Assembly (NCBI GenBank): GCA_963764165.1
Contig: CAVXRD010000001.1
Span: 1,408,001-1,472,000 of the forward strand
Origin: an uncultured Verrucomicrobiae bacterium
GTDB lineage: Bacteria > Verrucomicrobiota > Verrucomicrobiia > Limisphaerales > Palsa-1400
Direction: 5' to 3'
DNA: 64,000 nucleotides
A program made the translations under genes and the position numbers. This document shows, one piece after another, positions 1 to 64,000 of this stretch. Positions within the stretch are counted from its first letter, which is position 1. The number at the start of each line of letters is the position of its first letter. Below the pieces are notes generated by a model. That model was not told the DNA's origin. It saw only the letters and a program-made list of their open reading frames with translations, and searched no databases.

Positions 1-2
1 CC

Positions 3-218
3 GCGGAAACGGGCGTCACCTACCACGTCCAAGCATCCGGCGATTTGACCGCGTGGTCCGACATTGCGACCTACTCCGGTTCCAATATCAATTACACCGC
101 CCAGGCCCAGGAAGTTTCCCGCTCCGGCTCACCCACCGAGACGATCACCGTCCGCGACGCGTCCGCCATCACGGCCCGCCCCACTCGCTACTTGAGAATT
201 AATGTGACAAGGCCATAA
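3..218 (+). CDS. 3' end of a secreted protein (partial) with Verrucomicrobia-type C-terminal domain
   Basis: Open frame from window edge: AETGVTYHVQASGDLTAW...TRYLRINVTRP*, TAA at 216-218; motif resembles the C-terminus of the 58629 gene. Confidence 0.7.
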   Translation, partial: AETGVTYHVQASGDLTAWSDIATYSGSNINYTAQAQEVSRSGSPTETITVRDASAITARPTRYLRINVTRP

Positions 219-239
219 GCCCCGATGCGGCCTCAGCAA

Positions 240-295
240 GGCAGGGACGCCTTTGGGAAGCCGAACTTCGGCCCGAGGCGTCCGGAGTGAGGCGC
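240..295. repeat. REP-like palindrome family A (interrupted copy)
   Basis: GGCAGGGACGCCT...CCGAGGCGTCCGGAGTGAGGCGC matches the copy at 42466. Confidence 0.6.
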
Positions 296-335
296 GATTC
301 CCGAGCCGACGAACGCCACCCTTGGGCGGAGATAC

Positions 336-448
336 GGCTGTGTCGAAGACCAGCCGCAGCATGTTGAAACGAAAAGCGCGCCTATGGATCGCAACGCGCT
401 GCGGCTGATTCTTCGTCGCTTCGCTCCTACGAACACAGCCGCGCTCCC
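336..448. repeat. REP-like inverted repeat family C
   Basis: GGCTGTGTCGAAGACCAGCCGCAGCA...GCTGCGGCTG...ACAGCCGCGCTC, near-identical to 46032-46131. Confidence 0.75.
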
Positions 449-474
449 TAACATCATCCAATCCGGATATGTGA

Positions 475-535
475 TTTTAAGATATATGAAACTTAAAAGT
501 ATTAGTTGCATAGAAATCAGCCCATGTGCTAGTTT
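475..535 (+). promoter_or_regulatory. Putative sigma70 promoter with upstream palindrome
   Basis: TTGCAT (506-511), 18 bp, TG-n-TAGTTT (530-535); AT-rich upstream with TTTTAAG-N10-CTTAAAA (475-498). Confidence 0.5.
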
Positions 536-547
536 CTGACCCGTTCG

Positions 548-718
548 ATGAAATCTTGCTTAAACACATCAGCCGCAAGCTGGCCGACAATGCGAGTCGC
601 AACCGCGACACGGCATAGCCGTCCATGCCGCGGCTATGTTTCTAGCCTTGGACTATCCCTGGCCTCCATTGGAAAACAAATTGAAGGCAATTGGAATAGA
701 CTGGCGGTAAGCAGGTAA
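548..718 (+). CDS. Putative attenuator leader peptide (56 aa)
   Basis: ATG 548 to TAA 716-718 (MKSCLNTS...GNWNRLAVSR); last codons are complementary to the terminator 5' arm. Confidence 0.55.
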   Translation: MKSCLNTSAASWPTMRVATATRHSRPCRGYVSSLGLSLASIGKQIEGNWNRLAVSR

Positions 719-740
719 ACTCTCGATCTGGACTTTATCC

Positions 741-777
741 AACCCTGCTTACGAATCGTAGGCAGGGTTTTTTGTTT
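741..777 (+). terminator. Intrinsic terminator of attenuator
   Basis: 13-bp stem AACCCTGCTTACG/CGTAGGCAGGGTT, loop AAT, then TTTTGTTT; rival helix GTAAGCAGG (707-715) with CCTGCTTAC (744-752). Confidence 0.8.
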
Positions 778-790
778 CCCTAATATGACC

Positions 791-1061
791 GAATGAACAA
801 TCCGCAACGAAAGGTGAATAGTCAGTGAGAATAGGAATCGCGACGTCTAAATGATGTCCAGTGGCGGCAAATTGAAAAACGCGAAGACGAGTCTTGACTG
901 GTCACCGGTGTGGTGTGCCGACGAACCGTCCGCCTCGGTGCCGCAAAATACAAATCGAATTTTACATACAAAAGGCTTCCAAGGAGGTGTGCCTCTAAAC
1001 ACCGAAACAGCCGCCGTGAATCCGCGGGTTGATATCGCAAGATAGCAAGAGGTGTTTGTTC
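791..1061 (+). ncRNA. Candidate ~270-nt structured ncRNA, family not recognised
   Basis: Ends pair (791-799/1053-1061); nested helices, GCAA tetraloop, possible GGCGGC/GCCGCC pseudoknot; no convincing ORF. Confidence 0.55.
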
Positions 1062-1072
1062 TTTGTTGAGAT

Positions 1073-1111
1073 GGGCTGGGAGATCATTGAGTCTCTCGGC
1101 CCTTTTACTTT
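1073..1111 (+). terminator. Hairpin plus U-tract (terminator or processing site)
   Basis: GGGCTGGGAGA/TCTCTCGGCCC stem followed by TTTTACTTT. Confidence 0.55.
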
Positions 1112-1152
1112 CCGTGCGCGGGAATCTCCCGCGCGATCGCGCACACACTTAT

Positions 1153-1225
1153 GAGCCGCGCGCCAGCTTGAGCAGCCGAGTCTCCAAAACTTAGCAACCC
1201 GGGGCAGCACCGGGGCGGCTCGCCA
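1153..1225 (+). tRNA. Non-canonical tRNA-Trp(CCA)-like gene
   Basis: Acceptor GAGCCGC/GCGGCTC, anticodon loop CTCCAAA, T-stem CCCGG/CCGGG, G discriminator and encoded CCA; T-loop GGCAGCA and D-arm are atypical. Confidence 0.75.
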
Positions 1226-1430
1226 CTCATTTGAACGCCAAATTATTAACCCAAGGAAATCCCATGAAAGTTACCCGTCGCTACCAGAGTCAGTTGCTGT
1301 AAAGCAGAAGCTACAAACCTTGCCGCAGAATTCGATTCCGGCCCATCGCGAAATTGAAACTCGTGTTTCGTCCCGGCAATCGATTCTGCATTCGCCCGCA
1401 ATGCAAGCCGTCCGGCAGATAGATAAAACC

Positions 1431-1543
1431 GGTAGGGCGAGGCTCCTGCCGACCCATTCCCATTATTCCTATTATTCCCATACGCCCCATAAGATGAGAG
1501 CGATGGACTTAATGGGACGGCTCGGCGGGATCCCCGCCCTTCC
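1431..1543. repeat. REP-like family B (GTAG-type with CCCAT-rich interior)
   Basis: GGTAGGGCGAGGCTCCTGCCGA...TCGGCGGGATCCCCGCCCTTCC; relatives at 37121 and 54083. Confidence 0.7.
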
Positions 1544-1575
1544 ACGCCTCACAAATAATCAATGCTTACCAACAC

Positions 1576-2706
1576 ATGAACACCATCGAAGAAACTGCCA
1601 CGCGCGTGATTGCCTCGCCCAGCGCCTGGATCGAAGGCGAGGCGCTTCGCCAATTCTATGCCGTCGCAAAGTTTGACGGCATGCGCCAGGCCGTCGCCTT
1701 CCCGGATTTGCATCCGGGCAAAGGTGTGCCGGTGGGCGCGGCTTTCGTGACCGACAGCTTGATATACCCGCACCTTATCGGCGGCGATATCGGGTGCGGC
1801 ATGGCTCTCTTCAAGACGGATTTGCTTCGCAGGAAAGCCCGCCTCGACCGCTGGGCCGGATTGCGCTTCGACCTGGAGCATCGGTGGGAGGGCTCCGTCG
1901 GCGCATGGTTGGGCGCGCGAAATCTCGAACCCACCGAGTTCGATGACGCGCTCGGCACCATCGGCGGCGGCAATCACTTCGCCGAGTTGCAGGCCATCGA
2001 GAAGGTAGTCGATGCCGACGAACTGGCGATGCTTGAGCTGGGCAAGGAGGAACTCGTCATGCTCGTCCACAGTGGTTCGCGCGGATTTGGCGAATCAATT
2101 CTTCGCGCGCACGCAGCGGAACACGGCGGCAACGGCGTAGCTCCTGAATCAATCGCCGGAGAGACATATAGGCGTGGTCACGATCACGCCGTCCGTTGGG
2201 CCAAAGCCCATCGCGAACTCATCGCGCATCGATTCGCTTCGGCGCTCGGCGCGGAGGCATCGCGCATCTGGGACGGCTGCCACAATAGCATTACGCGGCA
2301 GGAAGCCGGCGGCGAAGAATTGTGGATTCACCGCAAGGGAGCCGTTGCTTCGGACAGCGAGTTCGCCGTCATTCCCGGTTCGCGCGGCTCATTCAGTTAT
2401 CTGGTGAAGGCAACTGGCGACGGCGAGAGCCACGCCTGGTCGCTGGCGCACGGCGCGGGCCGCAAATGGTCGCGCAGCGACGCGAGGATTCGGATGCGCG
2501 AACGCTTCAACGCCCCGCAATTGGAGCAAACGTCGCTCGGTGGCCGCGTCATCTGCGAAGAGCGCGATCTGCTCTACGAGGAAGCGCCCGCCGCCTACAA
2601 AAACATTGAGGCAGTGGTGCGGGATTTGGTCGATGCCGGACTCATCTCCGTCATCGCGGCACTCCGCCCGCTCCTCACCTACAAAACGCGCAAGCTCCGC
2701 CGATAG
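1576..2706 (+). CDS. rtcB: RtcB-family RNA ligase, RtcB2 (release factor H-coupled) type
   Basis: PDLHPGKG, GDIGCGM, GTIGGGNHFAE, HSGSRG, HRKGA, SLAHGAGR, EEAPAAYK; 376 aa and WIEGEA N-terminus typical of RtcB2. Confidence 0.92.
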   Translation: MNTIEETATRVIASPSAWIEGEALRQFYAVAKFDGMRQAVAFPDLHPGKGVPVGAAFVTDSLIYPHLIGGDIGCGMALFKTDLLRRKARLDRWAGLRFDLEHRWEGSVGAWLGARNLEPTEFDDALGTIGGGNHFAELQAIEKVVDADELAMLELGKEELVMLVHSGSRGFGESILRAHAAEHGGNGVAPESIAGETYRRGHDHAVRWAKAHRELIAHRFASALGAEASRIWDGCHNSITRQEAGGEELWIHRKGAVASDSEFAVIPGSRGSFSYLVKATGDGESHAWSLAHGAGRKWSRSDARIRMRERFNAPQLEQTSLGGRVICEERDLLYEEAPAAYKNIEAVVRDLVDAGLISVIAALRPLLTYKTRKLRR

Positions 2707-2825
2707 CGCGTTGAGTCAAAAATCGGCAATGGGTTTGCGGCGTTAACGCCTGCCCGCGAGCAGCGACGCTGCGAATTCATTGCCGATTCCGCCTTATGAT
2801 CACAGTCAAACAAACACTCTAACTT

Positions 2826-3461
2826 ATGAAAATCAAACGCGCAAAACGCTCGAAAAACAAAACAGTCAAACCTCAAGCCAAGGTCGTCATTAAATTGAGA
2901 CCGTGGGGAGGTTTTATCGACGAGACCTATCGATTGGAATCGGCTCTGGCCAGGAAACCAAAGCTCGTTCACATAGAATTCGCCGGCACCGGCGAAATCC
3001 CAGCCGATTCAGCGCTGCTCATGCGCTCAATCATTCTCAAACGATCCGCCTCCACGCGCATCGTGACCAGCGCCCGATCCAGTTTGCAGGGCGCGTCCGC
3101 GCTCATCTGGCTGCTGGGCGACACGCGCCACATCCGCGAGGACGCCCGGCTGTATTTCGCGCCGGCCGGCCCATTCGTGGCCAGCGATGCGCCCGCAGTC
3201 TGGCGGGATCGAAATTGCTACGGGGACAACGATGAAATTGAAAAGGACGATTACATCCAAGTCCTCCACGCGATCAACGAATTCCTGCCCGTCAAAGAGT
3301 TGGCCGGCAGGCCTGTGGAGATTGCTGTTCTGAAACAATTCGGCCTCGTCGACAACGCGAAGGCGGACGAATTTCTCGCCGCCGCATTTCAGAAGGCAAA
3401 CGTCCAACGCTCCAAACCGCGCGCCACTCGCAAGAAAGAGGTGAAGGAAGCCTCTCGGTGA
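2826..3461 (+). CDS. Hypothetical protein, possible ClpP/crotonase-like fold, basic termini
   Basis: 211 aa; segment IVTSARSSLQGASALIWLLGDTRHIREDARLYF resembles the ClpP core; Lys/Arg-rich ends. Confidence 0.6.
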   Translation: MKIKRAKRSKNKTVKPQAKVVIKLRPWGGFIDETYRLESALARKPKLVHIEFAGTGEIPADSALLMRSIILKRSASTRIVTSARSSLQGASALIWLLGDTRHIREDARLYFAPAGPFVASDAPAVWRDRNCYGDNDEIEKDDYIQVLHAINEFLPVKELAGRPVEIAVLKQFGLVDNAKADEFLAAAFQKANVQRSKPRATRKKEVKEASR

Positions 3462-3508
3462 CTGCGTGGAAAACGGCAGCGTGGAATCTTTGGCACAAGA
3501 TCGCCTAG

Positions 3509-4329
3509 GGCCTGTTAACACTAATTGACATTTTATAGGCGACAAGGCAAAATGGCTGGGTGGAGCTTACAGAGAGTCAATATCAGCGGGTTGCTGATTG
3601 TCTGCCGCGGCAGCGCGGCAACGTGAGCATGACCAATCTGCAACTTCTCAACGCCCTGCTCTATGTGGTGGAGCATGGGTGCAAATGGCGCGGCCTGCCA
3701 AAACATTTTGGCAACTGGCATACGATCTACACCCGCATGAACCGCTGGAGCAAAGCGGGCCTGCTGGATCGAGTCTTCGCCCGGCTCCAGCAGGAGCAAA
3801 TCCTGGCGATCCGGATCGAGCAAGTCTGCTTGGACAGCACGACGATCAAGGCTCACCCCGACGGCACCGGGGCGCTAAAAAAAACGGCCCACAGGCCATC
3901 GGGCGCTCCCGAGGCGGTTGCACCACCAAAATTCATCTGGTTGCCGCGAATGCCCAGTGCGCCTTAATGCTCAAGCTTTCCCCCGGCCAGGCGGGGGACG
4001 CGCCGCAAGGACGCGAGCTTTTGCAGGCGGGCGGGCCGGTTCCGGCAGGGCTTCCACTCATCATGGACAGCGCCTATGAAGGGGACGAGACTCTGCAACA
4101 GGCGCGGGAATTGGGCTACGCTCCAGTGGTTCCTCCTAACCCCCGACGCTTAAATCCGTGGGAGTATGACCAAACCCTTTACCGACGCCGCAATGAGATT
4201 GAACGGCTTTTTCGCCGACTCAAAAGCTACCGCCGAGTCTTCAGTCGCTTCGACAAATTGGATGCGTTGTACTCCGGATTCGTCGTCCTCGCGCTCATCG
4301 TGGAGGCGTTACGTTAGTGTTAACAGGCC
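3509..4329 (+). mobile_element. IS5-family (IS427 group) insertion sequence
   Basis: Perfect 16-bp IRs GGCCTGTTAACACTAA/TTAGTGTTAACAGGCC flanked by CTAG on both sides (3505-3508, 4330-4333). Confidence 0.93.
3560..4317 (+). CDS. IS5-family transposase, orfA/orfB joined by -1 frameshift
   Basis: orfA (GCKWRGLP, DSTTIKAH) and orfB (GRSRGGCTTKIH, DSAY, YRRRNEIERLF) join at an A8 run (3877-3884); TTGACA-17-CAAAAT promoter at 3525-3553. Confidence 0.9.
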
Positions 4330-4387
4330 CTAGAGCAAGAGGCCATCGGCGGACGGGCAGACGCATCTGATTTCGGAAGCCTCTGAT

Positions 4388-4524
4388 GCGGGACGCGAGG
4401 CGCGTCCCGCTGCACGCGGGGGCGCGTGCGCTCCCCAGACATAGGAGTTTCGCGAGCGCGAAATCCCTTTCAGGGGAGCACACGCGCCCTCGCGTGTCGC
4501 GGTCGGCGCCCCGCCGACCGCATC
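4388..4524. repeat. REP-like palindrome cluster
   Basis: GCGGGACGCG/CGCGTCCCGC, GGGCGCGTGCGCTCCCC/GGGGAGCACACGCGCCC and GCGGTCGGCG/CGCCGACCGC inverted pairs. Confidence 0.6.
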
Positions 4525-4618
4525 TCCCGCAATCCAAATTAAGATGCGTCTGCCCTGGCCATCGGCATCAGAAATAAAAAACATGAAAACGAGTCAAACA
4601 TAACCAATAATAAAATCC

Positions 4619-5440
4619 ATGAGCACCACCATCGAAAAAGCACTGCAATTCCAAGAACTCCATCGCCGGCCGGGCGTGTTGTTAATACCGAATCCATGGG
4701 ACGCCGGTTCCACGCGAATTCTCGCAGGTCTCGGTTTCGAGGCATTCACGACATCAAGCGCGGCAGCCGCCGGCATCCTCGGCCGCCGCGACGGAAAGTT
4801 ATCGCGCGAGGAGGCGCTCGCCCATGCGCGAGTGATCGTCGAGGCCACCGATTTGCCAGTGGCGGCTGACTTGGAGCACGGCTTTGGAGATTCTCCCGCC
4901 GCTACCGCGGAGACAATCGAATTGGCGGCGGGCATTGGTTTGGTCGGCGGCTCCATCGAGGACGCCCGCGCGGACCGCGAGAAACCGATTTACGATTTGT
5001 TTCTCGCCATTGAGCGCGTTGCGGCAGCCGTGGAAGCCGCCCGCGCGCTGCCCTTTCCGTTCACGCTCGTGGCGCGGTCGGAGAATTTCGTCCGCGGCAA
5101 TCCAGACTTGGACGACACGATTAAACGGCTGGTCGCCTTTGAAAATGCTGGCGCCGACGTTCTATTCGCGCCCGGCCTTCCGACCTTGGAATCGGTGCGA
5201 GAAGTCTGCGCGGCAGTTTCCAAACCGGTAAATTTTGCGGTTTCCGCTCGCGGCAAATCCCACAGCGTGGCCGAACTCGTGGAAGCCGGCGTCAAGCGCA
5301 TCAGCTTCGCCGGCTCCTTCTATCGCGCCGCAATGACGGGGCTGGTCAACGCCGGACGTGAACCTCGCGAAAAGGGAACATTCACATTTCTTGACCACAC
5401 CATTCTCACCGCGGAATTGAATCAATTCCTCGAAGAATAA
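4619..5440 (+). CDS. Isocitrate lyase/PEP mutase family protein
   Basis: PNPWDAGS, ADLEHGFG, GGSIED, AGADVLFAPG motifs. Confidence 0.9.
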   Translation: MSTTIEKALQFQELHRRPGVLLIPNPWDAGSTRILAGLGFEAFTTSSAAAAGILGRRDGKLSREEALAHARVIVEATDLPVAADLEHGFGDSPAATAETIELAAGIGLVGGSIEDARADREKPIYDLFLAIERVAAAVEAARALPFPFTLVARSENFVRGNPDLDDTIKRLVAFENAGADVLFAPGLPTLESVREVCAAVSKPVNFAVSARGKSHSVAELVEAGVKRISFAGSFYRAAMTGLVNAGREPREKGTFTFLDHTILTAELNQFLEE

Positions 5441-5447
5441 GATTCTA

Positions 5448-6149
5448 TTAAGTTGACAGGACTGCTCGGTGGCGTTTCGAGCGCACCAACAAGACAGCGA
5501 GCACGATTGGCACAACGAGACGGGCACACGCATCACCCAAACCTGCGTATGCAAAAACCCTCGACCAGGACGACCGCGGCAACGAGATTTGCATATAAGC
5601 ATTTGCCGCAGCCCCGCATCCCATAACGAGAACCAGCAATACCGCGAGGAAAACGGGACGTTTTCTCAACCAGTCACCGAGCTTCCATGCGAGACCAGCC
5701 CGGCGAAGTCCGGATTTCCAGATATATAGGAACAGACAGAGAAGCGTTCCGTAATTGACGGCGAGATAGACCGGCCCGGAAAGCATGTCGTTCGGCAATA
5801 AGCCGTGGGCGGCAATGGCCGACAAACTGGCTGTCGCTGAAGCGATGCGATATACGGCGCCTATCAGTGCTGAGCCAATCACCATCCAGAGGCCCCGATC
5901 CAACCAAACTGAGCCGGCATTCACCTTCGCAAACTCGCGCTCCAAATCGCCGTTTCCTCCAAGCCGGCTCTTGGCCACGGCAAACGCTTCGTGCTCGGAA
6001 AGCCCATTTGATTGAAGCCTGGCGATGGAATCCCGCAGGTGCGTTTCCAACTGCTCCAAGTCGTCAGGCTGGAAAGCAGATGAGCGCGAGAGCTCTTCGC
6101 GCCACGATTCAATTGACTGATTCAGGTCAAACGAGGTTGAGTTTTCCAT
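5448..6149 (-). CDS. Permease prefix domain membrane protein
   Basis: ELETHLRD-like (EQLETHLRD), GLSEHEAF, RLG N-terminal motif plus TM helices; ATG at 6149 overlaps padR end. Confidence 0.8.
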   Translation of the reverse strand: MENSTSFDLNQSIESWREELSRSSAFQPDDLEQLETHLRDSIARLQSNGLSEHEAFAVAKSRLGGNGDLEREFAKVNAGSVWLDRGLWMVIGSALIGAVYRIASATASLSAIAAHGLLPNDMLSGPVYLAVNYGTLLCLFLYIWKSGLRRAGLAWKLGDWLRKRPVFLAVLLVLVMGCGAAANAYMQISLPRSSWSRVFAYAGLGDACARLVVPIVLAVLLVRSKRHRAVLST

Positions 6150-6460
6150 AGTTTTAACAGCGTGGAATGGACAGCCATCCACTGATCTTTTTCGGTTTGC
6201 AGTGATTTCGTGCCTTCCCGGCTGAGCCGATAATATTTCCGCCGCCGGCCGTTGTCGGAGGTCTTCCACTCGGATTCAATTAATTCTTCGTTTTCCATCC
6301 AATGGAGCACCGGGTAAAGCATCCCTTCAGTCCATTCGATTTTGCCGTCGGAAAGCTCCCGCACGCTTTGAATAAGCGCATAGCCATAGCTTTCTCCTCC
6401 AGTCAGCACAGAAAGGACGAGCGGGACAGTGCTCGCCGCAATGAGTTCTTTCGATAACAC
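6122..6460 (-). CDS. PadR-family transcriptional regulator
   Basis: SYGYALI, EGMLYPVLH, RRKYYRL motifs. Confidence 0.92.
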   Translation of the reverse strand: MLSKELIAASTVPLVLSVLTGGESYGYALIQSVRELSDGKIEWTEGMLYPVLHWMENEELIESEWKTSDNGRRRKYYRLSREGTKSLQTEKDQWMAVHSTLLKLWKTQPRLT

Positions 6461-6467
6461 GATTTTG

Positions 6468-6496
6468 ACATTAGCCTAGCAGCGTTAGGCTTGCAA
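6468..6496 (-). promoter_or_regulatory. padR promoter with palindromic operator in spacer
   Basis: Minus strand TTGCAA-17 bp (GCCTAACGCTGCTAGGC, palindromic)-TAATGT, 7 nt before the GTG start. Confidence 0.65.
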
Positions 6497-6564
6497 GTGT
6501 TTTCTTCTTGAGAACGGGCTGCAGGGAGAATCCAGGAAAGAACCATCACGATTTCCAACGTGAC

Positions 6565-7293
6565 TCAATCATTTCCCTTGCTCAGTCTGTTCCAGATGAT
6601 CTCCGTCTTCTGAGAGTCCTCGACAAGCTCATTTGCTTCCTTTCCAATCGCAAAAGCATTGGTTTCGTAACACTCGATGCAACCCTCCAGAAAATTGCGT
6701 ACGGAGGGGAACCACCGGTAATAGCGAACCTCGGTAAAACGGTAAAAGAAAGCGCCGGAGCCTTCTGCCCTGGATGGATCATAGAAATACCCGTCGCCAG
6801 TCCGATCGTCAAAAACCTGAATCCAGTCCTTCGTGTAACCCGACAGAAGGGAAAACGCTCTGGACTGATGCCACTTTGCGTCTGCCAATTGTCCTTGCAG
6901 CACAAATTTCTCCTCAACGAATTCATCCAGCGGCACAAATCGCTGCCCCGGCAGAAAGCTGCAGACATTGCTTCGCGATTGCCCGTTGTGCCACCGATAG
7001 AGACTGCGAAGGTCCGGTGGCAGTTTGAAGTGCCCCTGCGTTTCCAGTGTGGAAATTTGCGCTTCAGAAAGTCCCGGTTGAAGTGATGCCAGAACGCTCG
7101 GGGCGTTGCTCGACAAACAGGCGGTTAATCGCGCCAGTAATTCTTCAGCGCTTTGGCTTACAACAGGCGGCAGCCGGCCCGGCTTCGGATAAAAGAAGAC
7201 TTCTAGCATTGACGGAATTGAGCAAATAAGGACGCAAATAACCAGCACCACCGCAATACCCGAAACGACAATCCATTTTCGACGGCCCGTCAT
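6565..7293 (-). CDS. SMI1/KNR4 family protein with N-terminal TM anchor
   Basis: LQPGLSEAQISTLE...LPPDLRSLYRWHNGQ pattern. Confidence 0.75.
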   Translation of the reverse strand: MTGRRKWIVVSGIAVVLVICVLICSIPSMLEVFFYPKPGRLPPVVSQSAEELLARLTACLSSNAPSVLASLQPGLSEAQISTLETQGHFKLPPDLRSLYRWHNGQSRSNVCSFLPGQRFVPLDEFVEEKFVLQGQLADAKWHQSRAFSLLSGYTKDWIQVFDDRTGDGYFYDPSRAEGSGAFFYRFTEVRYYRWFPSVRNFLEGCIECYETNAFAIGKEANELVEDSQKTEIIWNRLSKGND

Positions 7294-7376
7294 GTTTTCA
7301 ATTCATTAACGTCATTGCGGAAACATCTCAACAAAGAACAAACACGTCGCTAAGATTCCTGACGGCACAAGATTTT

Positions 7377-7562
7377 ATGAATGATAAACTGAATGAGCCG
7401 ATTGAGCTCGCGCTCAAGCCCGGCGCGAGCTCAAGCTCCAAGCGCCAGCGCTGGAATCCTAAAGATCACAAGAAGTGGATCAAAAAGGTGTATGGAAGCA
7501 AGGTCTATCCAAGCAGTGAGAAAGAATTGGCAGCGGCCCGGGCCGAGAGAAAGCTGATGTAA
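7377..7562 (+). CDS. Putative antitoxin
   Basis: 61 aa ORF ending 4 bp before the PIN toxin gene. Confidence 0.6.
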   Translation: MNDKLNEPIELALKPGASSSSKRQRWNPKDHKKWIKKVYGSKVYPSSEKELAAARAERKLM

Positions 7563-7566
7563 AGGC

Positions 7567-8001
7567 ATGATCTACGCGGATACAAGCTGCCTGCTGCCGA
7601 TTCTCCGCCCCGAACCGTTAAGCGAAAGCGTTTGGGAGGCCATTCAGGAGGAATCCGTGGTCGTAATTTCCTCGCTGGCGCAATTGGAGACAATTGTGCA
7701 ACTGAAAGCGCTTTGGACGGGCGGCAGCCTGACTCGCAACCAATGGCGGCGCGTGGAAGCCCAATTCAGCCTTTTGAGAAATCAGGAGCCCTTCGAGTTT
7801 GGCGCGCTTGGCCACTCGGTTTTCCAAATCGCACTGCGCCAGCACCAGAATTCGGGCGCACTGGATTGTCGTTCGATGGATCGCTTGCATCTTGCCGCCA
7901 TGGAAGAATTGAAAATTTCGCGCCTGATGACACACGATGAAAATCAAGCGAAAGCTGCCATTGAAGCGGGTTTCAAAGTCATCCGCCCGGGTCGCGATTG
8001 A
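7567..8001 (+). CDS. vapC: PIN-domain VapC-type toxin
   Basis: IYADTS, RSMDRLHLAA, LMTHDENQ acidic PIN motifs. Confidence 0.85.
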   Translation: MIYADTSCLLPILRPEPLSESVWEAIQEESVVVISSLAQLETIVQLKALWTGGSLTRNQWRRVEAQFSLLRNQEPFEFGALGHSVFQIALRQHQNSGALDCRSMDRLHLAAMEELKISRLMTHDENQAKAAIEAGFKVIRPGRD

Positions 8002-8121
8002 CCGCCCCGTTCTGCCGCGACTGAACCAAGACACCGGCGCGTCATTCATTTGGAATTCGCGGCGGATCCTTTGCCACCTCCGCTGGAGTGGCTTGGATTC
8101 GATTAGCGGAGGCGGCCCTTT

Positions 8122-9513
8122 TTGTTTGACCAGCGGAAAAGGAAATTTAACACTCGACTCAATTTGGAATCGTTTGCGAAAACCATTCTTTCCCGGCTTT
8201 TTTGCTGGTTGTTTTTGACAGCCGGTTTTTTCGCGTTTCCGATTTTCGGCCAGACAGCCAGGGACGCCCGGGCAAACACTGATCCCATTCTCCTTCGCCC
8301 TGATAATGTATTTGACTCCATTGATGGAAGGACGCACGCGGGCTGGACGGTCCTTGTGGTGAGCAATCGCATTGCGGCGGCTGGAACCGCGGGAGATGTT
8401 TCCGCGCCAACGAACGCTTCCGTGATTGCTTTGCCGGGAATGACGCTGCTGCCGGGATTGATGGATTTGCATTCGCACATTTTTCTCCATCCTTACAATG
8501 AGACGCTGTGGAATGATCAGGTGCTCAAGGAGCCGCTTGCCTATCGCACTGTTGAGGCGGTGGTGCATGCCAAGGCGACGTTGATGGCCGGCTTCACGCT
8601 GCTCCGCGATCTTGGAACGGAGGGCGCGGGCGCATCGGATGTGGCGGTGAAGCGAGCCATTGACGAAGGGCTGATTCCGGGACCTCGTTTGATTTGCGTG
8701 ACGAAAGCGATTGTCGCCACCGCCAGTTACGGGCCGGGGCCGCGTGGATTTGCCGAGGATGTGCATCTGCCGGGCGGGGCACAGGAAGCGTCTGGCATTC
8801 CTGAAGTCATCAAGGCGGTGCGCGAGCAGATTGGCTTGGGGGCGGATTGGATCAAGGTTTACGCCGATTACGGTCGCGGACCAGGCGGGAAACAAATGCC
8901 GACTTTCAGCGTCGAGGAATTGCGCGCGCTCGTGCAGGAGGCGCATTCCGCCGGCCGCCCAGTCGCAGCCCATGCCTCGACTGCCGAGGGGATGGCACGC
9001 GCGGTTGAGGCTGGCGTCGACACCATCGAGCACGGAACGCATGGCAGCGAGGAAGTCTTCGAGCAAATGGCTGCCAAAGGCACCGCCTATCTGCCGACGC
9101 TCACGGCGGTCGAATCCATCGCGGAATACTTTCGAGGCTACAAGCCAGGCAAGAGCGAACCGACGTCGGACATGAAGGACGCAATGCGCGCGTTTCAATT
9201 CGCGTTGAAACATCACGTGACCATTGGCGCGGGCAGCGATGTCGGCGTATTTGCCCACGGCGACAACTATCGCGAATTGGAATGGATGGTGCGCGCTGGA
9301 ATGACGCCCGCGCAAACGCTCATGGCTGCGACCAGCGTCAATGCGAAAATCATCCGCATGGAGGATAAACTCGGCGCCGTCCGCATAGGAATGCTGGCGG
9401 ACTTGATCGCGGTGCCCGGCGATCCCACCACCAACATCGCCGCCTGCCGCGATGTTCAATTCGTGATGAAGGACGGCGTCATTTATAAGAAGCCTGCTAC
9501 CGAGGCGCATTGA
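8122..9513 (+). CDS. Metal-dependent amidohydrolase (secreted; start uncertain)
   Basis: [25 protein letters not shown] motifs. Confidence 0.88.
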
Positions 9514-11557
9514 GTTGTTGCAGCGCCGCCTGAGCCTCGCGGTAATTCGGATCGATTCGCAGGGCCTGGCGAAAATGATCGGCGGCTTCCGCCTGCTTTC
9601 CAATTTTCATGTAAGTCAGCGCGAGATTGAATTCCGTTCGCGAATCGTTGGGATTTAATTTGAGCGACGCCTCGTAGGAAGGAATCGCTTCGGTGAATTT
9701 GCCCTGTTCCGCGAGTGCGTTCCCCAGCCAGCCGCGAGCATCCGAGTTGGCGGGCTGCAAACGTATAATCTCCCGAAAGGCGCGCTCCGCCTCCGGCATG
9801 CGGCCCTGCGTGCTGTCAATGATGCCAATTTTCACCCATGCATCCACTTTATCCGGATCGAGCTTCACGGTTTGCTCGAATTCTCCCAGTGCCTCCGTCG
9901 CGCGCCCCGCGGACTGCAGCGTGAGAGCCAGATTGAAGTGCGTGAGCGCCGCGCCAGGGTTCATATCGAGCGCCTTGCGGTAGGTGCTCACGGCTTCGTT
10001 GAACAGATTTGAGTCGTGCCGCGCGCTGGCGGTATCGGCCAGGGCGTTGGCCAGATTGAATTCGTAGAGATAATCGCTGTTGATGCGGAGGGCTGTGCGG
10101 TATTGCTCAACGGCTTCGTCGAAACGCTTTTGATCGAGGAACAACGCGCCCAGGTTGTTGTGCGCCGCGGCGTAATTCGGCTCCTCTTCCACCGCGATAG
10201 TGAGATTGGAAATAGCCTCGGTGGTGCGCTGCTGCCGCGAATAGAAATTGCCGAGATTATAACGCGCCATGTAATTATCAGGCGTTGCGTCAATCATGCG
10301 TTTGAACAGTGCCTCGCTGTCCTTCCAATAAAACTCCTGGTGGACCGTCAACCCGGCGAGCACAACCAATGCAGCAACGGAAAGCCCGGGGGCAAACCGG
10401 GTCGCGCTCCCACGCTCAAGAACCTCAAATCCGCCCCAGACCAGAATGACGAACAACCCGGTGAATGGAACATAAGTGTAGCGATCCGCCATCGCCTGCA
10501 TGCCGACCTGCACGAACCCGGCCACCGGCACCAGAGTCCCCGCGTACCATAGCCAACCCACCGTCAGCCACGGGCGCTGACGCCATTGCGTCAATACGAC
10601 GCCTGTAATGGCCAGCAGCACCAGCGCTGAGATGGAAACAATCCAAACTGGCCATTCCCCGTGGCGCAAATACAGCGCGGCCAGATCGTGCGGCCAGAAC
10701 ATTTTCTCGATGTAGCGTAGATACGAAACGAGCGAATTTCCAATCCTCGAACCGAGCGAAAACGATTCCAATCCGAGCACAGCCCCGCCTTCCTTTTGTA
10801 TGCGAAACGTGATGACACACAACGCCGCGCTCAAGATGAGGAACGGAACTTTCTCCAACACCAATTTTGGAATTGCGGCAAGTGACGCCATTCGTTTCAG
10901 CGGCCAAAAATCCAACAGCAGCAGCGTAAACGGAAGAGTGACCAGCATCGGCTTCGACATCAGCCCCAGCGCGCACAACACGAGACTCAGCCCATAAAAC
11001 CAGCCGCGTTTCGGTCCACCCATCGCGTAGCGCCCATACGCGAGCGCGGTCAGGAACCAAAAAAGCGTGCTCAACACGTCCTTGCGCTCCGACACCCAAG
11101 CCACCGATTCCACATGCATTGGATGCAGCGCGAAAAGCGCGGCAACGGTGGCGCTGCGCCAAATCGCGCCAGTCAGTCGGGAAAGCAGCATGAACAGAAG
11201 CGCCGTGTTGGTGGCGTGAAGCAGCGCGTTCACAAGATGCGGCCACCACGGTTGCAGCTTGAACAGCCAGCAGTCAAACATATGGCTGAACATCGTGACC
11301 GGATGCCAATTGCGGGCGACTTCGCTTGTCCACGCCCACATAAAGCCTTTCGTGGTAAAACCAGCCTGGACAATCGGATTGGCGGTCACAAAGTCCGTGT
11401 CGTCGTAATTGACGAATTGAAACGTCGTGACCGGCGCGTAGACAACGGCGGTGATCACGAACAGCGCAACGGCGATCCAGCGAGTCGATGGGTTTGGAGC
11501 GGTTAACGGCGCGGACTCCGGCGCTGGTTTGGCTGAGATTTTTTTCTTCGCTGTCAT
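9497..11557 (-). CDS. Membrane TPR protein, TMTC/GT-C glycosyltransferase-like
   Basis: [29 protein letters not shown], many TM helices, C-terminal TPRs. Confidence 0.85.
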
Positions 11558-12351
11558 TTGGCGCCGAAAAGCCGCACGAAATTCGCTTCAACCTGTTCCG
11601 CCAATTTCTCCAACGGCACGCTCAGCCACTCGGAGGCAAATTCATAAACCGACCTGATATTCGCCGGGTGATTCAATGGCTTCCCCTCGGCGTCAATCAA
11701 ATGGTAACCGTCTCGTCCGGCTGGGAGCAATTGGTCCGGGGCATCCGTCTCGATCAGCAGGCGATCCAGCGGGATATGGCGGAAAGTTTCGCGCTGCTTG
11801 AGTTTTCGTTCGTGGGCGAAATAGCCGGGCAGCGAAAAGTAAGCGCCCAATTTCACAAATCCCGGCACAAGCTCCTGCGCCCCGCCGTATGAATGCAGGA
11901 CAAAACCGCGCGCGGGACGCGGCTCGCGCTTTAATATTTCCGTCAGCGGCCCCCACGCCTTCAGGCAATGAATGCTGGCCGGCAGATTCCGCTCCGCCGC
12001 CAGGCGAAGCTGCCACACGAACATCTCCTCTTGCAGCGGCCAATCAAATTCTTCCCGCCAGCGGTCCAGCCCAATCTCTCCGACCGCCGACGGAACGCTG
12101 TCAATCAAACGCACAAGCTCCTCTTTCCAGTGCAGTGAGTGTTCTTTTACATACCACGGATGGTAACCGAAGGAGGGAAGCACTTCGGGGAATTGCCGGG
12201 CCAGCGACAGCACATCCGGCCAATCTTCCTCGCACGCGCCGTTGACGACCATCCGCGCCACTTGCTCCGAGCGGGCCGCCGCCATTAGCTCAGCCGCGCC
12301 CGGCTTGAGGCGCTCGTCCTGCAAATGGTTATGGGCGTCGTAGAATTTCAT
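11554..12351 (-). CDS. tatD: TatD-family nuclease
   Basis: DAHNH, GEIGLD, IH, LHS, ETDAPD; ATG at 12351 overlaps sufE stop. Confidence 0.88.
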   Translation of the reverse strand: MKFYDAHNHLQDERLKPGAAELMAAARSEQVARMVVNGACEEDWPDVLSLARQFPEVLPSFGYHPWYVKEHSLHWKEELVRLIDSVPSAVGEIGLDRWREEFDWPLQEEMFVWQLRLAAERNLPASIHCLKAWGPLTEILKREPRPARGFVLHSYGGAQELVPGFVKLGAYFSLPGYFAHERKLKQRETFRHIPLDRLLIETDAPDQLLPAGRDGYHLIDAEGKPLNHPANIRSVYEFASEWLSVPLEKLAEQVEANFVRLFGAK

Positions 12352-12764
12352 GTTGACGCGTGCGCTTCCGCGAACTTGCGCATGCTTTGCCAGATCGCGC
12401 CCAGGCTGTTGCGGCGGTTTGGCGTAAGGTGCTGCGTGATGCCGAGTTTTTCCAGGAACGCCGGACTGGTCTCGATGATTTCCCGCGGCGTTTGCCCGTT
12501 GTAGAATTCGCAAAGCAACGCTGCGATGCCTCTGATGATGGCGGAATCGGAGTCGGCCTGAAAATGGCAGCAGCCATCCTTCCACTCGGAGACGAACCAT
12601 ACGTTCGCAAGGCAGCCTTCGACGCGGTACGCCTCGGCGCGAAATTTCGCCGCAAGCGGTTCTGCGGCGCGGCCGATGCGGACGGCATAGGCGAGGCGAT
12701 CCTGCGGCGTCTTGAACGCCCCGAGCGTCTCCGTCAATCGTCGCTGTTTCTCCGCGATGGTCAC
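12348..12764 (-). CDS. sufE: SufE-family Fe-S assembly protein
   Basis: VEGCLANVW, ADSDSAIIRG, LTPNRRN motifs. Confidence 0.9.
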   Translation of the reverse strand: MTIAEKQRRLTETLGAFKTPQDRLAYAVRIGRAAEPLAAKFRAEAYRVEGCLANVWFVSEWKDGCCHFQADSDSAIIRGIAALLCEFYNGQTPREIIETSPAFLEKLGITQHLTPNRRNSLGAIWQSMRKFAEAHAST

Positions 12765-13957
12765 TTCACATCAACGTAGTGGGGCGAGGAATTCAGCTCC
12801 AAAGATTTTTCCTCGAATTTGACCGTATGCGCTTCGCCCAGCGTCCACGCCGCCGCTTTTCGCGCGCCCGACGCATTGGCAAAAATGAGCACATAATCGT
12901 TCTCGCTGAATCCCTCCGCGCGCTTCTCGAAATGAAATCCCTTGAGCGCCGCCACCATTCGCTTTAACGCCACGTAAGCGGGCTTCGGTTCGAGGTTATC
13001 CGTCACCGTCCCAAAATTTTGCTCGCCGTCCGCCGGATCTTTCCCGTCGTTTTTCCAGTCATACCAAATCGAAAGTGGGATGCCATTGAGCAAGTTGGAA
13101 AGCTGCTGGCGCACCGCGAAGTCCGCCTGCGTTTGCAACGTGACGCCCTTGGTGTTGGAGGCATAGCCCCATTCTCCGCTCAAGATTGGGATTTTCCCGC
13201 GCTTCGCTGGCGGCGCGAATGTGTCGATCATTTCGCGCAATTTCTTGTAATCGGCGGCGGCGGTTTCCGGCGGAACATTCGGCGCGCGATACGGATGAAC
13301 GCTCACACCGTCCAGGTATTCCAGCACCCCCGATTTGAGAAACACCTCCATGTAATTCCAATCGAACCCGGCCATCGCAGGCGCGACAATTGTGGCGTCC
13401 GGCTCTGCCTCGCGAATGGCTTTGGCGGTCGCGAGCGCCATCGTGGTGTATTCCTCCGCATTGGGTTTGGGCCTCCAGAAATCGCCGTTGGGCTCGTTGT
13501 AGATTTCCCAGATGATGTGGCGGCCTTTGTAATGCCGCGCCGCCTCCGCCGACCAATGCGCAAACGCGGCCACGCTCTCCGCATGCCGCGGCGAGGCAAC
13601 GTGCTTTTCGGGGACCGGCTCGCCCACCGCGCGCTTGGCGTCGACTACAGGCTCGTACAATTCATTGACGTAGTCGAGGATGTAAATGGGGCGGATGCCT
13701 CGCTGGTCGAGATTCCGAGTCAACTCATCGTAATATTGCCAAAAGTAAATCCCGTTTTTCTTTTCGGTATCCTGCCAGCTAAAATCCATGCGGATGAATT
13801 TGAACCCGGCCTCGGCGATCAAGTTCAGGTCGCGCGTGCGACCGGTCACAAAATGAATATTGACGCCGACCCCAGCCGGTATGGTTGCCGGGGGAATTTG
13901 CGCGCTCACGGCGGCCGGCAGAAGGCCGAGTCCCAAAAGAACTGTAGACAGCTTCAT
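12761..13957 (-). CDS. Secreted clan-A glycoside hydrolase (GH5/GH39-like)
   Basis: Signal peptide, WEIYNEPN, SVHPY, ILSGEWG. Confidence 0.82.
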   Translation of the reverse strand: MKLSTVLLGLGLLPAAVSAQIPPATIPAGVGVNIHFVTGRTRDLNLIAEAGFKFIRMDFSWQDTEKKNGIYFWQYYDELTRNLDQRGIRPIYILDYVNELYEPVVDAKRAVGEPVPEKHVASPRHAESVAAFAHWSAEAARHYKGRHIIWEIYNEPNGDFWRPKPNAEEYTTMALATAKAIREAEPDATIVAPAMAGFDWNYMEVFLKSGVLEYLDGVSVHPYRAPNVPPETAAADYKKLREMIDTFAPPAKRGKIPILSGEWGYASNTKGVTLQTQADFAVRQQLSNLLNGIPLSIWYDWKNDGKDPADGEQNFGTVTDNLEPKPAYVALKRMVAALKGFHFEKRAEGFSENDYVLIFANASGARKAAAWTLGEAHTVKFEEKSLELNSSPHYVDVK

Positions 13958-14070
13958 GGGAAAATAATGCAGCAACGCAGCCTGACGGCGCAATCGAAAG
14001 CCGATCTTCCAACGGGAGGTACGGGACGAAGAATGGGACTAATAAACAAGCGCAACCCGCCAAGGTGTTT

Positions 14071-15105
14071 CTAATACGCGCCCGCGCGCAACGCGGATTC
14101 AAGCTGCCGCAAATCTTTAGGCAATTCCGCCTGCCAGGAGAGGAGCTCGCCGGGGCGTTGGGGATGCTCCAGTGTGAGCGATTCAGCGTGGAGCGCCTGG
14201 CGGTCGAATGGAATGGCGGGCGCGGGGCCGACTTCAAGCCCGCGCGGCATCTCGCGGTAATGGGCGTTATATGTCCGGTCTCCGATCAAGGGGACGCCGT
14301 GACTTGCGGCCTGGGCGCGGATTTGGTGCTTTAGGCCAGTTTCAATGCTCAACCGCAATTTTGTAACGAAGCCGCCTTTATGCTTAAGCCGATACTCGTC
14401 GGCGACTTCGTAATGCGTCACCGCTTCCTGTGCCTCGGCATAGGCTTCCTCGTCCTCGGGGATAATCACGAGCTGGCGCAATTCGTCGACGGTCAGTTTT
14501 AGGCGGTCGCGCCATTCGCCTTTCGCCTCGGGCAACTGGCCTTCCACGAAGGCGAGATATTCACGCTTCATGGTGTGAGCCCGGACTTGCTCGATCAAAT
14601 GGCTGCGGGCGATCGGATGGAGCGCCATGCAAAAAACGCCGCTGGTATATTGATCAAGCCGATGGACGGGCAGCGGATCCAATTGACGATAAGCGGGCGG
14701 CAAGGTTTTTCCGGCGTCGCCGTGCTCGAGTGCCTTCATGCGACCCGCCAGGAAATCCGCCAGAATGCTGAGTGCGGAAAGATCTTCGCCGCCGCCCGGC
14801 ACGGAAATCAGCCCCGGTCCTTTGTTCACAATCGCCAGCGCGGAATCCAGATACAGCAACGAGACGCGCGGATGAATCTGCCAGCCAGCCCCGCAGTCCA
14901 GCGTGGTGGCATGGCGGTCCAGCAATCGCAGGTCGCCCGCCGGATCGGGCATCAACTGGTGCGGCTTGCGCACAATCGTGCCGCCGACACTGACGCGGCC
15001 AGCCGTGATCCATTGCTTGGCCCGCGTCTTGGGCGTGCCCGGATACTTGCGCAAGAGCCAATGCAACAACGGCTGCGCTTCTTTCTGTGGCTGCCCCTCA
15101 TTCAT
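14071..15105 (-). CDS. RluA-family pseudouridine synthase with S4-like N-terminus
   Basis: VHRLDQYTSG, ETGLKHQIR, GDRTY, RQALHA. Confidence 0.9.
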   Translation of the reverse strand: MNEGQPQKEAQPLLHWLLRKYPGTPKTRAKQWITAGRVSVGGTIVRKPHQLMPDPAGDLRLLDRHATTLDCGAGWQIHPRVSLLYLDSALAIVNKGPGLISVPGGGEDLSALSILADFLAGRMKALEHGDAGKTLPPAYRQLDPLPVHRLDQYTSGVFCMALHPIARSHLIEQVRAHTMKREYLAFVEGQLPEAKGEWRDRLKLTVDELRQLVIIPEDEEAYAEAQEAVTHYEVADEYRLKHKGGFVTKLRLSIETGLKHQIRAQAASHGVPLIGDRTYNAHYREMPRGLEVGPAPAIPFDRQALHAESLTLEHPQRPGELLSWQAELPKDLRQLESALRAGAY

Positions 15106-15196
15106 TCCGAAAGCATGGACTGAAAACCGGGGTGTTACAGGAAAAAACTTCGAGCTATTGACACCAGAGCCGATTTCCGCTTTTGTCGTTTGACTG

Positions 15197-16525
15197 TTGA
15201 AAAAGAAATTATTCCAACCGCTTGACGGTTCGGTGACTGCGCCCAAAGGGTTTGCGGCGGCGGGCGTTTTTTGTGACATCAAACGGCTCGGCACCGGCAA
15301 AGGCTCCAACAAAGGCCAAAAGCGCGATCTCGCCCTGCTGGTTTCCGATGCGCCCGCGACCGTCGCCGGCGTTTTCACAACTAATCAAGTTTGCGCCGCC
15401 CCGGTGAAACTTTGCGTGGAACGCGTCTCGCGCGGAGCCGCCCGCGCGGTGGTTATCAATTCCGGCAACGCCAACGCGTGCACCGGGCGCCAGGGTTTGC
15501 TGGACGCGGAAAAAATGGCGAAGCTTGCAGGCGGAGCGCTGAAAATCCCGGCGGCGGAAGTGTTCGTGGCTTCGACCGGGCGTATTGGCGTAACGATGCC
15601 AATGGCGAACGTCGCCAAAGGGATTGAAGCAGCGGCGAAACTTGTCGACGCATCGCGGGAAAGCAGCGGCCACGCGGCGGAAGCTATCATGACCAGCGAC
15701 ACCAAGCCGAAGGAAGTTGCGGTGGAATTCGCGATCGGCGGCAAAACCGTTCGGATCGGCGGGATGTGCAAAGGGGCGGGAATGATTCAGCCCGGCATGA
15801 GCCCGACCGGGGCCCGTCCGCCATTGCGCGCGCTGCACGCGACGATGCTCTGTTTTCTGACCACTGATGCCGCCATTGACGCTAAAACTTTGCAGTCGGC
15901 CTTGAATGACGCGGTGGCAAAAAGTTTCAATCGCATCACGGTGGACGGCGACATGAGCACCAACGATACCGTGCTCATCCTCGCCAACGGGCGGTCCGGG
16001 ATCGCGCCTTTGACGCCGCGCTCGCCCGCATTCAAGACGTTCCAAGCCGCGCTCGATGAGGTGACGCTGGCATTGGCGCAAAAAATTGTGCTTGACGGCG
16101 AGGGCGTGTCGCGGTTTGTCACGGTGAGGGTCGAAGGCGCGCGCACGGCGGCGGAGGCGGACATTGCGGCGCGTTCGGTGGCCAACAGCTCGCTCGTTAA
16201 AACAAGCTGGTGCGGCGGCGATCCGAATTGGGGGCGCATCCTTTGCGCGCTCGGTTATTCCCAGGCGAACATTGTGGAGAGCAAGGTTGATGTGGGTTAC
16301 AGTCTGCCGGGCAGCCGGAAAATTTTGTATTCGCTCAAGCGCGGCAAACCGACCACCGTTGCCTTCAAATCGCTTTGCGAAATCACCACCGCGAGCGCGT
16401 TTGATTTGCACATTCGGTTGAACAACGGCCCGGCCAGCGCGCTGATGTATTCCTCGGATTTGACGGAGGCCTATGTCGATTTCAACAAGGGCGACGTCAC
16501 CGATCCGACAACTCTCGGGGGCTGA
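15197..16525 (+). CDS. argJ: Bifunctional ornithine acetyltransferase
   Basis: NSGNANACTG, KGAGMI, ATML cleavage motif, DGDMSTND, DPNWGR. Confidence 0.95.
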   Translation: MKKKLFQPLDGSVTAPKGFAAAGVFCDIKRLGTGKGSNKGQKRDLALLVSDAPATVAGVFTTNQVCAAPVKLCVERVSRGAARAVVINSGNANACTGRQGLLDAEKMAKLAGGALKIPAAEVFVASTGRIGVTMPMANVAKGIEAAAKLVDASRESSGHAAEAIMTSDTKPKEVAVEFAIGGKTVRIGGMCKGAGMIQPGMSPTGARPPLRALHATMLCFLTTDAAIDAKTLQSALNDAVAKSFNRITVDGDMSTNDTVLILANGRSGIAPLTPRSPAFKTFQAALDEVTLALAQKIVLDGEGVSRFVTVRVEGARTAAEADIAARSVANSSLVKTSWCGGDPNWGRILCALGYSQANIVESKVDVGYSLPGSRKILYSLKRGKPTTVAFKSLCEITTASAFDLHIRLNNGPASALMYSSDLTEAYVDFNKGDVTDPTTLGG

Positions 16526-16526
16526 T

Positions 16527-17081
16527 ATGTTTCGGACGCGCGTTGCAGGCGAGACGGAGCTGGGGCTTATCGAGCATCGGCACGCCCGCGAACTTTTTGC
16601 GCTGATTGAGGCGAATCGCGCCTACCTTCGCCCATGGATGAATTGGGTCGACCAGCGGCGCAACCAGACGGAAGCCGCCAATTACATCGCCAACTGCATG
16701 AAGCAATTCGCGCTCGGCCAGGGTTTTTACATGGGGCTGTGGCACGCGAACAAACTCGGCGGCATGATCAACCTCAGCCCCATTGATGCCTTGAGCCGCG
16801 CGACACCCATCGAATATTGGATGGCCGAGAATCTTCAAGGCAAAGGCATCATGACGGCGAGTTGCGGGGTGGCGATGGATTTCGCGTTCGATACGCTGGG
16901 GCTGCATCGCCTGACCATTCGTTGCGCGGAGGAAAACAAACGGAGCCGGGGAGTGGCGGAACGTTTGGGCTTTTCCTTCGAGGGAATCTCGCGCGATGCC
17001 GAATGGCTGCACGATCATTTCGTCAGCCACGCCGTTTACGGCTTTTTGCGCGGGGACAAAAAGCCCGTCACATCCCCATAA
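16527..17081 (+). CDS. RimJ/RimL-family GNAT acetyltransferase
   Basis: YW...QGKGIMT, NKRSRGVAERLGFSFEG. Confidence 0.88.
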   Translation: MFRTRVAGETELGLIEHRHARELFALIEANRAYLRPWMNWVDQRRNQTEAANYIANCMKQFALGQGFYMGLWHANKLGGMINLSPIDALSRATPIEYWMAENLQGKGIMTASCGVAMDFAFDTLGLHRLTIRCAEENKRSRGVAERLGFSFEGISRDAEWLHDHFVSHAVYGFLRGDKKPVTSP

Positions 17082-17838
17082 TTTCGTAGCCGCAATCCAC
17101 GTAGAGAACCTGGCCCGTCATGGCGGCCGCGCCGTCGCTGGCCAGAAACGCCCCGGTCGCGCCCAATTCGTCGGGCAAAACATTTCGTTTCAGGGGCGAG
17201 TGCGCTTCGTAGTGCTTGAGCATGTCGGTGAAACCGGCAATGCCGCGGGCGGCCAGGGTGTTGACCGGCCCGGCGCTGATGCAGTTGACGCGAATTTTCT
17301 TCGCTCCGAGCTCGCTCGCCAAATAGCGCGTGCTGGCTTCCAGCGAAGCCTTGGCCACACCCATGACGTTGTAATGCGGGACAACTTTCTGCGACCCGTA
17401 ATAGGTCATCGCCAAAATGCTGCCGCCTTCGGTCATCAATGGCTCGGCGCCGCGAGCCAGCGCCACCAGCGAATAGGCGCTGACATCATGCGCCACGCGA
17501 AACGCTTCTCGGGTGGTATTGAGAAACGTTCCCTCCAGCGCCTCGCGCGGCGCGAACGCCACCGAGTGGAGGAGCAAATGCATTTTCCCGAACTTTTCCC
17601 GCATTGATTCCATCACACGGGCGATGTCTTCGTCGCGGGTGACATCGCAAGGCATCAAAAGTGTGTCCGGGCCGAAGGTGCCGGCGAGTTCCTCCACGTT
17701 TTCCTTGAGGCGCTCGCCCTGGTAAGTGAAAGCAAGCGTGGCGCCCTCCTTGTGCCAGGCCTGGGCAATAGCCCACGCGATGGAACGTTTATTGGCGACG
17801 CCTACGACTAATCCGATTTTTCCAGCTAACATTGACAT
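17068..17838 (-). CDS. fabI: Enoyl-ACP reductase
   Basis: GVANKRSIAW, YNVMGVAKASLE, ISAGPVNTLAA. Confidence 0.95.
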   Translation of the reverse strand: MSMLAGKIGLVVGVANKRSIAWAIAQAWHKEGATLAFTYQGERLKENVEELAGTFGPDTLLMPCDVTRDEDIARVMESMREKFGKMHLLLHSVAFAPREALEGTFLNTTREAFRVAHDVSAYSLVALARGAEPLMTEGGSILAMTYYGSQKVVPHYNVMGVAKASLEASTRYLASELGAKKIRVNCISAGPVNTLAARGIAGFTDMLKHYEAHSPLKRNVLPDELGATGAFLASDGAAAMTGQVLYVDCGYEIMGM

Positions 17839-17896
17839 GGCGCGGGCAATAAGAATCCAGTTTACCGCCAAGTCAAAGAAAAATATGAAACCGCGG

Positions 17897-18130
17897 TTAA
17901 TGGATGCTGTCCATCGAGAGCCGCCGGTCCGGCGTGTTTCCATCGAAACGGACGATGAGTTCGACGTTTCGAAAACCGCGGCCCAGGCAAGTATTGACGG
18001 CGTTTAGGATATTGGGGAAGCGCAGCGCCTCCTCCGCCTTTTTAACCCAGCGGCCCGCCGGGCTCAAAAATTTATTCAAAGAGACGTGCCTCACTACGAA
18101 GCTGCTCGGTGATGGATTGTCTTTTTGCAT
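17897..18130 (-). CDS. Small hypothetical protein (77 aa)
   Basis: Fills the intergenic space co-oriented with fabI; protein-like composition. Confidence 0.5.
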   Translation of the reverse strand: MQKDNPSPSSFVVRHVSLNKFLSPAGRWVKKAEEALRFPNILNAVNTCLGRGFRNVELIVRFDGNTPDRRLSMDSIH

Positions 18131-18421
18131 ATGTCGAAACTACACCGCCGAAAACATTTGCCAATCGGGGGAAACCCGCGATGCGACGCAGGGAACGCGG
18201 CAAATGTCGTTGAGTTTCGCTAATTCACGGCGGGCGCCAAGCATAATTCAACAGTTTTGCTTTGCGCGCCCGCTTAAAAGCGGATGCGTGACACCAAGCC
18301 CGCGACACAGTGCGCTCCGATCAATTTCTTGCGCGCACCATCCATTGGTAATCACACCCTTTGGTTCGCTCTGGCCACATCCGGCATCGCAATTTCCGCT
18401 CCGCCCATTATCTTTCGGGGA

Positions 18422-21400
18422 TTGAGCAATCCATCTCTAACCAAGCAGCAACTGGAAGCCGCCGCCGCGCGGGGCAATGTCCTGGTGGTGGCGGGCGCGG
18501 GCGCGGGCAAAACCCGCACGCTGGTCGAGCGCTGCCTCGCCTGGCTGCTGGATGCCAACACTCCCGGCAGCGTCGATGAGCTTTTGATGGTGACGTTCAC
18601 GCAGGCCGCCGCCGCCGAAATGCGCAAGCGCCTGCGCGACGGCCTCGAACGCGCCCCCTCAAACGCCCCCCGGCTGGCCGAGCAACTGGCCTTGCTCGAC
18701 ACCGCCCGGATTTGCACGCTGCACAGCTTTTGTTTCGAGCTGGTCAGCCAGCATTTCTACGAACTTGGCCTGGACCCGCAGCTAACGGTCCTGTCAAATG
18801 AAGAGTCGCATTCGCTGGAACGGCGGGCGATGGATGGCGTGCTGGAGAAGATTTACGATTCCAAAGAGCCGGGCGACGCCGCAATCCAGAAGCTGATCCA
18901 AATCACCGGCGGCGATGGCGACAAACCGCTGCGCGATTTGATCATCAAATTGCACCATTACGGCCAAACCTTGCGCGACCCGGACGGCTGGTTCGCAAGT
19001 CAAAAGGCGATGTTCGAATCTCCGGAGCCGCGCGAGTGGAAATGGCGGCTCCTGGAGGCGCTTGAACATTGGCGCGAAACGTGGCTGCCAATCCTGGAAT
19101 CGCAACCATCCGAGAACACGAACGCCGCGAAATGCGCCATCGTTTTGAAAATGCTGAAAGCGCCCGTCACTCCGAAAGAATGGGCGGCGGCGATGGCGGA
19201 CATTAAATTGATTGACCAGGATTGGGCGCGCGCCCGGAAAAAGTGGCGCGATCCCATTGAGGACTTTTTCGAGGAATCGGAGTTTCTTGATTCGCTTTGC
19301 GCAACGCCGGAAGCGGCGGATCCATTGCTGGAAGATTGGAATTGGGCCCGCCCTTCCATGCTTGCGCTGCTCGACGTGGCGCGCCGATTTGCCGACGCGC
19401 ATTCGCAGGCAAAGCGGAATTTTGGCGGCATTGATTTTCACGATCTCGAACAATTCGCTCTCCGCCTTTTGTGGAATGGCAGCGTCCCGAGCGCCATCGC
19501 CATGCAGTGGCGCGCGAAATTGCGATTGATTTTCGTGGATGAATTCCAGGACATCAACGCCGCCCAGGAAGCTATCATCCTCGCGCTGGCACGCGAGGGC
19601 GCGGCGGCGAATCGGTTTCTTGTCGGCGACGTCAAGCAAAGCATCTACCGCTTCCGCCTGGCCGATCCGCGCATCTTTGTCAAATACAAGGCGGACTGGG
19701 AGCTGGCGGGCGCGGCGGGAAAGACGCTGCTGCTCTCGGAAAATTTCCGCAGCCACGAGGGGATTCTGAATTTCGTCAACGGCTTGTTCTCCATGATCAT
19801 GCGCAAGAATCTTGGCGGCGTCGAATATGACGAGGCGGCGAAATTGATTTTTGGCGACCGCGAAAGGCGGGCCGAGATGGCCAATTCCGATTCCGCTCCT
19901 CCGCCGGTCGAATTGCTGCTGCGGCGCAAGGGCGACGCCGCGGAAGATGAGGAAAATGCGTCCGACGCCGAGAAAGAGGCGCGCATGGTGGGCAGGCGGT
20001 TGCTGGAATTGCACCGCGATGCCACAAAGCCGGTGGCGTGGAGCGAGATGGTGATTTTGCTGCGCGCGCCGAAAAATAAAACCGCCCCTTACGCGAAGGA
20101 ATTCAATCGCCTCGGCATCCCCCTTGCCGCAGCCCGGGGCGGATTTTTCGACAGCCCCGAAGCGCGTGATTTCCTGGGCCTGCTGCAACTGCTGGATAAT
20201 CCGCTGCAAGACCTGCCGCTGCTGGGCGTGCTGCGCTCGCCCATCGTTGGCATAACGGATGGCGAATTGGCTGAGATTCGCATTTCCCATCCACGCGGGC
20301 GCTTTTGGGAAGCCCTGGTGGAATGGCATGGGAAAAATCAAACAGCGCCGCTCGGCGCGGTGGCGAAGGCCGGGCGCTTTCTGCAAAGATATCACGAGTG
20401 GCGCGCCATGGCCCGGCAGGAACCTGTTTCCCAGAGTCTGGAAACTCTACTTGACGCAACACACTACGCCGATTGGCTTGAAACTCAGACGCGCGGCGAG
20501 CAAGGACGGGCCAACCTGGAGCGACTTTTGCAGCTCGCCCGGCAGTTCGACACCAATCGCGGCGAAAGCCTTTCGCGATTCCTCGGTTTCATGGAAGCGC
20601 AGCAGGAAAGCGACGACGAGTCGGAGCCGGCTCCGACCACAGAAGACGCCGTCCGGCTGATGAGCATCCATCAAAGCAAGGGCCTCGAATTTCCCGTCGT
20701 GGTCGTGGCGGATTTGGGAAAGCGATTCAACTTTCGCGACCTTTCCGCCAAAATTATACTTGATGAAGAACTCGGCCTCTGTCCCCGCGTGCGTCCGCCC
20801 GATGCTTTCCAAACCTGGCCCAGCCTCCCGTATTGGGTGGCCCAGCGCCGGCAAAAGCGCGAATTGGTCGGAGAGGAATTGCGCCTGCTCTACGTTGCGA
20901 TGACGCGGGCGGAGAAGCGTTTGATTTTGGCGGGAACGGCATCGCAAAAGGCCATCGCGGAAAAATGGCCGAAGCGCGCGCGGGCAGGTCCTGACCTCGC
21001 GCACGTTCTGGCTGCCGCCGGCTTTCTGGATTGGATCGGAAGCTGGCCGCCCGGCGGGGCCGATTTCAGCGCCACGGGGAGGAACGCGTTTTTCCAATGG
21101 ACGGTTTGCGATGATGATCATCCGTGGCTCGCCCGCGCGGAAATTGTCGCGCCCGAAACCAACGCCCCCTCGAGCGAGTTCGAGCTAACTCCAGAAACAC
21201 GCGAGCGGCTTGATTGGCAATATGCGTTCACGCGCGAAACCCATATTCCCGCCAAGGCCAGCGTCTCCGCCTTGCGACGCGAGATGGCCCCGGATGCGCT
21301 TGAGGAGACGCGCGTATTTCGGTTTGACACGAGGCCGAAAGAAACAGCAGACGGATTCGGTGCGAGCGAAATCGGGCTGGCACATCATGCCTTTCTGGAA

Positions 21401-21970
21401 AAAATGTCCTTGGAACGCGCGGGCACGCTGGAGAGTTTGCAGCGCGAGCGCTCTCGGATGGAAGTGGAAAAAGCGCTCTCACCGCAGGAACTCGCCTCCC
21501 TGGATCTTGACGCGCTGGCCGCGTTTTGGAATTCGGATGTCGGAAGGCAAATTGTGGAGCATCGCGCCGAAGTGCGCCGCGAACTGGCTTTCACCGCCCG
21601 CTTTGGGGTGGATGAGCTTTCTGCATTGGGCGCGGCGGAATTTGGCGGGGCGGCGGCTGATGAATTTGTGATAGTGCAAGGCGTCATCGATCTTGCTGTT
21701 TTCCTGCCGAACGAAATCTGGCTGCTTGATTTCAAGACCGACCACTTCAATGCTGCAGAACGGGAGCGAAAAATCGATGCCTACCGTCCGCAAATCGAAC
21801 TTTACGCCGCCGCTGTCGCCCGCATTTATGGAAAGCCGGTTACGAATCGCTGGCTTCACTTCATTGCCAGCCGACACACGGCGGCTCTCGGGGTTGCCGC
21901 GCCTGCCCAAACGGACAACGCAGCGCAAATGGATTTACCGGGACTTGTCTCCGAACGGCCTGTCCGTTAA
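18422..21970 (+). CDS. addA: AddA/UvrD-type helicase with C-terminal PD-(D/E)XK nuclease
   Basis: AGAGAGKT, VDEFQD, GDVKQSIYRFR, SKGLEF, YVAMTRA, GVIDL/DFKT; TTG start at 18422 inferred. Confidence 0.88.
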   Translation: MSNPSLTKQQLEAAAARGNVLVVAGAGAGKTRTLVERCLAWLLDANTPGSVDELLMVTFTQAAAAEMRKRLRDGLERAPSNAPRLAEQLALLDTARICTLHSFCFELVSQHFYELGLDPQLTVLSNEESHSLERRAMDGVLEKIYDSKEPGDAAIQKLIQITGGDGDKPLRDLIIKLHHYGQTLRDPDGWFASQKAMFESPEPREWKWRLLEALEHWRETWLPILESQPSENTNAAKCAIVLKMLKAPVTPKEWAAAMADIKLIDQDWARARKKWRDPIEDFFEESEFLDSLCATPEAADPLLEDWNWARPSMLALLDVARRFADAHSQAKRNFGGIDFHDLEQFALRLLWNGSVPSAIAMQWRAKLRLIFVDEFQDINAAQEAIILALAREGAAANRFLVGDVKQSIYRFRLADPRIFVKYKADWELAGAAGKTLLLSENFRSHEGILNFVNGLFSMIMRKNLGGVEYDEAAKLIFGDRERRAEMANSDSAPPPVELLLRRKGDAAEDEENASDAEKEARMVGRRLLELHRDATKPVAWSEMVILLRAPKNKTAPYAKEFNRLGIPLAAARGGFFDSPEARDFLGLLQLLDNPLQDLPLLGVLRSPIVGITDGELAEIRISHPRGRFWEALVEWHGKNQTAPLGAVAKAGRFLQRYHEWRAMARQEPVSQSLETLLDATHYADWLETQTRGEQGRANLERLLQLARQFDTNRGESLSRFLGFMEAQQESDDESEPAPTTEDAVRLMSIHQSKGLEFPVVVVADLGKRFNFRDLSAKIILDEELGLCPRVRPPDAFQTWPSLPYWVAQRRQKRELVGEELRLLYVAMTRAEKRLILAGTASQKAIAEKWPKRARAGPDLAHVLAAAGFLDWIGSWPPGGADFSATGRNAFFQWTVCDDDHPWLARAEIVAPETNAPSSEFELTPETRERLDWQYAFTRETHIPAKASVSALRREMAPDALEETRVFRFDTRPKETADGFGASEIGLAHHAFLEKMSLERAGTLESLQRERSRMEVEKALSPQELASLDLDALAAFWNSDVGRQIVEHRAEVRRELAFTARFGVDELSALGAAEFGGAAADEFVIVQGVIDLAVFLPNEIWLLDFKTDHFNAAERERKIDAYRPQIELYAAAVARIYGKPVTNRWLHFIASRHTAALGVAAPAQTDNAAQMDLPGLVSERPVR

Positions 21971-22013
21971 CGTCCGATTTCGGCGCGGCCTCGCGTTGCG
22001 CCCCAACGATTTT

Positions 22014-23258
22014 ATGTCTGACTCATATTTGCAAAATTTGTTTGCCGCGCGCATTGGCGGCAAGGAATACGGGAAATCGACCGCGATTTATAAGTTCGAG
22101 AAAATCAAGCGGGCCAAACGCGCGGCGCTGGCCGCCCATCCCGGCGCGGAAATCATCGACCTTGGCGTCGGCGAGCCGGATGAAATGGCGTTTCCCGAGG
22201 TGGTGGCGCAATTGAACGCCGCCGCTTCCAAGCCGGAAAATCGCGGCTATGCGGACAACGGCGACGACGTTCTTAAGCAAGCCGCCGCGCGCTACCTCGA
22301 CAAGGTTTGCGGCGTGCCGGGCATCCATCCGGACACGGAGGTGCTCCATTCTATCGGCAGCAAAGCGGCGCTGACGATTCTGCCGGCAGCCTTCATTGAT
22401 CCGGGCGATTACGTTTTGATGACAACACCGGGCTATCCTGTTTTCGGAACGCACTCGAAATATTACGGCGGATTGGTGCATCAACTGGCGCTGCTCGAAT
22501 CGAACTGCTTTCTACCCGATCTCAGCTCCATCCCCGCCGAGGTTTTGAAGAAAAGCAAAGTGCTGGTGATCAATTATCCGAACAACCCGACGGGCGCTTC
22601 GGCCACCAAGGAATTCTTCGCGCAGGTGGTCGAGTTCGCTGTCAAGAATCAGATTCTCGTCATCCACGACGCCGCTTACGCCGCGCTGGTTTTCGAGGGC
22701 AAGCCGCTCAGTTTTCTGGCCACGCCGGGAGCGAAGGAGGTCGGCATCGAACTGCATTCGACCAGCAAGAGCTTCAACATGACCGGCTGGCGCTGCGGAT
22801 TCGTGGCGGGCAATGAACGGCTGGTGCGCGCTTACGGCGATATCAAGGACAACTCCGATTCCGGCCAATTTCTCGCCATCCAGCACGCGGCGGCATACTG
22901 CTTCGATCACCCGGAAATCACGGAGAAAATTGCTGCGAAATATTCGCGCCGCATGGATGGCCTGGTGCAAACGCTGCGCAAAGCGGGGTTTGCCGCGACG
23001 AAGCCCAAGGGATCGTTTTTCCTCTACGTCAAATCGCCCAAAGCCGCCACGGAAAAAGGCGCGCGGCGCGAATTCAAAAATGCCGAGGATGTTTCACAGT
23101 GGCTGATCACCGAAAAGCTGATTTCAACGGTGCCCTGGGACGACGCAGGCGCGTATCTGCGTTTCAGCGTCACGTTTATTGCGAAGGATCCGGCGGACGA
23201 AAAACGGGTGCTGGCCGAAATTGGCGCGCGCCTGGACGGCGTCACTTTTGAGTTTTAG
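22014..23258 (+). CDS. dapL: LL-diaminopimelate aminotransferase
   Basis: NYPNNPTG, DAAY, SKSFNMTGWR; class I PLP aminotransferase. Confidence 0.82.
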   Translation: MSDSYLQNLFAARIGGKEYGKSTAIYKFEKIKRAKRAALAAHPGAEIIDLGVGEPDEMAFPEVVAQLNAAASKPENRGYADNGDDVLKQAAARYLDKVCGVPGIHPDTEVLHSIGSKAALTILPAAFIDPGDYVLMTTPGYPVFGTHSKYYGGLVHQLALLESNCFLPDLSSIPAEVLKKSKVLVINYPNNPTGASATKEFFAQVVEFAVKNQILVIHDAAYAALVFEGKPLSFLATPGAKEVGIELHSTSKSFNMTGWRCGFVAGNERLVRAYGDIKDNSDSGQFLAIQHAAAYCFDHPEITEKIAAKYSRRMDGLVQTLRKAGFAATKPKGSFFLYVKSPKAATEKGARREFKNAEDVSQWLITEKLISTVPWDDAGAYLRFSVTFIAKDPADEKRVLAEIGARLDGVTFEF

Positions 23259-24574
23259 AGAAATCGCGAAAATATTCCTGACGGAATTGCTGCTCGGCCG
23301 CGAGGCGCGTTAAGCAGGCATCCCAATCCAGCGACGGTCGCGAAGCAGGGACTTTAATCGGCGTCCGTTTGCCTTTGTGCCCGGCGGCGAGGCGGCGGAA
23401 TGTTTTGCCCCAGAGTTTTGGCTGGCCGTCGGCTGTCAATAATCCGATCAACTCGCTGCAATCTTTTGCGTCGGGATCATCGAATAATCCCCAGTTGAGC
23501 CAGCCGCAGGCAAACGGCGCGGAAATTTCGACGGCGCGGCGGTCGGTACTCCTCCTGTTGTTCTTGTGTGGCGGGTGGAAATTGGCCGTCGTTGAAATGG
23601 GCCACGCCGCCGCCGTACCAGCCGAATTCGCCCAGCACCACGGGTTTTCCGGCGAGCGACGTTTCACGCACGACGCATTCGAGATAGGCCAGATTTCGCC
23701 GCAAAGATTCCTCGGAGCGGTATTTGTAACCGCCATCCTCCAATGGGTAAAAATGGACGGTCAGGAAATCGAGAAACTTCGCCTGCCGATGCGGGCGGAA
23801 TCCCGAGTATTGGCTCAAGGCGGGGAGCAGCGAAGGAATCGACCATTGAATCATACCGACCGTGACCAATGCAGCAGGATCAGCAGATTTGATGGCGGCC
23901 ACTTGCTGGCGGGTCCAATCGTCGGCGATTTGTTCGCGGCGGAGTTGGAATTTCAGAAGCGCCGCGGCGTCCGCTTTTTCCGAAACGGCATCCTTCAGCT
24001 CATTCCATCCAACGCTTGGTTCGTTGCGAAGATCGTAGGCAAAAATCACCGTCCGCCCCGCATAACGCGCCGCGAATTGCCTCCAAAACGCCTCCAGCGC
24101 CACGAGCGTTTGCTCGTCCTCCAATCCGCCCAAGGGCCAATGCGGCGCGCCTTCCCACATATCCGGCCCGGTGGGATGCACGTAGATTCCGGCGGCTTCC
24201 GCGATGGACAGGAATTGATCAAATTTCTCGAGACCGGCGGGATCCAATTTACCTGCCTCGCTGTAAAAGGAGCCGTAGCTGAGAAAAACGCGGACGCAAT
24301 TCACGCCCAGCTTTTTCATGCGCTTGAAATCGTCACGGGTGGCCGCAGGGTCGAATTGTTTCCAAACTTGCGGCGCCCAGCCGGTGTGCGGGCGATAATA
24401 TGTTACGCCGAAGGGAACGAACGGTTTGCCGCGCGCATCAACAAAGCCGTGTCCATCGGAAGCCACGCGAATTTTAGGCAACGCGGCAGCGGCACGAAGA
24501 GAAAACGCGCTGGCCATCCAAAGAAAGGCCAGCGCGTAAATCCGAAAATCCGATCTTGTTACGCGAAGAAACAA
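23242..24574 (-). pseudogene. GH5-like glycoside hydrolase split by 1-bp frameshift
   Basis: YDLRNEP and VLGEFGW in the 23477-24574 frame; GWLNWG and C-terminus in the 23242-23736 frame; junction near 23545. Confidence 0.75.
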
Positions 24575-25137
24575 AGCGAAGACGCTGCGATAGCCAGGCC
24601 GGTAATCCGCACCGCGACCGGCTGCTTTTTCGTGCCGAGGCCGATAGCCACGCCCGCGGCGTGCAGGGCGACCGTCGAAATCAGGAAACCGGCGCTGAAG
24701 GGAATCGCGCTCGCGGCGGCAGGCATTTCGTGGCCGTGGGCGTATCCGTGGAAAAGCGCAAGGAAGCCAACGATCATCATGCCAACGCTTGGCTTGAATT
24801 GTTTTGCGCTGGCGACCAAACCGCCCAACACGAGAAGCGAGGCTGCGATCACCAATTCAACTCCCGGCATGTAGGCGCCCGAGACTCCGAGGAATCCGCC
24901 CAGCAGCATCATGCCGACGAAGCTGGCCGGAATCATCCAAACCGCGCGGCCTCGATAGCTGGCGGCCCACAGACCGACGGCGAGCATGGCAAGCATGTGA
25001 TCCATGCCAGTGAGCGGATGGAGCAGCCCTTCGGAAAATCCGTGGCTCGTTCCAGGGAGGATGTGGGCGGAAGCAAGATTCGGCAGCAGGAGCAATGCGC
25101 TCAAGACCAGCAGGGATTTCGACAAATTCTTTTTCAT
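24559..25137 (-). CDS. HupE/UreJ-family Ni/Co transporter
   Basis: HPLTGMDH and FHGYAHGHE motifs, signal peptide. Confidence 0.93.
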   Translation of the reverse strand: MKKNLSKSLLVLSALLLLPNLASAHILPGTSHGFSEGLLHPLTGMDHMLAMLAVGLWAASYRGRAVWMIPASFVGMMLLGGFLGVSGAYMPGVELVIAASLLVLGGLVASAKQFKPSVGMMIVGFLALFHGYAHGHEMPAAASAIPFSAGFLISTVALHAAGVAIGLGTKKQPVAVRITGLAIAASSLCFFA

Positions 25138-25153
25138 AAAATAATCTCCCGGA

Positions 25154-25203
25154 TCAAAACGATTATGAATGCGAAACTACCACAGCCTGAGTCAGTGCGT
25201 CAA
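25154..25203 (-). promoter_or_regulatory. Putative hupE promoter and operator
   Basis: Minus strand TTGACG-18-TAGTTT with TG extension; imperfect palindrome TCATAATCGTTTTGA downstream. Confidence 0.45.
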
Positions 25204-25240
25204 CCCAGATTCAAGACCCGGATTCAGAAACCGCAGAGTG

Positions 25241-25376
25241 GCCACAGATTTACACAGATCAACACAGATTAAACAAAAACAGAAAACCTGGTTGCGGAAG
25301 CTTGACTTGATGAGTTCAGCGGGTTGGGGCCTGTTCATCGAAGCTCTTCTCAGAAAATCTGTGTTCAATCTGTGGC
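25241..25376. repeat. ACACAGAT-type inverted repeat element
   Basis: GCCACAGATT-TACACAGATC-AACACAGATT ... AATCTGTGTT-CAATCTGTGGC. Confidence 0.65.
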
Positions 25377-25391
25377 TGAAATCGTTTGGCC

Positions 25392-26390
25392 TTACGCGGC
25401 GGCGCGTTTCATGCGGCTTTGGCGGAAATTGTCCAGTCCCACGGCAATGATAATGACGATGCCAATGATGATTTCCTGGGTGAAATTCTGCCAGCCCATT
25501 TGGTTGCAGCCGTTGCGCAGCACCGCCATGATGATCGCGCCAATGAGCGACCCAAGAATGCTTCCCGTCCCGCCGCTCAAGCTCGCGCCGCCAATAACCA
25601 CGGCCGCAATTACATCAAGTTCCAGGCCAATCGCCACCGTTGGATCACCCAGCGTAAGCCGCGATTCCTGCATCAAGCCGGCGAGGCCGAACATCAATCC
25701 GGCCAGCGCGTAAATGAACACTTTGACGAGGCGCACGCGAATGCCGCACAAACGCGCCGTCGCTTCGTTCGATCCGATGGCGTAAATGTAGCGGCCAAAA
25801 ACCGTCTGCCGCATCAGGACCGAAACGGCGATGGCCAGCGCAATCGCAATCCATACGCCCGGCGGCAGCGGAAACAGGTCGTTCGGCGAAAGACGCGACA
25901 TCAAATGGTTGAGTGGCACGTTGGGTGGATTGTTGACAGTCTGGTTGCCCGAGAGCCATTTTCCCGTGCCGCGCACGACGCCCATCATCCCCAGCGTCAC
26001 GATAAACGGCGTCATGCGCAATCCGGCGATGACAAGGCCGTTGACGAGGCCAACCAACCCGCCCGCCAGCACCGTCAGCGCGATCACAGATGCAGTGGAA
26101 TAGCCTTTGACCAGGAGCGTGGCGCCGCAGACGCTGGTCAGCGCAACGACGGAGCCGACGCTCAAATCAATGCCGCCGCTGACGATAATCATGGTCATTC
26201 CCAGAGCGCCGATGGCGACGATGACGGTTTGGATCAGGATGAGTTTGAAATTTCCACCGGTAAATAAATAGGGGCGGACATCGGGGCTGAGCGAAAACAG
26301 CCCGAGCACCAGCAGCAGTCCGAAGAATGGCCCGACAACATTGAGCGCGTGGGAAAACTTGAAGGCCTTGGCGCGGTCAGCATTGTTCAT
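25392..26390 (-). CDS. Sugar ABC transporter permease (RbsC-like)
   Basis: GGIDLSVGS, PFIVTLG, YAIGSNE, ELDVIAAVVIGGASLSGG. Confidence 0.93.
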   Translation of the reverse strand: MNNADRAKAFKFSHALNVVGPFFGLLLVLGLFSLSPDVRPYLFTGGNFKLILIQTVIVAIGALGMTMIIVSGGIDLSVGSVVALTSVCGATLLVKGYSTASVIALTVLAGGLVGLVNGLVIAGLRMTPFIVTLGMMGVVRGTGKWLSGNQTVNNPPNVPLNHLMSRLSPNDLFPLPPGVWIAIALAIAVSVLMRQTVFGRYIYAIGSNEATARLCGIRVRLVKVFIYALAGLMFGLAGLMQESRLTLGDPTVAIGLELDVIAAVVIGGASLSGGTGSILGSLIGAIIMAVLRNGCNQMGWQNFTQEIIIGIVIIIAVGLDNFRQSRMKRAAA

Positions 26391-26449
26391 TGATGCCTTA
26401 CGCTGAATAACTCCCGCATCAAAGGCCAGCCAAAAAAATTCTTTAGATA

Positions 26450-26480
26450 GGTGGGGACGCCTTGCCGAGGCGTCCCTGCC
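26450..26480. repeat. REP-like family A
   Basis: GGTGGGGACGCCTTGCCGAGGCGTCCCTGCC palindrome. Confidence 0.75.
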
Positions 26481-28001
26481 TCAAGCTGCCGCCGCTTCGC
26501 CTTGTCCAATGGCGGCGGCGATGATGGCGTGCTCAGTCCATTGGCTGACCGGGCGGACTTCGGACAAAACACCCCGGCACATCACGCCGATGCTGTCGCA
26601 TACGCCAAGCAATTCCGGCAGATAGGAGCTCACGAAAATGATCGCCTTTCCCTCCGCCGCGAGCTGGCCGGCCAATTGGTAAATTTGCGCCTTGCTGCCA
26701 ACGTCGATGCCGCGCGTCGGCTCGTCAAGTAGAAGAACCGAAGCCTCGTGGTGGAGCAGGCGGCCGATGGCGATTTTCTGCTGGTTGCCGCCGGACAATT
26801 CGCAAATCGCCTGCCCGGGACCCTGCGCCTTCACTTGCAGGCGGGACATCCATACTCGGGTGGTTTGCATCTGGCGGGAGTGGCTGACGAATCCGCCGCT
26901 GGCCACGGGGCCGAATCGAGTGAGCGTGAGATTGTCTGCAAGACTGCGATTGAGCATCAGCCCTTCCTCCTTGCGATTCTCGCTCAACAGCCCAATGCCG
27001 CCGGCCAGGCGCCGCGTGGGCGAAGCATGCGTTTCGTCCTTCCCGCGGACGATGACCGCGCCGCCTTCGGCGCGATCCAATCCAAAGCAGGTTCGCAGCG
27101 TCTCAGTTCGCCCCGCGCCAATCAGGCCCGCCAAGCCGAGAATCTCGCCGGCGCGGAGTGTGAGGCTGACAGATCGAGGCTTGGGCCGGCCCGCGAGTTG
27201 GCGCAGTTCAAGGACGGGCGCGCCGAGGGTGTGGAACGTGCGCGGGTAAATATCGCTCATTTCGCGCCCGACCATCGCGTGGATGATTTGCGGAAGCGAG
27301 GCCGCGGCCATCTTGCCGGTCGCGACGCTTTCGCCGTCACGCAGAACGGTGTAGCGGCTGGCGATGCGCCGGCATTCCTCCAAAAAGTGGCTGATGTAAA
27401 TGACGCTTACGCCGCGATCACGAAGCCGCTCGATCACCGCGAAAAGATTCTCCGTGTCGACCCGCGTCAAGCTGCTGGTCGGCTCGTCCATGATCAGCAG
27501 CTTGGGCTGGCCAACGAGCGCGCGGGCGATTTCGACAATCTGCTGCTCGGCAATCGTGCGGCTGCTCACCGGAACGTCCAGTGGAATAGTGTGGTGGCGA
27601 AGTTCAGCGAGGGCCTGCCGCGCGATTTCCCGGCGGCGCGAGCGGTTAAGCCAGCCGAATCGATTCGGCTCGTCGCCGAGCAGGATGTTTTCCTCCACGC
27701 TCAAATGCGGCGCGAGGGTCAGCTCCTGGTAAATCATCGCGATGCCGCTTCGCCGAGCGTGAAGGGGGCCGCGCGGGACGAATGTTTCGCCGTCCAATTC
27801 CACCGTGCCGGCATCCGGGCGATGCGCGCCGCTGAGGATTTTCATCAGCGTGCTTTTGCCCGCGCCGTTCTCGCCTATCAACGCGTGGACCTCGCCCGGC
27901 TCGACGGTGAAAGAGACATTTTTCAACGCCCACGTCGCGCCAAAACTTTTCTGCACGGCGGTCATTCGCAGACGCGGAATGTTTTGGCGGGCCGCGCTCA
28001 T
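26481..28001 (-). CDS. Sugar ABC transporter ATPase (RbsA-like)
   Basis: GENGAGKST, DEPT, LSGGNQQK, DEPTRGID. Confidence 0.93.
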   Translation of the reverse strand: MSAARQNIPRLRMTAVQKSFGATWALKNVSFTVEPGEVHALIGENGAGKSTLMKILSGAHRPDAGTVELDGETFVPRGPLHARRSGIAMIYQELTLAPHLSVEENILLGDEPNRFGWLNRSRRREIARQALAELRHHTIPLDVPVSSRTIAEQQIVEIARALVGQPKLLIMDEPTSSLTRVDTENLFAVIERLRDRGVSVIYISHFLEECRRIASRYTVLRDGESVATGKMAAASLPQIIHAMVGREMSDIYPRTFHTLGAPVLELRQLAGRPKPRSVSLTLRAGEILGLAGLIGAGRTETLRTCFGLDRAEGGAVIVRGKDETHASPTRRLAGGIGLLSENRKEEGLMLNRSLADNLTLTRFGPVASGGFVSHSRQMQTTRVWMSRLQVKAQGPGQAICELSGGNQQKIAIGRLLHHEASVLLLDEPTRGIDVGSKAQIYQLAGQLAAEGKAIIFVSSYLPELLGVCDSIGVMCRGVLSEVRPVSQWTEHAIIAAAIGQGEAAAA

Positions 28002-28010
28002 GCAGACATC

Positions 28011-29141
28011 TCAGAGCTCGAGCACTTTCTCGAATTTTGTGAGGTTGGTGGCGCCTTGGGGAGTGACGGTTGCGACATCCTCCAGGCGCACGCCGCCCAA
28101 GCCGGGATAATACAGCCCAGGCTCCACCGTCACGACGTGGCCGCTGGCCAGAACGTCGCTCGACGTCATGCCGATGCGCGGGGCTTCGTGAATTTCCATG
28201 CCGACGCCATGCCCGGTGCCGTGGAAAAACCCCTGCATGCGGCCGCGCTTGGTAACAGTCTTGAATCCTTCGCCGTCAAAATACATTTGCACCGCCGTGT
28301 GGACGTCCGCCGCCTTCGTCGCTGGTTTAAGTTGGGAGAAGGCGATTTCCTGCGCGCGTTCGACGGCCGCGTACACTTTCCGCACCGAGTCGCTGGCCCG
28401 CCCGCGCACGACCGTCCTCGTGATGTCGCCGAAATAGCCGGTCTTTTGCGAACGCGGGAAAACATCGAGGACGATGGGCTCATTTGCGCGCAGCGGCCCA
28501 TGCCCAGGCTCATGCGGGTCGCAGGCTTGCTTTCCGCCGGCGACGATGGTGTGGGCGGCCAGGCCGCCCGCCTGCAATATGGCGGTGTCAATCACGCTTC
28601 TGAGCTTCTCGGAAGTCAGCGGCGCGCCGTGATAGGTTAATTTGCCATCGCGCCCGATCTTGGAAGATTTCAAAGCCTGCATGCCCTCGGCCAAACCCAC
28701 TTCGGCCATCATGAGCGCGGCGCTGATTTTCTTGATTTCATCGGCCCGCTTGAATTCGCGCTGGGGGAAAACGCCTTCCTTTTGCACGCGCACTTTGATG
28801 CGGAATTTGCGCAATTCCTTCGCGAGGCCGTGGGGAAAATTGGCGGGAACGTAAATTTTTCCAAGTTTGCGCTCTTTCAAAAAGTCCCCCACGACGGCGG
28901 CGAGGCCGGGGCGCTTGATTTTGCGCCGCAATTTTTCCACGCATTGAGTATACGAAAAAATCCGGCAGTGCTTGGCGTGCCTGCGGACGCGATTAAGCTC
29001 CAAATCGCTGACAAGAATGTGGCACTGGCCGTCAATGCGAATATAGATGAACGGGTCAGGCACGAACAGGCCAACCGCGTAGAGCATGTTGGCGTCGCGT
29101 TCGCTGTCTGCGACCATCAAAAGATTTTCAGAATCGCTCAT
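28011..29141 (-). CDS. Xaa-Pro peptidase (M24)
   Basis: GDITRT, HGTGHGVG, TVEPG, GVRLED. Confidence 0.9.
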   Translation of the reverse strand: MSDSENLLMVADSERDANMLYAVGLFVPDPFIYIRIDGQCHILVSDLELNRVRRHAKHCRIFSYTQCVEKLRRKIKRPGLAAVVGDFLKERKLGKIYVPANFPHGLAKELRKFRIKVRVQKEGVFPQREFKRADEIKKISAALMMAEVGLAEGMQALKSSKIGRDGKLTYHGAPLTSEKLRSVIDTAILQAGGLAAHTIVAGGKQACDPHEPGHGPLRANEPIVLDVFPRSQKTGYFGDITRTVVRGRASDSVRKVYAAVERAQEIAFSQLKPATKAADVHTAVQMYFDGEGFKTVTKRGRMQGFFHGTGHGVGMEIHEAPRIGMTSSDVLASGHVVTVEPGLYYPGLGGVRLEDVATVTPQGATNLTKFEKVLEL

Positions 29142-29219
29142 GGTTTTTGGCGACGAATGCCGCATCTGGGGGTGAGCATGCAGCCCGTTAAATAAATCAT
29201 TTCTTAGACTCCTCCAGAA

Positions 29220-30389
29220 TTAATGGAGGACTGTCATCGGGGCAATAAAATAGGGCCGGCCCGCTTCTAATTTCGGCAATTCAATTCCCAGATCGATCTT
29301 GAGCACGGGCGCCTCTGTTTTGCCCAGCAGGTGCATCAGGACCGAGCCGATATCGGCGGGAACGCGGTATTGCACCAAGTTGGCGCTGGAGATCTTCGCG
29401 ATTTTCTCGGTGCGGGCCACTGCCGTGTCGAAATCTCCGAGTTCATCGACAAAGCCGAAATTAATGGCCTGTTTCCCAGTCAGCACACGGCCATCCGCGA
29501 AGTCCTCCCAGTTTTCCAGCAATGCCCGGCCGCTCCCGGCATTTTTCTCCGCGGCGCGGGTGCGTCCAGTCCGCACGACTTCCTTGAACTCGCCGAATGC
29601 CTCGTTGATGAGCGCCTGCACCATTTGGTTTTCCTGGTCGCGCGTGCGCTGTTCTTCCGGGGAAAGGTTCTGGTCCTCGCGCTCGCCACTGAGCATGTCT
29701 TTGAACCGACCGCTCTTGAAGACTTGCGGCTTGATGCCGATCTTGTCCATCAATTGGCGGTAATTATACCCGTCCATGATAACGCCAATGCTGCCTGTAA
29801 TCGTCAGTTCATTCGCCACAATCCATTGGCAGGGAACGGAAATGTAATACCCGCCCGAGGCTGCCAGCGCGCCCATTGAAGCCACCACGGGATGATGCGT
29901 GTCATTCTGATATCTGAGGATCGCCTTGTTGATGTCGTCGGAAGCCAATACCTCGCCGCCCGGAGAATTCACTTTTAGGATGACGCCTTTAACGTCGCTG
30001 TCCTGCTCGGCCATGCTGAGTTGGTCTTTGATGTATTCAACCATGCCGAGTCCCGAGTGGCCGATTTCGCCTCCCGAGATGACGCCCTGGACGTCGATGA
30101 CCGCGATTTTGTTGTCCGAATTAGTTGAGAGAAGCGTCACTTCCTCGAGGTTTCGCGCGCGTTCGATTCCGATGGCGCGGGAACGTGGGAGCACAGTATG
30201 GGACGCGCCGAGGCCAACGAGGTTCACCAGCATCGCGAAAAGGAAGAGCAGCAGGAATACAACGGTGAGAATCTTCCAAATCACGCCCGAGGAACGCTGC
30301 GGGGGCGGCATCGTCATCGGGGGCGCCGCATTGGTCGCGCGGATGAACGGTGGCGGGTTGGGCGGCGGAATTGGCGGCTGCTCTTCCAT
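29220..30389 (-). CDS. sppA: Signal peptide peptidase (S49)
   Basis: NSPGG, AASGGYY, GSIGV, KSGRFKD. Confidence 0.92.
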   Translation of the reverse strand: MEEQPPIPPPNPPPFIRATNAAPPMTMPPPQRSSGVIWKILTVVFLLLFLFAMLVNLVGLGASHTVLPRSRAIGIERARNLEEVTLLSTNSDNKIAVIDVQGVISGGEIGHSGLGMVEYIKDQLSMAEQDSDVKGVILKVNSPGGEVLASDDINKAILRYQNDTHHPVVASMGALAASGGYYISVPCQWIVANELTITGSIGVIMDGYNYRQLMDKIGIKPQVFKSGRFKDMLSGEREDQNLSPEEQRTRDQENQMVQALINEAFGEFKEVVRTGRTRAAEKNAGSGRALLENWEDFADGRVLTGKQAINFGFVDELGDFDTAVARTEKIAKISSANLVQYRVPADIGSVLMHLLGKTEAPVLKIDLGIELPKLEAGRPYFIAPMTVLH

Positions 30390-30505
30390 AGTGCAAAAAA
30401 GCTAGCGCAACAAATTTGGCCGGGCAAGCGCCATCGCGGCTTTTTTGCAACAATGATGCATGTTTTATAAAGCGGGGGTTGCCGCATCGCAGCTCCACGC
30501 GTAAT

Positions 30506-31000
30506 ATGAACGCCATGAGGTTTCGGGTCGTTTTGCCGTTGTTTGCGGTCACGCTAATCGGATTGCTTGGGGGAGCCTACGCCGGAGATTCACCCGCCAG
30601 ATCCAATCCGCCCATCTATGACACAGCCGCCGACGGAACGAAACAGATTACTGACGCGCTCGCCCTCGCGGCCAAAGACAACAAGCGCGTCTTGGTGCAG
30701 TTCGGTGCAAACTGGTGTGGAGGGTGCCGATCGCTTCATTCGCTATTCGAAAGCGACAAGGAAATCTCCGCTTTTCTGCAAAAGAACTATGTTGTCGTCA
30801 TGATCGACACCGACAATAAGAAGAACAAAGCGGTCGATCTTAAATACGGAAATCCGACTCGGTACGGCTTGCCGGTCATCGTGGTACTGGATCCAACCGG
30901 AAAGCAACTCACGACCAAGGATTCTGGAGAATTGTTGGAAGGCGACCATCACAATCCCGCCAAAGTTCTCGCGTTCCTGAAACTGTGGTCGCCCGTCTAA
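30506..31000 (+). CDS. Exported thioredoxin-family protein
   Basis: Signal peptide, FGANWCGGC. Confidence 0.85.
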   Translation: MNAMRFRVVLPLFAVTLIGLLGGAYAGDSPARSNPPIYDTAADGTKQITDALALAAKDNKRVLVQFGANWCGGCRSLHSLFESDKEISAFLQKNYVVVMIDTDNKKNKAVDLKYGNPTRYGLPVIVVLDPTGKQLTTKDSGELLEGDHHNPAKVLAFLKLWSPV

Positions 31001-31002
31001 AA

Positions 31003-31033
31003 GGCAGGGACGGCTCGGCGAGGCGTCCCTGCC
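31003..31033. repeat. REP-like family A
   Basis: GGCAGGGACGGCTCGGCGAGGCGTCCCTGCC. Confidence 0.75.
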
Positions 31034-31101
31034 TCGCTTCGCGACTTCGAATTCAAGAACGCGCGGAGCAAAAAGCGCGAGACGCCGTCTAATCTTTCAT
31101 C

Positions 31102-34100
31102 ATGAAAGTTCTGATAGTTCGCGCGGTCTGGGTGCTTTTGCTGGCTTTCCCCTTAATTATGAAAGCAGAATCTCGAACGGCATTGTGGAAGGAGGTCGAC
31201 GACGCTGCCAGGAAGGGTCTGCCCCGGACGGCGATCACCAATCTCGACATCATCATTCGCGGCTCGCTGGCCGATAAGGCCTACGCCGAAGCCACCAAGG
31301 CAATTGGGCGAAAAATTGTCCTTGAAGCGAACATCCAGGGAAACAAACCCGAGGAAAAAATCGTCCGCCTCGAAGCGGAACTGGCGCGCACCCCGTCCGA
31401 AATGCAGCCGGTTCTGGAGACTCTCCTGGCCTATTGGTATCGGCAGTATCTGCAGCAGAACTCCTGGAGCATTGCCAGCCGAACCGCCACCGCCCAGCCG
31501 CCCGGCAAGGATTTTATGACATGGGACGCCAGGCGCCTCAATGAAGAAGTCGACAAGCATTTCCAACACGCTCTTGGCGCGGAAAAGTATCTGAAGGCGA
31601 CGCCCATTGCGGCTTGGGACGATCTGATCGAAAAGGGCACCATGCCCGAGAATTATCGTCCGACCCTCTACGATTTTCTGGTTCACGAAGCTCTTGGATT
31701 CTATCAATTCGGCTTCGGCGGAATGCCCTTTCCAGAGGATGCGTTCGAACTCGAGGCAGACAGCCCCGTTTTTCTTCCGCCAGGTGATTTCCTGCCGTGG
31801 GTGGAACATTTGACTGCCGACACGAATTCGGCCCTCGCCAAATCGCTCCGCCTCTACCGCGATCTGCTGCGTTTTCACGAGCGGGATCCCGAGCCGCAAA
31901 CGGCGTTCGCGGCGGCGGATCTCGAACGCCTCGAATGGGCGTTGCAAAACGCCTCCGGCGAGGACAAGGACGCCCGCTACAGAGAAGCGCTGGAGCAATT
32001 CCTCAAGACCCATGCCGAACTCGATGTTTCGGCGATGGCGATGGAACACATAGGGCGCCTGATGGAGCGGCAGGGCGACCCCGTCGGCGCGCGGAAAATC
32101 GCGGCGCAAGGCGAAGAGTTGTTTCCGAAATCGCCCGGCGGACAGCTCTGCCACAATCTCATCGCTGAAATTGAATCAAGGTCATTGCGCCTCGAAACGG
32201 AGGGCGTATGGAATGCGCCGTGGCCCAAAATATCTGTGCATTATAAGAACATTACGGCGGTCTATTTCCGCGCCATTCCGGTGGATTGGGCGGAATTCCT
32301 GCAGCGCCGGTATCCGCGCCCGCAGTTTATGAATCCTGGTCAGCGGCGCGAGTTTCTCAGCAAGCCCGCCGTGTTGCAGTGGAAGGCGGACCTCCCCGCC
32401 ACGCCTGACTTCAAGGAGCGCGGCATCGACCTTCCCGCGCCGGAAAATCTAAAGCCGGGTTTCTATTTCATCGCCGCCAGCGGGAACGAAGATTTCAGCG
32501 AGGAGGACAACGCAACGATGATGACGAGCGTGTGGGTCAGCGATCTCGCGCTGGTGACGCGCCAGAGAACGGGCGAGGTCGGCGGATTCGTCTTGGACGC
32601 GGCCTCGGGCGAACCCATTGCGGGGGCTGACATTTCGGTCTGGCATCTCGGCCAAAACGGAGCTCGCATATCCGATCCCTCGTTGAGAACGGACACGAAC
32701 GGCGTTTTTTCCATGAAGCCGTCCGAGAATCGCAATTATCTTTTCCGCGCCCGCCATCACGGAAACGAAATAGCCTCAGACGAGCTTTGGGGGTACGGCT
32801 GGAATTGGGAGGGGCAGGGTAAGCCATTCACGCAGACTGTATTTTTCACTGACCGCTCCCTTTACCGTCCCGGGCAAACCATCCAATACAAAGGCATCTG
32901 CCTGCGGGCGGACCACGAGAAGGGCCGCTACGAGACCTTGAATGGGCAGGACGTCACCGTGATTTTTGCGGATCCGAACGGGAAGGAAATCGCCCGCCAG
33001 GCGCGCACGGCGAATGATTATGGATCCTTTGCCGGCAGCTTCACAGCCCCGCGCGACCGGCTCATGGGCAGAATGACCATTTACACGATGTCGGCGCCTT
33101 TCGGCAGCGCGCAATTAAGTGTCGAGGAATATAAGCGCCCGAAATTCGAGGTGTCGCTGGATGCTCCCAAATCCGCGCCCAAGCTCAATGAAACGGTGAG
33201 CCTCACCGGCCATGCCACGAGCTACACTGGCGCGGCAGTCGATGGCGCCGTGGTGAAATACCATATCGTCCGCACGACGCAAATGCCGTGGTGGTGCCGA
33301 TGGTGGTCTCCCTACAGGCAGGATGGCCAGCATGAAATCGCCCACGGCACGGCGCAAACTGCGGCCGACGGGTCGTTCAAAATCGAATTCACGGCCAAGG
33401 CCAATCCAAAAGCGCTCGAAAGGGACGAGCCAGTGTTTGCTTTTTATATTGACGCAGACGTGACCGACGGCACTGGTGAAACGCGCTCGGCCGGGCTGGC
33501 GGTGCGGGCTGCCTACACCGCCCTCGCTGCGACGCTTCAGGCTGGCGACTGGCTGACAGACGGCCAGCCCATCGAGCTAAAGATTGGAACCACAACCCTC
33601 GACGGCGCGCCCCAGGCGGCGGAAGGCTCGATCAAAGTTTATGCGCTCAAGCCGCCCGCAAAAATGGAGCGCCCGCGCTTGTTCACCCCGGCGGATAATT
33701 CGGAAGATCCAAGCGATCCGAATAACTGGCCGCTGGGCGAGGCCGCCGCGGAGAAAAATTTTGCCACCGGCACGAACGGCAGTTCGAGCGTCTCGGTCAC
33801 ACTGCCGGCGGGCGAGTATCGCGCCGTGCTGGAAACCGCCGACCGCTTCGGAAAACATGTCACGGCCAAATTGCCCCTGCGCGTTCTCCAGCCGGAGGCG
33901 CCGAAGCTGGCCATAAAAATTCCGCATTTTCTGGCCGCGCCGAAATGGGAATTGCAGCCCGGCGATGAACTGGCGGCGCTTTGGGGAACGGGATACGACT
34001 CGGGCCGCGCGTTTGTGGAGATTGAACATCGCCACGAAATCATTCAACGCTACTGGACTTCCCCCGGCCGCACGCAGCAGCAAATCAAATTCGCCATCAC

Positions 34101-37100
34101 GGAGGCCTTACGCGGCGGTTTCACGCTGCATGTGACGCAGGTGCGGGAGAACAGGCATTACACGGATTCGCGCTATGTCTCCGTTCCGTGGAAAAACAAG
34201 GAATTGAAATTGTCGTGGGAGCATTTCAATTCCAAGTTGCGCCCAGGCCAAAACGAAATCTGGACGGCCATTGTCAAAGGGCCATCCTCCGAGAAGGCTG
34301 CCGCAGAATTCGTGGCCGGGATGTACGACGAATCGCTGGATGCCTTCATGCCGCACAATTGGCCGGGCGGCTTCGGGATTTTTTACCGGGATTCCAGTTG
34401 GGATCAGCGGTGGTTCGTGAATTCGGCCGCGCCATTTGACCAGTATAACGCCTGGCGGAATGGCGCAATAAGCTCCCCGTTGTATTACCGCCGGTTTCCG
34501 AATGACCTGACCGAAAATTATGGAGGCCTCCCCTACGTCACCGCAACCCTGGCCTTCGGTATGGGAGGAGGCCTTTCCCGGATGCTGTCCGAGAGCGAGG
34601 TCGCCGCCGATACCGCGGAACCTCGGGCCACGGCTTCATCGCCGGTGAAGGCCAAGGCAGGAAGTTCTTCTTTTCAAAACAATTTGTCCCTCGACAAAGC
34701 TTCCGTTCCCTCCGGACAATTTCCCGGCCCGGCAAAAGGGCCGGCCGCCATCGATCTCGCCAAAGTGACTGCCCGGGTCAATCTTACCGAGACCGCTTTC
34801 TTTTTTCCCCAGCTCACCACCGATTCCAATGGCGAAGTGCGGATGACCTTCACCATGCCGGAAGGACTTACCAAATGGCATTTCCTCGGCTTCGCCCATG
34901 ACCGGCAATTGCGCGGCGGTCTTCTCGAAGGCCACGCCTTCACCTCGAAGGACATCATGGTGCAGCCGAATCCGCCGCGATTCTTGCGCGAGGGAGACAC
35001 GGTTGAATTCACGGCGAAGGTTTCCAATCAAAGCGATAAGCCGCAATCCGGCAAAGTCCGCCTCACCTTCACTCAGAATGGCGCTGAGGTCTCGGCGGAC
35101 GGGCTTCTCAAAAACACGTCGCCTGAAAGAACGTTTGAGATTCCTTCCAAGGAATCGCGCAGTTTTTCCTGGCGCATCACCGTGCCGGACGGCGCGCCGT
35201 ATCTCACCTACAAGGCGGTCGCTTCCACCGGGGAATTTTCCGATGGCGAGGAAGGCGGGTTGCCGGTCTTGTCGCGCCGCGTCCTCGTGACAGAGTCCCT
35301 TCCCCTGCCCATGCGGGACAAGGGAAAGAAAATTTTCGATTTCACCAAGCTGCTAAATTCCGGCAAATCCAAAACGCTGCGCAGCCAAAGCTTGACCGTG
35401 CAGATGGTTTCCAATCCGGCGTGGTACGCCGTGCTCGCGCTGCCGTATTTGATGGAATATCCCTACGAATGCAGCGAGCAGACCTTCAACCGCCTCTACG
35501 CGAATTCGCTCGCCAGAAGCATCGCCAATCACGATCCGAAAATTCGCAAAATTTTTGATCTTTGGAAGAATCAATCCACCCTCGATTCGCCGCTGGAGAA
35601 AAATCAGGAGTTGAAATCGGTCATGATCGAGGAAACGCCGTGGCTGAACGACGCCTTGAACGAAAGCCAGGCCCGCAAGAACGTTGGAATTCTATTTGAC
35701 GACAATCGACTCAATTATGAAACCGAAAATACTTTGGAGAAATTGAAGCAGGCGCAATTGGACGACGGGCGCTGGCCGTGGTTTCCAGGAGGCCCCGCAA
35801 GTGATTACATCACCCTTTACATTGTGGCGGGTTTTGGCCGGTTGCGCCATCTGGGCGCCGATGTGCCAACGGATCTTGCCCAGCGCGCGATCGGCCGGCT
35901 GGACGCCTGGATGATGGAGCATTACGACGACATTCAGAAGAATTGGCCACACCCGGAGGACTACGCTCCGAATCCGACCGACTGCCTCTATTTGTATGGA
36001 CGAAGCTTTTTCCTGAAAGACAAGCCCATCGCGGCGGAACATAAGAAGGCCATTGAATTTTTCCTCGGCCAATCGCGCAAGCTTTGGCTGCAAACCAATT
36101 GGCGCCAATCTCAAGGGCAGCTCGCCATCGCGCTCAATCGCTGGGGCGGAAATGAAAACGCCGCAGCCGCGCAGGCCATCATGCGCTCGCTTAAAGAGCA
36201 CAGCGTGAACAATGAAGAAATGGGCATGTTCTGGCGCGATCTTGAATTGAGCTGGTGGTGGTATCGCGCGCCGGTTGAAACGCAAGCGCTGATGATCGAG
36301 GCGTTCGACGAGGTGGCGCATGACGACAAAGCCGTCGAGGATTGCCGCGTGTGGCTGTTGAAACAAAAGCAAACGCAGGATTGGCGCACAACCAAAGCGA
36401 CCGCCGACGCCGTTTACGCGCTGTTGCTTCGCGGCCGCGATTGGCTCTCAAGCACGGCGTTGGTCGACGTGAGTTTGGGAGGCACCGATGTCACGCCGAA
36501 ACCGCAAACATCCGCCGCGCAAAAAATCGAGCCGGGCACGGGATTTTACGAAGTGCGATTTACTCTGTCGGATATCAAGCCGAAGATGGGCCACGTCACT
36601 GTGACCAAGTCAGACGCGGGCGTCGCGTGGGGCGGCGCGCATTGGCAATACCTCGAGGACATTAGCAAAGTGACACCTTACGAGGGAACGCCGCTGCATT
36701 TGAAGAAGGCGTTATTTACCAAAGTTGCGACGGCGCATGGCCAGGAACTTCAACCGGTGAAAGGTTCACTCGCCGTTGGTGATGAGTTGGTCGTGCGCAT
36801 TGAATTGCGGACGGATCGCGATATGGAATTTGTCCACTTGAAGGACCAGCGCGGAAGCGGCACCGAACCGGTGAATGTGCTTTCCCGTTACAAATACCAG
36901 GATGGCCTCGCCTACTACGAAAGCACCCGCGACACGGCCAGCCATTTCTTCATCGATTATTTGCCGAAGGGAACTTACGTCTTCGAGTATTCGACGCGCG
37001 TGCAATTGCGCGGCGAATACCAAAGCGGCATCGCGGAAATCCAGTGCATGTACGCGCCGGAATTCAACAGCCATAGCGAAAGTGTGCGTTTGATCGTGAA

Positions 37101-37104
37101 ATGA
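31102..37104 (+). CDS. Bacterial alpha-2-macroglobulin
   Basis: 2000 aa; TDRSLYRPG, VEEYKRP, PRFLREGD, thioester YPYECSEQ, MYAPEF. Confidence 0.93.
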   Translation: MKVLIVRAVWVLLLAFPLIMKAESRTALWKEVDDAARKGLPRTAITNLDIIIRGSLADKAYAEATKAIGRKIVLEANIQGNKPEEKIVRLEAELARTPSEMQPVLETLLAYWYRQYLQQNSWSIASRTATAQPPGKDFMTWDARRLNEEVDKHFQHALGAEKYLKATPIAAWDDLIEKGTMPENYRPTLYDFLVHEALGFYQFGFGGMPFPEDAFELEADSPVFLPPGDFLPWVEHLTADTNSALAKSLRLYRDLLRFHERDPEPQTAFAAADLERLEWALQNASGEDKDARYREALEQFLKTHAELDVSAMAMEHIGRLMERQGDPVGARKIAAQGEELFPKSPGGQLCHNLIAEIESRSLRLETEGVWNAPWPKISVHYKNITAVYFRAIPVDWAEFLQRRYPRPQFMNPGQRREFLSKPAVLQWKADLPATPDFKERGIDLPAPENLKPGFYFIAASGNEDFSEEDNATMMTSVWVSDLALVTRQRTGEVGGFVLDAASGEPIAGADISVWHLGQNGARISDPSLRTDTNGVFSMKPSENRNYLFRARHHGNEIASDELWGYGWNWEGQGKPFTQTVFFTDRSLYRPGQTIQYKGICLRADHEKGRYETLNGQDVTVIFADPNGKEIARQARTANDYGSFAGSFTAPRDRLMGRMTIYTMSAPFGSAQLSVEEYKRPKFEVSLDAPKSAPKLNETVSLTGHATSYTGAAVDGAVVKYHIVRTTQMPWWCRWWSPYRQDGQHEIAHGTAQTAADGSFKIEFTAKANPKALERDEPVFAFYIDADVTDGTGETRSAGLAVRAAYTALAATLQAGDWLTDGQPIELKIGTTTLDGAPQAAEGSIKVYALKPPAKMERPRLFTPADNSEDPSDPNNWPLGEAAAEKNFATGTNGSSSVSVTLPAGEYRAVLETADRFGKHVTAKLPLRVLQPEAPKLAIKIPHFLAAPKWELQPGDELAALWGTGYDSGRAFVEIEHRHEIIQRYWTSPGRTQQQIKFAITEALRGGFTLHVTQVRENRHYTDSRYVSVPWKNKELKLSWEHFNSKLRPGQNEIWTAIVKGPSSEKAAAEFVAGMYDESLDAFMPHNWPGGFGIFYRDSSWDQRWFVNSAAPFDQYNAWRNGAISSPLYYRRFPNDLTENYGGLPYVTATLAFGMGGGLSRMLSESEVAADTAEPRATASSPVKAKAGSSSFQNNLSLDKASVPSGQFPGPAKGPAAIDLAKVTARVNLTETAFFFPQLTTDSNGEVRMTFTMPEGLTKWHFLGFAHDRQLRGGLLEGHAFTSKDIMVQPNPPRFLREGDTVEFTAKVSNQSDKPQSGKVRLTFTQNGAEVSADGLLKNTSPERTFEIPSKESRSFSWRITVPDGAPYLTYKAVASTGEFSDGEEGGLPVLSRRVLVTESLPLPMRDKGKKIFDFTKLLNSGKSKTLRSQSLTVQMVSNPAWYAVLALPYLMEYPYECSEQTFNRLYANSLARSIANHDPKIRKIFDLWKNQSTLDSPLEKNQELKSVMIEETPWLNDALNESQARKNVGILFDDNRLNYETENTLEKLKQAQLDDGRWPWFPGGPASDYITLYIVAGFGRLRHLGADVPTDLAQRAIGRLDAWMMEHYDDIQKNWPHPEDYAPNPTDCLYLYGRSFFLKDKPIAAEHKKAIEFFLGQSRKLWLQTNWRQSQGQLAIALNRWGGNENAAAAQAIMRSLKEHSVNNEEMGMFWRDLELSWWWYRAPVETQALMIEAFDEVAHDDKAVEDCRVWLLKQKQTQDWRTTKATADAVYALLLRGRDWLSSTALVDVSLGGTDVTPKPQTSAAQKIEPGTGFYEVRFTLSDIKPKMGHVTVTKSDAGVAWGGAHWQYLEDISKVTPYEGTPLHLKKALFTKVATAHGQELQPVKGSLAVGDELVVRIELRTDRDMEFVHLKDQRGSGTEPVNVLSRYKYQDGLAYYESTRDTASHFFIDYLPKGTYVFEYSTRVQLRGEYQSGIAEIQCMYAPEFNSHSESVRLIVK

Positions 37105-37120
37105 CGAGTTGCTTTCATAC

Positions 37121-37197
37121 TTCCCATTATTCCCATCAGTCCCATTTTAATGGGAGGAATGGGAATTATAGGAGTTATGGGACGGCCTCGCCCTGCC
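37121..37197. repeat. REP-like family B
   Basis: TTCCCATTATTCCCAT...ATGGGAATTATAGGAGTTATGGGACGGCCTCGCCCTGCC between convergent genes. Confidence 0.65.
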
Positions 37198-38212
37198 GAG
37201 CGCGCGGAATTTTCACGCGCTTCACCCACTCCTGGTTTTCCAAATACCACACGATGGTTTCTCGCAAGCCAGTCTCGAACGTGTGCGCGGGCGTCCAGCC
37301 GAGTTCCTTTTGAATTTTGCCGGCGTCGATGGCATAGCGGCGGTCATGGCCGGGACGGTCTTTGACGAACGTAATCAGCTTGCGCGACGAACCACCCAGT
37401 TGCGGAGCCAGTTCGTCCATTGTGTCACATATAAGCTCCACGATGCGGATGTTCGCCCATTCGTTGTGCCCCCCGATGTTGTAACTCTCGCCATCCGCGC
37501 CGCGCGTCAAGACCTGCCAGAGCGCCTCCGCATGATCGAGCACGTAAAGCCAATCGCGCACGTTCATGCCATCGCCGTAAACGGGAATCGCGCGCCGCTG
37601 GCAAATGCTTTCGATGATGACCGGGATAAGCTTCTCGGGAAACTGGCGCGGGCCGTAATTGTTCGAGCAATTCGTCGTCACCACCGGCAATCCATAGGTG
37701 TGATGATAGGAGCGCACCAGGAAATCACTCGAAGCCTTGCTGGCGGAATAGGGGGAGTTCGGCGCGTAGGAAGTCGTCTCCGTGAAATATCCCGCCGGGC
37801 CAAGGCTGCCGTAGACTTCGTCCGTGGAAACGTGATGAAAACGTCTGCCCTCCCATTTTTGGCTCCATGCCCCCCGCACGGCTTCCAGCAAATTAAACGT
37901 GCCCAGAATATTGGTGTGAATGAAATCGCCCGGGCCAGAGATCGATCGGTCCACATGCGATTCCGCAGCGAGATGCAAAACATGTGTGATAGCGTGCCGC
38001 TCGACGACCAATTGAACCGCCGCTTTGTCGCGCAAATCCACTTTCTCAAAAGCGTATTTCGATCTGCCTTCAATCCCTTCCAAATTCTCCAGGCGGCCCG
38101 CGTAGGTCAGGCAATCGAGATTCACCAGCTTCTGAATCTCCGGTTTGTCAATAATATGATGGATCAGGTTCGACCCGATGAATCCAGCCCCGCCGGTGAC
38201 GAGCAGGTTCAT
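37175..38212 (-). CDS. rfbB: dTDP-glucose 4,6-dehydratase
   Basis: [40 protein letters not shown]. Confidence 0.95.
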
Positions 38213-39159
38213 GCCAGGGGTTTCCATTGTTGCAGCGCGTCGGCCAGCGCTTCCTCCACCGGGCGCATCGCCACTCCTGCGGCGAGCAATTTCGAGACAT
38301 CCATGATGCAGTTGGAGCGGGGCGTTTTCGCCGCCACGCGATAGAATTCCTCGTCGTTCATCCAAAATTCAAAGGGGCGCGATGGCTTCAGGATTTTCTG
38401 AATCATTTCCACCACCTGGCGCGAGGTAATAAAACCGGGATTGGTCACATTGTAGGTGCCGAAGGGCGCGCCCCGCTTCCAAAGCTCCACGCAGCCCTTG
38501 ACGAAATCCTCCCGGTGCGAGAGCGAGTTCGCGTTGTCGTAAACCTTGGCATAATTTTGCAGCTTGCTGAGGTAATTGCGCGGGTCGTCAAATCGGTCAA
38601 ACGGAATGCGCAGCCGCCAGATATAATTCTCGCCCACGCCGCGAACCGCCTCCTCGCCGAGTGCCTTCGTGCCGCTGTAAAAACTGCATGGAGGCCTGCG
38701 AAAACTGAAATTCGGCTCGTCTTGCTCGGTGAAACCGTGAAACGCGCCGCGATTTTCCGCCAGCAGCGTTTGCATTGCAGGAGTGGCCAGGCTGCGCTCG
38801 ACCCGCTCCGCGCTGTTTTCCTTCACTTTCGCGCCGGAGAAAATGCAGCCGGACGAAACGTGGCCCCACGGGATTTTCAATTCCGCGCAAACGTGCGCCA
38901 CCATGGCCGGAAAAAGCGTGTTCCCTTGCAGCGTGTCCGCCTGAAACCGTTCGCAGGCGTCGACATTCGGCTTGCCGGTGTAGCCCGCCGAGTTGATGAG
39001 AAAATTCGGTTTGACTCGCGCCAAATACTCGCGCAGCGCGGCAAATTTCGTGTACTCCACGTCGGCCCGCGCCGGCGCGGCGAAGTCCATTTTTTGCTCG
39101 CGCAGCGTTTGGGCGAATTGGCGCCCCATGTAGCCGGTTGCTCCGAGAAGAACAATCAT
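38209..39159 (-). CDS. NDP-4-keto-6-deoxyglucose reductase/epimerase (RmlD or NRS/ER-like)
   Basis: [36 protein letters not shown]. Confidence 0.8.
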
Positions 39160-39160
39160 A

Positions 39161-40030
39161 TCAAATTGAATTGTCGGTCAGCACGCGGAGAAGGTACTCG
39201 CGGTATTCGCAATTGGGAATTTTGCCGGCCAGTTTTTCGAGGCTGTCCCTCGACAGAAAACCGCGGCGATAAGCCGCTTCCTCCGGGCAGCCAATCTTGA
39301 TGCCCTGGCGCTTCTCGATGGTCTGCACATATGCGGAAGCCTCGTGCAGACTGCTGCTGGTGCCCGCGTCGAGCCACGCGAACCCCCGGCTCAGTGGATA
39401 CACCCGCAAGCGCCCCTTGTTCATGTAGGCCACATTGACATCGGTGATTTCCAACTCTCCGCGCTGCGATGGCTTCAAGTTCTTTGTGATCTCGACCACA
39501 GAATTATCGTAAATGTAAAGTCCTGGAACTGCCATGTTGCTGCGCGGTTTGGCCGGCTTTTCCTCAATCGATATGGCGCTGCCCTCCGCGTCAAATTCCA
39601 CCACGCCATAGCGCTCGGGATCATGCACGCGGTATCCAAAAATCGAGGCGCCGCTTTGAAAATCCGCGAAAGCTTTTTTGAATCCATCCGCGCCATAGAA
39701 AATGTTATCTCCCAAAATCAGAGTCACCGGGTCGCCGCCGATAAATGATTCGGCGATGAGGAACGCCTGCGCAATTCCCGCCGGACGCGCCTGCTCGCGA
39801 TATTCAATCGAAAGCCCCCAATTCGATCCATCCCCCAACAGTTGGCGGAAACGCGGCAAATCCGCGGGCGTCGAGATCAGGCAAAACTCGCGCACGCCAT
39901 TCTCGACGAGCGTGGTCAGCGGATAATAGACCATCGGCTTATCGTAGACCGGCTGCAATTGTTTGCTGGCGACGAGGGTCAGCGGATAAAGGCGCGAACC
40001 CGCGCCACCTGCGAGGATTATGCCTTTCAT
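39161..40030 (-). CDS. rfbA: Glucose-1-phosphate thymidylyltransferase
   Basis: [37 protein letters not shown]. Confidence 0.95.
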
Positions 40031-41091
40031 TTTTCAGCGGGTTTGGCCTTGGCCTTTTGTTGACGCGCGAAGTCCTGGACGTACCACTCCAGAGCCTCGT
40101 CCAGCCCTTGCTTCAAATCATGGGTTGGGCGGTAGCCGAGCGAACGGCGCGCTTGATCAATGCTCGCGCGGGAATGCAAAACATCGCCCGCCCGAAATTC
40201 GCCGCAGACCGGCTTGATGCCAGCCAGCGCCGGACGCGATTTTGCCAGCCCCTTCCGCAGCAATTCGAATAGTTCGTTCAATGATGTTTGCGCTCCCACG
40301 GCGATGTTGAAAACCTTGTTGACCGCGTCCGCCTTCTGCGTTGTGGCAGCCAGAAGATTGGCTTGGACGACATTGGCCACGAAACAAAAGTCGCGGCTGG
40401 TCGAGCCATCTCCGTTGATGCGGACGGGCTGGCCCAGCAGCATGGCGGCGATCCATTTTGGGATGACGGCCGCATACGCGCCGTTGGGATCCTGCCGCGG
40501 TCCGAAGACGTTGAAGTAGCGAAGGCCAATCGCTTGCGTGCCGTAGCAGCGCGCGAACACATCGGCGTAAAGCTCGTTGATCCGCTTTGTCACCGCGTAG
40601 GGAGAAAGGCAGTTTCCGATGTTCGCCTCCGACTGCGGCATTTGATTTTCGTCTCCGTAAACGGCGCTGCTGGACGCGTAGACAAAACGTTTGACACCGT
40701 TGAGTTTCGCCGCCCAGAAAACGTTGAGGAATCCGGCGACGTTCGCCTCGTTGGAAAGAATCGGCTCCTCAATCGAGCGAGGCACGGAACCGAGCGCCGC
40801 TTGATGCAACACATAATCGACGCCGCGCAAAGCGCGCTTGCAGAGGGCGGCGTCGCGGATGTCGCCTTCAATCCAGCGGAAGTTCTTGCGCAATTCCGAA
40901 CCGACCGCCACGCGCACCTGCGCGAGATTGTGTTTGTGGCCGGTGGAGAGATCGTCGAGGCCAATGACGCGCTGCCGCAAGCGCAGCAATTGCTCGACAA
41001 GATTGGAGCCTATGAATCCCGCCGCTCCCGTCACCAGCCAAACGGAGGGTGATGCGGCGAGTTGCTCTTTCAGTTTGTCGAATGGAGTCAT
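40027..41091 (-). CDS. UDP-GlcNAc(A) 4-epimerase (WbpP/TviC-like)
   Basis: [36 protein letters not shown]. Confidence 0.88.
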
Positions 41092-41103
41092 GATTTGAAA
41101 ATG

Positions 41104-42399
41104 TCAGGCTTTGCGAACTTGTCCGGGTTTGGTTGGAATCGACGCCATCACATTTCTAGTGTCAACGATGCAATCCGCCCACTGCGCCAGGGCCTTGTAG
41201 TCAATATTTGCGTGATTCGTCGCGATAAGGACGAGGTCAAAATTTTTCACGGTCTCGGCGTTCCAGTGAATGGATTTCACGCCTGCCCATTGCGGATGTT
41301 CCCGCGTCAATTTGATTACCGGAATGTAGGGGTCGTAATAGGAGACTTCAGCTCCCCGCTCTTTCAACGCGGTCATCAGCACGTAGCTGGGAGACTCGCG
41401 ATCATCGTCCACGTTCGCCTTGTAGGCGAGGCCGAGCACCAGAATTTTGCTGCCGTTGAGAGCTTTGCGGCGATCATTCAACGCCGCCACAATTTGGTGG
41501 AGGACGTAGTCGGGCATCGAAGAATTAATTTCGCCAGCCAGCTCGATAAAACGCGTGTTCTGCACGAACTCACGCGCCTTCCATGTCAAATAAAATGGAT
41601 CAATGGGAATGCAGTGCCCGCCCAATCCCGGCCCCGGATAAAACGGCATGAACCCGAACGGTTTGGTTTTCGCCGCGTCGATCACTTCCCAAATATCAAT
41701 GCCCATCGCGGAATAAACGACCTTCAATTCGTTCACCAATGCGATGTTCACGCTGCGAAAAATATTCTCCATCAGCTTTGCCGCCTCCGCGACTCGGCAC
41801 GAAGCCACCGGCACCAACGCCTTGAAAGCGTGACTGTAAATAAACTTCGCGCGCTCAAGGCACGACGGAGTGAATCCGCCAACGACTTTGGGAATTTCCA
41901 TCGCGTTGCCGTGCGAATAACCCGGATCTTCGCGCTCGGGCGAATACGCCAAATGAAAATCAATGCCCGCTTTCAAGCGGGAACCCCGCTCAAGGACGGC
42001 GCGCAGATTCTCCTCGGTCGTCCCCGGAAACGTCGTGGATTCCAGCGCGACGAGCGCGCCCTGTTTGAGGTGGGGCGCGATGGCCTCGCCAGTTTTCAAC
42101 ACGAATGACAAATCCGGTTCGCGATTTTTGTTGAGCGGGGTCGGCACACAAATGATCACCGCCTCCACTTCGGAAACGCGGCTGAAATCCGTTGAAGCCG
42201 AGAAACGGCCAGCCTTCACGGCCTCGGCAATTTCACTGGCCGGAATGTGGCGGATGTAGGTCTGCCCCGCCGAAAGCGCCGCGACTTTTTTTTCATCAAT
42301 ATCGAGCCCGAGGACATCGACATTGGAACGGGCCATGCGGAGGGAGAGCGGGAGTCCGACGTATCCCAGGCCGATGATCGCGATTTTTGTAGTTTTCAA
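41104..42399 (-). CDS. UDP-GlcNAc 6-dehydrogenase (WbpA-like)
   Basis: GLGYVG, SPEREDPG, GGHCIPIDP, DDRESP. Confidence 0.9.
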   Translation of the reverse strand: MKTTKIAIIGLGYVGLPLSLRMARSNVDVLGLDIDEKKVAALSAGQTYIRHIPASEIAEAVKAGRFSASTDFSRVSEVEAVIICVPTPLNKNREPDLSFVLKTGEAIAPHLKQGALVALESTTFPGTTEENLRAVLERGSRLKAGIDFHLAYSPEREDPGYSHGNAMEIPKVVGGFTPSCLERAKFIYSHAFKALVPVASCRVAEAAKLMENIFRSVNIALVNELKVVYSAMGIDIWEVIDAAKTKPFGFMPFYPGPGLGGHCIPIDPFYLTWKAREFVQNTRFIELAGEINSSMPDYVLHQIVAALNDRRKALNGSKILVLGLAYKANVDDDRESPSYVLMTALKERGAEVSYYDPYIPVIKLTREHPQWAGVKSIHWNAETVKNFDLVLIATNHANIDYKALAQWADCIVDTRNVMASIPTKPGQVRKA

Positions 42400-42465
42400 G
42401 GCGGCGACGTTCGCTGCGGTTTAGCACGCCGATGCGGCGCAATCAACGCTATTAACGGTCTCCGA

Positions 42466-42531
42466 GGCAGGGACGCCTCGCCGAGGCGTCCGGGGTGAGG
42501 CGCTATCCGCGCGCAACCGGACGCCCCGGCG
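42466..42531. repeat. REP family A doublet, split by IS (right remnant 44215-44231)
   Basis: GGCAGGGACGCCTCGCCGAGGCGTCC...GGACGCCCCGGCG|IS|GGCGAGGCGTCCCTACC. Confidence 0.8.
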
Positions 42532-44214
42532 GAGACTGTCTCAAAACGTTTTAGTCTGGCCGATCTGGTTATATGGGCACCAATAGGGGCTGTGGAAACG
42601 GGTGTCAACTTTTAGTTGTCAGAGCGTGGCTGGCGTCAGCGATGACGCCAAGCTTCCCTTTCCCTCCTTTTTTAGGCCGCCATCGCCAAATTTCCTTCAA
42701 CCGCGGCGGTTTTGACTTCCATTTTCGGCGTCTGGACCCGGGCCTGCCACTTTTTATAGAGGATTCGCAGGTTCAAGGTGGCGCATAACAAGGCCCATTG
42801 GGCTTGCACGGCTTCCAGACCCCAAACTGTCCAACGCCGAAAGCCGTCGTGTTGCTTGAGCTGCCCAAACCGGCGTTCGATGATCTCTTTGCGCTTTCCA
42901 TAAAGCGCGGCGGGTCCTGGCTCTTGCAGCCGGGCCCGCATGGCTTGCACCAGCGTGGTGTGCGGCCACACTTCGACTTGCCGCCCTTTGGGATCGCGGC
43001 TGCAGAGGGCGCGCACGGGACAGTCTCGGTGATGGCAGCGGAAGCGCTCAACGGTCTGGCCTTTCTTGGTGGTCTGGCCTTCGTGGTCCAGAAGGCGCTC
43101 TTGCGGGCAGGTGACGGTGTGGGCCGCCTCGTCATAATGAAAATGCTGCGTCGCGTAGGCGTTGTCGTGGGCTGGCTTGCCCTCCGCCGGCGGGGCCAGC
43201 ACATTCATCTGCTGTTCCACGGCCGCTTTCAAGTCGGCCCCGCCCCCATAGCCGGCGTCGGCGGCGGTGAGGGTTGGAATGGCCGCCGGACCGAGGTTTT
43301 GCCTCGCTTCTTCAATCATGGGGACCAGCTGGCCGGCGTCGGTTTCCTGGCGGGTGGCTTGACAGGCGACCATGATGCCCTCCTGGCTGTCGGCCACCGC
43401 CTGGGCGTTGTAGGCAAAGCGGTTGGTGTCGCCGACTTTCATCCGGCGCGCCTCCGGTTCGGCTGGATGGTAATGGTGGCGCCCGTCGGCCTGCAGCTGG
43501 GCCAGGCCTTTTTTGATTTCCTCGCGCAGGGCCTGGCGCTGGGCCAACCCGGCGGGCAGCCGGCAGCCCGGTGCGCTGGAATCCTGGTTCTCCGCCACGA
43601 CTTTGAGCTCGATTTCCTCCAAGGCGCCATCCAGCTGGGCCAGGAGCTTCTCCATGTAAACCTTGCTCCAGCCCTGCGGCCCGCTGCAGGCGGCTTGAAT
43701 CTTGGTGCCGTCCAACGCTTGCAAGGCAAATCCCACCGCCCCGGTGCGGAGGGCCAGCTGCACGGTTTGCTTGAAAACCTGGCGCAGGGCCTTTTTGTTT
43801 CCGTCCCAGAACCGCCAGAGGCTGTTGTGGTCGGGGGCGTTGAGCCCCGTCAGCCACAGCAGCGAGACATGCTCCGTGCAGGCGGTTTCCAGCTTGCGGG
43901 TGGAGCGAATGCGGTGGAAATAACCGTAAAGCCAAATCTTGAGCAGGAGGCTGGGGGCATAGGGCGGACGGCCTTCGGCGGCGGCGGGAATGACAAACCC
44001 AAGCTGGGGCAGATCCAACTGGTCGACAAATTCGCGCAGGAAGCGGGCGGGATGGTCGGCGGACACCCAGTCCTCCAGGGCGGGCGGGAGGAGGAACTGC
44101 TGTCCGTAATCAGGGGCAATCGGTTGAGCCATATTTGTTGAACGGCATTGTCAACTAAAGGCTCACATATTGTCAAATACATTCCTCAAAAAACAGAAGT
44201 TTTGAGACAATCTC
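42532..44214 (-). mobile_element. IS1182-family insertion sequence
   Basis: IRs GAGACTGTCTCAAAAC/GTTTTGAGACAATCTC (15/16 match); 4-bp duplication GGCG at 42528-42531 and 44215-44218. Confidence 0.92.
42672..44132 (-). CDS. IS1182-family transposase
   Basis: GRPPY, LDGTKI, AYNAQ, ADAGY, ERRFGQLK; 486 aa. Confidence 0.92.
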   Translation of the reverse strand: MAQPIAPDYGQQFLLPPALEDWVSADHPARFLREFVDQLDLPQLGFVIPAAAEGRPPYAPSLLLKIWLYGYFHRIRSTRKLETACTEHVSLLWLTGLNAPDHNSLWRFWDGNKKALRQVFKQTVQLALRTGAVGFALQALDGTKIQAACSGPQGWSKVYMEKLLAQLDGALEEIELKVVAENQDSSAPGCRLPAGLAQRQALREEIKKGLAQLQADGRHHYHPAEPEARRMKVGDTNRFAYNAQAVADSQEGIMVACQATRQETDAGQLVPMIEEARQNLGPAAIPTLTAADAGYGGGADLKAAVEQQMNVLAPPAEGKPAHDNAYATQHFHYDEAAHTVTCPQERLLDHEGQTTKKGQTVERFRCHHRDCPVRALCSRDPKGRQVEVWPHTTLVQAMRARLQEPGPAALYGKRKEIIERRFGQLKQHDGFRRWTVWGLEAVQAQWALLCATLNLRILYKKWQARVQTPKMEVKTAAVEGNLAMAA

Positions 44215-44253
44215 GGCGAGGCGTCCCTACCTTCTCTGGCCCGCTTATGATCA

Positions 44254-45339
44254 TTAGTGATGCTGCACCGCGTGAATGATCTTGTCCTGAACCTCGGGCG
44301 CAAGAAACGGGTGCATCGGCAAGCTGATCACCTCGTTCGCCGCCTTTTCCGATTCGGGAAAATCGCCAAGCTTGTAGCCGAGATCGGAAAAAACCGGCTG
44401 CTCGTGCAGGCATTTCGGATAGTAGATCGCGGTGGGAATGCCCTGCTTCTTCAGACGTTCGCCGACTTTGTCGCGGTCGGGAATGCGAATGGTGTATTGC
44501 GCGTAAACGTGCGTGTTTCCGGGCGCGACCACGGGCACCGTGCAGCAATCCCCCAATGCCTTCGAGTATCGCGCGCCAATTTTCGCCCGCTCCGCAACTT
44601 CCCAGTCGAAGTGCGGCAGCTTCGCCAAAAGGACGGCGGCCTGGATCGTGTCGAATCGCCCGTTTGTGCCTAGGAGCGGATGATGATGCCGCTGCAATCC
44701 CCCGTGATTGCGAACAGCCTTCAACGTTCCCGCCATCTGGTCATCGTTGCAGAACAGCGCCCCGCCGTCGCCGAAACAGCCGAGCGGCTTGGCCGGAAAA
44801 AAGCTGGTGCTGCCGATGGTCGAAACGCCGCCGCTCCTGCGCCCGCGCTGGGTCGCGCCAAAACTTTGCGCCGCGTCTTCGAGGACTGGAATTTCAAATT
44901 CGTCCGCCAGCGCGTTGATGCGATCCATGTCCGGCATCTGGCCGAACAGGCTGACGGGCATGATGCACTTTGTGCGCGGCGTAATCGCCGCGCGAAGGAG
45001 ATCAATATTAATATTGTAAGTGGCCGGCTCAATATCGACAAAGACCGGCCGCGCCCCCACCAGCGAAACCGCTTCCGCCGTGCTGATCCACGTAAATGGC
45101 ACGGTGATGACTTCGTCACCCGGCCCGATGCCCAAAGCGCGAAACGCGATTTCCAGCGTGTGCGTGCCGCTCGATGCCGTAACGCAATACTTGACTCCCA
45201 CGTAATCGGCCAGCGCCTCTTCCAATTCCGCGACTTCCGGGCCCATGATGTATTGGCAGTGGTTGAGCACGGCCTGGATGCGGGCGTCAATTTCTGTCTT
45301 GTAGCGGCGATACTGTTCTTTGCAATCGATGAATTCCAT
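44254..45339 (-). CDS. DegT/DnrJ aminotransferase (WbpE-like)
   Basis: EDAAQSFG, SFFPAKPLGCFGDGG, SLPMHP. Confidence 0.9.
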   Translation of the reverse strand: MEFIDCKEQYRRYKTEIDARIQAVLNHCQYIMGPEVAELEEALADYVGVKYCVTASSGTHTLEIAFRALGIGPGDEVITVPFTWISTAEAVSLVGARPVFVDIEPATYNINIDLLRAAITPRTKCIMPVSLFGQMPDMDRINALADEFEIPVLEDAAQSFGATQRGRRSGGVSTIGSTSFFPAKPLGCFGDGGALFCNDDQMAGTLKAVRNHGGLQRHHHPLLGTNGRFDTIQAAVLLAKLPHFDWEVAERAKIGARYSKALGDCCTVPVVAPGNTHVYAQYTIRIPDRDKVGERLKKQGIPTAIYYPKCLHEQPVFSDLGYKLGDFPESEKAANEVISLPMHPFLAPEVQDKIIHAVQHH

Positions 45340-45966
45340 TTATTCGGGGACTTTCTGCTTGCCCACGCCAGTTTTCCCGGGCGGGCGGGGGGCGGAAGCG
45401 CTGGTGGTTGCAAGGGCTGGCAATATGTCTGCCATGCGGCGGTTCTCCACCCGCACTGAGCTTCTGTCCACTTCGGTCAAGGTTACGCGACCCAGAAAAT
45501 CCAGCAAGACTTGTATTCGCTGCCCGGCGGAGGCCGCGCGGAGCACCATTCCCGAAAGGCCCATGAAAACGCCGCCGGCGATTTTCACTTCCGCTCCCGG
45601 CACCACTCCATCCGCCGCCACGAAAGGCAATTCGGAATCGAAATGCTGCTTCAACTCCGCAATCACATTATCCGGCACGGCGGGAATTTTTTTTCCAAAA
45701 TGCACGATGCTGCTGACGCCGGCGATATGCTTCAGATCGTCGTAAGCCTGCTCCAGGACGCAATGGACAAAAATGTAGCAGGGAAAAAGCGGCTCCAGCA
45801 CGCGCATCACGCCGCGCTGCGTGGCCCGCTCCAGGCGCAGGCGCGGATTGAAAACTTCGAGCCCCAGGCGCTTGGCAACGTTCGCGGCCGCGATGTGCTC
45901 GTGCTTGGGCTTTGTCCGCGCGCAGTACCATTCGAGTTTGGCGTGGTTCTGCGATTTAGGGCGCAT
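45340..45966 (-). CDS. NusG paralogue (RfaH/UpxY-like antiterminator)
   Basis: WYCARTKP, PLFPCYIFV, KOW-like GGVFMG; first gene of the polysaccharide operon. Confidence 0.87.
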   Translation of the reverse strand: MRPKSQNHAKLEWYCARTKPKHEHIAAANVAKRLGLEVFNPRLRLERATQRGVMRVLEPLFPCYIFVHCVLEQAYDDLKHIAGVSSIVHFGKKIPAVPDNVIAELKQHFDSELPFVAADGVVPGAEVKIAGGVFMGLSGMVLRAASAGQRIQVLLDFLGRVTLTEVDRSSVRVENRRMADILPALATTSASAPRPPGKTGVGKQKVPE

Positions 45967-46031
45967 GCGAGTCCATTCTGCAAAAACTATAGTTCACCTC
46001 CGTTCCATTGCAACGCATCGCGCAACAATGC

Positions 46032-46131
46032 GGAGCGTGGCTGTGTCGAAGACCAGCCGCAGCAACGTGGAATTAGCCGACGCGCCGGGCGGTGCAACGC
46101 GCTGCGGCTGGTCCTCGATACAGCCGCGCTC
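46032..46131. repeat. REP-like family C
   Basis: GGAGCGTGGCTGTGTCGAAGACCAGCCGCAGC...GCTGCGGCTGGTCCTCGATACAGCCGCGCTC. Confidence 0.75.
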
Positions 46132-46203
46132 GGCTAACGGTGGCATAGCTCACTCACCCTGACACCTTGCCTTTGCCTTACCACCTGATTAACGTCACCG
46201 TCT

Positions 46204-47418
46204 ATGGCTCAGATTAGACCGTTTGCCGCTCTGCGACCCAACCCGGCGCTGGCTGGAAAAATTTGTGAATTGCCCTACGACGTCATGTCCTCCGCCGAGG
46301 CCCGCCAGATGGCGGCGGGCAATCCCCTGAGTTTTTTGCACGTCAGCAAGCCGGAAATCGATCTGCCGGAGAGCGTGGATATTTACGACGCGCGAGTCTA
46401 TGCGAAGGGGCGCGAGAATTTTTCGCGCATGATCAGCGAGGGCGCGCTGAAACAGGATTCGCAGCCGTTCTATTATTTCTACCGGCAAATCATGGGTGGG
46501 CACTCGCAAACGGGTTTGGTCGCAGTTGCGAGCTGCCAGGATTACCTCGACGGCATCGTGAAGAAACACGAATTCACGCGCCCTGATAAAGAGGACGACC
46601 GCGTGCGCCATATCGAGACGCTGAATTCACAGACGGGGCCAGTTTTTCTGGTTTACAAAGCGAATCCCAAATTGGACAAGATCGCGGCCGGCGTCACATC
46701 TCAAACGCCCGATACTGATTTCACCGCAACGGACGGCGTGCGGCATACCTCATGGACTGTGCGCGATGCGGCTGCCTTGGCAACGATCTCGGAGATTTTT
46801 GCGGCGATGCCGGCGCTCTTTATCGCCGACGGCCATCATCGCAGCGCGGCGGCGGGGCGCGTTTATAAATCGCGAAACGGCGCGGGCGGCAGCGCTTGGT
46901 TTTTGAGCGTTATTTTTCCGGATGACCAGGTGAAAATTCTGCCCTACAACCGGGTGCTGAAAAGTCTCGGCGGCATGAGCGCCTCAGGCCTGTTGGAAAA
47001 ACTCAAATCGATTTTCGAAATTGCACCTGGAGGCGCAGGCGAGGTGAAAGCAAAACACGAACTTGGATTATTCGTCGAGGGACAATGGCATTCGCTGCAT
47101 TTTCGGACGGAGTTGGTCAACGGCCAATCGGCATTGGATGGATTGGATGTATCACTTTTGCAGAAGCACGTTCTCGCGCCGATCTTCGGCATCGATGACC
47201 CACGCACGAGCAAGAACATTCAATTCGTCGGCGGCATTCGCGGAACGGCGGAACTCGAGAAACTTGTCAATACGAAGCAATTCGCCTGCGCCTTTTCGAT
47301 GTTCCCCACCGGCATTGAAGACCTGATGACCATCGCCGATGGCGGCGGGATCATGCCTCCCAAGAGCACATGGTTCGAGCCCAAGCTCCGCGACGCCATG
47401 TTCTGCCACATGATTTAG
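46204..47418 (+). CDS. DUF1015 family protein
   Basis: PYDV, KKHEFTR, IADGHHR, MPPKSTWFEPK. Confidence 0.9.
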   Translation: MAQIRPFAALRPNPALAGKICELPYDVMSSAEARQMAAGNPLSFLHVSKPEIDLPESVDIYDARVYAKGRENFSRMISEGALKQDSQPFYYFYRQIMGGHSQTGLVAVASCQDYLDGIVKKHEFTRPDKEDDRVRHIETLNSQTGPVFLVYKANPKLDKIAAGVTSQTPDTDFTATDGVRHTSWTVRDAAALATISEIFAAMPALFIADGHHRSAAAGRVYKSRNGAGGSAWFLSVIFPDDQVKILPYNRVLKSLGGMSASGLLEKLKSIFEIAPGGAGEVKAKHELGLFVEGQWHSLHFRTELVNGQSALDGLDVSLLQKHVLAPIFGIDDPRTSKNIQFVGGIRGTAELEKLVNTKQFACAFSMFPTGIEDLMTIADGGGIMPPKSTWFEPKLRDAMFCHMI

Positions 47419-47436
47419 CTGGCCCAATTCGAAAGA

Positions 47437-47579
47437 GGTAGCGCGACCGTCTCGGTCGCTCTGGCCGGCGTCCCGCCGGACAGTTCAACAGATCGGCGGC
47501 GATCACTTGGTGAAATTTCTTTGCGCGAAGAGTTTTCGGCGAGACGCCGAAAACAGCTACCGAGACAGTCGCGGTCCCC
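47437..47579. repeat. REP-like inverted repeat between convergent genes
   Basis: GGTAGCGCGACCGTCTCGGT...ACCGAGACAGTCGCG. Confidence 0.6.
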
Positions 47580-47600
47580 AAATCACCGCATTGTCGCGGC

Positions 47601-50414
47601 TTAGCGGTCAGCGTGCGCAAGCGCATCCGCCAAAATTTCGGCGAGATGCTTCGGATGACGGTCGGAAAGATGTTCGACTTGATGGCGGCAGCTCGTACCA
47701 GAGGCGACGATGATGCTTTCCGACGGCTGACTTTCAAGCCGGTCGATCAATGGCTTCGCCACTTTGACAGAGAGATCGTATTTGGATTCCAGCGCACCAA
47801 AAGCTCCAGCCATTCCGCAGCAACCCGTATCCAGCAATTTCGCCGAACGCCCCGGGATTCGTTCAACGAGGCGCTTCATGAAACTTGTGTCGAGCAGTGA
47901 TTTGGCGTGGCAATGCGCGTGGATGGCGACGTTTTGGTTGACGTTGTTGAAAGCAATCGCGCCCGGTTCGTGAACGAGGAGGTTTTCCATAAACGATTCA
48001 AAAAGGAAGCAACGCGATTTGATTTTTTCCGCGCCCGGAAGTTTCAATTCGCGGTAATCCTCTGCGAACATCGAATAGCACGACGGTTCGAGAAATAGAA
48101 TCGGTTCCGCGCCGCCGTCCGCTGTCAATAATTCGAGATTGTGTCGGCCCATCTCGGCGGCTTCATCGAGGCAGCCCTGGCTGAACGCTGGCCTTCCGCA
48201 ACATTTCCGGCCCATCGGCAGTTTCACAGTGAATCCAGCCGCCTCCAGCACCGCGACCGCAGCGCGACCGATGTGCGGTTCGTGATAGCGGACGAACGTG
48301 TCGTCCCACAGGATAATTGAACTGCGCGAACCCACGCGTTTTTCGCCGCGCCGTGCAAACCAATAATCGAATCGTTCCGACGCGTAAAGAGGAAGCGGAC
48401 GCCGCGCGGAAATGCCGAGCATGCTTCCCATCAGGCGGCGCAAGACCGGCGCGCGCAGCATCCAATTCGCCACATTCGGCACAACACATCCCATTCTTCC
48501 CATCAAGTCCACCGAACTGAAGATCCGCTCCCGCAAGGAAACGCCATAACGCTCGTGGCGTCCGTGCAGCAATTCCGCCTTCAGAAGCGCGAGGTTCACG
48601 TTGGACGGGCACTCGGAGGTGCATGCTTTGCACGAAAGGCAATTTCCCAGCGCCGCATCCATTTCGTCGCTGCGCAAGGGATCGGCAATGCCGCGCATTT
48701 CCAGCGCGGCGCGAATCGTGTTGGCCCGGCCGCGCGTGGACATGATTTCTTCGCCCGTGGCCAGAAACGTGGGACACATCGTCGGCGCGTCCTTGCGGCA
48801 GCCGCCGCAGCCGTTGCATTGCTCAAGATTGCCGATGAACGAATCATCCTTGGCGGCAAAGGCCAGCCTTGGCTCGAATGGCAAAACCAATTCTCTTCCC
48901 GGCCCTTGCCGTAGGTTCAAGTCGATTTTCCATTGGCCATCGGGAATTACTTTGCCGGGATTGAAAAGTCCGGTCGGGTCGAAAATATTCTTTACATCAC
49001 GCATGACGCCGAGGAGCCGCGGGCCAACCTGGCTTTCCATGTATTCAGTGCGGGCCATTCCCACGCCGTGCTCCGCCGCCAGCGAGCCTTTGAATTGCCG
49101 CACCAGCGCCGCGACTTCATCCGAAACTTCACGGAATTTTCTCAGATCCCCAGCGTTATGCAGATCAAGGACGGGACGAACGTGCAGCAAACCTGAAGCG
49201 GCGTGGCCGTAGAAACACGCCTCCAAATTCCGGTCGCGCAGGATTTTATAGAGGCCGTTCACGTAATCAGGAAGCACGCGCGGATCAACGGCGGTGTCCT
49301 CGATGGCAGTCACCGGTTTCGCTGCGCCTTTGCAACCTGTCAACAATGACAACCCGGCTTTGCGCATGTTCCACACTTGCGCCATGGGCGAGGCATCCCG
49401 CAGCAGAAGCGTGCGAAGCCCCAATTTCTTTTTGCGCACCGCTTCCAAACGGTCGCCGTCGTCATCAAAAAACTCGACCAATAGGAGCGACTCGCACGGT
49501 TTGCCATCCAGCTCCAAAAGGTCGCGGGCGGCTTTGAACTGCAATTGCCCGCGTGTTTGGTCAAATAGAACTTTGTCGACGTGCTCAATCGCGGCAGGCT
49601 GCAGGTCAAGCAATTCAACCGTGGCGCGCATCGCTTCTGAAACCGACGCGAAGAAAATAATGCCGAGCGTCTTTCGTTTTGGCGCCGGCACAATTTTCAA
49701 TTCCGCCGAAACAATGGCCGCCAGGGTTCCTTCGCTTCCGGCCAGCAAGTGGCTTGCGTTGGCATGGCGCAGGTAACGATCCAACCCATAACCAGGCCAG
49801 CGTTTGAGCAACGTTGCTGGCATGCGCGACTCAATTTCGGTCGCGGCAGCTCGAACAACGTGTGACAGATCACGACGCTCTCGCGCGTCGAGTGTTTCAG
49901 TTTGTCCATCCGCTCGCACCACTTCCAGCGAAACAACGTGGTCGACAGTGCAGCCGAAAACCGGCGTGTGCGCCCCGGAAGAATTGTTCGCGACCATCCC
50001 GCCGATGGTGGCGCGCGAACTCGTCGCCACGTCCGGGCCGAAGCAAAATCCGTGCGGCTTCAGGCATGCGTTTAATTGATCGAGAACGACGCCAGCACCC
50101 GCACGCACCGTTCGCTTTTCCAGATTTAAATCAGAAATCCCGCGGTTGAACCGGGCGAACTCAACCACCAATCCCCTGCCCAGCGCGCCTCCCACCAAGC
50201 CGCTTCCCGCTCCTCGTGGAATGACGGGGATGCCCGCGATGGCGGCGGCTTTGATGATGGCGGAGGCTTGCGCCGCGCCGCGCGGAAAGGCGACCGCTGC
50301 CGGCTCGACCTGGTAAACCGAGGCGTCTGTGGCGTAAAGCTGGCGGGTGAGATTGTCAAAGGCGACTTCGCAATCGACCGCGGCCAGCAGCGCCCGTTGC
50401 TGGTCTGCCAACAC
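47601..50414 (-). CDS. FAD-linked oxidase with Fe-S and CCG domains (YdiJ/GlcDF-like)
   Basis: GSEGTL, AEHGVG, CNGCGGC, CLSCKAC...CP, CCG motifs. Confidence 0.9.
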   Translation of the reverse strand: MLADQQRALLAAVDCEVAFDNLTRQLYATDASVYQVEPAAVAFPRGAAQASAIIKAAAIAGIPVIPRGAGSGLVGGALGRGLVVEFARFNRGISDLNLEKRTVRAGAGVVLDQLNACLKPHGFCFGPDVATSSRATIGGMVANNSSGAHTPVFGCTVDHVVSLEVVRADGQTETLDARERRDLSHVVRAAATEIESRMPATLLKRWPGYGLDRYLRHANASHLLAGSEGTLAAIVSAELKIVPAPKRKTLGIIFFASVSEAMRATVELLDLQPAAIEHVDKVLFDQTRGQLQFKAARDLLELDGKPCESLLLVEFFDDDGDRLEAVRKKKLGLRTLLLRDASPMAQVWNMRKAGLSLLTGCKGAAKPVTAIEDTAVDPRVLPDYVNGLYKILRDRNLEACFYGHAASGLLHVRPVLDLHNAGDLRKFREVSDEVAALVRQFKGSLAAEHGVGMARTEYMESQVGPRLLGVMRDVKNIFDPTGLFNPGKVIPDGQWKIDLNLRQGPGRELVLPFEPRLAFAAKDDSFIGNLEQCNGCGGCRKDAPTMCPTFLATGEEIMSTRGRANTIRAALEMRGIADPLRSDEMDAALGNCLSCKACTSECPSNVNLALLKAELLHGRHERYGVSLRERIFSSVDLMGRMGCVVPNVANWMLRAPVLRRLMGSMLGISARRPLPLYASERFDYWFARRGEKRVGSRSSIILWDDTFVRYHEPHIGRAAVAVLEAAGFTVKLPMGRKCCGRPAFSQGCLDEAAEMGRHNLELLTADGGAEPILFLEPSCYSMFAEDYRELKLPGAEKIKSRCFLFESFMENLLVHEPGAIAFNNVNQNVAIHAHCHAKSLLDTSFMKRLVERIPGRSAKLLDTGCCGMAGAFGALESKYDLSVKVAKPLIDRLESQPSESIIVASGTSCRHQVEHLSDRHPKHLAEILADALAHADR

Positions 50415-51301
50415 TACTTAAGCCCGAGATTGCGCACCACCGCGACGGTGGACCGCGCTTTGTTGAGCGTGTAAAAATGCAGCCCGGCAACACCTTCGTC
50501 CAGCAGCTCCTGGCACTGGCGCGTCGCGTATTCGATGCCGAATTCCGTGCAAGCCTCGTCGTCGCTTTCGTGCTTTTCCAGGTTGAAAAGCAGCGGCGTT
50601 GGAAGCTCGGCGCCGCACAATTTGGTGAAGCGCTTGATTTGGTGCGCGCTCAAAATCGGGATGATGCCTGGTATGATCGGCACCGTAACGCCCTGCTTCG
50701 ACAGGTAATCACGGAAGCGAAAATAATCGCGGTTATCGAAAAATAATTGCGTCAATACGAAATCTGCCCCGCTGTCAATCTTCGCCTTAAGACGGTCCCA
50801 ATCCACTTCGCGGCCTTCTTTGCAAGCAACATGGCCTTCCGGAAACCCCGCGGTGCCAATGCAAAAGCCGCCCATTTCTCGTATGAATTTCACCAATTGA
50901 TACGAATACTCGAAGCCTCCCTCGGTTTTTTGAAACGTGCCGTTGCCGCCTGGCGGATCGCCGCGAAGGGCCAGGATGTTTTGGATGCCAAGCGACTTGG
51001 CCTGATTGAGGACGCTGCGCAACTCCTCGGCGGTGGCATTCACGCACGTCAGGTGTGACATCGCAGGAATGTTGTGCTCGCGCTGGATGCGGTCCACGAT
51101 TCCCAGCGTCTTCTCGCGCGTTCCCCCGCCCGCGCCGTAAGTGACCGAGCAATAGTCGGGATTCACTTCTTTCAGGGCCGGGAGCGTCTTGCCCAGGAGA
51201 GCGCGGTCGCCGTCATCCGTTTTCGGCGGAAAGAACTCAAACGAGATGACCGGCAGGCCCAAAGCGGCCTTCCGGGCATGGATGTCGCAGATAAATTGCA
51301 T
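50414..51301 (-). CDS. metF: Methylenetetrahydrofolate reductase
   Basis: SFEFFPPK, SVTYGAGG, LRGDPP, TQLFF, HFYTLN. Confidence 0.95.
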   Translation of the reverse strand: MQFICDIHARKAALGLPVISFEFFPPKTDDGDRALLGKTLPALKEVNPDYCSVTYGAGGGTREKTLGIVDRIQREHNIPAMSHLTCVNATAEELRSVLNQAKSLGIQNILALRGDPPGGNGTFQKTEGGFEYSYQLVKFIREMGGFCIGTAGFPEGHVACKEGREVDWDRLKAKIDSGADFVLTQLFFDNRDYFRFRDYLSKQGVTVPIIPGIIPILSAHQIKRFTKLCGAELPTPLLFNLEKHESDDEACTEFGIEYATRQCQELLDEGVAGLHFYTLNKARSTVAVVRNLGLK

Positions 51302-51389
51302 TGATGGATTATGGTTGCGGCGTGGCCAAAGTTCAAACGGCAATCTTCGACCATTTGACAAGCGGCAGAACTATTTTACATTAGGCCCC

Positions 51390-51932
51390 ATGAAAATCGT
51401 TTTCGCTCTTATTGCTCTGCTCGGTATCGCACAAGTCGTTATGGCTGAAGGAACACCTCTCCAATCCATTCCGTTGAAGGACATCGATGGCAAGGATACA
51501 TCGCTCAAAGATTATTCCGGCAAAGTGATTTTGCTGGTGAATGTCGCTTCTAAATGCGGCAATACGCCGCAATACGCCGGCCTCGAAAGCCTCTACGAGA
51601 AATACAAAGACAAGGGTTTCGTCATCATCGGCGTGCCTTCCAATGATTTCGCCGGCCAGGAGCCCGGAAGCCCCGAGCAAATCAAATCGTTTTGCACGGA
51701 AACATACGGCGTGAAATTTCCGCTGATGGAAAAGGCGCACGTAAAAGGAAAAGAGAAGTGCCCACTTTACGCGGCGCTCACGGGGCCAGACGCCGCTTTT
51801 CCCGGCGAAGTGAAATGGAACTTTGGCAAATTTCTCATCGGCAAAGATGGGAAAGTTGTGAAGCGTTTTGAACCTTCGGTGAAGCCGGAAACGCCGGAAG
51901 TTGTGCAGGCCATTGAAGCCGCGCTTAATTGA
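51390..51932 (+). CDS. Glutathione peroxidase family (Cys type, exported)
   Basis: VNVASKCG, PSNDF, QEPG, WNFGKFL. Confidence 0.92.
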   Translation: MKIVFALIALLGIAQVVMAEGTPLQSIPLKDIDGKDTSLKDYSGKVILLVNVASKCGNTPQYAGLESLYEKYKDKGFVIIGVPSNDFAGQEPGSPEQIKSFCTETYGVKFPLMEKAHVKGKEKCPLYAALTGPDAAFPGEVKWNFGKFLIGKDGKVVKRFEPSVKPETPEVVQAIEAALN

Positions 51933-51993
51933 GCAGCGGCAGTTTCTGTCAACAGATTTTGGAAGCGGCGGTAATCCCGCCGCTTCTTGCTTT

Positions 51994-52188
51994 GGTAGGG
52001 ACGCCTCGCCGAGGCGTCCGGGGACGTGGCGGTTTGTGGGCGTATAATTCGCGCTGAGGTCGGGGCAAGCCAAAAGATTTTTGTGCGGAGCGTTTGAAAG
52101 GAAGATAACGTTGGTAAACCGCAACGGCATCGGACGCCTCGGCCCGCCTTCGCCAAGGCTCTGGCGCGGTAAACGAGGCGTCCCTATC
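51994..52188. repeat. REP family A doublet
   Basis: GGTAGGGACGCCTCGCCGAGGCGTCC...GGACGCCTCGG[insert]CGAGGCGTCCCTATC. Confidence 0.75.
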
Positions 52189-52244
52189 TTAAACAGACGA
52201 ATCCCCTTGGAGACTGTCGCAAAAAGGATTATTAGAAATCCTGC

Positions 52245-54068
52245 GTGATGGATCTGGTCGATCTCAGTCTCAAGCGGGCAACCATTGGGAACTATAAAAG
52301 CATCAAGCGCGTCGAGTTGGATAACTTGAACAACCTCGTGCTGTTGATGGGCCGCAATAACGCGGGCAAATCCAATTGCCTTGACGCCTTCAAGTTTGTT
52401 TCGGAAGCCGCCATCAGTTTCGATCACGCCACCGCCGATCGCGGCAAGGGGCTTCTGGAAGTGGTGCATCGCAAGCGGGCGGAGGAGACGGTTGAATTTC
52501 TCTTTGAATTCACGCTTGCGCCAAAGCGGCGCGGCGAATTGATAAATCGCCTTTACACCGGCAATTCCCACGCCACAGCGGCGCAAGTTTTGCCATCTGC
52601 TTTTCTCACCAAGCTCCTGCTGAAGATTGCGATCACCAGCGATTCGTTTAGCGAAGAATTGGCCACCCCGAATCTTTCCGGCTCGAAGCCGTTCGTCATT
52701 TTCTCTGTCAAAGGAACAGCCTTCAGCGTCGAGGCGTTGTGCGGGCAATTGGAAGGGCTGTGCCGGCGATGCAGCGGCGAATTGCCGGACGAACCGCTCC
52801 GAATGGAAACCAATCCCGACCTCATCGCCCCCTATCGCCTGCGCCTGGGCCAGCCGGAAGGTTGCGCGGCCTTTCCCATTTCCCATGAAATTGCCGACGC
52901 CATTCATCAGCAATTCACCAACCTCGAATGGGCTGATCCGCTGCGGAAAGTGCCAAGCACTTCTCCGATCCTGGGCGAGCATCGATTGGCCGCGGACGTG
53001 TCTAATCTGCCGGATGTGCTGCATTGGCTCTACAACAACAAGCCCAAGCAATTTCGAAAAATTGAATCGGAAGTTTCCAAATTGGTTCCTGACCTCGGGA
53101 AACTTTACACCCCCACCATTCAAAACGAAGCGACGCTCGGCATGATCGACGACGCGGACGAAGACCTCGTCTACTCCATCGACCAGATGAGCTTTGGCAC
53201 GCGCTCGCTGGTGGCGATTGTGGCGAAAGTCGTATTGACAAAGCCGGGCGGCTGGGTCTGCGTCGAGGAGCCGGAAACGTATTTGCATCCGAAGGCGCAA
53301 ATCGGCCTGTTCCAATTTCTGCGCGAGGAATCGAAGTCAAAACGAATTTACATTGCGACGCATTCCACTTCCATCGCGGCTTCGTGCCCGCTGTCGTCGC
53401 TGTTTATCGTCCAGCGCGGGCCGGACAAGGCAACAGTCGTCGTGCCCGTCACGGCCAAAGAGGCGCCGGAAGTCATCGAGCAGCTTGGCGTGAAGCCTTC
53501 GTTCAGTTTCGAGTCGGACGCCATCGTGTTTGTCGAGCAGCCGGAGCATGTTCTGATTTTTGAGGCGTGGGCGCGCAAGTTCAACTTTCACATCCGAGTG
53601 CAGTTCCTCGATATGGAGGGCGCGAACACCTTGCACTATTATGCGAACACGCGCATCGCGATGAGCAGTTTCGTCCACACGCTCGTGTTCGCGGTGTTTG
53701 GAAACGGAAGCGACGCGGCCAGCCGCTGCCGCAAGCCGTTGATCGAGCGCCTGCAACTGCCGCCGGAGCAAGTCGTCACCACGGATTTTCCCGATCTCGA
53801 GGGTTACTTGCTGGACGCAAATTTGATCAAGAGCGCGTTCCCGTCCATTTCACTTTCGGCGCAGGATTTGGACACCAGGCTGTTGGCGGCCTTGACGTCG
53901 GCGGAACAGAAGAAGGCGCTCAATGAACTGCTCACCCAATTCCGCCTTGGAGAATATGATGGGAATGTGGGCGCGCGCCTCGCTTCGTTGATGGGAGAAA
54001 TTCCGCCGGCTATTCGCCAGCTTTTCGAGCTGCTCGACGCCAGCGCGAAGCCTTATTGGAAGATTTGA
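52245..54068 (+). CDS. OLD-like ABC ATPase with degenerate TOPRIM-like C-terminus
   Basis: NYKSI, GRNNAGKS, MSFGT, VEEPETYLHP, ATHS; IVFVEQ and DLEGYLL. Confidence 0.8.
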   Translation: MMDLVDLSLKRATIGNYKSIKRVELDNLNNLVLLMGRNNAGKSNCLDAFKFVSEAAISFDHATADRGKGLLEVVHRKRAEETVEFLFEFTLAPKRRGELINRLYTGNSHATAAQVLPSAFLTKLLLKIAITSDSFSEELATPNLSGSKPFVIFSVKGTAFSVEALCGQLEGLCRRCSGELPDEPLRMETNPDLIAPYRLRLGQPEGCAAFPISHEIADAIHQQFTNLEWADPLRKVPSTSPILGEHRLAADVSNLPDVLHWLYNNKPKQFRKIESEVSKLVPDLGKLYTPTIQNEATLGMIDDADEDLVYSIDQMSFGTRSLVAIVAKVVLTKPGGWVCVEEPETYLHPKAQIGLFQFLREESKSKRIYIATHSTSIAASCPLSSLFIVQRGPDKATVVVPVTAKEAPEVIEQLGVKPSFSFESDAIVFVEQPEHVLIFEAWARKFNFHIRVQFLDMEGANTLHYYANTRIAMSSFVHTLVFAVFGNGSDAASRCRKPLIERLQLPPEQVVTTDFPDLEGYLLDANLIKSAFPSISLSAQDLDTRLLAALTSAEQKKALNELLTQFRLGEYDGNVGARLASLMGEIPPAIRQLFELLDASAKPYWKI

Positions 54069-54082
54069 TCGATTCTTGGAAA

Positions 54083-54169
54083 CCCATTGGTCCCATTATT
54101 CCCATCTCTATGGGAGGAATGGGGACCAAGGGGAATAATGGGACGGCTCGGCAGGAGCCTCGCCCTGCC
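54083..54169. repeat. REP-like family B
   Basis: CCCATTATTCCCAT...ATGGGACGGCTCGGCAGGAGCCTCGCCCTGCC. Confidence 0.7.
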
Positions 54170-54174
54170 AGCGT

Positions 54175-54513
54175 CTACAACGCTTCCGCGCCTTTCTCCT
54201 CGGTGCGAATGCGGACTGCGTCCTGAACCGACGTCACATATACTTTGCCATCACCGTTCTTTCCTGTCTTGGCGGCGCTGAGAATCGCATCCACTGCAGG
54301 CTGAACTTCGCTGTCTGCCAATACTAATTCCAGTTTGACTTTGGGCATCGACTCCGCGCTGTATTCCTTGCCTTCAAACATCTCGGTGCGGTCGTGATGG
54401 CGGTCAAATCCCGAAACCTCGCTGACCGTCATCCCGCTGATTCCAAGTTCAAACAATGCATCACGCACCTCGTCCAATTTGAACGGCTTGATGATGGCTT
54501 CGATTTTCTTCAT
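54175..54513 (-). CDS. P-II family nitrogen regulator, atypical T-loop
   Basis: MKKIEAIIKPFKL, TGKNGDGK, RIRT; 112 aa. Confidence 0.92.
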   Translation of the reverse strand: MKKIEAIIKPFKLDEVRDALFELGISGMTVSEVSGFDRHHDRTEMFEGKEYSAESMPKVKLELVLADSEVQPAVDAILSAAKTGKNGDGKVYVTSVQDAVRIRTEEKGAEAL

Positions 54514-54570
54514 TCACTCCGGGCTGCAAAGACACGACTTGCGCGACTTGGTTTCCGGAATGAATTGATG

Positions 54571-54587
54571 AGCATTGAGAATGCCAG
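54571..54587 (-). promoter_or_regulatory. Putative sigma54 promoter of the P-II gene
   Basis: Minus strand CTGGCATTCTCAATGCT = GG-N10-GC, about 57 bp upstream of the ATG. Confidence 0.55.
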
Positions 54588-54733
54588 AGAGATCAGAATT
54601 CCTAAATCGTGCGGGCATCCATTAGTTGATGCGATTGGAAAACAAATTTCTTGTCCGTCGTGACAAGGAAATCACGCAGAATGAGCAAATTTCGCCATCC
54701 TCCCACGCCAAAGCTACGGAGGACAGGGATGCC

Positions 54734-56512
54734 TTACGTTGTCACATGCTCAGGCTCGACCCATTTGCCGTGTTCCTGGATCAGGTCAACCAGTCGGTCA
54801 ACGGCTTCTTCCTCGGGAATGTTGAACTTCACCGGATTCTTGCCGACGTAAAGATTGATCTTGTTCGGCGCGCCGCCGACGTATCCGAAATCAGCGTCCG
54901 CCATTTCGCCGGGCCCGTTGACGATGCAGCCCATGATGGCGATTTTCACGCCTTTCAAATGCTGGGTGCGCGTTTTGATTCGCGCGGTCACGGTTTGCAG
55001 ATTGAAAAGCGTGCGTCCGCACGAAGGGCACGCGACGTAATCGGTCTTGAAACTCCGGCAACCTGCGGCCTGCAGTATATTGTAAGCAAGGCGCAGGCTT
55101 TGCCCGCCGCCTGCTTCGCCGCGAACCAAAATTGCGTCGCCGATCCCATCCGCCAGCAATGACCCGATCACCATCGCCGCGCGCAACAGCGCGATCTTCG
55201 GCTCCAGCGGCACCGGTTCAAATGTCAGGCAGTCCTTCAACAAAATTGGATTTGTTCGCCCGAGCCGTTTCAATTTCAACGCCAGCAGGCGGAACGCCGC
55301 AACCGGTGGAAGCGCGAGGTCATCCTTCACGGTGACAAGCTGCGTGTCGCAATTGATTTCAAAATCCTTGGTCGGGTCGATCTCGAAGATGTTCAAATCC
55401 TCGTAAACTCCCTCCGGGCGAACATCATCGCGCGGGCGGATTTTCGGCGCGACTTTTTCCCACGTCGCCCGCGTCACGACGACCCGCACCGTCTGCTGAC
55501 CGCCGCATTTGATTTGCTCGTTAAGCTGGATTTCCGGCGTCACCCGGCGGTCGAATGCGAAGGGCTCAAAGGGCCAATCCTTCTCAGAAAGCCCGGTGGC
55601 GTCCGCGCTGGTCAGCAACGGAACCTGCCCCAGCAAATCCGTGCAGACGGCGATTTCGTGCGGAGAATCCTCTGTCAACGAAACACGAATCGTGTCGCCG
55701 AGGCCGTCGCACAAGAGCGAGCCGATGCCGATGGCGCTCTTGATGCGCCCATCCTCGCCTTCGCCCGCTTCGGTGACGCCGAGGTGGATCGGATAATTCC
55801 AATCCGGCCCAAGCTCCTCCAATCGCGCCACCAGCATGCGGTAGCATTCGATCATGACCTTGGGATTGCTCGACTTCATCGAGAATTTGAAATTGTGAAA
55901 ATCGCAGGCGCGGGCGATGCGGGCAAATTCCAGCGCGCTCTCGACCATGCCGAGCGGCGTGTCGCCGTAACGGTTCATGATGCGGTCGCTCAAGGAGCCG
56001 TGATTGGTGCCGATGCGCATGGCGCGGCCCAATTGCTTGCAGAACAAAACCAGCGGCTTGAATTGCTCTTCGATGCGGACAAGTTCCGCGCCGTACTGGT
56101 CGTCACTGTATTCGCGAATGGCAAACTTCTTCTTGTCAGCGTAATTGCCGGGATTGACGCGCACCATCTCAACCCATTTGGCAGCTTCCATGGCGGCTTC
56201 GGGCTTGAAATGGATGTCGGCGACAATGGGCGTCAGGCAGCCGCGGGCGCGCAATTCGGCCACGATATTCCGCAAATTCGCGGCGTCTTTCACAGTGGGC
56301 GCGGTGATGCGCGTGATCTGGCAGCCGACGGCGGCGAGTTCGAGAGATTGCTTCACGCACTCGGCGGTATCCATCGTGTCGCAGGTGATCATGGATTGCT
56401 TCACGACTGGATGGCCGCCGCCGATGATGACGCCTCCGCGGGCTGGATCGCCCACGATGACTTCGCGGGTGTGGCGACGACGGTAAAGGAAGGGAGATTC
56501 GCAGTAACGCAT
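54734..56512 (-). CDS. ispG: HMBPP synthase (long form)
   Basis: VADIHF, RVNPGN, RIGTNHGS, HLGVTEAG, CPSCGR, MGCIVNGPGE. Confidence 0.96.
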   Translation of the reverse strand: MRYCESPFLYRRRHTREVIVGDPARGGVIIGGGHPVVKQSMITCDTMDTAECVKQSLELAAVGCQITRITAPTVKDAANLRNIVAELRARGCLTPIVADIHFKPEAAMEAAKWVEMVRVNPGNYADKKKFAIREYSDDQYGAELVRIEEQFKPLVLFCKQLGRAMRIGTNHGSLSDRIMNRYGDTPLGMVESALEFARIARACDFHNFKFSMKSSNPKVMIECYRMLVARLEELGPDWNYPIHLGVTEAGEGEDGRIKSAIGIGSLLCDGLGDTIRVSLTEDSPHEIAVCTDLLGQVPLLTSADATGLSEKDWPFEPFAFDRRVTPEIQLNEQIKCGGQQTVRVVVTRATWEKVAPKIRPRDDVRPEGVYEDLNIFEIDPTKDFEINCDTQLVTVKDDLALPPVAAFRLLALKLKRLGRTNPILLKDCLTFEPVPLEPKIALLRAAMVIGSLLADGIGDAILVRGEAGGGQSLRLAYNILQAAGCRSFKTDYVACPSCGRTLFNLQTVTARIKTRTQHLKGVKIAIMGCIVNGPGEMADADFGYVGGAPNKINLYVGKNPVKFNIPEEEAVDRLVDLIQEHGKWVEPEHVTT

Positions 56513-56515
56513 GGT

Positions 56516-57955
56516 TCAATGAGCCCCTTGCGGAGCGGGAGCATTGGCCGGGGCTGGATGTTCCACCTGCTCCGCCGGCTCGATCTTGGTTTGACGATTG
56601 TAAAGCATCCGCAGCAACGGCAGCCGTTTGAGATCGAAAAAGGTGATGTAAAGCATCAGCGAAATCAGCAAGACGGCAAAAACGGTTGTCGTATATTCCA
56701 GGAACCGCACCTCCATCGGGCGGCGGCGTATTTTTTCGATGATCGCCATGACGATATGCCCGCCGTCAAGCACAGGAATCGGCAGCATGTTGAGAATGGC
56801 CAGGTTCAAATTGAGCATGACAAGGAAATGCAGGGCCAGGCGGTAATCGGATTTCACCTCGACGGCCAGCATGCTGGCGATGCCGACCGGACCAGCCAGA
56901 TCGCTGGCGCGCACGCCGCTTTGCCTCCAATGCACCAGCGCGGAAAACGTCCCCGCAAGCTGGCTCAAGACATCGCGCAACTGCTGCATCGGCAGCGGAT
57001 GTTCGATGGCGAAATGATCGGTGCCGGGCGCAAAGAAGAAGCCGATCACAAAGCTTTTCTCCCCGGGCTCCTTGGGATTTGAGTCGAGCACCGGCGTCAC
57101 TTCAAAAGCGACTTCCTTGTCGTTCCGTTTGACGACCATGGCCGTCGGCTTCCCGCCCCATTTTTGCACAAGGTTGGTAAATTGTTCGTGGCTGGTGATG
57201 AGCGCCCCGGCCAAGGACACGATTTCGTCTTTGGGTTTCAGGCCAGCTTTCTCCGCTGGCGAACCCGGCTTCACCTCTCCCACAATCAGATGATCCTTGG
57301 GGGCGAGGTTGAACATCTTGCCCAATCCTGGCGTGGACTCCGCGACGATCGTGTAATTATTCGAGGTGGCATCCCGGACAATCGTCACCTGAAACTGATT
57401 GGTCAGGGCAAGAATCGTAAAGTGGTAGATATCGTCCCATGATTTTACCGGTTTGCCGTCGATGGCCACGATTTTGTCATCTTCCTTGATCCCCATTTTT
57501 CCTTCTGGGGAGTCTGGATTCACGTAGCCAATGATCGGCGGGCTGACATGAACCGGCAAACCCACAAAATAAATCAGCCCCGCCAAGGCAAAAGCGAAGA
57601 TGACGTTCATGGCCGGGCCGGCGGCTGCCACGAGAATCTTGGACAGCGCGGAAACCGGAGGAAGGATCTCGGTCTCCAGCGATTCCGAGGGCTTCGGTCC
57701 GCCCTCAAGCGCCGCGGACGTAATCATTTGCGGCAATTTGACAAACCCGCCCGCCGGAATCCACCGCAGCGAATAAAGTATATTATTCTTCGTCCACGAA
57801 AAAATCGGCGGCCCGAAGCCGATGGCAAACTCCTCGACCTTCAAGCCCCGTCGGCGCGCGACCCAGTAATGGCCGAACTCATGCACAAAGATGGCCGCCC
57901 CGAAGAGGAAAACGACCCCTACGGCGATGTATAAGTAACTTAATATCTGGCTCAT
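56516..57955 (-). CDS. rseP: RIP metalloprotease with PDZ domains
   Basis: HEFGH, two PDZ domains, NMLPIPVLDGG. Confidence 0.93.
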   Translation of the reverse strand: MSQILSYLYIAVGVVFLFGAAIFVHEFGHYWVARRRGLKVEEFAIGFGPPIFSWTKNNILYSLRWIPAGGFVKLPQMITSAALEGGPKPSESLETEILPPVSALSKILVAAAGPAMNVIFAFALAGLIYFVGLPVHVSPPIIGYVNPDSPEGKMGIKEDDKIVAIDGKPVKSWDDIYHFTILALTNQFQVTIVRDATSNNYTIVAESTPGLGKMFNLAPKDHLIVGEVKPGSPAEKAGLKPKDEIVSLAGALITSHEQFTNLVQKWGGKPTAMVVKRNDKEVAFEVTPVLDSNPKEPGEKSFVIGFFFAPGTDHFAIEHPLPMQQLRDVLSQLAGTFSALVHWRQSGVRASDLAGPVGIASMLAVEVKSDYRLALHFLVMLNLNLAILNMLPIPVLDGGHIVMAIIEKIRRRPMEVRFLEYTTTVFAVLLISLMLYITFFDLKRLPLLRMLYNRQTKIEPAEQVEHPAPANAPAPQGAH

Positions 57956-58191
57956 TCAACAACCCGCCTTGAGGGCAAGCACTTCAATCTAATGGGACAG
58001 CCGCCAGATGGCAACATCACTCTAATTTCACTTTTCTCCGTCGACCGGATAAGCTAAACCCATTGGGTTCCTCGCCATTTTCGGTGCAATGAGACAACTC
58101 GTTAGCCGTCATTGCGGGACAACCCATTTGGAATCCAGGCTTGGCACTGGCTTGGCCAAAGCTCGGTATAGCGTATGATCTCGAAAAAGGG

Positions 58192-58271
58192 GCAACACCC
58201 GCTACACGGTTGACCATCAACGAGATAAGGGGCAACAAAAATAGCAACAAACCCGCAACAGACCCGCAACA
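58192..58271. repeat. Phased GCAACA direct repeats
   Basis: GCAACA at 58192, 58232, 58244, 58255, 58266. Confidence 0.55.
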
Positions 58272-58520
58272 TTTCTTCCCGCGCTGTCGGGTTGCATGAA
58301 ACGCGGCGTCTTTCCGTCGTTCCCTGAAAATTTTCATCAAGATGCCTGCACCATCATTGTTCCATTGAAAACAGCGAGGAACCCAACAAAAAGGGTCGGC
58401 ACGGGTGATTCGGAGGGTCTGCATTGGCGCTGGGCCTATTCAATGCGGGGATCTGGAATTATCGGCACGGCGTCGCGAGACTAGCACCAGTGCTTTTAGG
58501 ATCACAGCTCCAGTATCACC

Positions 58521-58560
58521 TAATCGCACCTAATCGCAGTAAATCGCACCCAATCGCACC
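58521..58560. repeat. 10-bp tandem repeat x4
   Basis: TAATCGCACC TAATCGCAGT AAATCGCACC CAATCGCACC. Confidence 0.8.
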
Positions 58561-58628
58561 CCTTTTTAATAAAATGAATCGAGACCCGAACCGCATGTGT
58601 GCCATTGACTTCCATTCGCCCTCATCCA

Positions 58629-60614
58629 ATGCTTGAACCACGCGTGAGACGTTTTCGATTTGCTTTCGGTATCGCTGGGGGTATCGTCTTCCTCGCTGGC
58701 GCGCAGGCGGACGCGCAAACGGTAACCATCGATACGTCCCCAGCGGGATTGCGCCAGATCATTGATGGCTTCGGAACTTGCCAATCTGGAGCCGAGGCGA
58801 TTCAAACCACGTGGTGGACAAACCTCTATTTCGGCGATCTTCAAGCGTCCATGCTGCGGATGGATCTTTCGCCGTCGTTTATTTCGCCGTATTCGGATAA
58901 TTCCTACAATTCCCCCGGCTACGGGAATCCCGGCCCCGGCGGCAATTACGTCCGCGCCTACACCAACGCCGCCAACTATACGAATATCTTCAACGGCAGC
59001 CAGAGCAGGATTGCGGTGATGGGGCCGAACATTGACTCGAACATTGCCTATTTCAATTTCACCGCCAGCGGCAGCGGGCAGCAAGTGGCCGGGTTGACCG
59101 CGCAGGCCGGGAAGGCGGCGGTCACCGCGCTGGGCGATTTCAAGTTATTCGGCTCGTTCTGGTCGCCGATGCCGTGGGTGAAGATGACCGATGGAAATAC
59201 ATATCAGGGCGGCGGCGCAGGACTGCCGGCGGATGGCGCGCCGTTCCCGTTCATCTGGCTGGGGAATTTCGCGGGCGGCATGTTTGACACATCGGGCACA
59301 CCGCTTCCGCAGTTTGACGATTCCGCGCTAGGCGGCACGGGGCCGACCAGCGCATTGACACAATTTGCCCGCGCCACCGCCGCTGAATTGCGCGGATTTC
59401 AAAATGCCTACGGCGTGCCGTTTTACGCCATCAGCCTGCAAAATGAATTGGACTTCGATGAGTTCTACAACAGTTGCTTTTATCCGCTTGGGGCGGGATA
59501 TGTCGCGGTGCTCAAGGCGGTTCGCGCGGAATTGGATCAGTATCCTGATCTCGCCGGCATCAAAATCATGGGGCCGGAGGATGTGCTTTCCGGCGGCGCC
59601 TACGGCATGTGGCAATACCGGAGCGGCAGCACGGAGGCGGATAAGAATCTGCAATTCCTCCAAGACGTGGCCGCTGATCCGGCTGCCGCCGCGGCGGAAT
59701 CGTTCTTCTGCATTCACGGTTACGACAGCGATGGAGTCAGCGCCGCCGCGGCGACGCCCACGCAATGGGATTGGTGGGTGAACGGCTGGGGCGCAAGTCC
59801 CGGCCCCGGCATTCCGAACAACGTTTCTGGCATCGCGGCCTACGGCAAGAAATCGTGGATGACCGAAACGTCCGGCGAAGACACGACATGGCTGAGTCCC
59901 TCTACCGGATTTCCCGGCAACGGCGCATGGAGCATTGCGTTGCGCATCCAGCAAGCGCTGACCGCCGGAAAAGAAAGCGCATGGGCCTACTGGCAAATGA
60001 CGGATGGAAGCCCCGTCGGCTCAGAAACGCTCACCGATTCGTCCACCCTGACGAATTCGCCCAAATACGTGGCAGTCAAACATTTTTTTCGCTACATTCG
60101 CCCCAATTCAATTTGTGTCAACACGGCTGTGACCGGGGCGTCCGCGCTGACTGCCTGCGCCTTCTGGCATCCGACCAACGGCACAATGACCATGGTCCTG
60201 ATCAACGCCACGAATACGCCTGCACAAGCCACGATTCAATCCCCGGCGAATCCTGTTGGCATTACTTCATGGCAAACTTATACCTCAAGCTCGGGAAGCT
60301 ATTGGCAGTCTTCGACAAATTCGATCACCAATGGAAATGCCACCGTCAATGTGCCCGGCTACGGAGTAGTGACGTTATACGGAATGTCCCCGCCGAAGCT
60401 AACGGCGAGCCTGTCAACAAATGGCGCGATAAACCTCGCGTGGCCGCCGAGCGCGAATGGGTTCCAATTGCAATTTACGACCAATTTATCGTCCCATTCT
60501 TGGTCGGCAGTGCCTGCGGGACTTCTCGCAACCAACGGAATAACCAACGGACTTGTCAGTGCAAGTGTCGCCCAAGCTGCTCGGCCCGGATTCTATCGGC
60601 TGAAGATGCCCTGA
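58629..60614 (+). CDS. Secreted GH30-like glycoside hydrolase with C-terminal Verrucomicrobia-type domain
   Basis: QIIDGFG, ISLQNE (acid/base), WMTE (nucleophile), FFRYIRP; ends GFYRLKMP. Confidence 0.8.
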   Translation: MLEPRVRRFRFAFGIAGGIVFLAGAQADAQTVTIDTSPAGLRQIIDGFGTCQSGAEAIQTTWWTNLYFGDLQASMLRMDLSPSFISPYSDNSYNSPGYGNPGPGGNYVRAYTNAANYTNIFNGSQSRIAVMGPNIDSNIAYFNFTASGSGQQVAGLTAQAGKAAVTALGDFKLFGSFWSPMPWVKMTDGNTYQGGGAGLPADGAPFPFIWLGNFAGGMFDTSGTPLPQFDDSALGGTGPTSALTQFARATAAELRGFQNAYGVPFYAISLQNELDFDEFYNSCFYPLGAGYVAVLKAVRAELDQYPDLAGIKIMGPEDVLSGGAYGMWQYRSGSTEADKNLQFLQDVAADPAAAAAESFFCIHGYDSDGVSAAAATPTQWDWWVNGWGASPGPGIPNNVSGIAAYGKKSWMTETSGEDTTWLSPSTGFPGNGAWSIALRIQQALTAGKESAWAYWQMTDGSPVGSETLTDSSTLTNSPKYVAVKHFFRYIRPNSICVNTAVTGASALTACAFWHPTNGTMTMVLINATNTPAQATIQSPANPVGITSWQTYTSSSGSYWQSSTNSITNGNATVNVPGYGVVTLYGMSPPKLTASLSTNGAINLAWPPSANGFQLQFTTNLSSHSWSAVPAGLLATNGITNGLVSASVAQAARPGFYRLKMP

Positions 60615-60630
60615 CGACCAACTGCTTTTG

Positions 60631-61053
60631 TCACGCAGATGGAGATGATTCCTCAACCCTGATTTCAATCGGCACCTTAAGTTTTTTGAGACATGAAACT
60701 ATTGAAAAAAAACGCAAACGTTGGAAGACATAGTCAATTTCCACGCGCTTCCCTTCGGCGTAGAGCTCATTCAACTCCCTCGTGTTCGCGTAACGGAGCC
60801 AAGTAGTTTCTTTGCCGTCTTCCCCTAACATGACAAATACTTCGGGTCCGTGCCAGCAGCCCTCGCGCAGTTTAACAATCGTCCCGGCAATACGAAACGT
60901 GCGCAATTTGCCAAGTTTGATTTTCTGCCACCATTCGTCAGAGCCAAATAGTCCATGTGTTCTCGCATATCCCAATCTTAAAGTTGACAGGGTCGCTCGC
61001 TGCGCCGACTGAATGCCGCGCTCGTCCTTGCTTAGTTGGTAGACCGGTATCAC
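60631..61053 (-). CDS. Hypothetical protein (140 aa)
   Basis: GTG start overlapping the upstream TGA (GTGA); HGLFGSDEWW segment. Confidence 0.6.
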   Translation of the reverse strand: MIPVYQLSKDERGIQSAQRATLSTLRLGYARTHGLFGSDEWWQKIKLGKLRTFRIAGTIVKLREGCWHGPEVFVMLGEDGKETTWLRYANTRELNELYAEGKRVEIDYVFQRLRFFSIVSCLKKLKVPIEIRVEESSPSA

Positions 61054-63602
61054 CGCCGCGCGTCCAGCCCCTGCCAGCGCCATATCCAGGCCTCCGGCCC
61101 TTTGCTTTCCACGACGATGAAATCGCCGTCGCGATGCGCTTGCAGCGGGATGTTGTTTTCATCGGCCAGATAGCGGGCGTCCATCAGCCCCGCCTTGACC
61201 AATGTCTCGAGCGATTCTGGCAATGCACCATAGGCGAGCCGGTAGGCGTAGACGGCGCGCCCAATGCCGAGCCGGATAAAGTGCGCTTCATTGTGATTCT
61301 TGACAGTGCGCGTGGCTTCCGGCGGGAGGGGCAGAAGCCTCAGCAATTCCACCGCAATGGGCCAGGCTTTTTCACCGTCCATCGCCCGGGCCACGAAGGA
61401 AATCTCGTGCGCGCCCGCTTTGAAATAGTTGGTGTGCAGAGAAAGGTCAAATTCCTGGTAATCCGCTGCGCGAAAATCCGCTCCAGCCAGAGCGACCTTG
61501 CCGTCCAGTTCGACGTCGCACACTCCGTAATCCGGCGCGGCTTCGGCCATCACGCGGATGGCGTAGCGTCCGTCCTTGTCCACGTCGAAGGGAATCGTCA
61601 AGCGCGCGCCGGCCTTCGCATTTGGCCAGCGCAGAATCGGGCGCGCGCCCATCATGCCGGAAAAGGACACGATTGGCTTCTCGCCGCCGGTAACCTTTGT
61701 TTCTCGAAACTTTCTGACGAGGTGCGTGGTTTGCCATGGAACGCTGCGGTCGGGGAAAGGCGGCAATTCTTCGGACGGCTTTGGTTCGCCAAGTTGATAC
61801 CAGAAAGCCACGCTGCTGATGAAGTCGGGGCGCTCGATGAAAAAGCCATTGAGATCATCATCGCAATTGCCTTTGTGCTCGAAGGCGACCTTCAGCGACT
61901 TGGAAAATCCTACGGGATCCAGCACATGCCAGCGGTAGGCAATTCCCGAGTCGCCCGCCGAATCTCCCTGCCAGCGCGGCTGCCCAAACCAGGGGCTGGT
62001 TCGCACGCGAAAACCCCATGCGTCATTGAAATAATCTTCGCTGCCCGTGCCTTGCAGGCTGGGCGCGCTTTCGCCGTCGATGTAGAAAAAATCATCGCCT
62101 TCGCCCCACCATCCGTCCTGCGCTTTTGTCACGCACATGACGGTGCCGACGTAGGACCCGCGCCCTTCCAAATCCGCCACGACGTAATCGCGTCCCATGA
62201 CGGCTGGATATTCCTGGCGATAGCGCGCGTAAAATCGAGGCGTCTCTTCCGGCAGCTTGTCCAATTCCACGTAATCCACCTGCCAGTAAAGGCCGGTGGT
62301 ACGGTTCGGATTGTCATTGCGCACGACGATGCGGGCAGACTTGGCGAATGGCATCCGCCAATAACAACTGAGCGCTCCCGTGGGCGAAACCTGCACCGGC
62401 ACGCTTTCGACCGGCGCGGGTGTGCCCTGGCCGACGGCGAAGAATTCCCCCAGCGGCGCCGCGATGCCCGGCTCTTTCGCGCCGTCCCAATAAACACGCA
62501 GCGAAAGCGCATTCAGCTCATCCACCCGTCCTGCGTGGCTGGTCATCCAGATGTGAGTAATGACACCCGGCCCTTGCAGCAGCGGCATTTCAAGAGATTT
62601 GCCGGGAGGCAGGATGGTCATGTCCATGTTGGCGTCGTGCCAGTCTGGCTGCTCGTTGCTGGAAACGCGGCGATTGCGGCCGGCGGGCAATTTTGTCAGT
62701 GCCCCGAGTGTGTCAAGCATAATAGGCGTTTGCGTTTCGGCCGCGGAAATGGGCTGGGCCCGTTTTTCGAAGTCGATCCAAACCGCGTCGTTCATGTAAT
62801 CACGGGCGTAGGCGTACGGCATTTGGCCGTCTTTGGCCTCGCCTGCCGAATTGCGGAAAATGAAGACGCCGCCGCCGGGTTGCGCCGCGTCGTCGCGATA
62901 ACCCGCCAGCAGCACGCTGTGCCCATCGAAGACCTCGCCGGGGCCGCACATTTGCAGGATGCCGCCGATCCATTTCGGGTTTTTGGGCCAGCGGAAACCC
63001 GCGGCCACGGGCCATCCCGAGACGAGTGTTTGTTTAATGGCCGCGACATGGGCATCCGTCAATCCGGTCTTGACGTCCCATTCCTTGATCCAATGCAGCC
63101 GCAGCCCGAGGCCGAGGCGGGTTTTCGCGTCGGCCGTTGCCGCGATGGGTGGAGTCAGCGTGGCATCGAATTCACGCTTGTAAGGCAAATCTTCGTCGAG
63201 GCAAATCCCATAGGCGGAAAAGCCCTTCCACATCTCCGAGAAAAAACCGCCATCCTTGCTGTTGCCACAGGCCTTGTTTGCCGCCCAATTAAGAAACTCC
63301 ACGCTGAGCCGGGGGCAATGGCCCTGTCGTTCCGCCACAGCGAATTCCAGCGCATTCCGCATGGTAAAAACCGAGCAAGTCCCGCGAGCGCCTTGTTGAC
63401 AAGGTGTCAAACCGAATTTCTCCATCACCGGCCGCACATCCGTGCTCGCCGGAAGCGGAGCAGCGGCCAAATCGTCCGGCCGCGCAGGCAGGCACAGCAG
63501 AGTGAGAAACAGGACGGCGCGCGCGGATGCATCGCGAAGGCGACCATGTCCGAAGCGGTGGAGGAAGGTCTTCGGAGCCGCCAAAAAGTTCAGCCTCGAC
63601 AT
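61050..63602 (-). CDS. Papain-like C1 peptidase fused to DUF2961/GH172 glycosidase
   Basis: QQGARGTC, GHSVLLAGY, FRNS; GPGVITHIW, WWGEGDD, GTGSEDYF. Confidence 0.85.
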   Translation of the reverse strand: MSRLNFLAAPKTFLHRFGHGRLRDASARAVLFLTLLCLPARPDDLAAAPLPASTDVRPVMEKFGLTPCQQGARGTCSVFTMRNALEFAVAERQGHCPRLSVEFLNWAANKACGNSKDGGFFSEMWKGFSAYGICLDEDLPYKREFDATLTPPIAATADAKTRLGLGLRLHWIKEWDVKTGLTDAHVAAIKQTLVSGWPVAAGFRWPKNPKWIGGILQMCGPGEVFDGHSVLLAGYRDDAAQPGGGVFIFRNSAGEAKDGQMPYAYARDYMNDAVWIDFEKRAQPISAAETQTPIMLDTLGALTKLPAGRNRRVSSNEQPDWHDANMDMTILPPGKSLEMPLLQGPGVITHIWMTSHAGRVDELNALSLRVYWDGAKEPGIAAPLGEFFAVGQGTPAPVESVPVQVSPTGALSCYWRMPFAKSARIVVRNDNPNRTTGLYWQVDYVELDKLPEETPRFYARYRQEYPAVMGRDYVVADLEGRGSYVGTVMCVTKAQDGWWGEGDDFFYIDGESAPSLQGTGSEDYFNDAWGFRVRTSPWFGQPRWQGDSAGDSGIAYRWHVLDPVGFSKSLKVAFEHKGNCDDDLNGFFIERPDFISSVAFWYQLGEPKPSEELPPFPDRSVPWQTTHLVRKFRETKVTGGEKPIVSFSGMMGARPILRWPNAKAGARLTIPFDVDKDGRYAIRVMAEAAPDYGVCDVELDGKVALAGADFRAADYQEFDLSLHTNYFKAGAHEISFVARAMDGEKAWPIAVELLRLLPLPPEATRTVKNHNEAHFIRLGIGRAVYAYRLAYGALPESLETLVKAGLMDARYLADENNIPLQAHRDGDFIVVESKGPEAWIWRWQGLDARR

Positions 63603-63762
63603 GAGCGGAGCTTAGCAAAGCAGCTTCACGCGGCAATACTATTGGGAAAGGGGGGTTTGCTTATTTGTCTATTTGTCAGCGCTTAAATCCGCGCGCCGCG
63701 CATTTGTCACTTTGAACTAACAGGCGTCCGCCACTGTCTGACTCTGGACGTGAAACTCACCG

Positions 63763-64000
63763 ATGATGCGCTCACTCATTAAATTTGCGGTCGCAGCGAC
63801 GTTGGCGGTGAGAGCCGCCGAGGCCAGCCAGAACGCCAACTGGCCGGGATTCCGCGGCCCGCGCGGCGACGGCGTCTCGCCGGCCACGAATGTCCCGTTA
63901 AGCTGGAGCGAGAGCAATAACGTGGCATGGAAACTCGCCGTCCCCGGGCGCGGACACTCCTCACCAATCATGCTGCGTGATCGCATTTGGTTGACAACGG
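63763..64000 (+). CDS. PQQ-like beta-propeller (BamB-like) protein, runs off window end
   Basis: MMRSLIKFAVAATLAVRAAEA...NWPGFRGPRGDG...WKLAVPGRGHSSPI; absent from the ORF track because it has no stop in the window. Confidence 0.85.
   Translation, partial: MMRSLIKFAVAATLAVRAAEASQNANWPGFRGPRGDGVSPATNVPLSWSESNNVAWKLAVPGRGHSSPIMLRDRIWLTT

Follow-up and report, generated by a model that had tools for sequence, protein, structure and literature searches.

The window, by which we mean the whole stretch of 64,000 nucleotides that was analysed, carries near its beginning a small leader reading frame (ORF 1, 548-718; this and all other features lie on the forward strand unless a minus sign is given). 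It was identified from the list of open reading frames and the alignment of relatives, and comprises 56 codons with the stop TAA at 716-718. It is followed by an intrinsic terminator at 741-777, made up of a 13-bp stem (741-769), a 3-nt loop and a T tract, which was found by hairpin search, consensus folding and pattern search. The initial annotation had placed a 56-aa leader, a perfect 9-bp complement (707-715/744-752) and a 13-bp terminator with a U-tract here, and its coordinates are right; the peptide also confirms its remark that the leader contains no run of a single amino acid.

A likely promoter was read from the sequence at 506-535, with a -35-like TTGCAT (506-511), a TG (527-528) and a -10-like TAGTTT (530-535). 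Its position is common to the aligned relatives, and distant members have TTGAC upstream of the ATG; a consensus promoter scan made no call for this site or elsewhere. Transcription from this candidate promoter would leave a 5' UTR of less than 10 nt and thus a nearly leaderless translation start; no Shine-Dalgarno sequence is evident for ORF 1. In many relatives conserved motifs are found further upstream, at 452-505 of the window; they may be a binding site for a protein, which would bring in another level of control.

Downstream of the terminator lies a second small ORF (ORF 2, 851-1045, 63-64 codons) with a conserved frame, which is open in 32/35 loci and in which 13 of the 16 indels are multiples of three. 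ORF 2 runs into a second conserved RNA module (975-1112, column identity 82%), consisting of a stem (997-1003/1051-1057), inner hairpins, the motif GTTCTTT at 1058 and a hairpin (1073-1102), which has a T tail and lies shortly upstream of the first tRNA. This module is found downstream of 105 of the 118 pooled leaders; in the window copy it has suffered a 5-nt deletion. The GTTCTTT motif resembles motifs in the rRNA spacer of this genome and is presumably boxA-like. A ribosome-driven switch at this second module was considered and found no support in folding, the upstream pairing of the 5' arm of its hairpin being 0.50 without ribosome, 0.52 with a ribosome at the stop and 0.46 with one in mid-ORF. 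The 570-nt conserved block as a whole was also regarded as a candidate for a large ornate non-coding RNA, which we would liken to ROOL or GOLLD; this candidate was discarded, as the block resolves into a pair of ORFs and a pair of hairpin modules, and the interior of ORF 1 shows little consensus structure. An exact 22-nt copy of the boxA-like stretch 1052-1073 is present at 7324-7345 (-), with an SMI1/KNR4 gene about 30 nt downstream of it, and an IS4/5-type transposase (3560-4317) lies between the two copies; the distant copy is perhaps the trace of a rearrangement.

At 1153-1225 a tRNA-Trp(CCA)-like gene with an encoded CCA end was recognised by its fold with a CCA anticodon loop and by its conservation in relatives. 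ARAGORN did not call it and reported 0 tRNAs in the window, so that no tandem same-strand tRNA array is present at this locus; judged from its sequence, the tRNA-Trp-like gene is the one recognisable remnant of such an array. It is followed at 1264-1422 by a small basic ORF of the array type, whose codon 13 is a stop in this copy; the homologous stretch is conserved in relatives and lacks that stop in a second copy. The first long gene under the leader (1576-2706) encodes an RNA ligase of the RtcB2 type, with 483 bits for PRK09588 (cut-off 407) and 414 bits for TIGR03073 (cut-off 272). The gene after rtcB2 has no family match, and prfH (TIGR03072) gave no match over the cut-off in the genome. 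Members of abundant dispersed palindromic repeat families flank the locus at 235-446 and 1431-1543, the latter preceding rtcB2. Five kb downstream of rtcB2, at 7377-8001, a small ORF is followed by a PIN-domain gene, a pair that likely represents a toxin-antitoxin system.

Antiterminator, terminator and reading frame of the leader

Complementarity, alignment and folding all point to the last three sense codons of ORF 1 (707-715) as the antiterminator. Their sequence GTAAGCAGG is 100% complementary over 9 nt to CCTGCTTAC (744-752) in the 5' arm of the terminator; the TAA stands immediately 3' of the 9-mer, and the terminator starts about 24 nt after the end of ORF 1. A complementary 9-mer arises in the shuffled 61 nt upstream with a chance of P 0.0017. 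In the relatives the pairing is kept in 97.5% of 315 alignment cells, a value that none of 500 shuffles matched and that compares with 31-51% in slid controls. The covariation of the antiterminator is real but thin: 3 sequences carry a change in both partners of one pair, and 4 of the 9 pairs are invariant.

The initial annotation had suggested folding the RNA of 690-780 with 700-725 free and masked, and this gave a divided result. In the full transcript masking makes no difference to the terminator, which forms in either case. If the transcript ends short of the 3' arm, the RNA folds into the antiterminator helix (-14.6 kcal/mol), and this is lost (-2.7) when 700-725 is masked. Taken alone, the terminator (-20.6 kcal/mol) wins over the antiterminator helix (-12.4 kcal/mol) at equilibrium, and therefore the switch can only be a kinetic, co-transcriptional one. 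When a ribosome, taken to cover -15 to +12 relative to the A-site codon, was included in the folding of 34 sequences, the mean predicted probability of the antiterminator helix was 0.86 without ribosome and 0.77-0.95 with the ribosome at codons 1-49; it fell to 0.08 at codon 53 and to 0 at the stop. In silico, the antiterminator thus excludes the terminator depending on ribosome position, as in attenuators, and this model hinges on kinetics and on the assumed footprint.

Other ways of controlling the terminator were considered as well. The segment 555-562 is able to pair with the antiterminator and was weakly suggested as an anti-antiterminator by the minimum free energy and consensus folds, being 87.9% paired. 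Its covariation does not exceed that of shuffles (91/500 reach it), nor does it dominate the ensemble of nascent folds, and a trp-style anti-antiterminator was thus not supported. A T-box or metabolite riboswitch was likewise dismissed, since no aptamer or T-box model of Rfam matched in the window at the gathering score; within 220-1600 only chance-level matches were obtained.

The reading frame of ORF 1 was assessed in 35 distinct full-length Verrucomicrobiota loci, after removal of 5 truncated loci and 1 duplicate. The ATG is invariant (35/35), and the frame is open in 34 loci, giving 53-59 aa, and broken in one; the other forward frames are open in 0/35, while column resampling leaves the ORF 1 frame open 0.69 of the time. 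The stop stands directly after the antiterminator in 29/35 loci; in 2 loci it is shifted downstream by one codon and in 3 by 8 nt. TAA, TGA and TAG are all in use among the relatives. A search pattern composed of antiterminator, stop and terminator had 70 matches in the order, and all 70 carry a stop at a position where the pattern also permits TGG. Indels are multiples of three in 5/8 cases within ORF 1, compared with 1/27 and 8/32 in spacers. Because the frame is conserved and yet dN/dS is only mildly low (0.57 vs 0.94 and 0.69 off frame), the act of translating ORF 1 seems, from these comparisons, to matter more than its peptide. The claim of the initial annotation that a ribosome finishing the leader masks the antiterminator and a stalled one allows read-through fits the conserved start, frame, stop and pairing as well as the modelled folding.

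Promoter-like site, ORF and terminator would also make up a complete unit, and the leader RNA folds better than shuffles (z -3.9), as might be expected if 548-777 were a stand-alone gene for a small protein or small RNA, with its own terminator and an incidental complementarity. We regard this as highly improbable: the antiterminator/terminator pair and the position of the stop are kept even where the peptides have diverged to less than 40% identity, there is no match in NCBIfam (for either small ORF) or in Rfam and little consensus structure inside the ORF, and the chance of such a complement is as low as stated above. Two features expected of a ribosome-mediated attenuator, a conserved leader ORF and an intrinsic terminator before genes, are present.

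Distribution of the leader and the genes downstream

With the reversed pattern as control (0 matches), the search pattern was found in 56/301 genomes of the order, 32/401 of the class and in 5 viral contigs. It reached further than BLAST, which across the phylum returned, besides this genome, only two matches of 22-28 nt (3/401). Among related genomes 480-1600 was matched in 32/61 (this genome included), in some only at the repeat near 1430-1460. From the metagenome and viral pattern loci, 49/189 matched the leader profile and the rest were set aside as chance. When 72 terminator-like sites across the genome were scanned under strict settings, the architecture was recovered at this locus only; the two known paralogues were overlooked, so that the scan is too strict for counting copies.

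The conserved block (452-1114) is usually placed immediately before a tRNA array, with rtcB2 further downstream, and the close relatives of the RtcB2 protein are almost all from Verrucomicrobiota. Among 83 loci with at least 1200 nt of downstream sequence, 62 have tRNAs, 22 have rtcB and 68 have either; at least three tRNAs are found in 52/83. The tRNA array and RtcB as the regulated unit in relatives were missed by the initial annotation, and so was the erosion of the window copy described below. Other loci lead to RlaP and RtcB, to Ro60, to a tRNA-editing domain or to ABC transporters. Two loci, L321 and L273 (the latter on a viral contig), have a short leader directly before genes for an RlaP nucleotidyltransferase and RtcB; that of L321 has 43 codons and all 20 amino acids, and 8 tRNAs lie downstream of L273. 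Two viral contigs, identical in sequence at the locus, carry a leader of 58 codons before tRNA genes. This leader (L218/L276 and L226/L277) is unrelated in sequence, contains all 20 amino acids and has the same antiterminator and terminator.

In this genome, a second copy on contig C2 heads a tandem array of 11 called tRNAs on the same strand and a TROVE (Ro60) fragment. The usual GTTCRA motif of the T-loop is lacking in 8/9 called array tRNAs at C2:1559019-1561230 (-) and present in 45/46 other tRNAs of the genome. A third, diverged copy (L310, C1:1113994-1114149, minus strand) has 51 codons with 18 amino acids, lacking Asp and Ile, and stands directly before an MFS transporter gene (Pfam); the 378-aa ORF after that gene encodes what we take to be a relative of DNA polymerase IV.

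Amino-acid content of the leaders

For the analysis of leader composition start codons were picked by rule, and 18/136 sites were excluded, 6 because they were truncated and 12 because no in-frame ATG lay 44-68 codons upstream. All 20 amino acids are present in 88/118 pooled leaders vs 7-8% of shuffles, and 110/118 hold at least 19. The initial annotation had taken the absence of runs to suggest that the leader senses general translation stress or antibiotics rather than amino acids, which in the light of these counts is likely wrong. Complete leaders make up 28/34 of the genome copies and 37/44 of the metagenome or viral copies; the corresponding null values are 8% for shuffles and 3% for windows of the same length from long ORFs.

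Relatedness was allowed for only through clustering, through the resampling of columns and through the number of label changes on the tree; since the sequences are related, Fisher and binomial P values overstate the significance. After clustering below 50% identity about 11/25 representatives are complete (binomial 1e-6), and below 40% identity about 6/17 (binomial 1.5e-3). Column resampling yields 39% complete leaders, compared with 63/76 observed. Rare residues shift position rather than disappear: His, when lost from its usual column, reappears elsewhere in 10/10 leaders vs 17/66 otherwise, and Tyr has 13 different placements, which take 21 changes to explain on the tree, the 4 rows without Tyr being isolated tips. 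The same compensation test gave no significant result for Cys, Lys, Ile and Phe.

The bias extends to individual codons. An internal Met is needed to sample elongator tRNA-Met, and one is present in 113/118 leaders vs 60% in shuffles; an AUA codon is found in 102/118 vs 57% expected. On average 36.4 of 45 decoding groups are covered, compared with 33.4 and 32.7 in synonymous nulls. The complete set fits within the first n-6 codons in 84/88 leaders and within n-7 in only 13/88. The difference is due to Asp, whose single codon is usually found at n-6, at the margin of the codons predicted to be sensed (P 0.31 at codon 50 of the window copy).

As an out-of-sample set, 15 of 17 leaders that belong to the class but lie outside the order were scored. 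Three unrelated leaders of 39-43 codons are complete (P 0.007-0.009 each), 8/15 hold 19 amino acids, and 4/15, located before ABC transporters, hold 16-17, which is the level of shuffles. The loci L338, L340, L341 and L342 form one family with the same switch before ABC transporter genes and provide a natural control for completeness. Where at least three tRNAs lie downstream, 46/52 leaders are complete, compared with 6/21 where there are none, the lengths of the downstream sequences being unequal. From these sequence comparisons we conclude that the leader family keeps at least one codon per amino acid far above chance, which likely points to the sensing of all aminoacyl-tRNAs.

An attenuator tuned to antibiotics or to a general slowing of ribosomes, similar to PA5471.1 of Pseudomonas aeruginosa, would have the identical geometry of antiterminator, stop and folding, and the full amino-acid set would then be a by-product of a long leader conserved as RNA. 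In keeping with this, the switch is retained without the full set before MFS (18 amino acids) and ABC transporters (16-17), many rare codons lie in columns conserved at the DNA level, and the RtcB-like armZ is induced by such attenuation according to PMC12057347. Nevertheless, completeness exceeds column-preserving resampling with residues that change position, it recurs in the unrelated 39-43-codon leaders and in the leader of the phage contigs and tracks the tRNA genes, and it is absent from the longer ORF 2 (complete in 0/30). Tuning to antibiotics or general slowing is for these reasons an unlikely explanation of the family, and we favour the sensing of aminoacyl-tRNAs.

The window leader itself holds 18/20 amino acids, lacking Asp and Phe, and is the sole one of the 34 genome leaders that misses two. 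It covers 33/45 decoding groups, near the null, while the C2 copy covers 41. These blind spots, together with the absence of called tRNAs, the early stop in the small ORF, the genome-wide repeat at 1431-1543, the deletion in the second module and the intact second copy heading the tRNA array on C2, would suit a family of real attenuators of which the window copy is a decaying relic devoid of useful regulation. The parts of the switch are all intact, however, from the ATG, the frame and the stop to the perfect 9-bp antiterminator and the 13-bp terminator, and rtcB2 is of full length and above both cut-offs, which makes a mere relic improbable. The window copy is thus eroded, with its switch retained; because the Asp and Phe codons and the tRNA array have been lost, it would now act as a less complete sensor that mainly gates rtcB2.

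Relation to known attenuators and proposed function

The attenuators of amino-acid biosynthesis operons (trp, his, leu, thr) contain runs of one or two amino acids and precede biosynthetic genes. The present leaders share with them the mutually exclusive antiterminator and terminator set by the position of the ribosome on the leader ORF, and are the opposite in having one or few codons per amino acid. An attenuator of the trp/his/leu type was rejected for this locus: there is no run, 18-20 different residues are present, and tRNAs, RtcB, Ro60 and transporters are found downstream.

With about 13 codons, PA5471.1 is too short for 20 amino acids, and the genes linked to it are prfH and mexXY; here an RtcB2-family gene stands under the leader in an operon with tRNAs, and prfH is not found beside it. 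Leader-peptide attenuation by PA5471.1 is proposed to turn on the RtcB-like gene armZ when ribosomes are impaired (PMC12057347), which is the point of likeness, and PA5470 is listed in a table as PrfH (PMC13159725).

The mycobacterial whiB7/wblC system is similar in that its uORF is long and variable in sequence, and that efficient translation leads to a Rho-independent terminator and stalling to an antiterminator. In whiB7 the composition of the uORF decides which starvations are sensed: removal of Trp or His lowers or abolishes induction by the respective starvation, and the uORF of M. smegmatis contains 19/20 amino acids. The whiB7 uORFs are enriched in alanine, lack several amino acids in some species and control an autoactivating transcription factor (PMC10274678). 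In the leaders described here, by contrast, it is completeness itself that seems to be kept up, and the genes under the leader are tRNA arrays and RtcB, in Verrucomicrobiota as well as on phage contigs. By analogy, the leader would work like a whiB7 uORF attenuator; it is not a member of that family, the downstream gene being RtcB2 with close relatives in Verrucomicrobiota.

The toiL uORF of E. coli topAI (PMC12121999) resembles the leader in that one uORF senses many kinds of ribosome stall, and differs by acting on translation initiation and Rho-dependent termination instead of an intrinsic terminator. The L-arrays, such as the trn operon of Anabaena PCC 7120, offer a parallel on the output side, with extra tRNA genes that are induced under translational stress and co-regulated with rtcB (PMC8421152). 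The trn operon is reported to be under the control of the repressor TrcR (PMC10272220), while here a leader attenuator is predicted. The strings 'attenuat' and 'leader' are absent from the main text of PMC8421152, the datasets of which may list these arrays, and the main text of PMC8632094 contains neither 'Verrucomicrob' nor 'rtcB'. A search of the open-access literature by title and beginning of the abstract found no paper on this leader family.

Taken together, sequence and modelling make it probable that the locus is a ribosome-controlled transcription attenuator, and that most leaders of its relatives, by covering all 20 amino acids, sense any failure in aminoacyl-tRNA supply. A ribosome reaching about codon 52 would cover 707-715, the terminator would fold and transcription would end. 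With the ribosome held at codons 1-49, or absent, 707-715 would stay free and capture the 5' arm of the terminator before the 3' arm is made, allowing read-through. As the relatives usually keep all 20 amino acids, a stall on any codon would likely turn the downstream genes on. Spare tRNAs and RNA repair may in this manner be switched on whenever any tRNA is scarce, cleaved or mis-charged, or when a drug acts on the ribosome, and stalls caused by antibiotics would likely also trigger the leader. The benefit would lie in the spare tRNAs and RtcB so provided.

A more far-reaching proposal, which we put forward only tentatively, is that of a purpose-built sensor of the whole tRNA pool. Selection would keep a near-complete sample of amino acids and isoacceptor codons, as seen in the internal Met, the AUA codon and the coverage of 36/45 groups (33 in synonymous shuffles), and this sample would be coupled to a terminator. 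Bacteria and phages could thereby detect the cleavage or loss of tRNAs, e.g. by anticodon nucleases, and answer with spare tRNAs of altered elbow and with repair by RtcB.

Classic attenuators watch one amino acid, and this leader family appears to invert that design by placing all twenty in one short gene. It would link the sensing of tRNA damage to tRNA replacement and repair, on phage contigs as well, and would show in concrete terms how 'cryptic' tRNA arrays and RtcB could be controlled in bacteria other than cyanobacteria. The prediction is that the lack of any single amino acid opens the terminator, with two blind spots (Asp and Phe) in the eroded window copy, and the leader could be put to use as a small reporter for stress on tRNAs or ribosomes.

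Follow-up and report, generated by a model that had tools for sequence, protein, structure and literature searches.

A conserved leader ahead of spare-tRNA and rtcB genes in Verrucomicrobiota carries a candidate pseudoknot/three-way-junction switch

The stretch of DNA analyzed here (the window, 64,000 nt) contains at positions 791-1061 the second half of a conserved Verrucomicrobia leader (about 506-1110) that precedes spare-tRNA and rtcB genes. Long arrays of spare tRNAs aid bacterial survival under translational stress, and the leader would give the arrays of Verrucomicrobiota a compact, widely conserved RNA control element. Since the element sits between a uORF-linked terminator and tRNA/rtcB genes, we regard it as a cis-acting leader module and not as a free-standing ncRNA, and it very probably acts in cis as a regulator. 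Its conserved structure is concentrated in the 3' ~100 nt (966-1070), where the short sequence ACACC can pair with either of two partners. We lean slightly towards the view that the 791-1061 module is a transcription gate, in which ACACC toggles between a pseudoknot (predicted ON) and a helix, P1, followed by a U-rich tail (predicted OFF).

The leader is present in three Verrucomicrobiota orders. A DNA search with positions 600-1300 found a match in 30 of 61 related genomes, typically spanning about 605-1115, and the window's own genome carries a second leader copy, 78% identical, heading a tRNA array. An exact 21-base pattern occurs in at least 119 stretches of a contig collection (74 of the 80 titles among the matches listed are Verrucomicrobiota) and also in 4 viral contigs; the viral contigs L167, L168 and L170 hold the full leader together with arrays of 13-18 called tRNAs. 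Of the 117 matches to a relaxed metagenome/viral pattern, 53 were canonical copies, about 10 were variants or divergent, and about half were due to chance; annotated phages gave no match to the element, nor did a third viral pattern. Searched with a covariance model, the window's order gave matches in 43 of 151 genomes, the order that includes a Luteolibacter genome in 59 of 151, and the order that includes Chthoniobacter flavus in 18 of 151; a sample of 150 further genomes of the phylum, with 25 candidates scored in each, gave none.

Gene context was read from the 94 of 142 distinct pattern-found copies that have at least 1200 nt downstream: same-strand tRNAs lie downstream in 75, a small basic ORF in 31, rtcB in 12, and at least one of these in 79, while 7 of the 15 loci that have none of them are truncated stray copies. 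Among model-found loci with enough flank, 48 of 52 have tRNAs within 1.5 kb downstream on the same strand. In the window, the leader is followed by a reduced array and rtcB:

1113..1146 (+): a hairpin, likely a remnant, where intact arrays have tRNA-Gly; the genome's second copy has tRNA-Gly there
1153..1225 (+): an atypical tRNA-Trp(CCA)-like gene with an encoded CCA end, a short D arm and the T loop GGCAGCA
1264..1422 (+): an ORF of about 50 aa from the small basic family found in the arrays; the window copy has an in-frame stop at codon 13
1576..2706 (+): rtcB, an RtcB2-type RNA ligase (NF007153 and TIGR03073 above cut-off; PF01139)

The tRNA-Trp-like gene, called by neither ARAGORN nor Rfam, folds into a cloverleaf-like shape and has an anticodon loop in common with housekeeping tRNA-Trp. 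Array tRNAs have altered T loops, GTGCAAC and GGCAGCA (L046 / G000:C2 array; window 1153-1225). The small ORFs form an Arg/Lys-rich family inside short-leader arrays, often just before rtcB, with intact members in L002:127-279 (-) and elsewhere; an intact copy gave no Pfam match, and the protein is a candidate RNA-binding or ribosome-rescue factor. The window's rtcB is the only one found in the genome (a single tblastn match). RtcB2 is described, in the available portions of PMC9304027 and PMC13166195, as a 16S rRNA repair ligase acting with PrfH; no PrfH scored above cut-off in this genome. Just upstream of rtcB lies a long imperfect hairpin (1429-1545), probably a repeat element, and at 3560-4317 two overlapping ORFs resemble, by inspection, a frameshifted IS5-type transposase.

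The first stage of the leader lies upstream of position 791:

506..535 (+): predicted promoter with a TTG-type -35 and a TG-extended -10-like box, from conserved TTG, TG and TA columns before a conserved ATG
548..718 (+): ORF1, a 56-codon leader ORF whose homologues usually have all 20 amino acids
707..715 (+): antiterminator strand GTAAGCAGG, whose complement is the 5' arm of terminator 1 (744-752); the ORF1 stop comes directly after
741..777 (+): terminator 1, a hairpin (741-769) and U tract

The promoter, which would make ORF1 nearly leaderless, is read from the columns of the homologue alignment and was not called by a consensus scan. In 73 of 90 loci, a stop lies within -4 to +10 nt of where the best antiterminator strand ends, and 67 of these 73 are open for at least 40 codons, against 54 of 197 for other frames. 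All 20 residues occur in 66 of 87 distinct ORF1 peptides versus 5.5% expected from base composition, kin not being independent, and in 99 of 129 members of a larger, overlapping set whose related sequences are likewise not independent; the window's own copy has 18 amino acids, D and F being missing. A terminator-1-like hairpin is found upstream of 166 of the 185 motif copies with enough flank, and 148 of the 185 have both terminator 1 upstream and the tail downstream.

Computed folds of the nascent RNA to 756 place the antiterminator at a probability of 0.93-1.0 when there is no ribosome or the P site is at 690 or before, and at 0 once the P site reaches 700 or beyond; it thus forms unless a ribosome stands within about 20 nt of the ORF1 stop. 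Stage 1 needs kinetic control because terminator 1 always wins at equilibrium on the full-length RNA, again by computation. These are features of a leader-peptide attenuator: a uORF overlapping an antiterminator, exclusive terminator and antiterminator (computed only), and matching codon content. We infer that ribosome stalling anywhere in the all-20-amino-acid ORF1 would open terminator 1.

The second stage begins with two short frames that meet inside a hairpin:

809..854 (+): SD-like GAAAGG (809-814) and a 9-codon mini-ORF, GTG 825 to TGA 852-854, from frame conservation
842..858 (+): hairpin GACGTC/GATGTC around the TGA/ATG overlap, hiding the ORF2 start; 99.5% of cells paired, 2 compensatory cells
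854..1045 (+): ORF2, 63 codons, in frame with a further ATG at 851; running across the 3' motif, it stops in helix P3

The mini-ORF has 8-9 codons in 37 of the 42 short-leader loci with an in-frame TGATG junction, its peptide is not conserved, and the hairpin that hides the next start has a computed probability of about 0.97 unless covered by a ribosome. From TGATG to the motif the distance is mostly 128, 131, 134, 137 or 143 nt, all one frame. This ORF2 frame is open for at least 30 codons in 71 of 78 short-leader loci versus 41 and 15 for the other frames; an ORF runs across the P0 bulge in 58 of 59 (41.4 expected), and the stop falls 54-63 nt past the motif start in 37 of 42. ORF2 is conserved in length and frame and not in sequence: substitution does not differ between the codon positions (0.44/0.44/0.43), and single changes number 762 synonymous versus 2223 non-synonymous. 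Since the peptide bears no sign of selection, ORF2 looks like a track for the ribosome. We rejected a conserved peptide or a second all-20 sensor on the same equal substitution and on 0 of 42 copies with all 20 residues, and an arrest peptide, 'KGFxGGVP', because the same bases lie in other frames or are untranslated in long-leader homologues.

A clear ORF2 is confined to the short-leader group. Among long-leader loci, 71 of 87 have an ORF passing through the bulge with 68.1 expected, i.e. no excess, the GGC frame is open in 11 of 32, and the spacer holds other hairpins. As such ORFs are no commoner than chance, the trigger cannot in every case be a ribosome on ORF2. Long-leader homologues such as L110, L121, L127 and L167 have extra conserved hairpins between terminator 1 and P0 that are absent in the window type. 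A TTTACA-like hexamer, at 960-965 in the window and 7-13 nt before P0, occurs in 81 exact copies and as TTTCCA in 27; it is possibly a pause, cleavage or slippery site.

The 3' motif is built from five elements:

973..994 (+): P0, 973-976/991-994 and 977-979/983-985 with a 5-nt bulge, from covariation
986..1003 (+): pseudoknot helix (H-type), bulge GGTGT (986-990) with ACACC (999-1003), from compensatory changes
997..1057 (+): P1, AAACACC (997-1003) with GGTGTTT (1051-1057), which closes a three-way junction and excludes the pseudoknot
1004..1028 (+): junction GAAACAG and P2 (1011-1014/1024-1027) with a T-loop-like G-UGAAA loop, from covariation; the window has UGAAU
1029..1048 (+): P3, TTG/CAA and a variable TATC-GCAA-GATA hairpin, with double changes in all three base pairs; 100% and 99% paired

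On 27 pattern-found rows, the fraction of paired cells, the compensated cells and the covariation score all exceed every one of 500 shuffles and all slid controls; the count of pairs with a double change does not rise above shuffles (218 of 500). The same three measures exceed all 500 shuffles and the slid controls on 64 model-found rows, in an alignment fitted to the model. The outer P0 pair changes from A-U to G-C in 9 of 27 pattern-found and 15 of 64 model-found rows and is unpaired in 22 of the 64, and a P2 pair changes from G-C to A-U in 9 of 27; in distant homologues, P0 carries an inserted variable hairpin.

Our first pattern had fixed the bases of ACACC and its partner, so variants were sought via model matches and a P2-only pattern. 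Among 253 distinct copies, the pseudoknot helix is canonical in 238, has one wobble change in 4 and one mismatch in 3. It reads GGCGC:GCGCC in 7 copies of one lineage, with two compensated pairs and P1 kept by wobbles, and AGTGA:TCACT in 1 copy, again with two compensated pairs. P1 is paired in 95.5% of cells of the 64 model-found rows and is compensated as TCACC:GGTGA in one lineage (L228/L229), where the pseudoknot has a mismatch. Because compensatory changes are seen in each, both ACACC pairings appear to be selected, a reading of the sequences that rests on three evolutionary events or lineages. In energy the two nested states lie 1.4 apart, at -18.1 kcal/mol with P1 and -16.7 with the GGUGU:ACACC helix (ViennaRNA, by which the pseudoknot as such is not scorable). 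Folding runs under a ribosome shadow gave no clean two-state pattern for stage 2, with P1 probabilities of 0-0.47. We dropped the idea that the 5' flank of P0 pairs with the tail, since inspection of the alignments showed no covariation for it. At one locus (L030), about 60 nt have been inserted into the linker of the pseudoknot; the insertion, which has a duplicated CTAAAC end, interrupts the motif, and this locus lacks the tail.

The conserved loops (GAAA, UGAAA) and a covariation between position 6 of the junction and the base after P2 (A with G in 212 of 238 copies, G with C in 26) exceed the needs of a simple terminator and point to a partner outside the model. For this reason two other explanations stay in play. 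In the first, 966-1070 is a ligand-sensing riboswitch whose T-loop and A-rich junction bind a tRNA elbow, as a T-box would without its specifier, or a small molecule; binding would set the balance between pseudoknot and P1, and ORF2 would be a lineage-specific add-on. Near-invariant unpaired residues across three orders speak for it, as does the persistence of the motif where ORF2 is not evident, and the genes under control are tRNAs with altered T loops. Moreover, the A-rich bulge, the 4-bp stem and the UGAAA loop resemble the T-box apex, whose T-loops are given as AGAGA and UGxRA in the available part of PMC7583486. Yet the motif has no T-box match in Rfam, and UGGNACC lies within 150 nt downstream in only 4 of 134 copies. 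In the junction, which is AAACA or AAAGA, the final A covaries with the base following P2 as if the two were paired, unlike the free fifth residue of a T-loop; the UGAAA loop itself, found in 180 of 253 copies, varies to AGAAA, CGAAA or UGAAU in 57. We consider a riboswitch of this kind unlikely.

Two features follow the motif:

1057..1069 (+): U-rich tail TGTTCTTTGTTGA; its first 9 nt are identical to a boxA-like site of this genome's rrn spacer, and the 3' end differs
1073..1110 (+): hairpin 2 (hairpin at 1073-1102) with a weaker U tract

The tail reads TGTTCTTT in 80 of 135 copies and CGTTCTTT in 17; the core YGTTCTTT is present in 97, and TGCTCTTT or TGATCTTT in 6 more. In the Luteolibacter-type group the tail is GTTTTCATT, and the relative L123 has an ordinary rrn boxA. 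The same G-Y-U-C-U-U-U core stands at boxA-like positions of rrn operons in four genomes, this one included. Missing from the tails is the A-rich 3' end of boxA (AACA or GAAA), in place of which they mostly have GTTG (58) or ATTG (17). As a U tract, the tail carries 6 U within 8 nt in 79 of 104 copies, close to the mean of 6.3 for terminator 1 (105 loci) and above the 5.1 of hairpin 2 (53 loci). P1 and the tail together would make a terminator with a branched loop, an unusual form. Hairpin 2 is absent or lacks a U tract in many distant homologues, and an antiterminator against it was rejected, a 3-bp pairing being the only candidate. The genome encodes nusB and rho. A second Rho-like gene (G000:C2:2562652-2563740) falls just below the family cut-off (492.9 vs 509.45 bits). 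The end of P1 and the boxA-like tail (1052-1073, +) recur as an exact 22-nt inverted duplicate at 7324-7345 (-), ahead of an SMI1/KNR4 gene (6565-7293, -), and nowhere else in the genome.

It is the tail that suggests the second explanation, a nut-like loading site (a structured boxB equivalent with a boxA) that would serve processive antitermination or help the tRNA array to fold. P1 would then be the active state, or both pairings mere folding intermediates, and the tail would cause no termination. A very divergent metagenome contig, L290, fits this idea: it has a 53-aa ORF1 with all 20 amino acids, terminator 1, the A-rich junction, P2, P3, the boxA-like tail, a hairpin and a tRNA-like array, and has lost P1. 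Against it, the boxA is incomplete, selection on both ACACC partners favours a functional switch, and the truncated stray copies stop at the base of P1, as would an RNA ending there. A pure loading site therefore strikes us as rather improbable.

These stray copies, about ten ~95-nt P0-P1 motifs (L028, L034-L042 and L044, in the three genomes G007, G019 and G020), have low-complexity micro-repeats upstream, end at GAGGTG(T), the P1 base, and lack both terminator 1 and the tail. The repeat family upstream of them has 42 matches in G007. They fit an RNA that ends at the P1 base and hint that they might even be copies of a discrete RNA.

The preliminary description had proposed an unrecognized, multi-domain structured RNA of ~270 nt with a possible pseudoknot, bounded by two terminator-like hairpins. 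Both hairpins are real (741-769 and 1073-1102), and so are the complementarities it listed (791-799/1053-1061, 813-817/902-906, 819-824/895-900, 838-841/881-884, 842-847/853-858, 859-862/871-874, 863-868/1010-1015, 992-996/1048-1052 and the TATC-GCAA-GATA hairpin), with 909-921/935-945 matching in part and its remainder not. As one fold, the 270 nt do no better than chance: z is +0.73 (148 of 200 shuffles as good), +0.04 on the other strand and -0.34 for 791-1061. Across 32 homologues the proposed helices, taken without 909-945, are paired in 63.7% of cells, the same 63.7% as shuffled (262 of 500 shuffles as high), and 240 of 500 shuffles reach their covariation score. The helices at 842-858 (99.5%) and 1033-1044 survive and the others do not; the GCAA hairpin at the latter is real, and its columns slip in the alignment owing to variable length. 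The loop pseudoknot suggested at 863-868/1010-1015 is paired in 60.7%, and 1010-1015 is the 5' strand of the covarying P2. What held, then, is a conserved, structured RNA with a pseudoknot, at 986-990/999-1003; its extent, its fold and its free-standing nature did not.

The view that no known family is involved was borne out. Nothing in the window reaches an Rfam gathering score, with chance matches only around the element; among 4227 families, the highest-scoring overlap with 791-1061 lies on the opposite strand, at 14.2 bits (E 2.1), and Rfam on 14 homologous loci returned tRNA matches only. The MISL, raiA and Y RNA models are presumably among those 4227. ARAGORN and Rfam found no tmRNA in the window, and the genome's tmRNA is on another contig. 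Likenesses to a Y RNA stem, a tmRNA tag, RNase P and HDV/pistol-type ribozymes were rejected, their bases being not conserved or without a model match. By the tests run, the element is not a T-box, GOLLD, ROOL or tmRNA.

An independent ncRNA of ~270 nt flanked by two terminators, or a stable trans-acting RNA made by processing, has the two bounding hairpins and the hint from the stray copies of the 3' ~95 nt on its side. No promoter-like site was called after terminator 1, however, the 5' 170 nt keep a frame and have no conserved long-range structure, the distance from terminator 1 to the motif varies among homologues from about 130 to >400 nt, and the element rarely occurs apart from stage 1 and the tRNAs downstream; we find this explanation hard to credit. 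Least probable of all is a processing or stabilizing signal without any switch function, by which the 5' end of the pre-tRNA array would be set. This would suit an element directly preceding the first tRNA and the conserved TTTACA-like stretch before P0 and would leave the mutually exclusive helices, the mini-ORF and the start-hiding hairpin unexplained.

How could the transcription gate that we favour operate? In the short-leader group, a ribosome finishing the mini-ORF would open the start-hiding hairpin and restart on ORF2. Normal passage and release on ORF2 would melt P0 and the pseudoknot, P1 would form, and RNA polymerase would stop in the U-rich tail. With no ribosome, with a stall before P0, or with a ribosome remaining at the stop codon beside the 3' strand of P1, no P1 would form and transcription would continue. 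After read-through, the tail likely doubles as a boxA that loads NusB:S10 and carries the polymerase beyond hairpin 2 and the Rho sites of the untranslated array. For polarity, trigger and boxA use taken together, which we infer, we see the chances as about evenly balanced. More speculatively, and with considerable doubt on our part, the whole leader might be a two-stage sensor of translation health for tRNA operons and a new class of riboregulator: stage 1 would sample all 20 aminoacyl-tRNAs, stage 2 would read ribosome termination and restart or bind tRNA elbows via a double T-loop, and the terminator tail would become a Nus-loading boxA once read through. If true, this would add another natural role for the tRNA-elbow clamp and an antitermination site of the rrn type that is regulated. 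The exact helices, the natural compensatory variants and the two small ORFs allow clear predictions.

What is new here is the pseudoknot/junction switch with its boxA-like tail, and a riboswitch-like orphan motif absent from Rfam. The literature searched yielded no description of this element; the supplementary motif tables of PMC5737381 and PMC11109978 may hold a match. Like the T-box riboswitch, as far as the available portions of PMC7583486 and PMC4810234 describe it, the motif lies in the leader of translation-related genes and has an A-rich bulge, a short stem, a UGxRA-type loop and a bulged helix feeding a switch; unlike it, it has no UGGN antiterminator bulge or Rfam match and uses a pseudoknot. 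Nor, by inspection of the alignments, is there an internal loop with a codon varying by downstream genes, as in a specifier loop. Like GOLLD and ROOL (PMC5737381, in its main part), it is a conserved RNA with structure that neighbours tRNA clusters and is also found on viral contigs, but it is much smaller, apparently translated, without an Rfam match and tied to a terminator/antiterminator leader. The rrn boxB-boxA likewise places a structured element and then G-Y-U-C-U-U-U ahead of a long untranslated transcript, with NusB and Rho present here too; compared with the boxA consensus (both from the accessible text of PMC13753749), our tail is without the A-rich 3' end and is embedded in a switch downstream of uORFs.

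The nearest relatives in function are the spare-tRNA arrays of cyanobacteria. In the parts of PMC8421152 and PMC10272220 at hand, the trn operon of Anabaena PCC 7120 and the L-arrays are silent spare-tRNA arrays with rtcB, linked to translational stress, and Verrucomicrobia are named among the phyla with long tRNA arrays; the Anabaena array and rtcB are induced by such stress (PMC8421152). Its control is there attributed to promoter repeats and the TrcR repressor, and that portion of the text mentions neither 'leader' nor 'attenuat', whereas here control appears RNA-based; in the sources as available, this cyanobacterial repressor is the sole control that we found described for spare-tRNA arrays.

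Leader-peptide transcription attenuators include trpL, hisL, pheL and the multivalent ilvGMEDA. Together with antibiotic-responsive uORF riboregulators, they share with this leader a uORF that ends on the antiterminator strand, an intrinsic terminator and predicted opening by stalling. In contrast to both, the Verrucomicrobiota leader would control tRNA genes and rtcB, its ORF1 covers all 20 amino acids, and it adds a second module in which stop-start coupling and a sequence-free ORF accompany the proposed pseudoknot/three-way-junction switch.
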